Positions 1-64,000 are shown, counted from the stretch's first letter. The stretch: 64,000 nucleotides of DNA from Entomortierella parvispora E1425 (GCA_020891255.1 BQFW01000015.1:1488001-1552000), one strand, 5' to 3'. Notes: generated by a model from the letters alone, not told the origin. A program made the numbers and translations.

Positions 1-1982
1 GACGACGACGAGCAGTACCCAGTTGGCAGGCCCTTGAGTTATTTCCCGACCCACCATCAGCCTCTGGCGCAGGACTATGACGAGGATCCCCGTCTTCAAA
101 ATCATCAACATTCTCTTCCATACAATTCAGGAATCGCAGCTGAGGAAGCAGGGTCAAGGACGAGCCAGTATCATCAAATGTCGCCCTTACAGCATGCCCA
201 GTCCCCTCTGAGCAGCCGTGGTGACCAGTGGAGCGGTAGCAACAATGCCTACAAGGGATACCAGGCGCCACACAGCTCGAATGATATCCCTATGGTCGGC
301 ATGGATATCATCTCCTCAAACTTGGAGGCGACACGGAACGGACACAGGTCTGACACCAGATCAACGGCGGGAGATTTCGAGGATCATCGAGACAGCGGGG
401 TGCGAGCAACAGATTCTGTCTACAGTGCAGGAGCAGGCGTCGGTTCTGGGGCTGGAGCTCAGGGTACTTACAACCAATACCAAAACCAGCACCAGCAGTT
501 TGACAATAAGCAAGGATATAATGACGATCCCTACTCACAACAATACCAAAATCCTTATCAGCTCCAAGGAGAACAACCTCAGGGAAACGCAGTGCAAATT
601 GAAGACGGTGAACCTGTGCCCAAGGCACTCTTGGATCCAAAAGTGCAGAGACAGCTCAACAAGCGCACGTTGTGGCGACCTTGGTTTATTTGGTTCGTAT
701 CTGCAGTTCAGATTGCAGTCCTGATCTTTGAGTTTGTGAAGGGCTACCAACGGACGCACACTATCATTGAAACTCATCCTTTCAACCCAATGATCGGACC
801 TGGCACTGGTGTAAGTCCTCTCTCCATTGTCGCTTCTCCTTGTTGTCATTTTCAGTTCAATTCACGATGTTCTAATGGAGTTCATCGCGATTTCATCTAG
901 ACAATTATTGCCGTTGGAGCTCGTTTTGTTCCCTGCATGCGAAGCACGTATCTGGATACACTTCCAATTCAATGTCCCGACAATACCACGCAGATCTGCA
1001 ACATTTCAGAAATCTGCGCCTTCACACCTATTGATACCACGGGCAAACCACCCAACCAGTGGTTTAGATTTATTACGCCCATTTTCCTTCATGGAGGCAT
1101 TATCCACTTGGGATTCAACTTGATGTTCCAACTTCGAACCGGCGCGGATTTGGAAAGAGACATGGGCTGGTGGCGCATCAGCATCATCTACATGACCTCA
1201 GGCATTGCTGGATTTATCTTTGGAGGAAACTTTGCACCTCTATTGTCTCGTATGTATTATCTTTGTCTCTTCTACGGCACCCTTGTCGACAAAGAATTTT
1301 GAAGCTAATATCGCTTAATATTTGTAATTCTAGCATCTATGGGTGCCTCTGGAGCGATTTTTGGACTCATCGGATGCTTGCTGCTCGACTTGATTCAAAA
1401 CTGGAAGCTGGTCGTGCGACCGTGCTGGGAATTGAGCAAGGTTAGGGCCACACAGCGGATTGAATTATTTGGTCTCATGCCTTAGTGAGATATCCAAACA
1501 GTATGTTCTGACCATCTGTTTCTACGATCTTGTATACAACAGCTTTTACTTATGATCATTGTGTCATTCGCCTTTGGTCTCCTTCCTTTCCTCGACAACT
1601 TCGCTCATATTGGCGGATTCATTGGTGGTATTTTGACTGGTTTGGTCTTCATGCCTGTCGTGTACTTCTCCAAACGTGACAAGTACATCAAGTGGGGACT
1701 TCGCGTCGTTGCCCTGCCTCTCGTTGTCGTCCTTATTGTTGTTGGACTCACCAACTTTTATAAAGGCGTCAACAACTGCAGTTGGTGTAAATACCTCAGG
1801 TAAGATCTCGGAAATGAGCTCTCTCCAAGTGCACAGTCTCTCCTATCCGCATTTCTTCTGCTGATACCTGCTCCTTCTCTTTTTGTGATGTTTGTTATGT
1901 TAGCTGCTTGCCCATCAATGGCTGGTGCGACGCGTTCAACCCACCAGCAGGTGCACCAACCACTGGAACTGGTGCTGCTTAA
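1..1982 (+). CDS. Rhomboid-family intramembrane serine protease (5'-partial, multi-exon)
   Basis: Frame is open from base 1 and has a long Q/P/S-rich N-terminus. Spliced exons give WFRFITPIFLHGGIIHLGFN, the catalytic GASG (~1342-1353), DNFAHIGG (catalytic His) and a Cys-rich C-terminus CSWCKYLSCLPINGWC. GT-AG introns start at ~810, ~1250, ~1441 and ~1800; TAA at 1980-1982. Confidence 0.93.
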
Positions 1983-2174
1983 CAGGGTCAAGAAATTTAC
2001 TCATGTCATCTATCCAATAAAGTCATATATCGTGTATACAAATAGACTACAACATTGCACAAAAAATATCGAAAAACTTTGGGAAACGATCCTCTTTCAA
2101 GAAAAAGGGATACTCCTTTCATTTCTTTCTTTTTTTAATTAGAAAAACTCCGGGTCGGTGGGGGATTTCATAAT

Positions 2175-3458
2175 TTAAAGAGAGTTCTTGACAGCAGAGG
2201 CGCGCTTGGCCATCTTCATGTTGGACTTGAAGCCCATCAATCCACCACCCCAAGCCTTGCGAGCAGTCTCGTTCTTCTCGGTGTAGTTGGACTTGATGGC
2301 AGAGATCAAGGAAGCGAGCTCGGCCTTGTCCTCAGCCTTGGTCTCGGTGAAAGCCAAAGCGGTGGCGGTCTTCTTGTGGACGACAGTTCCGAGACGGGCC
2401 TTGCCCTTGACAATGCAGTATGGGATACCCATCTTGCGGCAGAGAGCGGGCAACCAGACGACGACCTCAATGGGGTCAACATCGTCAGCAATGACGACGA
2501 GGGAAGCCTTCTTGGCCTCAACCAAAGCGGTGATGTGGTTGATACCGTACTTGACGACGAAAGGCTTCTTGGACTCGGCCTTCTCACCCTTCTCGACCTG
2601 AGCGGCGGCAGCAGCGGTCAAACGCTCCTTCTTCTCGACGCGGGTCTCGGGGCGGTACTTGTTGACGAGCTTGAACAACTGGGTGGCAGTGTTCTTGTCC
2701 AAGACCTGGGTGAACTGGTTCAAAGCTGGGGGAACCTTGAGACGTTGGTTCAAGATCTTGCGCTGGCGCTGGAGGCGAACATATTCGGGCCACTTGACAT
2801 AGCGGGAAAGATCCTTGATGGGCTGGACATCCTGACCAACACCAAAGTTCTTGGGGGTCTTCTCGATCAAGGGGTTGACAGGGGCCTTGGCGGCGCCCTT
2901 CTTGGCAACGGGGTAAGGAGCGGGAGCAACCTTCTTGGCGGAGGACTTCTTAGCGGGGGCCTGGTTGAATTATGAGAAAGAGTCAAAGAACGTATGAGTA
3001 TTACTGTGGTGGTTTTTTGAATGCTGGTTCGCCTCTCTAGATCAAAAAATAATATGCAGGTTGAGGTCGAGTGTTGGGCGAGGCTTTTTTTTTTGTTTTC
3101 TCTTTTCGACTAGGTCTGAAATTGGCGGCGTAAATGAAAATGATGTCGAATCGGATCAAAGATGGGCGATCCTATAGCCATGATGATAATGATGCCAGGG
3201 ATGTGATGATGTTGTCCATGATCCTGAACATGTCGACAATTGACATTCTGGGCATTCATTCCTCATGGATGGCCGAGTTTTGCCCAAAATGCTGAATCCA
3301 TACTAGACATCTCTCAAAAACAATCCATGTCCCCTGTATAAAACAATCAGTGTCGTTGTATGGTCGCCGCTGTGGACAACTGTCGTGTGTGCTCTCTTGC
3401 TCCTTGTGTCGCCCTCGTCCGTGGTCTGAACCAACAACAGCAATGTTGCCATTACCAT
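2175..3458 (-). CDS. RPL8: 60S ribosomal protein L8/L7a (eL8)
   Basis: Exon 1 is the ATG alone (3458-3456) followed by GTAATG. Intron 3455-2961; exon 2 2960-2175 encodes [10 protein letters not shown]...[12 protein letters not shown]...[10 protein letters not shown]...YGINHIT...[22 protein letters not shown], typical of eL8, with strong codon bias. Confidence 0.97.
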
Positions 3459-3630
3459 TTCGACAAGTTAAGAAAAAAGGAAGATCTAGCCATTGGCCCG
3501 CCAAAAAATTTACTATGTATTTTCCCCAAGCCACCCTCCGCTGGACTTGTCACGTGAACTATTGCAGAGGCCATGGAGGCTGCAGTGCCTGCATCTCCAT
3601 GTGTCTCCTTCCGTCCCTCTCATCTGCTCA
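3459..3630. promoter_or_regulatory. Compact divergent promoter between RPL8 and RCE1 with palindromic TCACGTGA E-box (3550-3557)
   Basis: The two start codons face away from each other 172 bp apart, with GTCACGTGA near the middle. Confidence 0.55.
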
Positions 3631-4893
3631 ATGCTGCCCTTTGCCCCGGTCATCTCGCCATGGCTGGCTGCAGTTTCATGTGTCCTCATCACGGTGCTGC
3701 TTATTGGCTCATTCTTCCTCTTCCCGTTACCTAAAGTTGCTTCTGAGGATTCAAAGCAACCGCGACTTGATAGGGACCATCCTCTGGTGATATACCGGCG
3801 ATTCAAAGGCATCTTGTTAACGTCGATTTTGGTGCCCCTATACCTCTGGTGCCTCTTGAATTGGTCGGGTGCCCTCCCAAACACCTTGGTAATGAATATC
3901 TGGGTTGTAATGAAACAGGGCATGATCTGTTTCTCAAAAGCTGACAGAGGGTGTCTTCTTTATTTTTCAGACGTTTCCTACGCGTCTGGGACTATTCTTG
4001 AAACTCGTTGGTCTTTCAGTGCCTATGAACGCGATCCAACTGCTCGGCCACCTTGTGGTTCCGTTGTCGTTGGTCGGGATCCTGTTTATGGGGCCTTTGT
4101 TGATGATGTTCATTGACCAATCCCTGCCATTCCAGTCAAGGTTCTCTTGGTCAGCTCAATGGAGCTCGCTCACAGAGCTGGTTGGGGTGCGCAATTTCAT
4201 TGTGGTAAGACGGGTATCTATGAAGATACAGCATCATCGTGTGCTGATATAAAGTCATGAGCAGGCGATTCCAATTCAGTACTGGAACTCCATCGTTTTT
4301 TTTTTTTTTTTTTTTTTTTTTTGAATAGGGGCCTGTCGCCGAAGAGTTCATCTTTCGAGGTTGCCTTGTCGCGTTGGTGTCCCAATCTGGAGCAACCTTG
4401 CGGTCAATGGTGTTTGGGCTGCCTTTTGTTTTTGGCATCGGTACACTCATTTGTTTGTTCCTGAAAAGTCGATCAACAGTTGAAGCGCGTTTTTTTTAAT
4501 CTTTCACATTTTTTATTTTAAACCCCTTGTACAGCCCACCTCCATCATGGATATGAATCGTTTATCAAGAAGGGCCGAACTCGCCAAGCCTTCATTCAGT
4601 CGACAGTCGTTGCTTTGGCTCAATTGACCTATACGACCCTATTTGGATGGTTTGTCACCTTCCTGTTCCTACGAACATCAAGTTTGCTGGGACCCTGCCT
4701 GTGCCATAGCTTTTGCAACATGATGGGGTTTCCGGATGTGGGCTCGATTCAGTACTATGGGCCATGGAAGAAGTGGCTGTATCTGTGTTTGGGCTTGGGT
4801 ATGGCTCTCTTTGGGGTCTTGCTTGGACCGTTGACGGACCCAGGCATCTATGGCGATCAATACAGCTCCGTGTACTGGCCGTTGGTTCGGTGA
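3631..4893 (+). CDS. RCE1: CAAX prenyl protease 2 (Rce1, Abi/CPBP family), multi-exon
   Basis: ATG at 3631. RDHPLVIYRRF motif; spliced GPVAEEFIFRGC (EExxxR), FGI-AHLHH and GPCLCHSFCNMMGFP are conserved Rce1 motifs. TGA at 4891-4893. Confidence 0.93.
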
Positions 4894-5477
4894 CACATGG
4901 AGGACAGGAGTAAAGAGACGCTTCCTGCACGGACAACAATTAAAGCAAGTCAAACAGTCGATCATTCCTCGGAGCCAAGCATGGGCTGTGGCGGTGTTAG
5001 GGTCTTGAACAAGTACTGCGAAGAGTCTTTTTCCCCGCGATCGCGCGTGGCTGAGTGGGGCTGTGTCTTGGCTCTGGATATACAAACATCCAGGGACCGA
5101 CAAACGATGGATACGTGCACTAACGGATAGATTCTAGGTCGATGGGCTGCAGCACCCCTGGGTAGAAGGGCCAACTGGCGGCAAAGAGGCGGTGGTCCCG
5201 CTTTTTGCCAGGTCAAGGAACTTTGCGGGCGACATGATTCTGTGATGGACGCATGCGTCTAAAATAAGAATCGTGGGGGGCACAAGGGTCTTCTTTATAT
5301 ATATGGCAGCTTCTTCACTTCCTCCTCCTCCTTCCTTCTCCCTTCCTCCCTTACTTCCTTCTTCCCACGTCTCCCCTCGTTCGCCTCCCTTTGTCCTGAT
5401 CTTGCCTTCTCTGTCCCCTCCCTCCCGCTCATGCAACAGCATTCCATTCCTCATTGCGCCTGCTCTTTCCTTCCTCG

Positions 5478-8327
5478 ATGCATTCACTTCCCCAAAAGCA
5501 AACCTTGTCTCACGCGTCGTCAGCAAAGATCGCCCATAGGAAACGTCAACCCGCCTCTAGTCGTCCACCCTTCTCCTCCATTTCCTCTCCCTCATCTTCG
5601 TCTCATCCTTCCTTCTCCACAGAACCCGACAATATCCGTTGTACCTGCTGCCCACAATGCAAAAGGTCACGGCATCAGCAGGCTTTAGTCCGCCGATCAG
5701 GCCAAAAACTTCTACACCCAATACGTGCCCTCTCGCTATTCTCCCTCTTCCTCCTCATGGCTCAACATGTCCACAGTGAACCCCCTCTGTTTACTCCCCG
5801 TTACAACGCCGGCGCGATCGTTGCTGGGAATATGCTCTATGTGGTGGCCGGCACTCTCTCGGTTTCTCCTTCCCTATCCTCTGACGACACATCGACCTCC
5901 GACGATACCCTCGCCATCCCTCTCAATGCGCCCTTCACAATGAAAACCGTACCCTGGAAGAAGCTATCAAGCGGGTACATGGTGCCAGAAGCCAATGCAT
6001 TGGCTGCAACCTTGGATCAAAAGCACTTGGTGCTAGCCGGTGTGAGCAATCAGGTCGGCCAATTGGTGGTTGTATACGAGATCGACACGGATTCATGGTC
6101 GTACCTACCTCCGACTGCGGTTTCCAAAGCCTTTCCAGCAACAGACAGATCAGCTGTTGGACTTGCACTAGATGCTAGCACGGGTCAAATGGTTCTCCTC
6201 GGAGGACTCGAGTTTTCTCCGTCATCCAACTCCACAGCAGCACCGAGCGCCGCTGCGCCTGCGCTAGGCGTCTTTTCGGTCTCTACGGAATTGGATATTT
6301 TGGACACACGATCAGATTGGAGCACCTGGACGTGGTCCGCAGTTATTAACAACCCTACAGTCCCAACCTCACCAACGTTTTCAGCGAGCATGCCCTTGAG
6401 TTTGGTTCAGCCAATCCTGGTGTATCTTCCGACCGTCAAGGCAACGTTGATCATGGGCGGGTGTAACGGGATCAATCCCTCTGGTGGAAATGTCACTTTC
6501 TGTCGGGAATTCGACCATGGATATCTGATCAACTCTATGGTGACTGCAGGAACGACGTCGCCCGCAATGGTCCCGATCAGTCCAGTGACCTTGACAGGCG
6601 CTCCTTTGACTCCCCAGACAAGGATATCTCCCTGTGTAGTGTTGTTGCCTTCTGGCAAGATCTTCATGTATGGTGGCGCCTCCATGACCGGAAGTCTCAG
6701 TGATGCCTGGTTGCTGGATCCCCAAACCTGGATCTGGACGACAGTTCAGGTCACAAACATGCCGATCCCAGGTCGAGCTGGAGCCGCCTGTCAGATGGGT
6801 GCAAAAGACCAGCTGATCCTAATTGGAGGTATTGACTCTGGTTCATGGGCATTCCGTTTGATTATTTTTTTCAACCGTAAAACCATGCAAAGAGGACTTA
6901 CCGTCTTTTACTATGTTTTAATGCATTGTCTAGGATTCGACGGTGGTTTAACAGGACCAAGGCAGTTTTCGGATCCTCAACTTGCAGTGATTAATACTAC
7001 ATCATGGACATGGACTCAAATCTTTACACCAGATAGCATGGTTTCCACCAATACCTCTGGACAATTGTCGTCTGGAGTCATAGACGGCATTGTGGCCGGA
7101 TGTCTCTTTTTATTCGCCGTGGCGCTCTTCTTTCTTGTACGATGGTATCTGGCCAGGAGATATAGGCGAGAGGCGCCTCCATTCAAGGACAGTAAAGCAG
7201 CAAAGTCTCAAGGGAGCAAATTTTATCAGTTTTCTTGGTGGGCACCACTCCCACAGATAAACGATACCAAAGGATCGCCTTCTGAAGAACACAGGATGCT
7301 GACCATGGAGAACATTGGACATGGAACAAGAGCCAGCTCTTCTACCGATGTATCATTTCCTCCGCCTCCGCCTGTCATAGCGTCGCGGCCGGCAATCATG
7401 TCAAGTCCACATGGAACACCACCGTACCCTATACCCCCAAAGTCAAAGGACAAGAGTCCCTTCTTAATTATACCTTACGCGCCACCGGATTCTCCAGCAG
7501 CGACTTTTTCGACATTGGCTACTCTGACAACGACGGATTCGACCCTCCAATCTGGATATCACGGTACTATCAGCACCAATGCCAGCGGCAGTGCTGGCTC
7601 CAGCTCAGGCAGAGGGGCAGGAAGTACTCTATTTTCACATGCTCAGCATCAACAGCGCATTCCTCATCCTAGTCAGGCTTTGGGTACAGGGCAGCTAGGC
7701 GGAAGCTCTACTTCTTTCTCCTCCTCCTCCTCTTCTTCTTCTTCAGTCGCTCAGTTCTCAAAGGGAGATCGACTACCACAGGACCTGGCGGATATTCAAC
7801 TGGGATTTTACAACAGAACGCTTCAACATAACAAACATTACGATATGCGTCGACAGAATGAGATTAGGGAACATCCAGAATTGGATCGATCTGGAACCGT
7901 GTATTCACTCTTGCGAAGGGTTGAGGCAGAAGACGCAGATGCCGATAATAATAGAAAGGGGAAACACTTACAACGGCAGAGGGAACAACAGCCATCACGG
8001 CAACGGGTCAATTTGTACAATACTAGAGCCGACCTCAATAATCCAGACTCGACGGCGACTTTGCAAGGCACCCAAGAACCCTCTACATCCACTATGGCCG
8101 CCACCGCTACTGCGACGGCTGCAACAGATCCGCTGAGTTCCTCCATCAGCACCCGATCGTTGACATTTCCCTCTAACACTTTGAAGGAGATTGAGGTGGG
8201 TGAGGAGCCAATCCAGGGCGAGTGGAATGGGGTTGAGGATGGCACCCTTTTGATGTCCTCCCACCTGGAAACCACTTCTTTGACAGTGGCGTCGCCTCCA
8301 GCACCGCCTGCGGACGGATCTCCTTGA
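5478..8327 (+). CDS. Kelch/galactose-oxidase-like beta-propeller protein with one TM helix and a long Ser/Pro-rich cytoplasmic tail
   Basis: 957-codon ORF with Kelch-type repeats (LYVVAG, MVLLGG, TLIMGG, IFMYGG..DAWLLD..W.W, LILIGG). Signal-like h-region ALSLFSLFLLMA, TM VIDGIVAGCLFLFAVALFFLV followed by RWYLARRYRR. Probable intron 6829-6933. First ATG is 5478 (ORF track starts at TTG); start uncertain. Confidence 0.8.
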   Translation: MHSLPQKQTLSHASSAKIAHRKRQPASSRPPFSSISSPSSSSHPSFSTEPDNIRCTCCPQCKRSRHQQALVRRSGQKLLHPIRALSLFSLFLLMAQHVHSEPPLFTPRYNAGAIVAGNMLYVVAGTLSVSPSLSSDDTSTSDDTLAIPLNAPFTMKTVPWKKLSSGYMVPEANALAATLDQKHLVLAGVSNQVGQLVVVYEIDTDSWSYLPPTAVSKAFPATDRSAVGLALDASTGQMVLLGGLEFSPSSNSTAAPSAAAPALGVFSVSTELDILDTRSDWSTWTWSAVINNPTVPTSPTFSASMPLSLVQPILVYLPTVKATLIMGGCNGINPSGGNVTFCREFDHGYLINSMVTAGTTSPAMVPISPVTLTGAPLTPQTRISPCVVLLPSGKIFMYGGASMTGSLSDAWLLDPQTWIWTTVQVTNMPIPGRAGAACQMGAKDQLILIGGIDSGSWAFRLIIFFNRKTMQRGLTVFYYVLMHCLGFDGGLTGPRQFSDPQLAVINTTSWTWTQIFTPDSMVSTNTSGQLSSGVIDGIVAGCLFLFAVALFFLVRWYLARRYRREAPPFKDSKAAKSQGSKFYQFSWWAPLPQINDTKGSPSEEHRMLTMENIGHGTRASSSTDVSFPPPPPVIASRPAIMSSPHGTPPYPIPPKSKDKSPFLIIPYAPPDSPAATFSTLATLTTTDSTLQSGYHGTISTNASGSAGSSSGRGAGSTLFSHAQHQQRIPHPSQALGTGQLGGSSTSFSSSSSSSSSVAQFSKGDRLPQDLADIQLGFYNRTLQHNKHYDMRRQNEIREHPELDRSGTVYSLLRRVEAEDADADNNRKGKHLQRQREQQPSRQRVNLYNTRADLNNPDSTATLQGTQEPSTSTMAATATATAATDPLSSSISTRSLTFPSNTLKEIEVGEEPIQGEWNGVEDGTLLMSSHLETTSLTVASPPAPPADGSP

Positions 8328-9363
8328 AAAAAAAAATACCAGTGAAAATAAACTATTTTACCAAACACAGGGGGGAATAGAGCACGGTAGTCGCATGTGT
8401 TTTTATTCCCTTGTTCATAGGGTGACAAGTGGATGCAATAGAGATCTCGATGTATAATACCTCTTTGCTCGTGCCTCTCTGCCCTTCTCTTCTCTCTCTG
8501 GGCTCATATTAAGTAAGACTTGCGTTGAGGTCCCGCGTCTTTTGATTAGATTTCGTCCCTGCTTGCCGTGGGGGTGAACTTTGGCCACAAGGGCACACTT
8601 ACAAAGAGTGAAGTTTGTACCTTTGTGGGAGTGAGGAGAAATAAAAAAGAGGGATTGTGAGCCCAGGTATTACATGTAGAGGGCGACAGTGCTTTTTTAG
8701 CGTGTAAAAAAAGGCACGAAACCATTCGGTTTAGCAAAGCAAAGTTTGCGATTCAGTAGGCAAATAGCCAGATAGCCCACAAGCTCACGTTCTGGCCACT
8801 GGAGAAAGGGTCTTGCTGGGCGACTAGCCCAGACTAAAAAAGAGGTCCAACTTTTTAGAGCGATCCACTCGGACAATTGCGACATGGCAACATTCCTTGA
8901 AGCAACAACCAGAAGAACGGAAGCACACAAGAGAAAGAAAAGGAGAAGGGGAGGAAGCAAAAAGGACGGGATCAAGGATGGACGAGAATGAGCACTCAAC
9001 GTGAAGGTTGGAGACAGACCCCACGACGAGCGAGCCAACAGCCGGCCTCACTACATGTACAGTACTTATGGTCGCAATTTGCCAGCCATTAATTTTGTGC
9101 CCAGGGAAAGAAGGGAAAGGAATGCAATAATAACGAGGGCACCAACGGCCAGAGAGACCAGCTATTTTTACCCTGGGCGGCAACTCTCTTTGCTGTTCAG
9201 GGACAGAGCAACGGACCACCCAGCACAGACAAGACAGAGAGACAGGCACAGACACCAGCAACCACACCGCCAGGGAGGTTGTGTCTCTGGGGGGAGGAGG
9301 GAGGGGGGGAACAAGGAGGGAGGTCAGGCACCATTACAACACGCGAGAGAGGAGTATGTACGT

Positions 9364-9383
9364 TGTGTGTGTGTGTGTGTGTG
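9364..9383. repeat. (TG)n microsatellite
   Basis: About 10 TG units seen directly. Confidence 0.9.
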
Positions 9384-9862
9384 AAGTGAGTGTGTGAAGT
9401 GTGTTTGTGATGTTGTTTCTTGTTTGTGCCTGGACAGTGGACAGTGGACACATCTGCATCCCTCCTTCTCTCTTCCTTCCTTCCTTCCTTCCTTCTCTCC
9501 TCATTGCCTGCATTCGGTCCATCTCGCCATCCCATTCTCCACGATAGCTGCTCGTCATCCATCCGCTCTCATCCTTTCTCTCTGTCTCTCTCCTTCTCCC
9601 CTCTCTCCCTCTCCTCATTCATCCCATTCCTCTCCGCATTTAGTTTCGGGTGAGGGCATACCGCCTCACGTTCTCAGTCTCACCTTTTCCATTTTTCATT
9701 TATTTTCCCTCCCTTTTTTTTTGTCTTTTTCTTTCTTCCTCGTTTTTTTTCCCCCCTCCGTTGTGCAGCTTTTGTGTCGATGGTATCGGTGGACGTCCTG
9801 TAAAAAAGCCAACACGTCCACGCTAATACATACCCCTCCCAACTCTTTGATTCGACCCTTCA

Positions 9863-10792
9863 ATGTTCTCCAAGAGCAATAAGCGCATCTCTCTCAATCC
9901 GCTGGATAGCCGGCAGTATGAAGAGGACAACACCCCCATCATAACGGACTATCCATCTCCAACTGTCCCGACCACGCCTCGGTCAACCCATGGTCATGGT
10001 TATCCTCCTCAACAGCAGCAGCAAAAACAGAGAACCATGCGCTCTGCACCTATTCATTTGCCTTCCGGTCAATACAACCAAGGCGGTGGTGGTGGCGGTG
10101 GAGGAGGAGGAGGAGGAGGACAGGGACGCCTCCCAAGGCACCACCAATCTCAGCATCACGCTCAATCGCCGAGACGTGCACAGGGGCAGCCGAGACAGGG
10201 CCATGGTCCAACCCCGGGGCAGGCCCGGAGACATAATACGTACCATAACGGATCTAGCCACTCTCAACAGCAAACATACCAGCAACGCCAACCTCCACCC
10301 CATCCCCAAATGTATTCTTCACAAAGTCAACCCGAACTGTACAGTAATCATAATAACGGCGGAGGATACCAGTCGACGGCCCCGATGCAAATGTACTCTC
10401 CAACGTCGCCTTCGTTCCAACAATCAAAGCAGCAGCAACATTATCAATACCCGCCTTCACCCAGTTCTCCCTTGCCACCCTATGTGGAACGCGCTGCCGC
10501 CCTTCCTCACTCACCTTCACCCATCACCCCTCCCCCACCCAGTTACACGACTACACGCACCAAACAGCACTCGCAAGTATCGGAGGACCCCGAGGTGGCC
10601 TTGTATGAAAACAGTGGTTATTACACAAACAGGAACCGGAAACAACAAGAGATCCAGAGGCGTCATGAAGCACGAAGGCTCCAGATGCAACAGGAGGAAG
10701 AGAAATCGGAATGTTGCTCCTGCGCCAAAGAAGTGGGCGAATTTTGTCCCTGTCTGTGCTTTTGCTGCCTCTTTGGCGCGGTGGCAGTATGA
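9863..10792 (+). CDS. Q/P/G-rich low-complexity protein with a Cys-rich C-terminal membrane anchor (CYSTM-like)
   Basis: 309-aa single-exon ORF: Q/P/H/G-rich body, then EEEKSECCSCAKEVGEFCPCLCFCCLFGAVAV-stop, the CYSTM-type architecture. Confidence 0.72.
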   Translation: MFSKSNKRISLNPLDSRQYEEDNTPIITDYPSPTVPTTPRSTHGHGYPPQQQQQKQRTMRSAPIHLPSGQYNQGGGGGGGGGGGGGQGRLPRHHQSQHHAQSPRRAQGQPRQGHGPTPGQARRHNTYHNGSSHSQQQTYQQRQPPPHPQMYSSQSQPELYSNHNNGGGYQSTAPMQMYSPTSPSFQQSKQQQHYQYPPSPSSPLPPYVERAAALPHSPSPITPPPPSYTTTRTKQHSQVSEDPEVALYENSGYYTNRNRKQQEIQRRHEARRLQMQQEEEKSECCSCAKEVGEFCPCLCFCCLFGAVAV

Positions 10793-11756
10793 TCACACCC
10801 TTCCTCTTGTTGTTATTATTTTTTTCTCCTCGCGTTTTGTTATTCTTTCTCTCCTTGATGATACCTTTTTTTTTCTATTTACAAAAAAAACCCCTCCCCT
10901 CCTCCTCCTCCTTCCACCTTTCCCTTAAAAAAAGACAAATTGTTAATAAAAAAACGGATGATCCAGGGCCGGTTCCTGGATGGCGTATTTTATCATTTTT
11001 ATGAGCAGCTGGTGTGATTGTCGGGTGTGAGACACATGTGGGGCAGAGAGACGTTTGCCAGGATCCAACATGGTCGTTTGCGCTCCTTGACAGCAAGGGA
11101 ACGAACAAACACCTTTCAGCAAAACATATTGGTTCTGGTAGGTTGCCTTCCCTTCTTCAAAAACAACAATGAGGAATCAAATTGCAAACAAATCCGATTT
11201 TCTTACAAAAGAATTTTTATTTTTTTTTCTTTCTGGGATTTTTTTTTTTTTTTCACTTGATTCTTCTCAGAATAGTGGAGGAGAGAACACGATTTTGATT
11301 ATATACAAGGTGTAAGGAAGAAATGAAAAGATTGAACCGGCTTTGACAGGGTCCAACCCCCTCAACTTCCGAACGAAGAGGGAGCACACTTGAGAGATAC
11401 ATGGAGGGAACAGTAGCGAAGAAGCTTGAGCGAAAAAAAAAAGAAGTACAAATACAGGTGAGGTGTGGTTTGAATCTGCCTTTGAAAGAATTGGTTTTTG
11501 GAAACTTGAGAACAAAAGTTGGTTGAGGTTTTTTTTTTTTGGGATAAGGGGGGAGAAAAGGTAACGAATTTGAAAATATGAATGACGGACGAGAGGCGAA
11601 CACTCTCCTCCTTCCTGCCTTTTAAGTGGTCAAAGAAACAGCTTCATCCTTTTTTGGTTGAAAAGGACTCCAATGCTCCTGAGAGAAAAAGACGGAAAGA
11701 AAAACAGGGAACGTCTCACGGCGTCAGAGTTGCAATTGACAAAAAACGAAACGACT

Positions 11757-13321
11757 TTACTGGCGACCCCAGTCACCATCGGAGCGACCCTGCTGGGCCT
11801 GGTAACCGCCATAGCCTAATGGAAAAGAAACAAAATGGGAAAGAATGAGTACCAAGATATATCGGGAGAGGACAGGATGTGCTCTGTGGACAAAGGACAA
11901 AGACACTTACCGCCAGGGCTCTGACGGGGGGCACCGTTGTAGCCAGTGCGGAATCCGCCACGGGGGGCAGAGCCGGGAGCGCGCTCGGAAGCACGGTCAA
12001 CCTTGATCTGGCGACCCTCGAACTCCTGCTCGTGCAAGGCGTGGATGGCAGCGCTGGAGGAGGCATCGTCAGCGAAGGTGACGAAGCCGAAGCCGCGGGA
12101 GCGACCTAGAAGAAATGGAAAAAAAAAAGAGTGGGTGAGCATCTAGGTCCAGGTCACGTGCCCGTAGAACGGTTGGGTCCAGATCGATAGAGAGATGAGA
12201 GACAGGATGGATCTCTTAGACACATACCGGTCTCGCGATCCTTGATGACGATGGCATCGACAACCTCGCCGTACTGGGAGAAACCGTGACGAAGGGAATC
12301 GTCGGTGGTGTTCCAGGAGAGACCTCCGATAAACAACTTGCTGGACCTAGAGTGTGGGGAAAGAGTCATGATTAGGGGGGGAGATACACCAAAGAGCAGG
12401 CAAAGGACAACATGAACAAGGGGGGGGAGGGGGTTGCAGCACTGTGGTGCTGTGCAGGACCCGCAGCCCATGAAATAAATAGGGGGGAGAGGACAATGGC
12501 TTCGAAACAGACGTCGATGGCGACACGAGCAACCAAGGGGAAGGTGCCAATCAAACACAAAGAAAAAAAAGAAAAAAAAATGGGATCCCATGAAATCTCC
12601 CTCTCCCAGCCGCAGTTCCAGGCCATTTCAGGCAAAAAAAAGCAGTGGGGCAACGAACACAGACGGGTTAGGAGCTCTCCTGTCCTTCTCTCACGCCAGG
12701 CGGGACGAGATCAGGAAGAGGCACATGCGTCTGCTGGCGTGCCTCAGTCGTGAGACAGAGGCAGATGACAGGGCGGCGAGAGGCTGACAAAGAGACCTAT
12801 ACGGCGACCAACCAGAAGACGGAAGACACTTGGCACCAGCGTCCTTCATCCTTACTCCTTCCTTCCGTTACACCTCCTCCTTCTCGCACAATGGTATCAA
12901 AGAAAAATATCTGAAATAATCGAGAACAGCTGTACTTTGACTTTTTGACGGTGCAAGACTGGTTGTTCTTTTTATTTAGATTACAAAGGAACGGTGAACG
13001 AACTGGCACTTTCTTATCGAGCTCTTTTTTTTTTTTTTTTTTTGGGCTTCCTCATCTTCAGATCTCACTCTCATCTTTCTGGACAAGCAATCTCATCACA
13101 ACAAACGCACAAGGGGGGGGAGTGACAACAAGGTCACAGGGATAGAAACAAGCAAGGACAACAAGAGTAACCGCACAATAGAGAAAAAAAAAAGAGATGG
13201 AACAGGGACAGACACAATACATAAAAAGACACTGAAAGAGGGAGAGAACGAGAGAGAGAGAGAAAGAAGAGAAAGAGGTTCGAGAAAGAATGCAAGGTGC
13301 ACCTATCCCAAGGACTTACAT
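11757..13321 (-). CDS. Glycine-rich RNA-binding protein (single RRM, GRP/CIRBP-like), 124 aa
   Basis: Exons AT(13321-13320), 12346-12228, 12105-11911 and 11815-11757 sum to 375 nt: [12 protein letters not shown] (RNP2)...[10 protein letters not shown] (RNP1)...RGG/GYGGY tail. TATAAAG lies ~86 bp upstream (13407-13412). Confidence 0.9.
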
Positions 13322-13562
13322 GATAATAGTAGGGTGGGGGTGGGTGAAAGGGATGAGTGAGGGGATAAGGAAAAGAAGAGAAGCACAGGGAAGAAAAGAT
13401 AACAACTTTATACTTCGACCCCGCCGCGTGCCGTGGTATTGCAAAAAGGCGCCTTTGCTGCAGTCACTGTGGAGTGGGGCGGACGCGTGTCGTGTCGTGA
13501 CACGCCGTGATGCCCTCTTCCCTTGTCTTTGTTTCTGCGATGGCGGCCATGAGGAACAGTGC

Positions 13563-13589
13563 CTCTCTCTCTCTCTCTCTCTCTCTCTC
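13563..13589. repeat. (CT)n microsatellite
   Basis: Uninterrupted CT dinucleotide run. Confidence 0.85.
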
Positions 13590-13704
13590 CACCGTTGCTT
13601 CTTCGACGCAAGATACATTGGCCACATAGAGTAGAACAATCGCCTCTCAAGTCTCAAGGAACGGTGATATAATAAATACATTCTGTTGACTAGCAGCAAA
13701 CTCT

Positions 13705-14865
13705 TTAGTTCTTGAAGACCAAGTTCATCTTCATGCTGGAGGCAGCAGCTGCGGTAATAGGGAACTTGGAGGACTGGTCAAAACCAGTGAACACAAGCTT
13801 CAATCCCTCCTTGGCCGGGAAGTAAGTACTAAGAGAAACACCCGCATTCGCCTTGAGAACCACACTGCAGATGCTCACGCCCGGCACAATATTCAAATTG
13901 GTCACCGAAGCAATGCCCACGAGCACCGGTGTCACGTCAGAGGTCCACACTTGGAAATCAACATCCCCAAACAGGATCGTGATCGTGGAAGGGTTCGTGG
14001 CCGCAACCTTGAACTGGGCCGTGTCCACACCTCCGATGTTTGTCACGGCAGAGACTGAACTCAATGCACTCTGAAACTCTCCTCCAAAGTTATTGAGACC
14101 GCCCAAAGTGATAGGCAAAGAGATGCCAACGCCCGGAATCGAGATTGTCTTTGCTGGGACAGTCGGCATGAACGCTCCAAAGGGACCCGCGATCGACTTG
14201 GCGGCTGATGATGCAGAAATGGACAGGTCGACATCGACAGTGCCGCCGAGGGTAAAGGCATGAGAGACTTTGGTGGCAATACCCTCGAGGAAGGTCTTGA
14301 AGGCAGGAAACTGCTCAGCACCGACTGTCAACGTCGTAGCTGTCAGTTCCACGTCAAGGTTGTTGCCGGTCGTCTTTGCAGAGAGCCACGCCGAGGCAAA
14401 CGAGCCGGCGCTCTGGCCACCCTCCTAACAGATAAAAGTTCAACGAGAGAAGATCGCGTCAACATGATGTTCAGTGTTACTCTAAGATGGCCGTTCAAAC
14501 TGTTGTTGCTTACCAAGATCGACAACTGAGCGCATCAAGAGTTCACAAATGTCACGGGTAAAGGAGCATCGAGAGAAAGAGAGACAGAGAGAGAGGGGAG
14601 GAGAAGGAAGGAGAGGAAGAAGAGTAGAAACATGCGTAAGTACGTTGCCGACAAAACAGCATCAAAATGAAAAAGAAACGAAAAAAAAGTTACCGTCAAC
14701 TTGGCGCGGCGAACAGGAATGGAGGGAAGTCCAGCGGCAGTCAAAAGTTGGACGTCAACACCCGTCGATGCAATCGTGGGCACTGCACCACTGATGTCAA
14801 TTTTCAGGTCAGTCAACTTTGCGCCCTTCACCAATCCTACGTCGTGCTTCGATCGAAATGATGGT

Positions 14866-14898
<33 letters not shown>

Positions 14899-15239
14899 AC
14901 ACGCGTTAGTCTCCGTTGAGTCTCCAATGGCTGTCGCTGTGAAAGATTGCACAACTTCTTACAGCGAATTCCGATAGACAGGACGATGAAAGCATTGGGG
15001 CTGGAGAGACCGTCATTCTTGAGAACAAAAAGACATGTTAGTCATAAAGCGATGCGTATGAGAGGGAACAGAAACCGACGATATGAGTATACTTACTGAG
15101 CAAGGCAAGCCACTGCGCCTGCAGCAGAGGCCGCTGCATCCACAGCATCAGCAACGCGCTTGAGGAGAGTAGGGTGAGCATAGATGGTGGAGGCGATGGC
15201 GATGGCGCTCGCAAGGAGAACTGTGGTAGAGATTTTCAT
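13705..15239 (-). CDS. Secreted DUF3712/LEA_2-like protein, array copy 1 (divergent), ~360 aa
   Basis: Exons 15239-15097, 15017-14963, 14846-14694, 14525-14514 (12 nt) and 14424-13705, all GT-AG and in frame. Signal peptide MKISTTVLLASAIAIASTIYA, HPTLLKR, ITLGGLNNFGG, TNPSTITILFGDVDFQVW. Family name rests on motif resemblance only. Confidence 0.85.
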
Positions 15240-15781
15240 TGTCCAAGTTGTTGTATAAAGATTGGGGATTCGAATTGAGAACAAACGCGGATATCCAACT
15301 TTTATAAAGTCCACTGGCGGTGAAGGGATGGGCGGATCGGGCGATGAGCCACAGGGAAATAGCACAAGGAAGACGGGGCGATATCGGCCACTGGCCCCCT
15401 GAAATCGGCCGAGCTGTGCGATCCACACCATCAGGTATCGGTGTAGGTTACTATCAAAGGATCTAAGGGGAAGAACAGTGGAGGGGGTGCGACTTTCAGG
15501 TTCCCGTTGAGATGCAGGTGAGACCTACACCAAGGGGGTACAAGCAAACAGACAAAGAAGAAGGAGAGAGGGAGAGTGATTTGAACAATAGTGCCCTGAC
15601 ATGGATCAATAAGACTGACGGTTCGAAGCGGCTCAACCCACAGAACTGAGATGCGATCATCATACTCTCAAAGTTGAAGCGTGAGTTTGACTCTGTAGAC
15701 AATATGTAAACGCTGGCCCTGATATTTATTGAGAAACACACAACACATATAGAGGGATATAGCATCAGTGGTAGCGCTCTT

Positions 15782-17219
15782 CTACAGCACGAGGTCAAAC
15801 TTCACAGCTACGAGAACATCAGCAGCAATTGGGTGCTTGGATGAGCCCGCGAACCCTCTAACCGACAGCGTCAATCCAGTCTTGACAGGAAAGTATTTGT
15901 CAAGCTGACCAGCGGCATCGACCTTGACGATAACATCATACGTTTTTGTGCCGGGCCCCACGTTCATGTTTACCACTGACACGATGCCCACATACTCTGG
16001 CTGTGCGTCCTTGGACCAAAGCTGAAAGTCGACATTGCCCAACTCCACCAGGATATCGGTGGGACTGTTGACCACGATCTGACCTTGAATCAGGCGCTCG
16101 CCCGAGGCGCTTGTCTGGACGGCAGTGTCCAAGTGACCGTGAACGACCCCACCAAAGTTGTTAAACCCTTTCAACGTAATAGGAACAGTGATGCCCAAGC
16201 CAGTAATGGGAACCGGTTTTGACAAAATAGAACGAGCTTTGAGACCAAGAGACTTTGGAACCGCGTTGAGAGCATCATTGAAGGCGACGGAGAGGTCCAC
16301 ATCGGTTGTACCGGCGAGCACGATTGCGTGTGACTCGGTCGTAGCCAGGGCCGTCAGGAGGGCAATAAAGGCAGACGTCTGCTCTGTAGTAATGGTCAGA
16401 CGCGTGGCAGGGAGGACCATGTTGATCAAAAAGCCCTTGTGCGTAGTGGACAACCACACTGATTCAAACGATCCAGCATTGGATGAACCGTCCTAATATG
16501 AAAAAAGGGGGTGATTAAACGGCTTGGAAAGAAGCGAAGGGGTGCAAGGAACTGGGACAGGCTCTTTGTTTTTCAACATACCATGATAGTCAACTGAACT
16601 CAGCACGGCAGAGAGAGTAGACAGAAAGAGAGAGAGTAGAGGTATTTAGTACAGATACCACAGAACCACAAACATTGACTCTAAATGATCGGTCCATTTA
16701 CATCGAGCTTGGCACGACTGATAGGGAGCGAAGAAAGCCCAGTAAACGACACGACCTCGACCTTGATATCACTCGATGCGATCGATGGGAAGTCGCTTCC
16801 TAAGTCAAATTCCAGATTGGTCACCGTTGCGCCCTTGATCAAGCCGAGGTCATGCTGTGTTAGGAAGAAGGAAAGGTCTTGGTCAGCGTTTACTGCAGTC
16901 TTTTTTTTCTTTTGATTTATCATAAAGAACGGCCGCTTACGCCCAGCTTGGATTGGCAGTCAAATATGGCATTCCGACTCGAGTTCAGGGGATCCAACAA
17001 GATTCTATTGTAGCAGCCATCCAAGAAACGTAAATAACCACAAGGACAGGGAGGATTGGAGGCCAAAAAGATAGATAGAGAGAGAGTAGGTACTTACGGA
17101 GTAAAGCAGGCGATTGCCTCTGCCAAGTACTTCGCACGCTTGAAAAGGGCAGGACGGGCGTAGATGGTGGAGACGAGGACGGCGGTGCTCGCGATGAAGA
17201 TTGTTGTAGAGACTTTCAT
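15782..17219 (-). CDS. Secreted DUF3712/LEA_2-like protein, array copy 2 (type A)
   Basis: ATG 17219 (MKVSTTIFIASTAVLVSTIYARPALFKR), same 5-exon layout, microexon 16593-16582 (LTIM). Last exon has ITLKGFNNFGG...ELGNVDFQLWSKDAQPEYVG. Confidence 0.87.
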
Positions 17220-17773
17220 TGGATGTGTTGGCAGTGGGCTGTAGATTGACTTTTGGAGATTCAAAAAGGGAAGCAGAGGCGGACACCTGGACTTTTTATA
17301 AGGCGTAGTTAGGCAACAGCACAAGGTGTACTGGCGGCAATGGGTGTGGAAAACTAGGAGGGAACGGTACCAGGAAGACGAAGGAGACATAGATCTATTG
17401 CCCCTGATATCGTGCCGAATGGCAAGACTCCCATTGTCGGGCACCTGTATAGCTGACTTTGGTATGGTCTACAAGGTGGGGCGCTGTGGAAGTGAGGGGG
17501 AGCACGGCGGAACAGGGGGGTGGGGCAGGACTTTCAGGTTCTAGTAGGAACAGTTGAAGATGCTGAACGAGGACTTCACTCCTTACCATGACATGTTTTA
17601 CAGACACCGGCCAGGGAGAGCATGGACAGGGATAGAGGAGAGATGGAGGAGGAGTGAGCGCTTATGGTGTCCCACTGGATGGTCGAAAATGAAAACCACA
17701 AGGTGGCTTCATCCGCAGAATAGAAACGGAGACACGGTATTTATTAAGATATAATCCTTCCAGCGGCTCTCCT

Positions 17774-18552
17774 CTAGAATACGAGGTCAAACTGGACAGC
17801 TGCGACAACACCGGCAGCAATTGGGTTCTTGGACGAACCCGCAAACCCTTTAACCGTCAACGTCAATCCACTCTTGACAGGGAAGTATTGGTCGAGCTGA
17901 ACGGCAGCATCGACCGTGACAATGACATCATATGTCTTTGCGCCTGGCACCAGACTCAAACTGGCCACGGAGGCAATGCCCAGGTACACGGGCTGCGCGT
18001 CCTTGGTCCACAACTGAAAGTCAATATCGCCCAACGTCACCGAGATATCCGAAGGACTGGTGACTGTAACTTGGCCATGAATCGAGCGCACGCCCGTGGC
18101 ACTTGTTTGGAGGGTAGAGATGGAATCCAAGTGGCCCTGGGCAACTCCACCAAAGTTGTTGAAGCCCTTCAATGTAATAGGGGCGGTAATGGCCAAACCA
18201 GTAAGTGGAATCACCTTTGGTGCGGCAGCGGGAACCATGGCACCAACTGGGTTGGGAATCGCGTTGAGAGCACTAGCGATGGAGACGGATAGGTCCACAT
18301 CGGCCGTACCATCGAGCACGATTGTATGCGATGCTGTGGTGGCCAAAGCCGAGAGGAGGGCGATAAAGGCGGGTGTCTGCTCTGCAGTGATGGTCAGAGG
18401 TGTAACAGAGAGGCTCATGTCGAACGAAAAGCCCTTGGGCGTAGTGGCCAGCCACACCGAAGCGAACGATCCAGTGTTGGTGGTACCATCCTAATACAAA
18501 TAAGAAAAGGGTCAGAATAAACACTGAAAACGGTGCAAGGGAGTGGGACACG

Positions 18553-18583
<31 letters not shown>

Positions 18584-19277
18584 CGTTTGTTTTATCAATA
18601 TTACCATGATAGACACCTGAGCCCAGGTTTCGAGGAATGGATGAGAAACCGATAGCGATAGAAGAGAGAAAGAGGAGAGAGAGGAAAGAAAAGAGCGTTA
18701 TCGGTAAGTAGAGATGCCAACGATGAATACGACGAGCAGGCCCAACCAATCCCAATCGGTTTCTTTACGTTGAGTTTGGTACGGCTGACAGGGATCGAAG
18801 TAATCCCAGGAAACGACATGAGCTCGACACTGATATCATTCGTTGCGATCGTGGGAGACGCGCCTGTCAGGTCAAACTGCAGACTGGCCACCGTTGCGCC
18901 CTTGATCAAGCCGATGTCTTGCTGTTTTCGGAGAGGTAGAAAAAGAGAACTTCAACATCGAATCGGCTTCCTTTTTTTTTTATCAATCAAAGGACATGCT
19001 TCTTACAGTAAGCTTGGCCTGGCAGGCGGAAATAGCGCTCTGGGTTGCACTCGCGGGATTCAACAAGATGCTAACAGACATGCAAGAAATAGCTCGTCAA
19101 TAAACAGCAGGGAGAAGAGGATGGGAGGCTAATAAAATACATAGGAGGTTCTTACGGAGTAATACAGGCGACGGCATCTACAACATTTGCAGCACGCTTG
19201 AGAAGGATAGGATGGGCATAGATGCTCGAAGCGAGAACGACAGCACTCGCGATGAGGGTGGCGGTTGAGGCTTTCAT
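17774..19277 (-). CDS. Secreted DUF3712/LEA_2-like protein, array copy 3 (type B)
   Basis: ATG 19277 (MKASTATLIASAVVLASSIYAHPILLKR), microexon 18616-18605 (VSIM), last exon ends VQFDLVF-TAG. Confidence 0.87.
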
Positions 19278-19570
19278 TGTGTATGCGTGCTTGGCAATTG
19301 ACGATGAGTTTGAAGAAGAGAAACCAAGAAGTGAGGAAAACAAAGAAAAAAGGAGCTGGTACCAACCTGTCTTTTTAAAAAGGCGGGCCCTGAAAGGAAC
19401 GCAAGCTAGAAGAGGAAAATATCGAGATGCAAGGGGTGGAAGGAAGGGAGAGGGAAGGGAGAGCCCCAGAAACCATTATGGAAAGCAAGGGGTGGTGAAC
19501 TGTGCACAACTCGTCCAGGGATATGTTGCTCAACGCGACCTTCATTGCCCCCTTCGGTCTTTTGTTTTGG

Positions 19571-19575
<5 letters not shown>

Positions 19576-19615
<40 letters not shown>
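19576..19615. repeat. (TG)~20 microsatellite upstream of array copy 3
   Basis: Perfect TG run, absent from the paralogous region upstream of copy 5. Confidence 0.92.
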
Positions 19616-19618
<3 letters not shown>

Positions 19619-20455
19619 GGGGGGTATGTACTGCCAGGTCGGGACTCCTTGTGCAGAGATGGAGAAAACGGGGTGCAGATGTGGGTACAACACCCAAAGT
19701 GCATCAGAGACACCTGCATTGTTACATAGGCCCCTTGTTTTCCTCAAAGCCAGATGTGGAATTTGGCATCGGCGACAGCATCGGTGGCCAGTTGGTTGAC
19801 CGATGGACCCACGAATTGATCTGTTCCGAGAGTGCTTGCTGAGTTTTACGCAATGTCTTGTTGGCAGGGGAGGAAGAGCGGTTCGGCATTAGATCTCCCT
19901 ACAAGATTTCACTTCATGGTCCACTGATGAGAACCGAGTCGCAGCAAAAAAGTCAGGCACCAGAACATGACCGATGCGGTGGCACACGGTGTGGCAGGAC
20001 GCTAGCGTTAACACCGTCTGGTCCCCCTTTTTGGCAGGAAAATTCAGGAGGAGACAGGGAGCCGTTGTCAAGAGCCTGTGAATGAACCACAAGAAAACGC
20101 GTTAAGTGTCACAGCTGCAAGTTTCGTGTAGGCGGCCGTTACTGAAAGTGTGGCTAAGATTGTGTAGGTATAGCAATGTGTGGCGATGGGACAGTCGCTG
20201 GCTCAAGAAGACAACATTGAGAAACGCACACACAGAGAGAGACAGGAAGAGAGATTTGAGAGAAAGTGCTCTGACATGAATGACGGCTCGAGGTGACTCA
20301 ATCCGCAGAACTGGGATGCAGTTACCACATTCTCAAAGTTGAAGCATGGGGTTGACTCTGTGGATAGGATGTTCTTGTTGGAAACGCCGATCCGATGTTT
20401 ATTGAAATACATACAAACACTCATAGAGAGATAGAGCATTTGTAGCGGCCCTCCT

Positions 20456-21896
20456 CTAGAACACGATGTCAACCTTGACAGCAGCGACAACACCGGCAGC
20501 AATTGGGCGCTTGGATGAACCCGCGAATCCTTTAACCGACAGCGTCAATCCAGTCTTGACAGGGAAGTACTTGTCGAGCTGGACGGCAGCGTCGACCTTG
20601 ACAACAACATCGTACGTTCCTACGCCGGGTCCCAGGCTCATGTTTGCCACCGACAAAATGCCCACATACTCTGGCTGCGCATCCTTGGACCACAACTGAA
20701 AGTCAACAGCGCCCAACTCCACCAGGTCATCTGCGGGACTGGTGACGATGATCTGACCATGAATCAGGCGCTCACCAGAGGCGCTTGTCTGGACGGCAGA
20801 GGTAGTATCCAATTGACCGCGGATGACTCCACCAAGGTTGTTAAAACCTTTGATCTTGAGAGGAGTAGAGACACTCAAGCCATTAATTCGAACACCCTTG
20901 GACAAGAGAGAGCGAACCTTGAGACCTAGAGACTTTGGAAACGCGTCGAGAGCATCATTGATAAAGACAGTGAGGTCTACATCGACTGTACCGGAGAGAA
21001 CGATTGTATGAGACTCAGCTGTAGCCATAGTAGAGAGGAGGGCGATAAAGGCGGGTGTCTCCTCTGCAGTGATGGTGAAAGGCGTGGAAGGAAGGACTAT
21101 GTCGACCAAAAAGCCCTTGGGCGTAGTGGTCAACCACGCTGAAGAGAACGATGCAGTCTTGTGGGGACCATCCTAATATACCAAGAAAAAAAAACGGTGA
21201 GAAAAGATTGCTGGGGAAGACAAGGACATGGACATGGCACGATGCTCTTTAGCTCCATATATGTTACCAAGATAGCCAACTGAACCCAGGTCAGAAAAAA
21301 AATAGATGGAAAGAGTTGGGTGCCCGTTAGTGAGGATACTAGAGATGCAGAGGAACTTCAAAGGTCGACTCGAATGATCCGTCTGATTTACATTGAGCTT
21401 GACACGATTGACGGGAAACGAAGAAAGACCAGTAAACGACATGAGTTCGACAGTGATATCATTCGATGCAATTGTTGGATGCTCGCTTCTCAGGTCAAAC
21501 ACTATATTGGCCGCTGTTGCGCCCTTGGCCAAGCCAAAGTCGTTCTGTTTTCGGACGATAGAAAGATAGGGTGAACATTTTCTGCGGCGTCTTTTTCGGA
21601 GTATCAGGAAAGGGAACTGCTGCTTACACCGAGCTTGGATTGGCAGTCAGAAATAGCGCTCTGACTGAAACCAAAGGGATTCAATAAGATCCTAGAAGCC
21701 ATCCCAGAAAAGGTAAACAACGGCAAGCACAGGGAGGATTGGAGGTCAAGAAAAAAAAAAGAGGATGCACTTACGGAGTTAAACAGGCGACTGCCTCTAG
21801 AACATATTCCGCACGCTTGAGAAGGGCAGGACGGGCGTAAATAGTAGAGGCGAGGACGACAGCGCTCGCAATGAAAATGGCGGTGGAGACTTTCAT
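20456..21896 (-). CDS. Secreted DUF3712/LEA_2-like protein, array copy 4 (type A)
   Basis: ATG 21896 (MKVSTAIFIASAVVLASTIYARPALLKR), microexon 21279-21268 (LAIL). Shares the PKSLGLK..S.LSK loop with copy 2. Confidence 0.87.
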
Positions 21897-22552
21897 TCTA
21901 TGTGTGGCAGCGGGCTATGGAATGATAGTTGAAGATTCAAAAAGGGAAACAAAGATGGATACCGCAACTTTTTATAGGACGTAGTAAGGCTAGAAACAAG
22001 GTCCAATGCAGTAATAGGATGAGAGGGCTACGAGAGGATAGTATCAGGAAGATGAAGGAGGCATAGGACATTGACCCCCCCCCCCAAGATCGTGCCAAAT
22101 AGCCCTGATTCGCACTGTCATTCCAAGGGGAAGCAGAGGGGAAGAGGGCGAGTGCGGCGACTTTTAGGCTCTTGTGGAAACAGCCAATTGTGGTGAACGA
22201 GGACTTAACCCCTTCCCACGACATGGCAAAATGAGATACTGGTGGGGCCGACATCCAAGGGGTATATGGACAAGGACAGAGGAGAAATGGAGAGGGAGAC
22301 TGAGAGAGAGGGAGAGTGGGAAAGAGAGAAAGCTCTAGATTTAAATAATGGTATGCGAGGGCAAGACCAATACGAATACCACAAAGTGGCTTCATCCACA
22401 GAACCACGACGCGTTTACCATAGTCTCCAAATGTCGAAGCATGAACTGTCTACTGCTGTGAATGAGGAGTACTGGCTTCGATGCTGGTGCAATATTTATT
22501 GCGATACATACAACACACCTAAGAGATATATAGCATCGGTAGCGGCTCTCTT

Positions 22553-24044
22553 CTAGAACACAAGGTCGAATTGGAGACCTGCGACAGCTTTGGCAGAAAT
22601 TGGGTTCTTGGACGAACCCGCAAACCCATTAACCCTCAGCGTCCATCCCGCCTTGGCAGGGAAGTAATTGTCAATCTGAACGGCAGCATCGACCTTAAGA
22701 ATGGCATCATATGTTTTTGCGCCTGGCGCCAGGTTCATATTTGCTACCGAAGCAATGCCCATGTATACTGGCTGTGCATCCTTGGTCCACAGCTGAAAGT
22801 CAATATCGCCCATGGCCACCAGAAGATCCGAAGGACTGTTGATCGTAAACTGGCCATGAATCAAGCGCTCGCCCGTGGCACTTACTTGGGGGCTAGAGAT
22901 GGAATCCAAGTGGCCCTGAACAACTCCACCAAAGTTGTTGAAGCCCTTTAACGTAAGAGGAGTGCTGATGGCTAAACCAATCATTGGAATCACCTTCAGT
23001 GCGGTAGCGGGAACTATGCCACCAAATGGGCTGGTGATCGCGTTGAGAGCGCCAGCAACTGAGAATGTAATATCCGCATCAACCGTACCAACGAGCGTGA
23101 TTGAATGCGACGTTGTGGTGGTCAAAGCCGAGAGCAGGGCGACAAAGGCGGGTGTCTGCTCTGCAGTGATGGTCAGAGGTGTAACAGAGAGGCTCATGTC
23201 GAGCGAAAAGCCCTTGGATGTAGTGGCCAACCACGCCGAAGCGAACGAACCAACACTGGTGGTACCATCCTAATATGAAAATAATATATTAATAGTTGCA
23301 TGGGTTAAAAATGATACCGATCGTTGGCAAAAATGGGACACGCAGACTCTTTTTTTTCTGTTTTATCAATATTACCATGATAGACAACTGAACCCAGGTT
23401 TTGAGCCACGGCAGAGAAACCAATAGAAGAGAAAAAGGAGAGAGAGAGAGAGCAGCGGTATCGGTAAGTAGAGATGCCAAAGATGAATAAGACGAGTCAC
23501 GAGTTAGCCCAACCAATCCCAATCGGTTTCTTTACGTTGAGTTTGGTACGGCTGACAGGGATCGAAGTAATCCCAGGAAACGACATCAGGTCAACACTGA
23601 TGTCATTCGTTGCGATCTTGGGAGACGCGCCTGTCAGGTCAAACTGCAGGCTGGCCACCGTCGTGTCCTTGACCAAGCCCACGTCTTGCTGTTTTCAAAG
23701 AGGTAGAAAAAAAGAACGTCAACATCTGCTTTTTTTTTTTTTTGTCAATCCGAGGACCTGCTGCTTACAGCAAGTTTAGCCTGGCAGTCGGAAATAATTT
23801 TCTGATTCGCGCCCAAGGGATTCAACAAGATGCTATAATAACAGACATGCAAGAAATAGCTCGTCAATAAACAGCAGGGAGAAGAGGATGGGAGGCCAAT
23901 AAAATATATAGGGCGTTCTTACGGAACAAAACAGGCGAGGGCATCTGTAACAATTGTGGCACGCTTGAGAAGGATAGGATGGGCATAGATGCTTGAAGCG
24001 AGAACAACGGCACTCGCGATGAGAGTGGCGGTTGAGGCTTTCAT
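22553..24044 (-). CDS. Secreted DUF3712/LEA_2-like protein, array copy 5 (type B)
   Basis: ATG 24044 (MKASTATLIASAVVLASSIYAHPILLKR, identical to copy 3), microexon 23387-23376 (LSIM), ends LQFDLVF. Confidence 0.87.
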
Positions 24045-25025
24045 TGTGCAGGCGTGCTTGGCAGTTGACGATGAACTGAGGAAGAGAAATCGAGATGAGG
24101 GGAACAAAGAAGAAGAAAAAAAAGAGGTGGCACCAACCAGTCTTTTAAAAAGCTGGGCCTAGAAAGGAACGCAAGCTAGAAGGGGAAGAGGGAGGGGGGA
24201 AGGAGAGGAGAGCCCCAGAACCTATATTGGAAAGCAGGGTGAACTGCCAGGTCGGGGTCCCTGTTCAGAGATGGACAAAGGGGCGCAGATGTGGACATAA
24301 CGTCCAAAGCGCACGAAAGGCATCTGCGTCAAAGGCAACGCCACATAGCCCCCTTGTTTTCAAAGAGCCAGGTGGAATCAGGAACTGGCGTAACGGCAGC
24401 GCCGGTGGCAACCGGGTTGACCGTTAGACCCACGTAATGACCGTTCGCCACTGTCTACTCCATTTAGAACTGTTCGGAGAGCACTTGTTGATCCCTACGC
24501 TCTGCTCTGACGGACAGAGGCGGGCTGACATTGTTGGTAGAGGGGGAACCACAATTTGGGTCGGCTTAATCATTTTCCAGGGAGGAGGAACGGCTCGATG
24601 TCAGATTTCCTACAAGAGTTCACTAGCACGGTCGCGCGCCTTACTGAAAGTGTGGTTAAGCTTGTAGAGGAATTTCACCGTGTGGGCAACGTGGTACACA
24701 CCTGTCAGCTCAAGAAGACAACAGACAGAAAGAGTGGGGGCTGAGAGATCTTACAACTTGCTCTTGAGGTCTGTTGAGGCTGGTGTCCCCATCTGGGAGG
24801 GGCTATGGTGTGCCTGCACCCTGACCCTGAAGAGAGGGGCAAATTGCTACAAGACCTCCGAGCTTTTTCTGCCTTTTTTTTTTCAGGGGGAATGCTTGAG
24901 TGCCATTGTAAACCCGCTTCGATGAATAGAGTGGTAAGAACGTGGGTGTATTTAATGTGCAGATATGTAGATGGGTTCACAGATGACGATATTACGATGC
25001 AAAAGTAGAAAGCATCATCTCTCTC

Positions 25026-26434
25026 TCAGAATACAATATTGAACTTGAGATTAGCGATCGCACCGTCAGCGATAGGATTAGCGGAGGAACCCTTGAAGGC
25101 ACTGACCGCCAGTGTCAATCCGGCTTTGGCTGGGAAGAATTGGCCAAGCGTGGCTGCAGAGTTGGCCTTGAGGACAATCTGGACCTCACTGACTCCCGCC
25201 ACGATCTCAAACTTTGCAATGGTGGCAATGCCCAAGACCTCGGTCGTCGAACCTGGGACCCACACCTGCAAGGCCACATCGCCAATTTGAACAGTGAGCG
25301 TGCCTGGGTTATGGATCTGGACTTTGAAACTGACCGATCCTGCTTCGATCATCGTGACCGTGGCCAATTGACCGTTGACAACACCTCCAAGGTTGTTGAA
25401 GCACGACAGGGTGGCATCGGCCGAGACCGCCACACCAGGCACTTGGAGAGCCTTCAGAGAAGGAAGTACTCCAGCTATATTAACACCACCGACTTTGGGC
25501 AAAGGAAGAGAGAGCTCGATATCGACCAGTCCACGGAGGGTGATCGTGTGACTGGAAGTTGTGGTCAACGCGTCAAGAAGAGAGATGAAAGCCTGCGTCT
25601 GGTCGGGGGCAATGGTCAAGGCCGTGGTGTCAATGTTCAGCTCAAGGTCAAACCCCGCGACCTTCACATCAGTCCAAACAGTGACGAACGCACCAACTTC
25701 TGTGGGACCGTCCTATTGAGAGAGAAAAAGTGTTCGAGAACAGATAAGGAACTATTGATGCAATAAAGACAACCTGGACTCGGGATAACTCGACGTACCA
25801 AGATCGACAGCTATTGTAAAAGTGTAAAAGTCGGATGGAAGGAGGGAGGGAAAGAAAGAGAGAGGGAAGGAGTGTGTGTTTAGTTGGCGAGATCAACGCA
25901 CCGAGGCTGCACGACATTTGTAACAAAATACAATCGAAATAGAACGTACGCGGATCAGGAGGCGGCCGATGGGGATGGCTGGGAGACCTGGAATGGGTGC
26001 GCCCTTGAGAGCTACGTTGGCGGCAGAAATCGTTGGGACCGTGCCCTCCAGGTTAAGCGTCAAGGTTGGCAATGTAATCGATTTCAAGAGCCCGTTGTCA
26101 GTCTATCATAAAAAAATAGAAAAGTCAGCGTCGTTCTTGTAGATGCTGTTCATTGTTGCACATGGTCTAGATACATTCCGCTTACCGACAGTATGGATGT
26201 GCAGCTTGGTGCAAGGCTCAGCTTAGTTACAGTGCTGAAGAGATTGAAAATCAGCATGGGTTTGGCTCATGTCAACAAAGGTAGTGAACAAGATGGACAT
26301 GGGGTCACTTACTCAAAGAGGCATTTGAGCGCTGCGGTATTATCGACCACTCGTCTCAGAAGAGAAGGACGAGCATAGATGGTGGAGGCAAGAGCGACGG
26401 CACTCGCCATCATAATCACAGATGGAAACTTCAT
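25026..26434 (-). CDS. Secreted DUF3712/LEA_2-like protein, array copy 6 (divergent)
   Basis: ATG 26434 (MKFPSVIMMASAVALASTIYARPSLLRR), microexon 25810-25799 (LSIL). Last exon has TLSCFNNLGG...HNPGTLTVQIGDVALQVW...LKFNIVF. Confidence 0.85.
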
Positions 26435-26970
26435 TGTTGGTGTTGAAGGTGGGGAGAAACAGGCGATGGAGGTATGGTTCTGGTTGAGCAAAGGAAATGC
26501 CCCCTTGTTCTCTTTTATACATCTTTGCATCTACTCCAAGAACTTCGGTGGTTTATTTTTCACCAATCAAATGAGGGAGACTCCAGGCTTCTGCAGCTGC
26601 CTTTGCAGCGATGGAAGTACTTTCAATCCCTGATATCTCCCAACGTTGGGGTCGATCCCTTTCTTTTTGACAGCGCCAATTTAGAGAAAGTCGAGGAGGG
26701 GAGAGGGGCGGATTTTGGAGAGAGAGGGGCCAAAGACGGCGCTGCCGGCATATTTTAAGGGCTTGAGCAAGGGGGTAGGATGGCAAGAGGGACTCTCGAA
26801 CTTTGAGGCTGGCGCACGTTGATCTGACGCCATGAATCATGCACCTGTTTGCAATCTTGATGTACGCATGCTGCTACACCGGCAGGGAGATGTGGTTGGC
26901 AAGATCATGGATGAACGGTCTCAATGCAATGTTTATCGTGATGTATTGCCTCAAGTATTTAATGAGTGAA

Positions 26971-29900
26971 TTATACACTATGAGAGACTATGGAAACTGG
27001 AGAATCAGGGGTCAAAGGTGCCGATGTTCTTGTTACTGCTGCAGCTGTGGCTGCCTCGTAAAACTTGACCTTTGACAGGACTGTAGAGCCACAGTCATTC
27101 AAAGGGGAGGCCGGTGTCAAAAGTCCTGAAATTTCGGCCCTACTTCTCTTGACCACTGATGACTCAGAAGGAGGGCTAATTGAAATCGACAATGGCAAAG
27201 ATTTTCGATGTGCGAGCATCCTGTCTTTGGCGCCCATCGGACCTGTAGATTCTTTTTTTGAGGCTGCCGATGTCAATAATATAGGAAGCGATGAGGACGA
27301 AACTCTTGGCAAGGAAAAGGCAATTGAACTGGTTTGATACGACTGTGCCTCGGACTCGGTGACATCCAGAGATCCCTTTGGATAGTGAATATAGAGCAAC
27401 GGCCTAGAAAGTATTCATTTTGGAATGATTAGCAAGGCTGCATCGTTTTTCTCGAAGTTCAGTTTTGACGCACTTACATTTTTGCGCTCATAAACAAGCT
27501 CAGCATTCTCCCCCTCTGTTTGGCACCATCCCGATCTTTGGCAAGAACACCCTCAGCAACGACTGCAATCACATCCGGCACGAACTGGTGCGATTCAACA
27601 ATCCGATGAATCACAGATAGCACCATGTTCAGGTTTACGGTCGCATGAGGTACTCCATCGTTTCCAATGGCGACTTCGTGCGTCTGGACTATGCAAACTA
27701 TAGCTTGTTCAGCCTGGAAGACAATACTAAAAGTTGAAGATATAGAAGTAACCATTGTTAGATCAGCGCGTGTTGTTGGAGTCGAATTAAACCTGTAGGT
27801 TGTTTCTATACGTACCACCCGTTTTGCGCGATGCTAGGATGCGATTTCTCGATAGTTTCTTCCACATCTTGAGGGAAGTGTAGCAGTCCGTTGACCTCAA
27901 AGGTTTCTCCAATAGGTCCCAAAACAAACAGAAGACTGGTGGCCTGACCCTGGTTAAAATCAGGGCGACTATAATTCCAAAGAAATCCAACTTCGCCAGT
28001 CCGGGCATATGTTATATCGTCGCAGCTTTGGCTGCTGCCCACTATGTCGGATGTTTTTGTTGCAAGCTTGGCTTGATATCGACTTGTTCCAGTGGAATAT
28101 TGGCCATATACATCGTTGATGGTAGAAACAAAGGGGGACTCGCCGATGTAAGGCTGAACGTTCGCCTCCGATGAGACCCATATCTCACCAATTTCCTGTG
28201 AAAGACAAAGTACCCTTGATTCTGGATTGACAATGGCAATAGTTGTTCCACAGACAGGCTAAAAAATCACAAACGGTATATTGTTAGGGTACAATGACGG
28301 AAGTTGATAATACATAGAGATCGAGGCAACCACTTACTATGCCACTGTCCTCGACCCATATGCCTGCCACTTCAGTAGACTCTTCAGCGTCGTTCTCCAA
28401 CACCACGATTTTTCCTTGTCGAAGAGCCTCAAGAGAGAGATACAGACGAACGGGATCGATGCACATGTAGGCTCTGGTCGAAACCATTGGGTTAATCATA
28501 TGCGAAAACATGCCATTGACCGGACGCCTGTGATATCTCGTGTGCCCGACATTGCCTGAGGTTGGCCAAGCTGATGTTGGAGCTGCAGAGAAAAAGTGTC
28601 GTTCCAACATCTGATGGACCTTGACTTGGGACCGTTCAGACTTGACAGTGATCACTGTAAAATTCTCGACTGATGAAGTGTTGGAAGACCAAGAACCAGA
28701 CGATGGCAGTAAAACCCTTTCCAGCATGGTATAATCCAAAACGGCATCTCGAACTATACATCAAGAGCAGAGGTGTCATGTGTTAAAAGTGGACATTGCA
28801 GAGCGACAAACATTCGTGTTTCGGTCATGGCCATTCCCTTCTATACCTCCATGTCGCTCAAGTGTCTCAAAGTAAACCCTTGGAGCTTTCAAAAACTCTT
28901 CATAGTCGATCAAGGTTGTCGGTGCACCAGTGTAGACGCTCATGGTACAGGATTGCAAAAATCCGAGTCCAGAGAACGATTTCCAGCAAGCCACTAATGG
29001 ATCAATATTGTCTAGTCGAAGCTGAACCTTCTGCGCTTTGCTCTGAGCCAAAAGTGTCCCGTGAGTGGCCTTGACCAGGGTCCGCCTCCTGTCGGTAGAA
29101 TAGTGAGCGAACACCACGGCATCTTGAGAATGTGCAACACCTTGCGAAGTAGCCGAAGATGGGACCGCTCTGGGTAGGTCAATAAAGCCAGACTCTTTTC
29201 CAAGCGCCTTGTCCGAACCCACTATTGGTGCTTTGCTGACACTAAGAACCACGGGAACGACGGCATCCTGTCGAGCTCCAATGCAGGCTTTGATGTGAGC
29301 TAGGGTCGATCGCAGTTTGAAGAAGTTTTCTGTTGCACTTGACCCCAGCAAAGGCCGATGTGAGACCCGCAGCTCAGTTAGCAATCCGATCAGGTGGGCA
29401 ACGTCCTCGCGATGCACTCGCTCGCTATTGACTGCATCTCCAGACAGTTGAACCGGGACTGGAATGAGTCCAAGGAACCAACAGGCGTAAACAGTGGCTA
29501 CGAATTCGATGCCGTTTGGAAACAGGAGCACAACTTTGTCACCTGCCTGGAAAACACAATTCTTCTCCAGGAACGTTGCAATCCTGACGACGAGGATGCC
29601 CAGCTGTCTGAAGGTGACTGGCACAAAGTTACTGAAACCCTGTGGCGACGGCTGCTGTATTGACCTTTGGTTGGAAGTGCTGCTTGAATCGTCACTGCTG
29701 TTGTCGCCTTTGTGGGACTTGCTGCGGCCTTTAGAATTCTTCTTTTGTAGTGACCTCGACTTCTTGCTCAAGATTTTGCTCAGACTCTTTGATTCGGCCG
29801 GGAGACTCTTGGCGGCCGCTTGTCCCAATGTGGAAACCAGTGATGACTCTGCATGGCTGGAAACGAGATATGCAACATCTTCTGGGGTGACTAGGGATCG

Positions 29901-32900
29901 CCAAACTAGCATCTCTGCGAGATTCGTAAAATGAGCCAGGTCGACATGTCTCCTGCGATCAAAAATCTCTTTTGATGACTCGCACTTTGACCACTGAACC
30001 CTGAGTGTATGCGATGTGACAGCTGCTTGTCTAGCCGCCAAAGCATCTATAGTACGTAAGAACAGTCAGTTGCAAGATTTAACGGGTGTGAACTGTGCGG
30101 GAAAGTATATCCTTTAAGCATACGTACCATTGCCCCAAATGCCGCCCAGAGGATCATCACCGACTGCACAATGAAGCAGAGTCTTGTCAGCTGCAGTGTA
30201 AAGATGTATAAGCGGCAATCCGCCCTCTTCCAGAAGTTGCCGGCACAAAACTGTGTGGACTTGCTTGCTGTCCTTGCGGGCCCGCGGAAGCGATCCTGGA
30301 GCTGCCAAGGCTATGCAGTATGGGCGCAGTCCGTAATAATCGTGCAAAGCTTGAAGCACATATTCTGACAATCGGACCACATCCTTGGAACGATCGTCCT
30401 TTTTCTGTGGAAAATGGAAAGGAGTTTCGGCGCAAATGATTGGTAAATGTTGACCATTGATAGCCAACTCCAATACTACGCTGCGGTGGAGAGGAATGTA
30501 TATGGTTAGCACAGCGCATCTGCTTACGGTCAACTGTCTCGTTTTTAGCAGTGAACTCTTACCAAGCTGCAAACCCGACAATACGCTCCAAAATTGTATT
30601 GACGATATCCGTCTTGTAGTAGTAGTCGTACTCGATCAAGCCGGTTTTCCTTTGAATAATAGGGTGTTGGACTTCCTGCCGAATCCTTTCTGTGAGTGGT
30701 CCGAAGACAACCAATTGCCCTTCAATCAGGCATCCGAGGAGCCCAGTTCGTAAGAAGTCTTTCGCAGCCGCAACACCTCTCAGCTCAGTAGCTATCGCTC
30801 TCTCCGCTGGAAGTTGAGCCTGACAAGTTACCTTCGGGAGGCTATGTAGGGTCCAGAACTCAGATGCGTGAGATGTGGCGCTGATCCAGATTTCTCCTAC
30901 TTCGTCAATCTCGCACACCGCGGTAGTTTCGGGATCTACGACGGCAATTGTTGCTAAAACATATAAAGGAATGGACATTGAACAATTGGTCCACTTGGAC
31001 TAGACGCCCGCCACTATGACCAATATCAACGCTAATCACGTACCTTGGGTAGGCATTGGACCAGAAGACTCAACGAGAATAGCGCCTCTCTCTTGAGCGC
31101 GTGCGATTGCCTCCTTTGCCACGGCGATGACTCTAATCACGTTGCTTTTGAGTGCAGCCCGGTCGAGCAAAAAGTGATGAACCTGGCTACATCTTGATTG
31201 TTGCTTTTCCAAAGGAGGTGCCATAGAGCTCCCGTCCAACAAGCTTGGCTCCCTTATACTCAAGACAATACCTCCGTATTCCGGTAAAGTTGCCATAGGG
31301 GATACGACGCAGTCAAGAGTAGAGTTTGAGGGGCTCAGTAATAAATCTGACAAGACTTCCTGTTCGAATTGACGGTGGAGTTGAGGCTGGACGGTTGTTG
31401 TATCAACCAAGAATCTCCTCAACGTAAGTTCTGTTCGGCGCTCAGCTCTGTTGTTGTGACCCCGCCGCTGTTGGTCGCTGCTGCTGTCATGATCAATGTC
31501 TTTCACATTGCCACTCTGGCAATCGTCATTCCTGATATTACTGTCGCGCGGACTTTTGGAGCTGTCCGAACTACCTGTGCTTGGTCTCCTGCTGTTGTCG
31601 TCGGAGCTGGAAGACGAATCCATGGGCGATGCCGGTAACTGTGAGGCTCCTTGAATCAAATTCCTGATCCCTTCATAATCACCAATGGCGAGAGTTGCCC
31701 CGTACCGAGCAATGCATCGAGTCCAAAGCCCACGCCTGGCTGTCGCTCCAGCGTGAAGGAATACCGTGTGATGATCGTGAAAGAGGCCCATCCATGCACC
31801 CATGATCAAACCAGCTTGCTGCCGAGGTTCAAGCCAACTCAGAACAACAGCCCTCCTAAAGGGGCTCGAGTCCCTCCTATGGCTGGGAAAAGCCTCTCTG
31901 GAAGATGCAGTAAGCGTACGCCCAATAAACTGACATTGCTCAAGGACAACAGTATGGCTCATGGTCACTCCTTCCAGCTGCCCACTTGGAGCCTTGATGT
32001 ACTCGATATACGCCAGATCCGGAAGATCAGCTCCCGCCGAGACTGTGGCGTCTTTTGTCTTGTCGCTGTGAGGGTTGTTGTTGGCATCTTGCTTTGGCTT
32101 CCATCGGACCAGATTATCCGTTTTCCACCATGCGACACCGGAGGGCCAGTCCGCGGGTGGATGCTCCCTTTGAGAGGGTGATCCGATCTCGCCTCGTGTC
32201 CACTGCTCAACCTTTGTCCGAGTTGCATCACGCCTCAGCTGATGTAAAGCCGTTGCAAAGTTCTTGGTCAAGAAACAATAGTTGTGTTCGGTCGTCAATG
32301 CGAGTGTCGCTCCTGAATTGGCCAGGATAAATGTCACATCCGAGACTTTGGATATCTCATTGATGGGCACTGCAACCATGCCCGCCATCAGACAGCCAAA
32401 GAAGGCTGCTAGGAATTCTAGCAGCTCCGCTTTTCGGTAGATGAGCGCCACTCGGTCTCCTTGCTGAAGCTGGGACTTTGTCCTCAGCATCCAAGTGATC
32501 TTTTCGGCATTGTCGTAAACGCTCTCCCATGTCCAGGAACCGATTTCGTTGCCGCGGGAGTCGACGACGGTAAACGCTAGTTGTTTCGATGTTGGTGCTG
32601 TTGCTGTAGCTGCTGATGGTGTTGCCGTGTATGAATGTTGACGGCCAGCTCGGAAGCCAAGAATGTCGATCAAGTTCGTGTTCTTGACAACTGTCTCTGC
32701 ACCTAATTTGAACGTGGAAGATAAGGCGTTGCATTCACTTTAGTCTTTCTGGGAGGATACTTCGAGCTGAGAAGGGACAACGATTCTACTCCTATTAACT
32801 CTTACCTGCCGGTTGGTGGTGCTGAAGGTTTGGAGAGGGTGCATGCTCACCTCCTTGGTTATTGGGTGGCGACAAAGCTAGAGAACGCGTACCAAGGGGT

Positions 32901-32968
32901 TGGTGCGACCCAAGAGCACGTCCAGGAGCGTAGTTAATATCAAAGAGCGCGCCTTGTGGCCTGCGCAT
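26971..32968 (-). CDS. DIP2: DIP2/Cmr2-like protein with tandem fatty acyl-AMP-ligase-like (adenylate-forming) domains, multi-exon
   Basis: Two AMP-binding-like modules: GDRVALIY..LEFLAAFFGCLMAGMVAVPI / PDLAYIEY...GVTMSH / FLRTGLLG, and GDKVVLLFPNGIEFVATVYACWFLGLIPVPV / YARTGEVGFL / GLLHFPQDVEETIE. Start reconstructed at 32968 (MRRPQG) through a phase-1 intron; start uncertain. Confidence 0.88.
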
Positions 32969-33609
32969 GTTGAACGCGAGAAGCCATCATCGGTACCTTT
33001 GCTGTAGATACTTGCGGGAGGAGACTGCAGCATGGTGGTGGGTAGGAAGAGTCAAAGGGACAAGGATGAGAATAAGGATGGGGAGGGAATGAATGAATGA
33101 ATGAATGAGGAATGAATAAAAGCAATGAACCAAATGAATGCGAGGAATGGGTGGAATGAGCCAAGGGCGAGCGCGGGAGAGAAAGAGTAAGGGACAAGAG
33201 CACCAAGACGGACTAGAAAGAAGAGGCAAAGAGACAAGCCGACCATGATGCTTTAGAGGACATGCAGGAAGGGACGACCTTGCCGATCTCCAGATAGCAG
33301 CGCATGTCCGTCCTGCTTTGCATCCATCGCCCATGGCCGCTGCTGCCTTGGGCCATGCATAGCACTCTTTGATTTATGATGCAAGCCATCCCTCGCGCAA
33401 TCTCAAAGTCGGCGGCCATCTTTCCTCTTTAAACGTGTTTGTGGGGATCAGGGAAAGGACCCGGGCAAGGCCAAGGGGGATCTGCCAAGAGAACTTGACT
33501 TGGCCAGACGAAGATGGTCCACATGGAGGAGGGTCGTCCTTGTCGCCATTTCTTGGGTCGATGCCATCAAGAATCAAGAGGAAATGGCCTGATGGCCAAA
33601 GACCACTCT

Positions 33610-33747
33610 CCGATACGGCCGATATGGCCGATACGGTCGACAGGGAACAAAACGACGATACAAACGACCGATAGCGCCCGACCGCAAGGAGGTTGTCCCA
33701 GACCATGGCAGACCAGACCATTGCAGACTAGACCATGGCAGACCATG
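33610..33747. repeat. Short tandem repeats: (CCGATAYGG)x3 at 33610-33636 and (AGACCATKGCAGACY)x3 at 33700-33744
   Basis: Read directly in the intergenic DNA upstream of DIP2. Confidence 0.8.
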
Positions 33748-34622
33748 TCGTGGGAGGAGGAGAGGCGAAGACGGAGACGGGACAGGTGCATGTGCATTCC
33801 AGGTACAAAGATGGCCATAATCACCGAGAATAGAGCTGGGATGCCCAATGACACGAAGGATGGGTCCTTCATGGCCTCATCCTCGGCGGATTCAAAAAAA
33901 TAGACCGAAGATCTCTACATGGACCACATTCCCATGCTCTGTGATGTGCACTGAATGCCCTCCTTTCGATTTGCCATGTGCCGCAGCGACAGGATGACAG
34001 GAAGGGCCGAAGGGCTCTTGAATGCACGCGATACCGCTGGTTGTTCTTTTGTTGTTCTTTTTACGGCGCCCTCTTGTTCTCTTCCCGTCTCTTCTCCTTA
34101 AAATTCTGTTCCGCTCTGACGATACGTCTGGATGTCGCAATACTCATTCCCCTTTGATCTCTTGACAGGTCCCCAACTACCCTCTTGGGCACCCCCACGT
34201 GGATACTAGATGGCCAGGCCTGCAAGGGGATTGAGAAGTAGGCTAGGAAAGATGGTAGGAAAAAAAAAAGGGACGCGCTCCAAACACTCTTCACTGAGTA
34301 ACTGAGCCGAGGGGGAAATCATAGAGTGGACTTGAACGGCTAAGACCTTGAAACTATTCAGCTTGACAGAACCTTTCGATCCCTCGGACACTGACCATGG
34401 CTTCGAGCATCGTTTATTTCTTTTGCTATGGCAGAGTTCATACCTGACGCGTGGTTGAACTGTGTCTCTATTGCAGCATATCAGTGGTTACTGCTGGCTT
34501 GGGACCACCCTCCAGCAGGATGGCAGATGTATATACAAAATGATACAAATGACAAAAAGGACAAGGACAACAAGGTCGAAACGTTCTTTATTTTTTTGTC
34601 GGTCAATTGTGGAGAGCACGCT

Positions 34623-35264
34623 TTAACTTCCTCGAAGTCGTGGAATAGAGTGAATGACAGCTCCATGTCTAATCCCATAATCCGAGAGCGTCCTCTCGTC
34701 CTCCAACTGCCTGCCTGCATAGATGAGCCGAAGTTCAATAGCTGAATACCCTGTAAGGTCTTCACATCTCTCTTTGACTTTCCACATGGTCATTGAACCA
34801 AACACCTGCAAAGTGCCTGAACTCCCGGCGATCGTTTTAACAATGATGCTGAAGCGTTGTTCCTCTACACTGCTCTGATCGATAACTGGCGACAGTGTAG
34901 ATAGCAAGCTTCGGTTTGCATCCGCCCCTTCTCGGGGTGAAGGACCGCCGTCTACGATAACATTGGTGTATGAAGGAGGGGCATCGTCAAGGGCGGTGCT
35001 CGAGGTCAAAGTGGTTGCAACAGACATGGACCTAACAGGCGCAACATTCACTCTTGGGGTCGCCTCTGTCGCAGCGGTTCTTGCTGCTCTAGAGCGGTCG
35101 ACCGAAATCTCCATCATTGGTCCCAAGAACGAGGCCACCCGGTTAGGCGACCTGACGGAGAGGAGAACCGTTCCTGGTGACGACCCTCGTTCCACTGAGA
35201 ACGAGCAGTTGCCGTCCACAGTGAACTCTGATCGATCACCTGTTTGAGACACAACAACGTTCAT
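34623..35264 (-). CDS. Ubiquitin-like-domain protein a (unrecognised N-domain + PPSY + C-terminal UBL ending LRGS), 213 aa
   Basis: Intronless. C-terminal IIVKTIAG...KVKERCEDLTG...LRLIYAGRQLEDERTLSDYGIRHGAVIHSIPRLRGS aligns to ubiquitin (LIFAGKQLEDGRTLSDYNI...LHLVLRLRGG). Confidence 0.85.
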   Translation of the reverse strand: MNVVVSQTGDRSEFTVDGNCSFSVERGSSPGTVLLSVRSPNRVASFLGPMMEISVDRSRAARTAATEATPRVNVAPVRSMSVATTLTSSTALDDAPPSYTNVIVDGGPSPREGADANRSLLSTLSPVIDQSSVEEQRFSIIVKTIAGSSGTLQVFGSMTMWKVKERCEDLTGYSAIELRLIYAGRQLEDERTLSDYGIRHGAVIHSIPRLRGS

Positions 35265-35511
35265 GTCTAAAGGAGTGTAGGTGGTGACCGTGGGTGTTGT
35301 TGTCGATGTTCCTGGTGGTGCTGTGGGAAAGAAAGAGAAGAGAGATAAACCATGGCAAAGAAGGAAGACCAACGAATTCATGCAACACCCCCACCTTTGC
35401 CCTCGACAGGGTCGACATCACATGGACCCCTGTCCTTGGGCTGTGCACCAAGGATGCACTGTCCATCCATGGACTGTTTTATTTCTTTTTTTGTTTCCCA
35501 CAGCTCCTCTG

Positions 35512-36078
35512 TCAAGACGAACGACCGACGATCTCGGCCCCAGGGCCGATCTTGTAGAACCCTAGCGAGGCCCCTTTCTGAGCAAGATCGACGCCCCTGT
35601 AGAAGAGCCTTGGCGGACACATCTGGCTGGCGTCCAAGATTCTTCTCCGGAGTATAGCTACAGTGTCCGAGGCAGATACATTCACAACAACAATTTGGGG
35701 CGGATCTTGGATCCTGACCGAAATCTCAAAGTGCGCCTCCTGCCTACTGATACTCGCTCTATTGGATGTCCTTGAACCAAGTGAAAGTCTGTTCAAAGAG
35801 AGGTTGTTAGGAGACAAGGGTGAAGATGGTTGTGTCGACGTTGTGGATGATAGCACAGGCGAAAGTGGCAGCTCTGGTGGGACGACCGGTGCGATTTGAA
35901 AATCGATCGCATCGCCCGAGACGGCGATGGACCCATCGTCAAACCCGAGGAGCAGTGTGGTCATGGTGGGTCCGGGTCCTGGTTCCAGATTAATGTTGTA
36001 CGCGGATGAGAGGGTAAGACTCAGCCTCTTTGTGTTGGGCCCTGTTCGGATCGTGATCGTGATGACGGACGCCTCCAT
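35512..36078 (-). CDS. Divergent ubiquitin-like-domain protein b, 188 aa
   Basis: Intronless. C-terminal FEISVRIQD..IVVVNVSASDTVAILRRRI...RLFYRGVDL..KGASLGFYKIGPGAEI has the UBL pattern; N-terminus resembles copies a and c (ITIRTGP...GDAIDFQI). Confidence 0.7.
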   Translation of the reverse strand: MEASVITITIRTGPNTKRLSLTLSSAYNINLEPGPGPTMTTLLLGFDDGSIAVSGDAIDFQIAPVVPPELPLSPVLSSTTSTQPSSPLSPNNLSLNRLSLGSRTSNRASISRQEAHFEISVRIQDPPQIVVVNVSASDTVAILRRRILDASQMCPPRLFYRGVDLAQKGASLGFYKIGPGAEIVGRSS

Positions 36079-36504
36079 GGTGGTTGGTGATAGCAGTTGA
36101 ACTGGAGGGAAAAGAAACAAAGATAGTAGGACCCACAAGGATGCGGTTTTGATCTGGTGGAGCACTGCCGCAGAGGGGCATGCCATGGACAAAAGGAAGC
36201 TTGTGACTGCCAGCTCAAGTTCAAAAAAAACACGCGCCTTTCGACCTATTTTCATCGAGTGGGAAAAGAGAGACCTTCCAATAGCTCTTTATTGCAGTCC
36301 TCAAAAGACCTCGACTATGGTGTTGATCCAGGGTCCACTCGGGACGTGAACGTACCATCCCACCTTCGATGTTCACTCTGATCTGGAAGGACAAAGGGAC
36401 GACAAAAGAGAAAACAAAGATCGTCAAAGTCTCTGTTGTTCCCGTGTGAAAAACAACAAAGGGGGACACAAACAGTATTATTTTATTCGTTTTGTACCTC
36501 GTTT

Positions 36505-37059
36505 CTAAGAACCTCGCATCATCATCACAATGTAAACGACGCTCCCAGCCTTCACACCGTAGTCTGACAATAACCGGTCATCATCCATTTGTTTTCCCTC
36601 GTGGATGAGTCTGACCTGGTCTGGAGGGATACCTTGACGGTCCTGAACCATGCACTTGAGATTCGATACACCCGTTGAAGGAGATATTTTCAATTTGAAA
36701 GCTCTGCTCGTCTTGTCTTCCAGAAGCATTTCCATAAAAATAAAGAATGGGGCAGTCTCACTCTTTTCAAGGGGCTCCTCAGCCTGTCTTTTGACGCCGG
36801 TTGTTGCCGGAGGGTTGCCGGCGTACAATGGCGGGGGAGTCTGTAAGGCTTCCGCCGATGAAGCTGCAGGCTCGACCGAGATATTCAGTGCTGGCCCCTT
36901 GACAGTCATGGTAGTTCCGCTTTTAGAGGACTGAACCGAGACGGTGACCTCCTGAGAGGCTGCATCCTCACTGATAGAGAACGAGACCTTGCCGTCGTCG
37001 TTGTGGTGCAGCTCGAAGCGATCACTGGCGTCAGGACCAGTTGAGATGACGACTTTCAT
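36505..37059 (-). CDS. Ubiquitin-like-domain protein c (unrecognised N-domain + PPLY + UBL ending MRGS), 184 aa
   Basis: Intronless. LKISPSTGVSNLKCMVQDRQGIPPDQVRLIHEGKQMDDDRLLSDYGVKAGSVVYIVMMMRGS closely parallels ubiquitin ([30 protein letters not shown]). Confidence 0.88.
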   Translation of the reverse strand: MKVVISTGPDASDRFELHHNDDGKVSFSISEDAASQEVTVSVQSSKSGTTMTVKGPALNISVEPAASSAEALQTPPPLYAGNPPATTGVKRQAEEPLEKSETAPFFIFMEMLLEDKTSRAFKLKISPSTGVSNLKCMVQDRQGIPPDQVRLIHEGKQMDDDRLLSDYGVKAGSVVYIVMMMRGS

Positions 37060-37653
37060 AGTAGAGGTAGTCTTTTATGGCAGGTGTGTATGAGCGTGTG
37101 TTGACGCTATTATCGGATGTGGTGAAAGAGGGTGCAGAGGCTGGAAGGGCACGGTTGAAAAGGAAGAAAGAAGTTCGTTCCCAGTCGAAAAACAATCGCT
37201 CTCCTGTTTTTTTGGCTTGGCTTTGTGACACCTACAGTGGGCCCCAGGGCATCTGTAACTGCACCCCTTAAATCAGGGGGACTTGCCCGCCATGGTGCCT
37301 GCGAAGGTCCTCCCAAGTTCTCAACATGACTCAAAACCTAGCGACTATCAGGTTGAACAGCTCTACGACCCATCAAAAGGAAGGTTGATTTTCCTGAACA
37401 AACCAGTCGCAAAATGGCGAACTCTTCCAAAAAGAAAAAAAAAGAGCTCTGCGTTCAGAAAAAGATATAAGAGCGCATGCACCTCAATTGCCTCCATCAA
37501 GCTCGTAAAAGAATGGAAAACTCGTTTATTCAACGGAAAATACAAAGAAATGCAAAAATGGTATCTAATGGGGGAGGGAGGGAGGGAGGGAGGCAAGGTA
37601 CTTCTTTCAGTCTACAAGACGACAGAACAAAAAAAATCGAGCGACCCGTAACT

Positions 37654-40031
37654 CTACTTGGACACTTCCTTGTCCTTTTTCGTCTTTTCATCCTCCTCCA
37701 AAGGCATCTCAATGGCCTCTGCAAGCGTCATCTCCCCCTTGGCCTCCAAGGAGGTTCTAGCGGGTGTCGAAGGCTCTGTCGTGGCCTCAGCCTTGACATT
37801 CAATCGCACGTGCTGCAATCTAAACGTCAACAAGAACATCAGGGCCGCCATGGGGATCGTGGCCTTGAAGACCAACCTCATGCTATCTAGATAGATTCCC
37901 TCCACAACCGACCTGTAGGGCTCAGGGATGTTCACGATCGACTGAGCCGACAACATTGCAATCTCTGCATACTCTGTGGGGATGGCTGCCTTCACCAAGT
38001 TGGAGTTCAAATAGTTTTGGAACAATGCACCGTTGATGGCCACACCGAATCCAGAGCCGGTCATACGGAAAAAGTTGTGCAAGGCCGACACGGTCGCCAG
38101 ATCCTGACGTGTCACAGAGGCCTGAATGGCCACGATCAAACAAGGGAAAAGTTGACCAATTCCGAGACCGCAGACCAAGAGAACGAGGACGTGGATGGCC
38201 TTGGATGAGGTGTTGGCGAGGACGAGGCAGAGACAGATACCAACGACGGCGATAGCAGTGCCCAAAAAGATGTAGGGGCGGTACTTGCCAAACTTGGAAA
38301 CTAAAAGTCCTACCACGTTGGAGGCAATAAAGATTCCGGCCTCCAGAGGAATCATGGTCAATCCTGCGTCTGTGGCGGTCTCGTGCTCAATGATCTGTCG
38401 AACGAACGAGTGTAATTGGGAGAGTTAGTACAAGAACAATGGTACTAGTTTGGCAAGTGTGGTTGTAGATGACAAGTCATACCTGAAAGTAAATGGGCAA
38501 GTAAAAGATGAGGGTCCAGAAGGTCATGCCCATGAAAACGTTGATGCTGAGAAGAGTAACCACGTTCCTGTTCTTCCAGAGATAAGGAGGCACGATGGGA
38601 TGCTTAGCCTGCTTGGCCTCCACATACAAGAAACCGAGGATAGAGGGGACAGCCAAGACATAGAGGATGATGACAACAGGGCTATTTAGAAGGGCAAGAA
38701 AGGCGATCAGTGTTAATCAATTGAATGTCCTCCTGAGGATCCTCGAACAGCAGCGCTACGTCTTTTTTCAGTCGAGAGTTTCACTTACGAATCCCAGGCA
38801 TACATGTTGCCTCCCAAGTTAGTGGGCAACAGCAAAAACACGGCCGTGATTGCCATGAAGAATGTACCCAGCCAATCAATGCCCTTGATCTTTTCCATCA
38901 TGTTGCCTTTTGGCCTGGGCAACTTCAACATGATGGCCAACGTTGGCACGGTAATCACTGCCAATGCGACCTGGATCCAGAAGCACCAACGCCAGCTGAC
39001 CTTGTCCACAAACGCGCCTCCCATCACGGGTCCAATCAAGGCCGAAATGGCAAAGACGCCCGAGATGAACCCTTGGTACTTGCCACGGTCTCGGATCGAG
39101 ACCAGATCAGCAATGACAATGTTGGACAAAGAAAAGATACCACCGGAACCGGCACCAGTCAAGGCACGGCAAGCCAAAAACATGTTCATGGACTGACTGG
39201 CACCAGAGAGGATGGATCCGACGACAAAGATTAAAATGGCAACAAACATGGTGGGCTTGCGTCCAAAAACATTACTCATCTTGCCATAAAGACCCTGGAA
39301 GGCGTTGAAGGTGATGACATAGCAGGTAAAGACCATCTCAACCTTGTTGGAGGCATTGAATTGGGTCCCGATCTTGGGCAATGCTGTCGACACAATACTG
39401 TTGTCCAATGCGGCCATGAACATTGCCAACGCGACACTATAGGATGGAAAGAGGAGAAAAAAAAAAAGGTCAGCAGCCAAACCTCCGACCATCGCAAAAT
39501 TAAGCATGGTGACACAAGGAAGACATATTCCCGGATCGCTGTCCTTGTCTCCACAGACGATCGAAGCTGCAGTCGGTGTTGTGTTGTTGTGGATCCGTCG
39601 TGTGAGCAGTGCAACAGATATTGTCGTCTTTGCCGGAACAGAGGGGTTTGAAGTGTAGTGCATGCATGCATACTCGCATGCAACGCTATGCAACGCCATG
39701 CTTTTCTGAGATTGGAAACAGGGGCAAAAGAGAAAGGGGAGAAACAGGACAGGGTAAAGTGGCCAGAAATAACCTGGGATCCTTACCCTAAGAAGGCTGG
39801 CGCCAGTTGGCGCATGGGTAACGTTTCGACGACTTGAGCCAGGATCTCCTCTGCGGTTTTCTTCTCGACTGCGGGCACGCCACTTTCAGGGTCAACGGCG
39901 CTTTCGACCTTTGAGGAGGCAGCGATGGGCGAAGAGGAGGGTGCTGTGGACGATGCAACGGCTGGAGCGATGGTCAGGCTTGAGTCTGTCCTGCTAGGCT
40001 GAGTGCCGTTGTTGCCGTTACTGTTCTCCAT
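37654..40031 (-). CDS. MFS drug:H+ antiporter (DHA2/14-TMS type), multi-exon
   Basis: ATG 40031 (MENSNG). Motifs ALAMFMAALDNSIVSTALP, YGKMSNVFGRK (motif A), RALTGAGSGG, RDRGKYQG, IGPVMGGAF..WRWCFWI, and C-terminal FFRMTGSGFGVAI. Confidence 0.93.
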
Positions 40032-40999
40032 GATTGACAGGGGAAGGAGAAGAGAGGGGAAAGGGGAAAGAAAGAGGAGAGAGTGTGTGACTGAACTTGA
40101 GAGACAGCGATGAGACCAGGGGACTGACGATCTTTTTTTTTCCTCCTGGACGAGAAATCCCTCGGTAATGAAAAGGTGAAGTGTGAAAGGGAGACGGATC
40201 GGACAGCAATTGCCAACAACAACAGCAGCAGCAGTGAGGGCAAACAGAGGTCGATGGGGAGCAAGAAAGAAGAGCGAAAGAAGAAGAAGAAAGAGAGAAG
40301 AGAAAAGAAACTCGTCTTTAAGACGGGCAAAGAAGAACACAAAAAAAAAAAAAAAAAAAAATCCGTTATTTTCAACCCCAGCAGGGCCAAACAGTCCGCA
40401 GGTCCATGAATGCACCGCACCCTCACAGTCTGCGCCCGACCAAATTCATTGTCCCCCCACCCCCCTGCTCTGTTCCGCCATCGCTTACTTGCCCCTGCTG
40501 CTCTTAACTTCTTAAGCTTACTTTTTTTTGCTTGCCTCCTTCTCCCCTGGGTTCATCTTCCCTTGTGGAGTGCCCTGATCCCATCGGACCCATTTTAGGA
40601 GATGAAAATAAAGATTGCGGTTGGTCTCCTCGCTACCTTTTTTTTTTTTCATCTTGTGTTCCCACTGGTCTTGTGCGCTCTTTTTTTTTTTTTCTTCTCT
40701 CTCTCTCCTTCATCTTTCGCAGTTGTGGCACCTCTGGAGCTGGAGGAAAACAAAAAATATGAATGCGCTAGGCCTCCTTACTACCTTCCCCGCTTAAAAC
40801 ACTGCGGAAAAAAGCATACCCAAACCAATACCCTTCGTTCCTCCTCATTTTCTCGCACTGCGCCCTCCGGGATTGTGGATTTCTTTCAAGGTTTTCATTC
40901 CCAGGCCTATTAGTCACCGTGGGTCACACCTCACTCCCTGCTTGATATCTTCAAAAAAAGGTCATTTATTTTTATTCCAGTAATCCCTGGTTCTCAGGT

Positions 41000-42892
41000 T
41001 TACACGCACTTCTTGTTGACAATGCTCGAGCCCGTCTCATCATACTCCTTGCGCGAGATCCAGAGCTGATGGAAGGTACCCAAAGAAGCAATAATGGATC
41101 CTCCGAGCCAGCTTCCGCACTTGCGCTCCACAGTGTTTCCAGGTGCGTGCAACTTGACCTTGTATGAATGGGGTATACTGTTCAACTCCCAATGCAAACG
41201 ATCGGCAAAGCCGGGGAAAAGTGTGTTGCCTCCTGTCAACACCACGGACCCAAAGAGCGTGGGACGGAAATCAATATCGCACGACTGTGCACTGTTGAAA
41301 ATCAACTTTGGCAAGCCCACAAAGTTCTCCTGCTCTGGTGTTGGGTTCTTCAAGAAATCCTTGGGGTTGAACATGATCTCGGGCACCTTGAATCTGTCAG
41401 CTCCAAAGTTGGAGTTGTATCCGTCAGGCAGCTCAAAGGGCTTTTGTGGCCTGGAATTAATGTTTCTATTCACAATACAAAATACAATTGACAAGGTCAG
41501 CCTCAACTGGACTCATCGCACTCTTTTGGCCAGTATAGAATCGTATCCTCAAGACATCAAAGAGTTCCTTACTGTTCGTTATAAGTAGACTCGGCCACCT
41601 GGCAGACAGACTCCTTGTAGTCGTGGATCACACGCATCTGCATCATCTTATGGAAACTGGGGGTTGCAGGGCGATCTCTCAAGGTCACAATGGGCTTTTG
41701 TCCAACCTCCACAGGAGACTTCTTGGCCACCAAATACTGGGGAACAACATCGATACCATTGCTCTGGAACTGATTGAGAACCTGCTCTGACAACACATCG
41801 CCTCCAAGTGACTGGCGCATGATGCCCTTTCGCAACACATATCCGTCATACACTGGCACAACACTTGTCATATCTCCGCCAGAGTCCACAACCAAAGCGT
41901 GAGGTCTTCCTGCAGCAAATCTATTGAATACGAAAAAGGTGGATTGTCAATGAAAATGAACAATAAAATGGAATTCGCCTTTCCTAGTTTGATAGCCATA
42001 GGTCCTTTTTTTTTTTTTTGCACTTACGCAGTCATAACAGCATCCTTGGCAACAAAGAATGCAGGGAAGTTGTACTTTTCAAAAGCAAGCTCAGTCAACT
42101 TCTCACGAATCTCGCGTGTGTTCCATGATGATTCCGTGATGATCAAAGGATGCTCCGTTGGGTCACAGCGAAGTCTCTTCAAGAACGCATGGTCCCAGAT
42201 CTGCTCCAGCGCGTCCCAGTCCTCGACTATTGATTTTCGACAAGAGATAGAAATCATGGTTAGAAATCAAACAAGCATTAAAGTCGTTTTCGTCTCACAC
42301 AGAAACACACTTTCAACAAAAAATGACAAAAAAAAAGCTTCCTTACTGAGTCCATCCTTGATGGGCGACTTGATCTCCATGTCGGGTCTCCAGCAGCTAA
42401 TCTCGCCATCCCCAACATAGTACTTTCCACGCTTCGTCGTCTTATTTTTCCTAGGGACTGGTGCAGCCCCGACAGGTTGTGGGTTCAGATCGCCTCCATC
42501 AGCGTCCTTCTTATGAATGTTGTTGCTGTCGGCGCCATGCTGTGGTGATGACTGAGAGACGTCCTGCATCTGTGTGTCTTCCGAATTGTCGGCATCATCT
42601 CCCTGGTCAGCCTCGGCGGGCAAATCAACCCAACCAACAGAGGTGGGGAAAATCGATTTGGGTGTGTCCTCGCCTCCGTATCCTGCCTGCGTCCAGGTAT
42701 GGCCGACCGAAAGGACCAAGGCCGCGACTTCGTCTATTTTTTGATTGATGGACGGGTTAGGACAGTCATTATTGATCAGCATTCGAGAACGCGTTTGCCT
42801 CCTGCTTGTGTTTTCGATGGCAATCGCCGGTGCTTGTTCTGATGGTCTGAGAATGCAACAGTTGCCTCATTACCTCCACCGTAGGTTCCCAT
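41000..42892 (-). CDS. ARP4: Nuclear actin-related protein 4 (Arp4/ACTL6)
   Basis: MGTYGG|DEVAALVL..AGYGGEDTPK, EHPLIITE.SWN..REKLTELAFEKYNFPAFF, DSGGDMTSVVPVYDGY, SVVLTGGNTLFPGF.DRL, WLGGSIIASLGTFHQLWISRKEYDE. The N-terminal YGGDEV and SLGTFHQ.WIS are Arp4 signatures. Confidence 0.92.
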
Positions 42893-43031
42893 TGTCAGAT
42901 TATTTGTGAGTATGTGTGTAGGGTATGAAATGGGAGAGCGATCCATTGTTCAAGAGGAACCTCGCTCTGCAGCATTTGCGATTATACAAGATTCGGTGGC
43001 ATGAACATTTTTTTACGCCACCAATTTTATT

Positions 43032-44154
43032 TTACATCCTGCGGCGGGTGTTCTTGCTGCCTCCTTTCCGCTTTTTGAACAACGACCCTCCAGATCCCTC
43101 TGCTGGTGCCCCATCTAGTCCGTCATCCTCTCCATCCACAGGATAGGTCTTTTCTACAATCTTGAACCCTTTCAAATCCTCTGGATCAGCAGCACCCTCA
43201 TCGTCGTCGTCTGCGCCTGGGACAATATGGCTCTCGCTCCCATCCTCGTTTTTGATATTGCCATCCAGATCTCGTTTGGATGACGACTTCGATGAAGATG
43301 CCACCGGTACTGGCGCTTCGACTGTCTCCCAGGCACCAGGCTGACCTATAGTTTCATCCTTTACAGGTGTGGTGGAGGCCGCCGTTTCTTTTTTCACAGG
43401 ATTGAAAGTCACTGGTTCCGAATTCGATCCAGTTGCTTTAGACAGCGGCTGTGATATTGAGGGCTTTGTAGATGAGGCCGCTCCTGATGTATTGGGAGGT
43501 GCAGACTTGGCTGCTAACTCTGCTGCCTCCGCTGCCTCTAATGCTGCAGTCATCTCGGCTGTTGGTTGCACCAGTCCCGCTTCCACGTCCAGCTTGTACT
43601 GTTTCAATGCAGCCTAAATGACAATTAGAGAAGCGAAAAGACATTGCCTGTTAGATCAAATAGTAGGCAGGGTCCAACTAGGCTATTTTCGTACCCAAGA
43701 GCCGCACCTTTTCAATAGCGTCCATTTGCTTGTTCATTCTAGCTGTATCTGCCTCCTTTTGCCTGCCCTTTTGACTTTGATCGCGCAAGAATCTCTCCAC
43801 ATTCTCCTTGTGCTTGTTTCCTGAATCATGGATATTTCGCGTCTAAAAAAAAAAAATCGAGAAAAAATAAATAAAAAATAAAATCTAAATCAGATCGACT
43901 GTCCACCATATCAGCACTTTTCCATTCAAGGATTCATGGATCAAGTCCACCCATGATAGAAGGATCTCGGTCTTACCGATTTGTTATCAGTAATGTAGAT
44001 ATTGCAGAACCTGCAATAGAATTTTGCGTTGGACTTCCAGTACTCTGACCTATTTCAAAAAATAAAAGAAATTGGGATGGTCGCATGCATGTCAGTCCAT
44101 CCGCTTCACTTGCTTCCAATTAAAGATGAATTTTGCTGTCATTGGCAGGTACAT
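43032..44154 (-). CDS. U1/matrin-type zinc-finger protein (WBP4/FBP21-like spliceosomal factor)
   Basis: Split start AT|G (44154-44153 / 44049), then SEYWKSNAKFYCRFCNIYITDNKS|TRNIHDSGNKHKENVERF (C2H2 matrin finger), coiled coil, GAWETV and C-terminal FKKRK. Confidence 0.85.
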
Positions 44155-44300
44155 TTTCGAGATTGGACTTCCCGCGATGAGGTTAAGGTGAGGTATGAAG
44201 GAGTGGAGGAGTGCGAGTCGAAAGCGATTGAAATGAGAGGCGGCCGTCAAAGCACTCAGCATTCAGTCACGTGCAGATCAAGACGCGAGTTTTATCGATT

Positions 44301-46304
44301 TTATTTTCGCAATGTGTCAAAAAACTCGAACTCGTCCCTGTCCCAAATGACGACGTGGTCCGCTTCCTCCTCGTCCTCCTCCTCCAGTTGCTGGATATCT
44401 ATACTATACAATTCACGCCGATCCAGTTTGGTCTTTTTGTGCCCTGTAGATGACGGAATGGCGACCTTTTTCTGCTTCTTCTTCTTGCTGCTGCCTTGAG
44501 CTGGTGCGCTAGCTTTCATTTTCTTGGACTTTGGCTTCTTGTGAGCTTTAGCGTATCCAATCTCGCCATGCAGCCAATCCGTGACCTCATTGGGTCTAGC
44601 CCCTCGGGGATAAAGTACTGTCCTGTTGAACCAGCTGGTGGTTCGCATGCCTGCTAACCAAGACATGGTGCTCCTCCTCGATCCAATGACCCATCTCGCG
44701 CCACGTCCTGTTAAAACTGCTGAATCCACAAAGACAGGACTGAATGGACCTAGAACTTTGGAGGCGTCTAACAAGTTCGGGTCCACGTCGTGATCCAGTC
44801 GGTACCATCCATAGCTGTCAATCTCTTGTTTTTCCTCCTCTGACTTTGTATCCGATACCAACACCACCTTGGGCAGTCGTTTCCGTCTCGGTTGCTCCGA
44901 TTGGGTGTTCTTCTGGGCGTCGTTTGGATCAGGGTCTCCTCTCTCCACCTTGCTCCCTTTTTTGTTTTCCTCTCTGTCTTGTTTGGTTTCGTTGTTGACT
45001 CCATCGCTCCCGTCCTCATCCTCGTCCTCGTCCAGATATTCTCCAGTTTCCTTCAAGTAGTCCAAGAGGGCATCCACTTGCACCTTGTATTCTGACAAGG
45101 GAACGATACAGTCCGTCTTCTTGGACACGACGCACTTTATCTCAATATCGCCTCGTCGAAGATGAATCGCAATATAATCATCCAAGGCAGGTTTCCTTGA
45201 CAAGAACGTTTCTGCTTCGGGTCCCTGATCCAGAATTGAGTTGCCAAGGTCCCATGGAGGATGTGGATGTACCTGATGAGGTCGTTTGGGTCCCTTTGGC
45301 TTATGGCGGAATACGCTCCCTTCGCCTGCTGCTTCTGAGTTGATGGATCCTGCTGCTGGTGCCTCTGCTTTGCCTTCTGTTCCCAGCGCGGGATCATCGG
45401 ATACGACGACGGTTGTTGTTGTTGTTGTAGCGTTGGTTGTCTCGATAACATCAAATCGATCATCCGAATGTCCAAACCGATAGGCGACCAGATCCTCGAC
45501 ATAAGATGCAAACCTCGGCAAGAATCTCGCATACTGTCCAGCCTCCTCAAAACTCACGCTCCATCGATTGAAGTTCCTCTCGAATTGAACCGTGAACGTG
45601 AACGTGAAACAAAGCACCTGTTCTTGGGACCCTTGGTTGGCGGCCAGGATATCGTCCACGAACGGCACATCCTCCTCGAGCCCATACCCTGGCAAAGGGA
45701 TCGGCTGTAGGTCCAGAAGGTACTTGTAAGCAAAATCTGCACCAATGGAATCCTCTGTTGTGTTGACAAAATAGTCGTGTCCAAACCCTCGGATGACTTG
45801 ACAGCGCAAGGGCTCAGCAGTAGCCTTCCAGATCTCAGAGATCTGGGTTCTGTTTCCAATTTCGGCAATACGCAGGCTCTCAGGGTCTAGATGCTTGATA
45901 TTGTGCCACTCCACCAGCTGGATGCCTGTGTGGGCCGACATATGTTCGAGATCCATATAATGACTCCAGGGCTGATACGTTCCGAGTCGATCATGGCGAT
46001 TGGAAGTGATGGGGGGAACGACCAAGGTCCGGTTGAGTCGCTTGGCCATCGTGGCAGCATTCTGGAAAGAGTAGAACTGGTTCGAGATACCTTCGAAAGG
46101 TAGATATACGAGATACCGCTGATCAGGATCCCATCGAGATATTGGGGGAGTGTATGGTGGTTTGGTTCTCTTCAGAGCAGAGTATCCACTGGTGAGAAAG
46201 TCATGAAGATTGCTGTAACGGCCATTGTAGAGGAGAAGAAGGATAATCGAGAACGAGCCTAGGCCCACGACGAATCCAAGCCTTTGACATGTCCGTGAAC
46301 CCAT
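44301..46304 (-). CDS. O-fucosyltransferase-family (POFUT2/GT68-like) type II membrane glycosyltransferase, intronless
   Basis: ATG 46304, N-terminal anchor LGFVVGLGSFSIILLLLY, YLPFEGISNQF..A..LNRTLVVPP, YIAIHLRRGD, VLVSD, FVDSAVL...IGSRRSTMS. These are GT-B O-FucT motifs. Confidence 0.85.
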   Translation of the reverse strand: MGSRTCQRLGFVVGLGSFSIILLLLYNGRYSNLHDFLTSGYSALKRTKPPYTPPISRWDPDQRYLVYLPFEGISNQFYSFQNAATMAKRLNRTLVVPPITSNRHDRLGTYQPWSHYMDLEHMSAHTGIQLVEWHNIKHLDPESLRIAEIGNRTQISEIWKATAEPLRCQVIRGFGHDYFVNTTEDSIGADFAYKYLLDLQPIPLPGYGLEEDVPFVDDILAANQGSQEQVLCFTFTFTVQFERNFNRWSVSFEEAGQYARFLPRFASYVEDLVAYRFGHSDDRFDVIETTNATTTTTTVVVSDDPALGTEGKAEAPAAGSINSEAAGEGSVFRHKPKGPKRPHQVHPHPPWDLGNSILDQGPEAETFLSRKPALDDYIAIHLRRGDIEIKCVVSKKTDCIVPLSEYKVQVDALLDYLKETGEYLDEDEDEDGSDGVNNETKQDREENKKGSKVERGDPDPNDAQKNTQSEQPRRKRLPKVVLVSDTKSEEEKQEIDSYGWYRLDHDVDPNLLDASKVLGPFSPVFVDSAVLTGRGARWVIGSRRSTMSWLAGMRTTSWFNRTVLYPRGARPNEVTDWLHGEIGYAKAHKKPKSKKMKASAPAQGSSKKKKQKKVAIPSSTGHKKTKLDRRELYSIDIQQLEEEDEEEADHVVIWDRDEFEFFDTLRK

Positions 46305-46713
46305 TCGCTCTGAGTTTTGCGTATTTGGATATGGGAAGGATGCTTGCAGGAGGCGAGCAACAAAGCAAGATCTGGAGATGGGTGTGAGTGGTGGCAATGA
46401 CAAGCAGGATGCAGAGGGAATGAGGCGATGGATGCAAGGTCGATTGCAATGAGTTTTGATCTGGTCGGCGGTGGAATCTCTCGTTCGAGTGAAGAAAAGG
46501 AGCACGCCCAAGAATGAACGAGATCGAAATTTTTGAGGTGGGGTCTAGGCGCGTGCACTACCAGCAGGTCTGGAGTGGGAGGGCGCAAACCTGACAACGC
46601 CCTTCACCCTTTCTCTTCTTTCCGGATGTCTTTTGTCTCGTTTCTTTCTTTTTATTGTTGATCATGTTGCGGCTGCAAGTCGTTGGAGTGCCCCTTTGCA
46701 TTCAGAGGGTGCC

Positions 46714-48831
46714 TCACCGCTGCATCTCTCTCCTCGCGAGCTGCTGTGCGCGCGTGTTCTGGAAGCTACAATGGATGGAAGGCAACAGTTAGAACAGACT
46801 CGCAACATGGCAACCTTGGTGTCCCGCGTTCCTTACCTCAGATACGCATTCCAGGCAATACCGACTGCACCGACAAATGGAAGTCTCAATTGCAATGGCA
46901 TGACACTATTTTCATAATAAAAGACAGGTCAGAGTAACACTCTTTGCTTGACAATGCAATTGAGTGTTGTTCGTAAGCAGTCATAACCACGAACCTGAAG
47001 TTGACGAGCTGAACAAGGGGCCAGACCATATAGTTTGCTTTGAGAGTATCGATATATGTCTAGTTTGATGTGCATGGAAAGAGAAAAAAAATTAGCAACA
47101 TTGGCGTGATGATGACAAAATGATTATGTAGAGATCTCAACCACCTGCTTCATTTCTTACATTGCTCATCTTATCTTTGATCTCCTTCACTCCTCCACCC
47201 TCCATGACCGTGAGGCCACTGAAAAGTAGGGCTAAACCTACAGGAGCAAAGAGCGCTTGATCCGCCACCATCCGCTTGAGACCAGGGGTCACAGTTCTTA
47301 CAAACTTGGACGAAGGTTGCATTGGACCCTTTGCCACTGCATTGCCGGTCGAAGGGTGCACAGAGTTGGCGGCTGAGACTGGGAAGCTCTTGTCGAGAAT
47401 GATGTACCAAGACTGGATCAAAGGCGCGACTGAAAAGTTGTAGAGCATGAACCGACCCAGCCGAGGCACATCCAGTGATTCCGAGGGGGGAAGATCAGAT
47501 CGGTGGGTGACCATATCTTTGACTGAATACACAGAGTCATGGACCTTGTCTTTCACCTCGTGGGTCTTTTGGGAAACTTGGTTCTTTGTCTCGCTCACTG
47601 CGCCCTTGATTCTGTCTTTTGCAACGTCAACCTTTTGAGAGTAATCATCATGTCTGCTGTGCGCCTCCTCCCCTTTGACCGTGTCTTTGACGCCCAGGTG
47701 CGCTTTGTGCTTTACATTCTCGACCGCGCCTTTGATTCTGTCTTTGGCAACGTCGACCTTTTGAGAGTAATCGTCATGTCTGCTGTGCCCCTCCTCCCCC
47801 TTGACCGTGTCTTTGGTGCCCAGGTATGCTTTGTGCTTTACATTCTCGACTGCATCTTTGATTCTGTCTTTTGCAACGTCGACCTTTTGAGAGTAATCGT
47901 CATGTCTGCTGTGCCCCTCCTCCCCTTTGACCGTATCTTTGGCGCCCAGGTGCACTCTGTGCTTTACATTCTCGACCGCGCCTTTGATTCTGTCTTTTGC
48001 AACATCGACCTTTTGAGAGTAATCGTCATGTCTGCTGTGCCCCTCCTCCCCTTTGACCGTATCTTTGGTACCCAGGTGTGCTTTGTGCTTTACATTCTCG
48101 ACAGCATCTTTGATTCTGTCTTTTGCAACGTCGACCTTTTGAGAGTAATCGTCATGTCTGCTGTGCCCCTCCTCCCCTTTGACCATATCTTTGGTACCCA
48201 GGTGCGCTTTGTGCTTTACATTCTCGACCGCGCCTCTGATTCTGTCTTTTGCAACATCGACCTTTTGAGAGTAATCGTCATGTCTGCTGTGCGCCTCCTC
48301 TTTGACCGTGTCTTTGGTGCCCAAAGTCATTTGGTGTGCATTGTCTTTGACGCGGTCCTTGGTCTCCTCCAGCGCTTCCGAGACCTTGGTTCGCTCTTGG
48401 TTCAACGTCTCCTTGGCCGATTCTGTTCCCTCGACGGCGATCTGGCCCATACGATCCTTGGTCTGTTCCATAGCTTCCGAGGCCTTGGTCCGTTGTTGAT
48501 CCAACGTCTCCTTGGCCGACCCTTTTCCTTCAGAGGCCTTCTGACCCATGCGGTCTTTGGCCCGATCCATCTTGGACTGGACGAAATCCGAGGTGCTGTT
48601 GGCAGCAGCAGCTCTTGGGACGAGATGTGGCTCGTGCCAATTGGACAGCTCCACATCATGGGCCAAGGCTTCACTGGGGGAGAGGGAAGCCGGTGGTGAA
48701 GCGAGGTACTTTTGTGTGAGTGTGTCCGATATTCCAGCGAGGACGGCGTTGGTGGTGCAGATGGTTAGGATAGGACGGGCCTGATAGTGTCGGCTGTAGA
48801 AAGCGTAGGCTGGTTTGAGGATGGACGCCAT
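46714..48831 (-). CDS. Mpv17/PMP22 (Sym1-like) membrane protein with a large LEA-like repeat insertion, ~620 aa, 4 exons
   Basis: RPILTICTTNAVLAGISDTLTQ (TM1), D..RLGRFMLY, KRMVADQALFAPVG; spliced LKANYMVWPLVQLVNFSVMPLQLRLPFVGAVGIAWNAYLS. TGA at 46716-46714. Confidence 0.9.
47597..48320 (-). repeat. Six in-frame tandem copies of a 126-bp (42-aa) coding repeat
   Basis: GAGAGTAATC recurs at 47637, 47763, 47889, 48015, 48141 and 48267 (period 126). Unit: EEGHSRHDDYSQKVDVAKDRIKDAVENVKHKAHLGTKDTVKG. Confidence 0.97.
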
Positions 48832-50481
48832 TTTGATATTTCCTGGTTATTGCGAGAAAGGCAGTTGAGTGTAGAAGGGATAGATAAAGATGGAGAGATA
48901 GAGATAGAGATAGAGAGATAGATAGAGACGGAGAGATGAAGATGGAGAGATGGAGAGGAGAGAGACAAGAGAAAGCGAGGTCTGGAATATGAACATGTCT
49001 TATGACTGCAGGATCGACTGTCCATTGGAAGGCATCATCACGACCGCATAGCAATCACAACTATCATCATGATGACTGAGACAGGCCCTCTGAGGCAGCG
49101 ACTGCACACATCGCCATCATGCACGCTAACGAATTTGTTCGTGCTACAATGGTGCCCAAGCGCGTGCCTGTCTAGGACACATAGGCGAAGAAGGTCTGCC
49201 CATCTAGGGCCAATGCGGCTCTGCACCCTGACAGTCTCAAGAAACGTCATGAGGAAGTTTTGAGGATAGACTGTCGGCCATTGATTATCTACGCGTCCTA
49301 CCAAACGCCCAAGTAGAACACGACTGGGGGCAACCTGGGCTGCCAAAGTGGCCACCACCAAATCAAGCCGTTCCATGATCATTCCACGGAAGCGGACCTA
49401 GCGGCCAAGTAATTATTTTTGCCTCCATTGGTGCACGTTCACAGCAAACGTCGTTCAGCCCCGCCTGGTCCCCGCCCGGGTGTCCCTGTTTTGGGAAGCC
49501 CTCTCTGGTCAATATTCCCCCGCAAAAAATTTCACATTTTCGCCTCCGCTTTTGGTAATCCCCCTGTTTGGATTTTGAATGGGTCTTGCTGGACTTGTCA
49601 AGGTTTTGCAACCCAGTGGGTAAACGGACCCCGCCCTCGCCGCTGCCGGGTCAAGGCTTCAGTCGATTCTTCTTTTCTTGTCAGAGTTTTGAAAAAAGTA
49701 GTCACCTCAGGATATTTTTTTTTGTCAAAGGGGCGAAAGCATTGAGGACCAAAAAAGTCGTTGAGCAAGTTGAACGAACCAGTGAATGATGTGGCTCTAG
49801 AAAAGGTTTCTTTTCCCGTAGAAAGAAAAGGCTCTCTTCTCCAGCTTGGACTGAATGATATGGTGATTGGTGATGGAGGATGCTGCGGCGTACAGACAGA
49901 GAGATGGGGTTGGGGAGTGCCTTCCTCGCTCCCACTCCTTGCGTCAACCACACAGGGCCGTGAGAAAGGAAATTAAGCGCATTCCACACTCTTGAAGTCT
50001 GTGCTTTGTTCCTGGAGAAGAGGGGCGAGGGATTGTGGATGCAGGGATGAAGGGTTTCTACCCTACCCTGACCCCCTTCCTTCCCACCACACTGGGGGGG
50101 GGGGGGATGCCTTCTCTGTGAAATGTTTGTTCCTGAAGAAAGACCGTGCGCGTGTGCGCGCAAGTCTCTTCTAGCCCTCCTACATGGTGTAGACTGACGC
50201 TAGCATTGCCGATCCATTGAACATGCATGACAGTAAAGGATTTTGTGGGGGTGAAGGTGGTGATCAACACCATATTATTATTGTTTGTTTCTATAGTACA
50301 TAGCGAAAAAAGGACGAGACAAAGCAGAAAAGGACAGGAACAAAGATATTTTTTGGGGTGATTATTTACAAGGTAGAAACGAGGGGTGAGGATCTGTACA
50401 GCTTTCGTTTTTTTTTGGGGGGGGGGAGGGCTTGTTGGTTGGTTTTTTGAGTGGTTTTGAAAGATGCTGACGATCCATTGT

Positions 50482-51043
50482 TCACCAAAAGAATCCCTTC
50501 TTGTTGTTGTTGTTGGTTCCTGTCGTGGTCAAGGAGTAAGGCTGGGACTTGCGACGCATCTCCAAATCGTAATTGAAGTTTCCAGTGACAGCGACGGCAG
50601 AGTGACCCAAGGAGAACGAAGGTGGGGAGATCTTGTTCTGGTGAGAGGTCTTGTTGTAGACGTAGTTGCTCATGGGCGAAGTGGGAGGCGAAGGATAGGC
50701 AGATCCTGATGATGACAATCCTGTGCTGGAGCCCATGCCCGTCAATGTGGGCGAGGACAAGGGCGAGGACAAGGAGATAGACTTGCGCTGCTGGTTGCGG
50801 GGGAAGGTCTGGAGGTCATCAGGGTAGGCGTAGCCAAGAGAAGGGTGCGCGATGGCATCGGCCTTCTTGCAGCGGTCAGAGCAGTAAAGGCTCGACTAAG
50901 GAGAGGAAGAGAAGGAAACACGTTGTTAATTATCTTGCACATTCCAATATGAGAGAAGAGAGATAGCTAGACACGAGTATGAGACTTACCTCCCAGGCAA
51001 GGGGGATGTGCTGTTCGCAAACGGGGCACCAGTTAAGATCCAT
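50482..51043 (-). CDS. Ecl1-family (extender of chronological lifespan) zinc-binding protein, 2 exons
   Basis: MDLNWCPVCEQHIPLAWE|SSLYCSDRCKKAD fits the WCxxC...LYCSxxC Ecl1 pattern, followed by a Ser/Pro-rich tail. TATAAATA on the minus strand at ~51364-51371. Confidence 0.8.
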
Positions 51044-54000
51044 TGTTGTTCAAAGAGGTTGGATGTGGAGGTGGATAGAGTCGTAAAGGTGCGTTGATGG
51101 TTGCAACCGCAAAAAAAAGGTGAAAGAGTTCAAATAAAAAAAAGAAAAAAAAGTCTAGCTTATAGATGGGTTGGTTGCTCGGATATCGATCTCAAGAAGG
51201 AGGGTTGGGTAGAGAGAGTGAAGGCAGAGATCAAACATATAGAAGGGAGGGGATGAGGATGAGTGTTGAGAGAGAGTGAAGGGTTGCTGAGCAGAAGCAA
51301 GAGAAGTAGTATAGCAAGAGAAGTAGCAAGAAAAGACAGGAAGGAAGCAAAGGAAGCGGGCGGGTATTTATACGATCCCCGCGGGAGTGACGGGATGACT
51401 ATCGCATCATGTCAAGATGACATGTTATTGCGACTGAATACCGTTTTCTATCGCAAATCAAATCGCATCGCATCGAGTGTGCTTTTCACACACACACATA
51501 TACACGGGCACAGAGCAGCCAAATTTGATTTCTCATCCGGGTGTCGAAATGACAAATGTATTGAGTTCGATTCAATCTCACAATGTGCCAGTCTCCTGGC
51601 TCCTGATTCGCACACCTTTTCTTACCAAAAAAGAGTCATCCTTTGACAAAGCCCTGTTTCTATTTTTTTTTTTTTTTTTTTTTTTTTTTGGCCCTGCCTG
51701 CTCTCGTCTCTCTTCTTGGCGGCTGGCCCTCTGCCTGCTGAGGATCGCCCCATCGTGGCACCATCGCGCTCTGTCGTTGACATCTTTTGGTTTCTTGCTC
51801 CAGGGGGTCGTGGTGCCATCCTTGTTTGCTATTGCTATAGTGCCATGGCCCATTGTCCAATTCCCGTCCTTCTCGGTGTATGTGCCACATTCCTGCATCC
51901 CTCCCCTCTCCTCACTCTCGTTCACTCTCCTGCTCCACATTGGAAGGAACACAGCACGCTCACTTGATCAATCAATTGCCCGACAACAACAACAAGTGCG
52001 GGAGACAACACGTTTGTCCTTTGGAGTCCATTCAACCGTTTGCTGTGTCTCTGTGTACATTTGCCTCGGATGTGAACGGCAGCCAATCTTGCCTCCAAGA
52101 CAGGCCCATGCCCCAAATCATGATCCCTGCCTGTCCTTTGTAATTGAAAAAGGTGGGGGGAGGAAAGGGGATGCAATGACTGTAGGCAGAAATAGAACAA
52201 GGTGACCCGTGTGCAATTGAGCACTGTGAATGTAATAATACGGGTCAAGGGAACATGGTCGCCACGGGTGGGAAAGGTGGTCCATGATAGTCCAGAATCC
52301 AGAGAACCCTTTTTCCTTTCTCCCATCATTGGACGTTGCCTATCAGTTTTCAGTCGGGTACCTATCTTATTACAGAAGAGTCGCACGCACGACCCACGAA
52401 GACTCCTTGAAAAACCAAAAAAAAAACCAGAGATAGGCATCCTAAAAGTCCTGACCAAACAACTGTTCTCACGTTTTGATTCTGACGATAAAGGCCTGAC
52501 AAAAAGGAAAAACTGCAGTTGTGAACCAACCTCACTTCCTCGTCTATCTCCTTTTCTCAAAGGAAGTCCCACCGTCCAGCAAAAAAAAAATGTTTCGTAA
52601 CCTGCATGTTTGTTCCTTCCCGAGACAAAAAATCCCAGTGACTAATAATTGACTGGCAACAGCAGATTGGACCCAGCTACATGCAGGTCACCAAAAGGAG
52701 ACGAGAGGAGAAGGAAGAAGAGTGGACATGATCGGGCAAGCCAGGGAGAGACAATTGAACGGAACACTTTCATCCGCGACCGGTGGGGGGAGGATAAATC
52801 TGCAGGATGGTCTTCAATTGACACGCGCAGCACCCGACAAAAGAAGGAAAAAGAACCTTTTTTTTTTTTGCTTTTTCTCTAGAACTTGTTGCGTCGGTGC
52901 GTGTCAAGAGCTGACGAATGTGAAAGCTCTTTGCTTTGCAATGACATCTTCTAGTCCGCCCTTGCACTTTTGTTTGCGTAGATTTTTTTTTCTGCTTGGA
53001 AATGAAAAGACGGTTGACCATTTCTGTGGTCGTGCTACCATAGAAAAAAAAAGAGTGATGTCGTCATTCAAGCTCCCCTCCACCGGGGGACACGACTCGG
53101 ACACCACTTTTTGACGTTTGCCTATTTGGATCAACCTGTAGTCGTCTTGATTTGGCTCCTTCCGGTTCCTCACGACGCCTGTCGGATTTGGTAAAAGAAG
53201 ACAAAAAAAAAAAGAAGATGTGGAGATATCTTTTTTGCGCAGGGGCCTGGTTCATTGTCCGTCACCATGGAGTGGTGTATCATTGAATGCCAGTCAAGAG
53301 GAGAGATCAAGATGGATGGTGGTGGTTTCGATCTTTACAAAAAGGAAAAAAAAATGCATCTCCGGGCAGTGTTTGACAATAATGGGGGCAAACATGCGAG
53401 ATTCGCCTTTTGGACCAGCAGCAGGTGGGCACACCACACGAGCCGAAGATGTAAGCATGGCTGTGACAGATAGTGCCTGCAGGAGGCAAGCCCTTGACCT
53501 GTTCACTTCATTGCTGCTCTGCTGTTCACGTTTGAGATGAAAAGCCAAGGACCAAACAGATCGATCCAACGGTTCAGCGAGCCAAAGGAAAACCTTTCCT
53601 AAAAAAAACAACCAGGCAAAAAGGCTCGTGTCCAAAGATATGCTCTCGCGTGCGTGCAAGCAGGCAAGACTCACACACCTGAAAGAGTAAACATGAGGTG
53701 ACCTCTGCTCTTGCCCCCGGTCGTTTCCTCGTAGCTCGTGAAATACCCGATGGTGTGATTACTCACAGCTCTTGTCCCTTCTATCAGCTCAGGCATGTGG
53801 GGAGAGGCACCTGGTTGCAAGCAGGCGCAAGCCTGTGCGCGTGCCGCAGGCTACCGACCGTGGTCCCATGGGTCCCATGAAAGAGTTTGCACTCAAAAAC
53901 GTGACCCCACGGGCGATCGACCCTTTCCAGGGATCCAGAAAAAGAAGCAGCTTTCTTCTTTGTTATCCCTTTTTGTTCTCAATGGCTTCCACGTAGCACT

Positions 54001-54445
54001 CCTCTGGATCGACATGGGCGTCACTCTTATTTTTTTCTTCTTATGGACAGGACATATACGACTGAGAAGAAGGCAAGAGAGACAGGCCGGTGTCGGCCCG
54101 GGTCAATTAGCCGCACAGAGCAAGGTCATCCAGTCTCTGTCGCCGTGGCCTCCTCGCTTCGTTCAACAGCACTACAGACAGACGGACAGACAGACAGACA
54201 AGAATGACCACGTGACCTTGAGAGGGCAGGCAGTCATACAGTAGCCCATAATGCCGTATGCGGGGCCATCAAAGCCATGTAATGTATGTATGTATGTCCG
54301 GCCAGTTCAGCCAGCCAGTCAGGGTCCCCGGCCCAGTCGTTTCTTCTTCTCTGTTCCATTCATTCATTCATTCATTCCATTCATTCATTCCTTTCATTCA
54401 TCCTTCTCCACACTTCCTCTTTCTTTCTCTCTTCGCTCTTTGCCA

Positions 54446-56524
54446 ATGCTGATCCCCATCGTCTCTGCTGCGGTATGTCTTGGCTCACGCAACGGACACA
54501 GTGACTGGACCAACTCTACCTTGCAGCGGACTCACCCCAGTCTTTTTTTTCGTCACTCCCTGCTTTCTCTATCTAGCCTGGCGCCGTTGCCCGCTGCCAG
54601 AAGCAAGGTCTCCGCCATGTGATCGCGTACCTGCCCAAGGACCATAGCAACAGCAGGAACAGCCGGACAACATCCGCCGCTCCTTATTCTACGCGCGCTT
54701 CTTTGTCTTCTTCACTCTCTGGACAAACCTCAGGGATCTTTGCTGATCAGAAGCGATTCATGCACAGCGATGGCAATGCAGCAGCAGCCACCTCGGAATC
54801 GACCCCTCCCTCCCCTCCTCCACCAAGCAGTATCAACAACAGCACCTCAGGGACACAGTCAACGCAGAGCCGCCCACAACGACAACGTCGACCCAACTAT
54901 ATTCGGGACTTTGAGGTTCCTCCAGACATGTCTCGACTTCCTCCAAAGTTTGGCGACAATCAACATATCGACATTGACAATGAGATGTGGGAGCAGCTCA
55001 AGGCCGTAGTGGATACGATCCATCACAAGGCCCCGATCCGTTACGCGTTTGCGTATGGCAGTGGAGTCTTTGCCCAGAAGGGATACGATGGCAAGGTAAA
55101 AAAGATTTGATTTCTTCACTGTCTGAGTCAAAAGTGGTTGCTGGAGCATGGAAGAATGGAATCGTGGATCGGCCTTCCTTCCCCCATCCATGAGTGCTTC
55201 TTCACCCCAGTCTCCCAGGTCCAGGAAGGACTGGTCAGTGGGTCCACTCACTCGGGAATCCACCTCATTTGTGCAAAAGAGTGAAGAAAAATATGCCCAC
55301 GGGAAGGCAGATGAGAGCCTCGTTCATTTCTCTTTCTTTTTTTGCAACCAAAGCAAAGGGCCCACCCCAGCAAAAAAAAGTGACTCTTTGGACAAAAAAA
55401 GGAAATTTGGCTTTGTGTGGGGATCACGTCAAAGAGGAGCGATTCCGGGTCCTGGCTGGACAAGCAGAGGCAGCTCAAAGGGCATGGACGACTCCGCAGA
55501 TCTAGAATCGCTGTCATATGCGTGAGGGATTTTTTTTTTTGTCTTTTTCTTTTTTTATCGTAACGGAACAAGGATCCACTCATCTTGAACTGTTCGTTAA
55601 CGCGCTCTTCGGAACTATGTCCTTGTGCATCCTGCTTAATAGAAAAAACCCATGGTGGACTTCATCTTTGGCGTGTCTCATCCTCAGCATTGGCATTCAC
55701 TCAACCTGCAAGCAAATCCACACCACTACTCTATCCTGGGCAAGTTTGGAAGCAAGGCTGTTGCCACAACTCAGGAGCGATTTGGAGCCGGAGTCTATTT
55801 TAATCCGTTTGTGGAGGTGAACGGGATGTTGATCAAGTACGGCGTTGTCTCGATCGATACGCTTTGCTACGATCTTTTGAACTGGGACACCATGTACGTT
55901 TCTGGACGACTTCACAAACCCGTCAAGATTTTGATTGATGATCCAAGGACAAGGCTGTCAAACCAGGTCAATCTTTTCAACGCCACCCGTGTAGCGCTGC
56001 TCTCACTTCCGAAACAATTCACATCCGAAGAACTGTTTACAAAGATTGCAGGATTGTCGTATTTGGGCGATTTCCGGATGAGCATTGGCGAGAACCCCCA
56101 CAAGGTCCAAAACATTGTCAAGGCGCAGTTGTCCCAGTTTCATCGACTGTACGATCCCCTGCTGGCGAATTTGAACAATGTGACGACATTGCGGGAGGGT
56201 TTCTTGGAACAAGACGATTCGCCTTTGGTCCGATCTAGGACGTTCCAAAAGCTGCCACCAAAGCTGAAGGAAGGAGTGCTGTATCGTTACCATTCCGCGC
56301 TGTCCAAGGCAGGGGTTGAGATTGTCAAGGAGGAACGCGGTCAGGAGATTCAATCGGTCGCGTCCGCACCGGATCTGGACAAATACATTGCCAAGACAGT
56401 TCACTCGATTGTCCAGATCCCAGCCTTGACCCAGTCCATCAAAGGCATCGCCACTTCTGGCCTTGTCAAGACGGGACACTACGGAATGCAGAAACTGGGC
56501 AAGTGGTGGGGCCGCTCCAAGTAG
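54446..56524 (+). CDS. TAM41: Mitochondrial phosphatidate cytidylyltransferase Tam41
   Basis: Exons 54446-54472, 54577-55095 and 55643-56524. Motifs PIRYAFAYGSGVF, MVDFIF, GAGVYFNPFV, IKYGVVS, YVSGRLHKPV, LSYLGDFRM. Confidence 0.94.
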
Positions 56525-56894
56525 AAAGAACGCGAGATTGACCGCATGTACAATATGACCCTAAAAAAAAGATATGACATAGACGCAGGAATATCTGCCA
56601 TTTACACAACCCCACTCATCTCAAATACAGTGTTCGGCCCGGAGGTCGCCTCCGATGATCGACATTTTGTGCAAACGACGCCAATGAAAAGTGGTAATGA
56701 TGCTCGATTTTATTATTTCGCAAAGATGTATCGCGCTCACGATAGTTTATGGTGTGGGGGTATCCTTCGCTTCCCCTTTCTTTGTTGTTTGTCTTCCTTT
56801 TTTTGTGTGTGTATAAACTAGACTCGTTCCTTGTTCTTACCTTCTCAAAACACTCGCATGGAACTCGTTATTTTTTTTTCTCCTTCCACGGTCT

Positions 56895-59055
56895 TTATGC
56901 TTGAGGGATAATAACCATGTCATCACGGTCAACACCAACACCGATCCACTCGACGGGGACACCACAAAGCTCCTCAATGCGACGAATGTACTTTTGGGCA
57001 TTGACGGGCATCTCCTCAAAGGTGCGGCACTTTGAGATATCAGTCTTCCAGCCGGGCAAGGTCTCGTACTCGACCTCGACGCGCTCCAACAAGGCCAAGT
57101 TGGCGGGGAAGCCCTCGAGGACCTTGCCGTCGACCTTGTAGGCGACACCAATCTTGATCTCGTCCAACTGATCCAAGATATCGAGCTTGGTGATGTTCAA
57201 GGAGGTGTATCCGTTGATGATGGTCGAGTAGTTGACAACGACCATATCCAACCAACCGCAACGACGCTTGCGTCCTGTCGTGACACCGACCTCGAAACCG
57301 ACCGTCTGCAAGTACTCGCCAATGTGGTTCAACTGCTCGGTAGGGAAAGGACCGCCACCGACACGGGTGGTGTAGGCCTTGACCACACCAATGACCTTGG
57401 TGATGGTCTGGGGTGGGATACCCAATCCAGTACAGACACCTCCGATGGTGGTGTTGGACGAGGTCACGTAAGGGTAGGTACCCCAGTCCAAATCCAACAT
57501 CAAAGCGTTGGCTCCCTCCACCAAGACCTTCTGCTGGCTCTTGATGGCCTTGTTCATGAAGTACACGCTGTCAATGACATAGGGCTTGAGCTTCTCGGCC
57601 AAATCCTGTTGTTTTTTTTTTTTGGAAAACGTATTCACAAAAAGGTCAGCACACTTGTTCCACGCTTTTTTTTTTCTGAATCTTTTCGAGATTTCTTTTC
57701 TTTTTTTTTTTTTCTTTTTTTTTTTTGCATACCTTGTATCTGACAAGCTCGGCCTCGACATCATAGTCAAAGACACCGTAACGCTTGTGCTTGTTGGCAA
57801 CAAGGGCACGGAACTTCTCAGCAAACTCCTCAAAGTTGTACAAGTGGTGGACGCGAAGACCGGAGCGGGAGGCCTTGGAAGAGTAGGTTGGGCCAATTCC
57901 CTTGCGGGTGGTACCAATGCTACAAAAGAAAGAGTGAAAAATATCGAGTGAGTCATTCGCTCATTCTTTTTGTCCTCTTGGATGCTTTACGAACTGGGCG
58001 TCCCTGCCACATCATGCTGGTATGATTTCGGCAAAGGATAAGTTTAGAATCAAATTCAGTTTTTTTGGACAATGTTTTTTTTACCTTCCGCGTCCCAATT
58101 CAAGCTCCTTGAGTCCATCAATAATCTGGTGGACATCAAAGACAAGATGAGCTCTGTCAGAGACAAAGAGGCGTCCAGTGCAGTCGAGACCTATTATTTC
58201 CAAGAGAACGGGGTATGTTAAGTGTCAAAGGCTACAAGTCAACCCGACCCACGGTCATAGAATAAGGTTGCACCCGATGTTGAGAGGAAGCATGAAAAGG
58301 GAAGAAAAAAAAATGGGGTCCCCAAGTGAAGTGGAAGAGTCGCAGAGACTGAAAAAGAAAACAATCAAAAAAAATTGATGGGCGGGGGGACCAGAGGGAG
58401 ATCTCTTTTTTGATTTTTGTGAAAGATCGGAACATACCCTTGTTCTCCAAGTTCTGGAGTTCCTCAAAGAACGAGGGAACGTGGACAACGACACCGGCAC
58501 CGACGACGGAAGTGCAGTGCTGGTTGACCAAACCTATTACGGAAACAAAGAAAAAAAAAAGAGTGAGTACAAAGAAGAAATATGCGAACAGCACGTTTTA
58601 GAAGAACTGGACGATCGTCGTCCAATTTTCAACCCTCTTTGGGCCAGTGATTTCTTACCGGAAGGAAGCATGTGGAAGTCATACTTGGTCTTGCCAACGA
58701 CAATAGTGTGTCCGGCGTTGTTGCCTCCCTATTCGAAAACAATTCAATTGCTACCGTTAGATCAGGGTTGTCAAATAGGGTGCAGAAAAAATATCCCACG
58801 GTTTTTCTGATAGATCGACGACGATCCATGATAAGATCTATGCCAGATCTCTGGTTCCTTTTTTGTTGGAGGAAGAGAAGGAGGGCGACAGCGGCAGGGT
58901 CCATGGGAGGACATGGATCTATTTACCTGGCAACGGGCACAGACATCGGCCTCCTGGGAGAGGATATCAGAGAGCTTTCCCTTGCCCTCGTCACCCCACT
59001 GGGCGCCGAGAACGACGGTGACGCCCTGCTTGGACATGCCAGCGGACTTTGACAT
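56895..59055 (-). CDS. ADE12: Adenylosuccinate synthetase
   Basis: [76 protein letters not shown]; multi-exon. Confidence 0.97.
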
Positions 59056-59419
59056 TATGAATTAGGGGGGTAAGGAGAGGAGAGGAGAAGAGGATGGAGG
59101 ATGAGAGAGGGGGGGTAAGATCAATCGGGCGAAAAGAACGACGACTGAAATGAACAAGGGCGGATTGTTACAAGAAAAAGAAGCAATGCATTGCAGGCAG
59201 AGACCTCTTTTATTGTCCTGTCTGACCCTCTCTCTCGCTCGCTCTCTCCCTTTGCCCGCCTCTGCCCAAAAAATTTCTTTTTCGATGACTCGCACGAAAC
59301 ACTGCAACGGATAAACAAAGTCACATTCACATCCTCCGACGAAGCGGCTTTCTTTATTCGGTGTGGAGCTATCATCGGTAGGCGGGATCGGTAGTCGGCG
59401 TTCTTGACTCGCTCTTCTT

Positions 59420-61329
59420 TTACAGCTTGGCTGTGGGTGGGCGTGCATTAAGAGAAGGGGAAAAAAAGTGCGCCATAGAGTCAGTCAATCTGACTGTCTG
59501 TCGGTCATGGTCAACCTCCAACCGAACCGTGTCCTTGTCAATAACAGGGGCATCGTTGTTTGAACTGTACCTTTGGCAGCTGCAGCGCCTGGGTTGGCTG
59601 CATTGGGCGCGTACTTTTTCTTATCATAGAGGACCCATTGCGCCCAGGAGAGCTTCTTCTCAGTATATGGCTGGTAGTGGAGAAACAACGCAACACTGTG
59701 GTCAGTCCTTGAACATTTTGAATGACCCCCCCATCTATCAAGACAATTGGTAGAAACTCACGGGATAGCGGATATTGTTGACCTTCTCCATGGCCTGCTT
59801 CTTGATCAACGTTCCGCGCTCATGCGAAAAGATGTCAAACGATCTCTGACCATGGTAGTTGCCAATGCCTGAAGGTCCTGTTCCTCCAAAGGGCATGCTC
59901 GTGACCACAAACTGCGTCAATGCATCGTTCACAACTACACTTCCAGATCGGGTGTTGTCCAAGATATGATCAATCGTCTTCTGGTTCTTGCTGAACACAT
60001 ACAATGCCAGGGGCTGGTCTCCCTTGTTCACATGGTCAATTCCCTGCTGCATCGAGTCCACGATCATTATGGGCAAGATGGGTCCAAAGAGCTCACTCTC
60101 CATCAAGGCATCATCCGGTTGAACATTCAGAACGATAGTTGGGTGCAAGAACAGATCCGACTCATCATTGTGGCCCCCGATCACGACCTCGCCTCGGGTG
60201 CGCTTCAACACATTCATCAATCGGTTGTAGTGTTGGTTGTTGACAATGCGACCATACGAGCCTGATGTTTGAGGATTGCCTTGGTAAAACTCCTGGATCG
60301 TGGCCCTCAATTGCTTCACAAGTTCCTGTTCGATGCCTCGTTCGACAATCAAGTAATCGGGTGCGATGCAAGTCTGGCCACAGTTGTAAAACTTGGACCA
60401 GACCAATCGACGAGCTGTCAGTGCCACATCCGTGTCCTTGGCAACGAACACTGGACTGTAGTGTGAAAAAAAAAAAAAAAATAAAGGGTCATCAACGGAG
60501 CTACTTTCTCAAGGTCACTGGGAACCGGGACAGAGCTCTTACCTCTTTCCTCCCAACTCCAATGTCACGGGCGTCAGTTGTTTGGCTGCTGCTGCCATGA
60601 TGATCCTTCCAATGGATCCACTGCCAGTGTAAAAGATGTGATCAAATTTGTGTTCCAAAACCAAGGTCGTCTCCACAGCTGCGCCATTGATGATTCTGTA
60701 GGCCCTCTGATCCAAATAAACGGGCAACAATTTTGTAATCAAAGCTGCAGTATGAGGAGCCACCTCTGATGGTTTCAGTAATACAGTGTTGCCGGCCGCA
60801 ATGGCTCCCACCGCAGGGGCCAGTAACAGATTCAAGGGATAGTTCCAAGCACCAATGATCAAGACCATACCCAAAGGCTCCTTTCGGATATGAGGTCCAT
60901 CCAATCGATTCAAGAGAGTGCCCTTGACCTTTTGAGGCTTGGCCCAGTTATCAAGCTCCTTGATGGCATCTACACACTCTTGCTTGACCATCCCGGCCTC
61001 ACCGAGCATCAACTCCATTGGAGGCTTGTGAAGGTCCAGATAGGAAGCCTCACGGAATGCGGCCTCATTCTCGGCCACGAGGTTGTGTAAACCCTTGAGT
61101 TGCTCTTTGCGGTATTGAAGAGGTTTAGTCAAGCCCGACTGGAAAGTTGCGCGGAGCTCTTGGATAATCTACGGGAACAAAGTGATCATACGCGTTCCAA
61201 ACGCGGGCTAATGTTAAGGAAATAAAATATAAAAAAAAAACCCCCTCGAGAGCGAAAGGAGAAAAAAAAGGTGGACCGAATCCGAACCTTGGGGATGTCA
61301 TCGACAGGGGTGAAGGCGAGAGCGGTCAT
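59420..61329 (-). CDS. Fatty aldehyde dehydrogenase (ALDH3/Hfd1-like); spliced C-terminus AKL
   Basis: GAWNYP, LKPSE, FYTGS, TLELGGK (catalytic Glu), KFYNCGQTCIAPDY (catalytic Cys), ELFGP, PFGGTGPSGIGNYHG. A last intron 59570-59431 gives ...AAAKAKL-TAA. Confidence 0.93.
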
Positions 61330-61609
61330 GCTGGCACGAAGGGTTAGGAATGGAACGGTGAATTGTGGAGAATGAAAGGAATGGGCTGGAAGCAAGATGG
61401 AGAACTGCCACAGAATTGAAATTTTTGTCTGTGCTGGCCCAGTGTCTTGGCTCGGCTCGGACCACAATTTGGCACTTTCTGTCCATTTCGGCGCGATCAC
61501 ATCCATACAACCCATACACGACCCACCCATCCTCCGGACTGGCAGAACACGCAACTCTTCGGGATTATTATTGGTTTATACAGGTATTGGACGACGCATT
61601 GTCGATCAT

Positions 61610-63602
61610 CTAGCAAAAGAACTGCTTGTAAAGTGGATTGTTTGTCTCTTCTACCCAGTGGTAGTTGAGCTGCGCAAGATAGTTTGCGAACTCATCGTTG
61701 TCTGCCTCTGGTACTTGCAAGCCAGCCAGGACCTTGCCCATGTCTATAGATCAACAGCAATGGGACAATGGTATTAGTTTTTTTTTTGCTTTCCTGTCTT
61801 GTCTCGAAGAGATGTTCAAGTATATAGCACTACGATCAAAACTCAAGGGAAACTTACCAGAACCATGGTTGCGGTAGTGGAACAAGGACACGTTCCAACC
61901 AGCTCGCAGACCCTCCAAGAACTGCAACAACGCACCTGGACGCTCAGGGAACTCGAATCGGAACATGCGCTCGTTCTCGGCCTCTGAGCGACCTCCGATC
62001 ATGTACCTAGCGTGGCTCTTGGCCATCTCGTCCTCACTAATATCCCAGGCCTGCATGTCCTCTTTAGCCAATGCCTCCATGATCAGAGGTACCTCCTTCT
62101 TGCGATCCTGGCAAAGAAAAGACATGTAGATCTGGGCCCTCCTGTTGGGTGCGTAGCGATAAGAGAACTCGGTGACCATCAAGGGGTGGATATGCTTGTA
62201 GAGTCTCAAGAAAGCGCCAGGTGTCTCGGGGATAACAACAGACATCAAGGCTTCTTTTTGTTCTCCCAAGAGAGCACGTTCTGCTACGAAGCGAAGACGC
62301 TCAAAGTTCATGTTGGCACCGGAGGTGACGGCGACACAGGTCTTTTGAGTGAGCTTATGCTCACGCAGGTATTTTTTGCAGGCAGCCACGGCCAGTCCTC
62401 CCGCAGGCTCGACAATCGAGCGGGTATCCTCAAAGATGTCCTTGATCGCAGCACAGATCTACACGACAGAAAAGAAGAAAAAAAGATACCAATCAGTCGA
62501 TTCATCTCGAGAGAAAGAGAGAGCACTGCACTTCGCCCACTGGACGGAAATCCAGTCTGCACGAGCTTAATTTGGCAGGCAATCGCAAATCACGGGCAAA
62601 TGAACGGTGCACGGGAGAGGAGGCAGGGAGGCAGGGTTCAAATGTGTCACAGATAAGAGACTTCTTTCGGCATGCTATTGCCCTTACCTCGTCGTTGGTC
62701 ACCTCCACCATCTCGTCCACAAGGTCGCGGCAGAGTCGGAAGGGCTCCTCTCCTACTACCTTGACCGCCGCTCCATCTGCAAACAACCCAACATCGGTCA
62801 GGGTCACTCTCTTGCCTACAGCTAAACTTTGAGTCATGGCGTTGGCATCCACGGTTTCGCAACCAATAATCTTGATATGAGGCGCTACCCGCTTCACATA
62901 GGCAGCGATTCCAGCAATCAATCCACCGCCACCAACAGAGCAAAAGATGGCATGGATCTCCTGCAGGTTGTGTTGTCTCAAGATCTCAGCGCCAATGGTT
63001 CCCTGCCCTGCGATCACATAAGGATCATCGAACGGTGGGATGTTGGTAAGATTCTCCAAGGCCGACAGACGTTCACATTCGGCTTTAGCCTCGTCAAAGT
63101 TTTTGCCGTGCAAGATCACCCTTGATCCCAGTCTTAATACGTTCCGAGACTTGATTTCGGGCGTAGGGGTCGGCATCACAATGGTAGCCTTGATCCCCAT
63201 CGTCTTGGCAGCCGAGGCCACACCCTGGGCATGGTTTCCGGCCGAACAAGCAATAACACCCCGACTCTTTTCCTCGTCGGTCAGATGTGCCACCTTGTTG
63301 TAGGCTCCACGGATCTTGAAACTGAATACGTCCTGAAGATCCTCCCGTTTAAGATAGATCTGATTATGGGTCCTGTTGGAGAGGTTGACGGCATGGGTCA
63401 AGGGCGTTTGCTTCAAGATCTCGTAGCATCGAGCAGTGAGGATCAGGCGAAGGTAATCTGGATATTGGTTGTCGAGAGGGGAGGGCGAGACACAAATGGG
63501 TGTTCCTGGTAAGGACTTTGTGCGAACGTAGGGAGGTACGTAGGTCGAAGTCTGATCCTTGAGTCCCCCTTCGGCGACGGCGTTTGGTAATGAGGTGGTC
63601 AT
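61610..63602 (-). CDS. ILV1: Biosynthetic threonine dehydratase (deaminase)
   Basis: [21 protein letters not shown] (PLP Lys), [32 protein letters not shown], and ACT-like regulatory domains ([19 protein letters not shown]). TAG at 61612-61610. Confidence 0.96.
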
Positions 63603-63835
63603 GGCGTGTGTAATGGTGAAGGGTGGTGATCGAATCGAAAGAGAAAGGAAGAAAGTGAAGTTTTGAGCTTGGACTGGAAGGAGGTTATAGCGATTCGTAG
63701 ATATGGTTTCTCTTCTGTCAATTTACTCATGGGCAGTCACATAGTGAGTAATATATGGCAAGGTGCCTTTTTTATCATAGAGAGCACTGGCCCAAACACC
63801 TATCCTACGTTCTGCAAATGGACACGGGCAAAAGT

Positions 63836-64000
63836 CTAGTAAGGGCGGTAAAAGACCTTGTCCCAGAGCTTTGTATCTTTGAAGGAGCCGCGTCTGTCGA
63901 CAAAGAAGGCCATACGTTCCTTCTTGGATCCCAGCATGATATGAGCGCTCGACCCTTCCTTGAGAGGCGACGTTCCTTGAGGCCCAACATTGGTCAGGAG
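63836..64000 (-). CDS. 3' end of an unidentified gene running off the window (...HIMLGSKKERMAFFVDRRGSFKDTKLWDKVFYRPY*)
   Basis: 55 stop-free codons from base 64000 to TAG at 63838-63836, with protein-like composition. Family not recognised. Confidence 0.5.
   Translation of the reverse strand, partial: LLTNVGPQGTSPLKEGSSAHIMLGSKKERMAFFVDRRGSFKDTKLWDKVFYRPY

Follow-up and report, generated by a model that had tools for sequence, protein, structure and literature searches.

In Entomortierella parvispora E1425, six co-oriented paralogous genes lie within the 64,000-nucleotide stretch of DNA analysed here (the window). The preliminary description of the locus saw in them intact genes for secreted DUF3712/LEA_2-like proteins and a candidate for an undescribed system, perhaps for membrane-active defence, under selection for variety. 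The locus therefore raises the question of what these proteins are and whether they form such a system. We favour, with moderate confidence, the explanation that they are soluble carriers or binders of hydrophobic ligands in the secretory pathway, and that they belong to a Mortierellaceae-specific DUF3712/Tag1-like LEA-2 subfamily that has grown in tandem under relaxed purifying selection.

Six intact genes and a shared micro-exon

The six genes exactly fill positions 13705-26434 on the minus strand, from the stop codon of g1 to the ATG of g6 (Table 1). Each copy is split into five exons by GT..AG introns (24 in total, 78-168 nt long), and no in-frame stop is present. The spliced models, of 340-360 aa, bear out the description of six co-oriented paralogues, none of them pseudogenised. 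The NCBI annotation already holds five of the six (EMPS_11133-11137) as hypothetical proteins. A TATAAAA box stands 67-85 nt 5' of the ATG in g1, g2, g4 and g6, while g3 and g5 carry TTTTTAAAA in its place, in agreement with the earlier observation that each copy has its own TATA-like box. A scan for bacterial promoters and terminators, which is irrelevant to a fungus, gave chance level only. From these sequences the six paralogues look expressed, and an RNA-seq library (DRA013164) exists according to the E. parvispora genome paper. No functional link to the array was found among the neighbouring ORFs (Kelch, L7Ae, RRM and two AMP-binding).

Table 1. Coordinates of the array genes and their associated features within the window.
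Feature	Position	Strand	Details
g1	13705..15239	-	360 aa; exons 15097-15239, 14963-15017, 14694-14846, 14514-14525, 13705-14424; intact spliced model
g2 (EMPS_11133)	15782..17219	-	353 aa; exons 17098-17219, 16941-17004, 16702-16854, 16582-16593, 15782-16492
g3 (EMPS_11134)	17774..19277	-	355 aa; exons 19156-19277, 19007-19070, 18769-18921, 18605-18616, 17774-18490
g4 (EMPS_11135)	20456..21896	-	355 aa; exons 21775-21896, 21628-21691, 21392-21544, 21268-21279, 20456-21172
g5 (EMPS_11136)	22553..24044	-	355 aa; exons 23923-24044, 23769-23832, 23536-23688, 23376-23387, 22553-23269
g6 (EMPS_11137)	25026..26434	-	340 aa; exons 26313-26434, 26186-26234, 25950-26102, 25799-25810, 25026-25712
Micro-exon of g3 (V-S-I-M)	18605..18616	-	flanks AG / GTA
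Other micro-exons	14514-14525, 16582-16593, 21268-21279, 23376-23387, 25799-25810	-	
TATAAAAA box of g2	17293..17300	-	81 nt upstream of ATG
Boxes equivalent to g2 TATAAAAA	15299-15306 (g1), 21969-21976 (g4), 26512-26519 (g6)	-	
Cassette copy 1 (g2 + g3 + flanks)	15613..19490	-	direct repeats, tree
Cassette copy 2 (g4 + g5 + flanks)	20278..24239	-	direct repeats, identity, tree

In all six copies exon 4 is a micro-exon of 12 nt, preceded by AG and followed by GTA. The same micro-exon occurs in two paralogues outside the window (L005 and L007) and in a metagenomic orthologue (L014), giving nine copies in total. Homologues have four residues at its position, and in the sister clade the identical 12 nt begin the last exon instead. 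This comparative evidence shows the micro-exon to be real. The NCBI models omit it, and the model of one gene is wrong by a further 9 aa; the public models of the locus thus need correcting before anyone expresses these proteins. Translation, identity and dN/dS were computed here from the spliced five-exon coding sequences, whereas searches and folding used single exons and, from the database, proteins P0001-P0006, in which the four residues of the micro-exon are missing. It is extremely unlikely that the array consists of currently functionless duplicates, silent or in decay, given that the six frames and 24 splice-site pairs have stayed intact although dS reaches saturation, that dN/dS lies well under 1 and that the micro-exon is conserved in all nine copies.

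Family, predicted fold and probable route of secretion

The only Pfam match of the array proteins is DUF3712 (PF12505), with 22.1 bits for g1 (last exon), 30.1 for g2, 34.7 for g3, 17.5 for g4, 30.3 for g5 and 21.6 for g6; at a gathering cut-off of 24.1 bits, g2, g3 and g5 lie above and g1, g4 and g6 below, and the match spans only the last ~65 of the 125 profile positions. With identities of 36-77%, the three weaker copies are plainly homologous to the stronger ones, and in the wider subfamily 36 of 38 members match DUF3712 at E <= 0.01 (best 1.9e-12). The motifs noticed earlier (TLKGFNNFGG; SP.D..V.LG.VDFQLW; GIASV....PG) were all found in the alignment of the copies. In the literature searched, a single paper names DUF3712 and none names PF12505; DUF3712 has been described as an out-of-register LEA-2 repeat (bioRxiv 10.1101/2021.03.12.435176).

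The AlphaFold2 (AF2) model of P0001, the database version of g3 (pLDDT 84.3, pTM 0.76), has residues 1-22 disordered, helices at 23-44 and 51-60, and then two strand-rich beta-sandwich domains, the first of which holds a long helix (152-164). It superposes on ESM Atlas clusters of DUF3712, LEA-2_4, LEA_2 and Tag1_C proteins with TM 0.61-0.78 over 257-301 aligned residues (rmsd 2.6-3.8 at TM 0.67-0.78 over 283-301 residues), and the Atlas's own model likewise points to DUF3712/LEA-2-type clusters. A close likeness is to other fungal DUF3712 proteins, a fungal-only family, which have the same predicted two-domain shape (TM 0.78 to a Mucoromycota cluster). The array subfamily differs from them in being short (~350 aa), in having a putative signal peptide and in carrying an extra N-terminal, cysteine-bearing helical hairpin; the other DUF3712 matches of the same genome lie mostly in open frames of ~450-1500 aa, many of them multi-repeat. 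Canonical LEA-2 proteins (LEA14, 1XO8; Af_0446, 3BUT; TMEM106B, 8B7D) would share the fold class, a beta-sandwich of about seven strands, and an archaeal LEA_2 cluster gave TM 0.52, normalised by target. The solved canonical structures are matched with Z of only 4.2-5.0, rmsd 4.5-5.7 A and no sequence match. Two VIA-align searches among 48,161 chains placed them all near the top, 3BUT at rank 4 (Z 4.8) and 1XO8 at rank 16 (Z 4.2) in one and the luminal domain of TMEM106B (8B7D) at rank 12 (Z 5.0) in the other, but with weak values that are not separated from those of generic, unrelated beta-sandwiches (best Z 6.0-6.1). Searches of the PDB returned only generic tandem Ig-like rows for the whole model (Foldseek, TM < 0.25), azurin and glycosidase sandwiches, cupredoxin-like or generic, for domain 2 alone (Foldseek, E > 0.001) and no solved relative by sequence profile. 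By Pfam and by predicted fold, the DUF3712/LEA_2-like call was right, and the modelled array proteins belong to the DUF3712/Tag1-like branch of the LEA-2 superfamily.

In every copy the N-terminus consists of MK, a hydrophobic stretch of 15-17 residues to ..IYA, and then x-P-x-L-L/F-(K/R)-R. Of 22 full-length homologues, 20 retain the dibasic site, and both cysteines are conserved across the family. A comparison of g3 with g5 over the signal and propeptide gives 4 silent changes and 0 replacements. The proteins show neither a transmembrane segment nor a GPI signal, and no conserved set of catalytic-type residues. As read from sequence, the features of classical secretion (a signal-like segment, a kexin-type dibasic site, two cysteines and no anchor) are present and conserved, and the earlier claim of a secretion signal is supported in all six; signal cleavage, kexin processing, a disulfide and secretion may be inferred from them.

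Another close likeness is to yeast Tag1 (vacuolar, autophagy termination), which resembles the array proteins in its tandem LEA-2-like beta-sandwiches (Tag1-like clusters, TM 0.61-0.72) and likewise belongs to the DUF3712 branch. However, Tag1 (YLR173W) is anchored in type II orientation by a single transmembrane helix, has its tail in the cytosol and contains three LEA-2 domains, whereas the array proteins have two sandwich domains in the model, no anchor and no indicated role in autophagy. Tag1_C (PF22786) found no match in P0001-P0004 at E <= 5. As read from sequence, the N-terminus does not fit a Tag1-type type II topology: only two residues (MK) precede the hydrophobic stretch, and A-x-P and the conserved dibasic site follow. 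Arabidopsis LEA14, archaeal Af_0446 and human TMEM106B are cytosolic, archaeal or lysosomal-membrane proteins, and not secreted fungal ones. The products could instead stay inside the cell, in the lumen of the vacuole or endosome, as soluble counterparts of Tag1, Vac7 and TMEM106B that lack an anchor and act on lipids in a degradative compartment. Those eukaryotic LEA-2/DUF3712 relatives whose location is established occupy vacuole or lysosome lumens, and vacuolar routing is as compatible with a signal peptide and a kexin site as secretion is. Yet the array proteins, unlike all described lumenal members, have no membrane anchor, no vacuolar sorting motif is recognisable by sequence reading, and the N-terminal layout is like that of ordinary fungal secreted proteins; we consider this location rather improbable.

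The mature proteins are acidic (pI 4.7-5.5) and unusually hydrophobic (GRAVY +0.37 to +0.67), with few charged residues. When domain 2 was folded alone its pLDDT fell to 74.8 and its first strand was lost; that strand is confident only with domain 1 present. Together with the putative signal peptide and the cysteine pair, this composition would also suit a coat of the hyphal surface or cell wall, in which hydrophobic acidic beta-sandwiches self-associate at the wall or the air-water interface as hydrophobins do, with no specific lipid cargo. Hydrophobins are, to our knowledge, absent from this fungal lineage. Abundant structural secreted proteins are typically encoded in multi-copy tandem arrays, the dependence of domain 2 on domain 1 in the model suggests rod-like stacking, and the genome also contains giant multi-repeat DUF3712 ORFs. 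Against such a coat, the C-terminus carries neither a repeat nor a signal for GPI or wall anchoring, nothing points to self-assembly, and the literature ties the fold family to lipid handling and not to coats. We regard it as unlikely.

Distribution, duplication and selection

The ~350-aa subfamily is Mortierellaceae-wide (54 clusters at 50% identity), with tandem arrays in other genera also. The E. parvispora genome itself has at least 69 DUF3712 domain matches. Given that the family is catalogued and this abundant, that most of the array genes were annotated and that their neighbours are not functionally linked to them, the idea of an undescribed system is not supported: the array is a local expansion of a catalogued family, not a new system.

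The strong divergence between outer and inner copies is confirmed. Comparison of the outer g1 and g6 with every other copy gives 36-47% identity, whereas the inner g2-g5 share 57-77% (g2/g4 70%, g3/g5 77%). In the tree g2 pairs with g4 (100/98), and g3 and g5 stand in a common, unresolved fork of the inner clade. Direct repeats, both intergenic and genic, spaced 4.63-4.77 kb apart (families D7 and D11-D15) link two cassettes. Tandem duplication has thus enlarged the array, and in part it copied two genes as one unit (g2-g3 to g4-g5). A metagenomic orthologue, P0005, is 64% identical to g1. Other organisms have 1:1 relatives of the g1 and L007 lineages, which indicates that these old copies are stably kept and not turning over.

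Across all 15 pairs dN/dS is 0.29-0.48, with dS up to saturation; selection is thus purifying to relaxed, and diversifying selection is not demonstrated. The copies vary most in the tip loop of the N-terminal hairpin and in the inter-domain linker, and helix 29-44 of mature g3 and g5 differs by 8 replacement changes against 1 silent. Sliding windows and a Fisher test of loop versus rest (p = 1) gave nothing significant for local positive selection, and the proposal of selection for variety is not supported. These patterns bear on whether the copies might be an arsenal of membrane-active effectors, for defence or host interaction, made variable through positive selection. Their tandem expansion and limited identity, the variable tip and linker and the replacements in helix 29-44 would fit, as would the biology of a fungus that houses endobacteria and meets nematodes (PMC8759367). 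However, the gene-wide dN/dS, the non-significant loop test and the old, stable g1 and L007 lineages argue against it, and the top rows of two Foldseek and two VIA-align searches contain no known toxin or pore-former, although this absence is not proof. We consider an effector arsenal, and with it the membrane-active defence suggested earlier, very unlikely.

A proposed role in handling hydrophobic molecules

Based on these observations, we propose that each gene product would begin with a cleavable signal peptide, followed by a propeptide of 6-8 residues ending K/R-R that would be cut by kexin in the late Golgi. The mature protein would comprise a two-helix hairpin with two conserved cysteines, probably a disulfide staple, and two LEA-2-like beta-sandwich domains sharing a long connecting strand. 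The products would be soluble and most likely released outside the hypha. They could hold or shuttle hydrophobic molecules of extended shape, such as fatty acids or lysolipids, in a groove or chain of cavities of the kind predicted between strands 1 and 7 of LEA-2 domains. In the LEA-2 structure 3BUT, a lipid-like ligand that was left unmodelled occupies a hydrophobic groove of 27 x 6 x 7 A (bioRxiv 10.1101/2021.03.12.435176). From what has been published on LEA-2, a lipid ligand may reasonably be expected, although lipid binding by LEA-2 domains in general is itself a prediction and not an established activity; in the array proteins, the high GRAVY and hydrophobic composition are the only data in favour of a lipid groove.

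A bolder form of this proposal, which seems to us improbable, is that the lipid-handling LEA-2 superfamily has here its first members that are both soluble and extracellular: Mortierellaceae-specific lipid shuttles whose tandemly diversified copies each move different hydrophobic cargoes between a hypha and its environment or partners. The cargoes envisaged for such shuttles are lipids of the soil, or molecules traded with bacteria or nematodes, and the parts envisaged as diversified are the variable hairpin tip and linker.

The Mortierellaceae are lipid-rich, abundant soil fungi with endobacteria. A putatively secreted family with a predicted lipid-holding fold, expanded in tandem in several genera, would be a reasonable starting point for studying their uptake or export of hydrophobic molecules. 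Furthermore, the LEA-2 lipid-transfer hypothesis would gain a soluble and easily purified protein on which it could be tested.

Structure of the genes and the omitted micro-exon

The first sign of the genes came from an ORF scan, which gave six long ORFs for the C-terminal part (213-227 aa) and, ahead of each, a short ORF that begins MK followed by a hydrophobic run. In a genomic alignment of the six copies, conserved islands lie between diverged stretches that start GTA and end AG, and all introns (24 of 24) are canonical GT..AG introns of 78-168 nt. The six genes, all on the minus strand and here called g1 to g6 in window order, have spliced frames of 360, 353, 355, 355, 355 and 340 aa, free of in-frame stops. 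Since these splice models are intact, and with the protein alignment of the spliced copies, the preliminary description was right in its coordinates, exon count and motifs, and the intact six-gene array that it observed is confirmed. A TATAAAA box lies 67-85 nt 5' of the ATG in g1, g2, g4 and g6; g3 and g5 carry the variant TTTTTAAAA in its place. Simple repeats in the array are listed in the table.

When the last exon of g3 served as the query of a word search, four database proteins matched at 64-100% identity over that exon, all annotated as 'hypothetical protein EMPS_11133-11136 [Entomortierella parvispora]' (g2 to g5); g6 is EMPS_11137. The 38.9-Mb assembly, in which the window occupies positions 1488001-1552000 of contig 15, was published with gene annotation by AUGUSTUS (PMC8759367). 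By skipping the 12-nt exon 4, the public models come out 4 aa short of the five-exon models. We consider this micro-exon real on the sequence evidence, since its AG/GTA flanks and hydrophobic x-x-I-x tetrapeptide are found in all six array copies, in the two further paralogues on the same contig (L005 and L007) and in L014, a metagenomic g1 orthologue, and since homologues from other genera have four residues (V-T-I-V, V-T-L-E or similar) exactly at its position. In two homologous genes the 12 nt form the start of the last exon rather than a separate exon, with exon sizes of 122/49/153/729 in these sister-clade genes versus 122/64/153/12/717 in the array. Intron 4 is therefore a feature of the Entomortierella copies that both examined sister-clade genes lack, and EMPS_11133-11137 need correction for the omitted micro-exon. 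In addition, EMPS_11135 (g4) uses a later exon 2 acceptor and loses 9 aa of exon 2.

Coordinates of the array and related features (window positions unless a contig or locus is named)
Feature	Location	Strand	Remark
Array, g1-g6	13705-26434	-	six genes
g1 micro-exon	14514-14525	-	conserved 12 nt
g2 micro-exon	16582-16593	-	omitted; conserved 12 nt
g3 micro-exon	18605-18616	-	omitted; conserved 12 nt
g4 micro-exon	21268-21279	-	omitted; conserved 12 nt
g5 micro-exon	23376-23387	-	omitted; conserved 12 nt
g6 micro-exon	25799-25810	-	omitted; conserved 12 nt
g4 exon 2 segment lost	21664-21690		approximate
A30 homopolymer	14867-14896	+	g1 intron 2
T26 homopolymer	18558-18583	+	g3 intron 4
Perfect (TG)20 microsatellite	19576-19615		1178-bp g4-g3 spacer
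g3	17774-19277	-	compared with g5
g5	22553-24044	-	compared with g3
AMP-binding (acyl-activating) ORFs	28776-30041, 31036-32673	-	adjoining pair just upstream of array
L005 paralogue	G000:C15:1587465-1588178	+	35 kb beyond window; 59% identical to g3, last exon
L007 paralogue	G000:C15:1711070-1711756	-	159 kb beyond window; 40% identical to g3, last exon
L014 signal-peptide codons	476-560		JGI 3300029943, 2.6-kb contig; one base missing
Sister-clade array L015	8001-15265
Sister-clade array L016	8001-15125
Sister-clade array L017	1359-4351
Large DUF3712 ORF cluster	C8:2437473-2447140		example
Large DUF3712 ORF pair	C13:1792651-1803274		example

Duplication history and selection

The inner four genes (g2 to g5) are mutually 57-77% identical (g2/g4 70%, g3/g5 77%), and g1 and g6 share 36-47% identity with all other copies. 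The recurrence of genic and intergenic repeats at a spacing of 4.63-4.77 kb supports duplication of a two-gene unit within the array. In a maximum-likelihood tree, all eight E. parvispora copies fall in a single clade (support 100/100) that also holds a Lunasporangiospora protein and four other sequences, among them P0005, a g1 relative from a metagenome contig. Here g1 pairs with P0005 (64% identity) and L007 with P0007, as separate tips; since neither partner is a copy from the E. parvispora genome, the g1 and L007 lineages apparently date from before speciation. Together with L005, the four inner genes form a young clade without an outside member. Relative to the array copies, L014 lacks one base in its signal-peptide codons; either the assembly is wrong there or the copy is broken.

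The preliminary description had proposed selection for variety, which is not supported. Using the Nei-Gojobori method on exons 3 and 5, dN/dS is 0.29-0.48 in 15 of 15 pairs, and local excesses of replacement are not significant, be they small windows with dN/dS > 1 or the 8:1 excess in helix 29-44 of g3/g5; the hairpin-tip loop does not differ significantly from the rest (Fisher p = 1). The copies are therefore maintained under relaxed constraint. Separately, g3 and g5 share approximately 89-95% nucleotide identity over a stretch that runs, with its introns, from exon 1 to nucleotide 120 of exon 5, but 81-87% over the remainder of exon 5 and 69% downstream, with exon 2 (77%) an outlier inside the otherwise similar stretch; gene conversion may have shaped this stretch, with a hairpin loop that changes fast.

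Tandem arrays are a family habit and not peculiar to this window, since the sister clade is also arrayed: the arrays of two Mortierella sp. assemblies hold three co-oriented genes each, and that of Gamsiella multidivaricata holds two. Every sister-clade array adjoins a BCDHK-type kinase and a Ser/Thr kinase, a conserved synteny, and the genes consist of four exons, intron 4 being absent (exon sizes checked in two). No close sister-clade copy was found in E. parvispora. The array itself is flanked by genes for a Kelch protein, an L7Ae-type protein, an RRM protein and two AMP-binding enzymes; no functional link between these flanking genes, AMP-binding ORFs included, and the array was found.

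Family and predicted fold

The sole Pfam family match is DUF3712 (PF12505), with scores of 17.5-34.7 bits for the six last exons against a cut-off of 24.1 bits, and it spans roughly the C-terminal half of the profile (from position 55-62 to 125, of 125 positions). An exhaustive phmmer search of 1.84 billion representatives gave 54 clusters at E ≤ 1e-3 and 28 at E ≤ 1e-10, mostly of 300-380 aa and aligned from residue 1. All named members looked up are hypothetical proteins of Mortierellaceae (Lunasporangiospora, Gamsiella, Mortierella, Linnemannia, Podila), and 36 of the 38 aligned subfamily members match DUF3712. The genome holds at least 69 DUF3712 domain matches, mostly in ORFs of ~450-1500 aa and often paired. 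Large multi-repeat ORFs (about 950-1500 aa) are paired or clustered on contigs C3, C8, C9, C11 and C13; some contain in-frame stops, and the pair on C13 resembles a 7-kb duplication with nearly identical copies.

AlphaFold2 was given P0001, the database protein of g3 without the micro-exon residues, and 38 homologues, and returned a model with pLDDT 84.3 and pTM 0.76. Residues 1-22 are disordered and 23-44 and 51-60 are helices; a first strand-rich domain with one long helix (152-164) is joined by a lower-confidence linker (about 184-204) to a second strand-rich domain. The model superposes on DUF3712, Tag1-like and LEA_2 clusters of the ESM Atlas, from Mucoromycota and Ascomycota, with TM 0.61-0.78 over 257-301 residues, and the model that the Atlas itself provides for the protein does likewise; as a predicted structure, the protein qualifies as a LEA-2 fold. 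The DUF3712/LEA_2-like assignment, made earlier from motifs, is thus confirmed and sharpened by the Pfam match and the predicted-fold superposition, but the proposed Foldseek check against solved structures gave only generic tandem sandwiches. An exhaustive VIA-align search of 48,161 solved chains reached Z ≤ 6.1, with all three kinds of solved LEA-2 structure near the top (TMEM106B Z 5.0, 3BUT Z 4.8, 1XO8 Z 4.2) though not set apart from unrelated sandwiches; this is consistent with a LEA-2 fold, but the match is weaker than that to predicted structures. Folded by itself, domain 2 lost its first long strand. As the full model places this strand with confidence, the two domains probably support one another, in the manner of the gapless rods of LEA-2 domains that Levine describes (bioRxiv 10.1101/2021.03.12.435176).

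Targeting and putative role

The N-terminus of all six copies reads MK, 15-17 hydrophobic residues, ..IYA and x-P-x-L-L/F-(K/R)-R. The dibasic pair is kept in 20 of 22 full-length homologues (N-R replaces K-R in L005), two cysteines (g3 residues 38 and 57) are conserved family-wide, and the first 28 codons of g3 and g5 differ by four silent and no replacement changes. The mature proteins have pI 4.7-5.5, GRAVY +0.37 to +0.67 and at most one N-glycosylation sequon each. They lack a hydrophobic tail at the C-terminus, and no segment would clearly span a membrane, the top 19-residue Kyte-Doolittle window averaging a borderline 1.46-1.75. Positions invariant across the family are mostly glycines, and no catalytic-looking set was found among them. 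Taken together, these features point to soluble, non-enzymatic proteins of the secretory pathway, with predicted cleavage by signal peptidase and kexin.

The most likely mechanism, to which we give about an even chance from fold homology and composition, would be that of a secreted two-domain LEA-2 protein holding hydrophobic ligands. Levine (bioRxiv 10.1101/2021.03.12.435176) predicted lipid transfer for LEA-2/DUF3712, and no other mention of DUF3712 was found in the literature searched. The main rivals to ligand holding are a role in the wall coat and a role in the lumen. A concrete by-product of the analysis is the correction of the public gene models. The proposal of an undescribed system is not supported; the array represents a lineage-specific expansion within an already catalogued domain family, DUF3712, of putative function.
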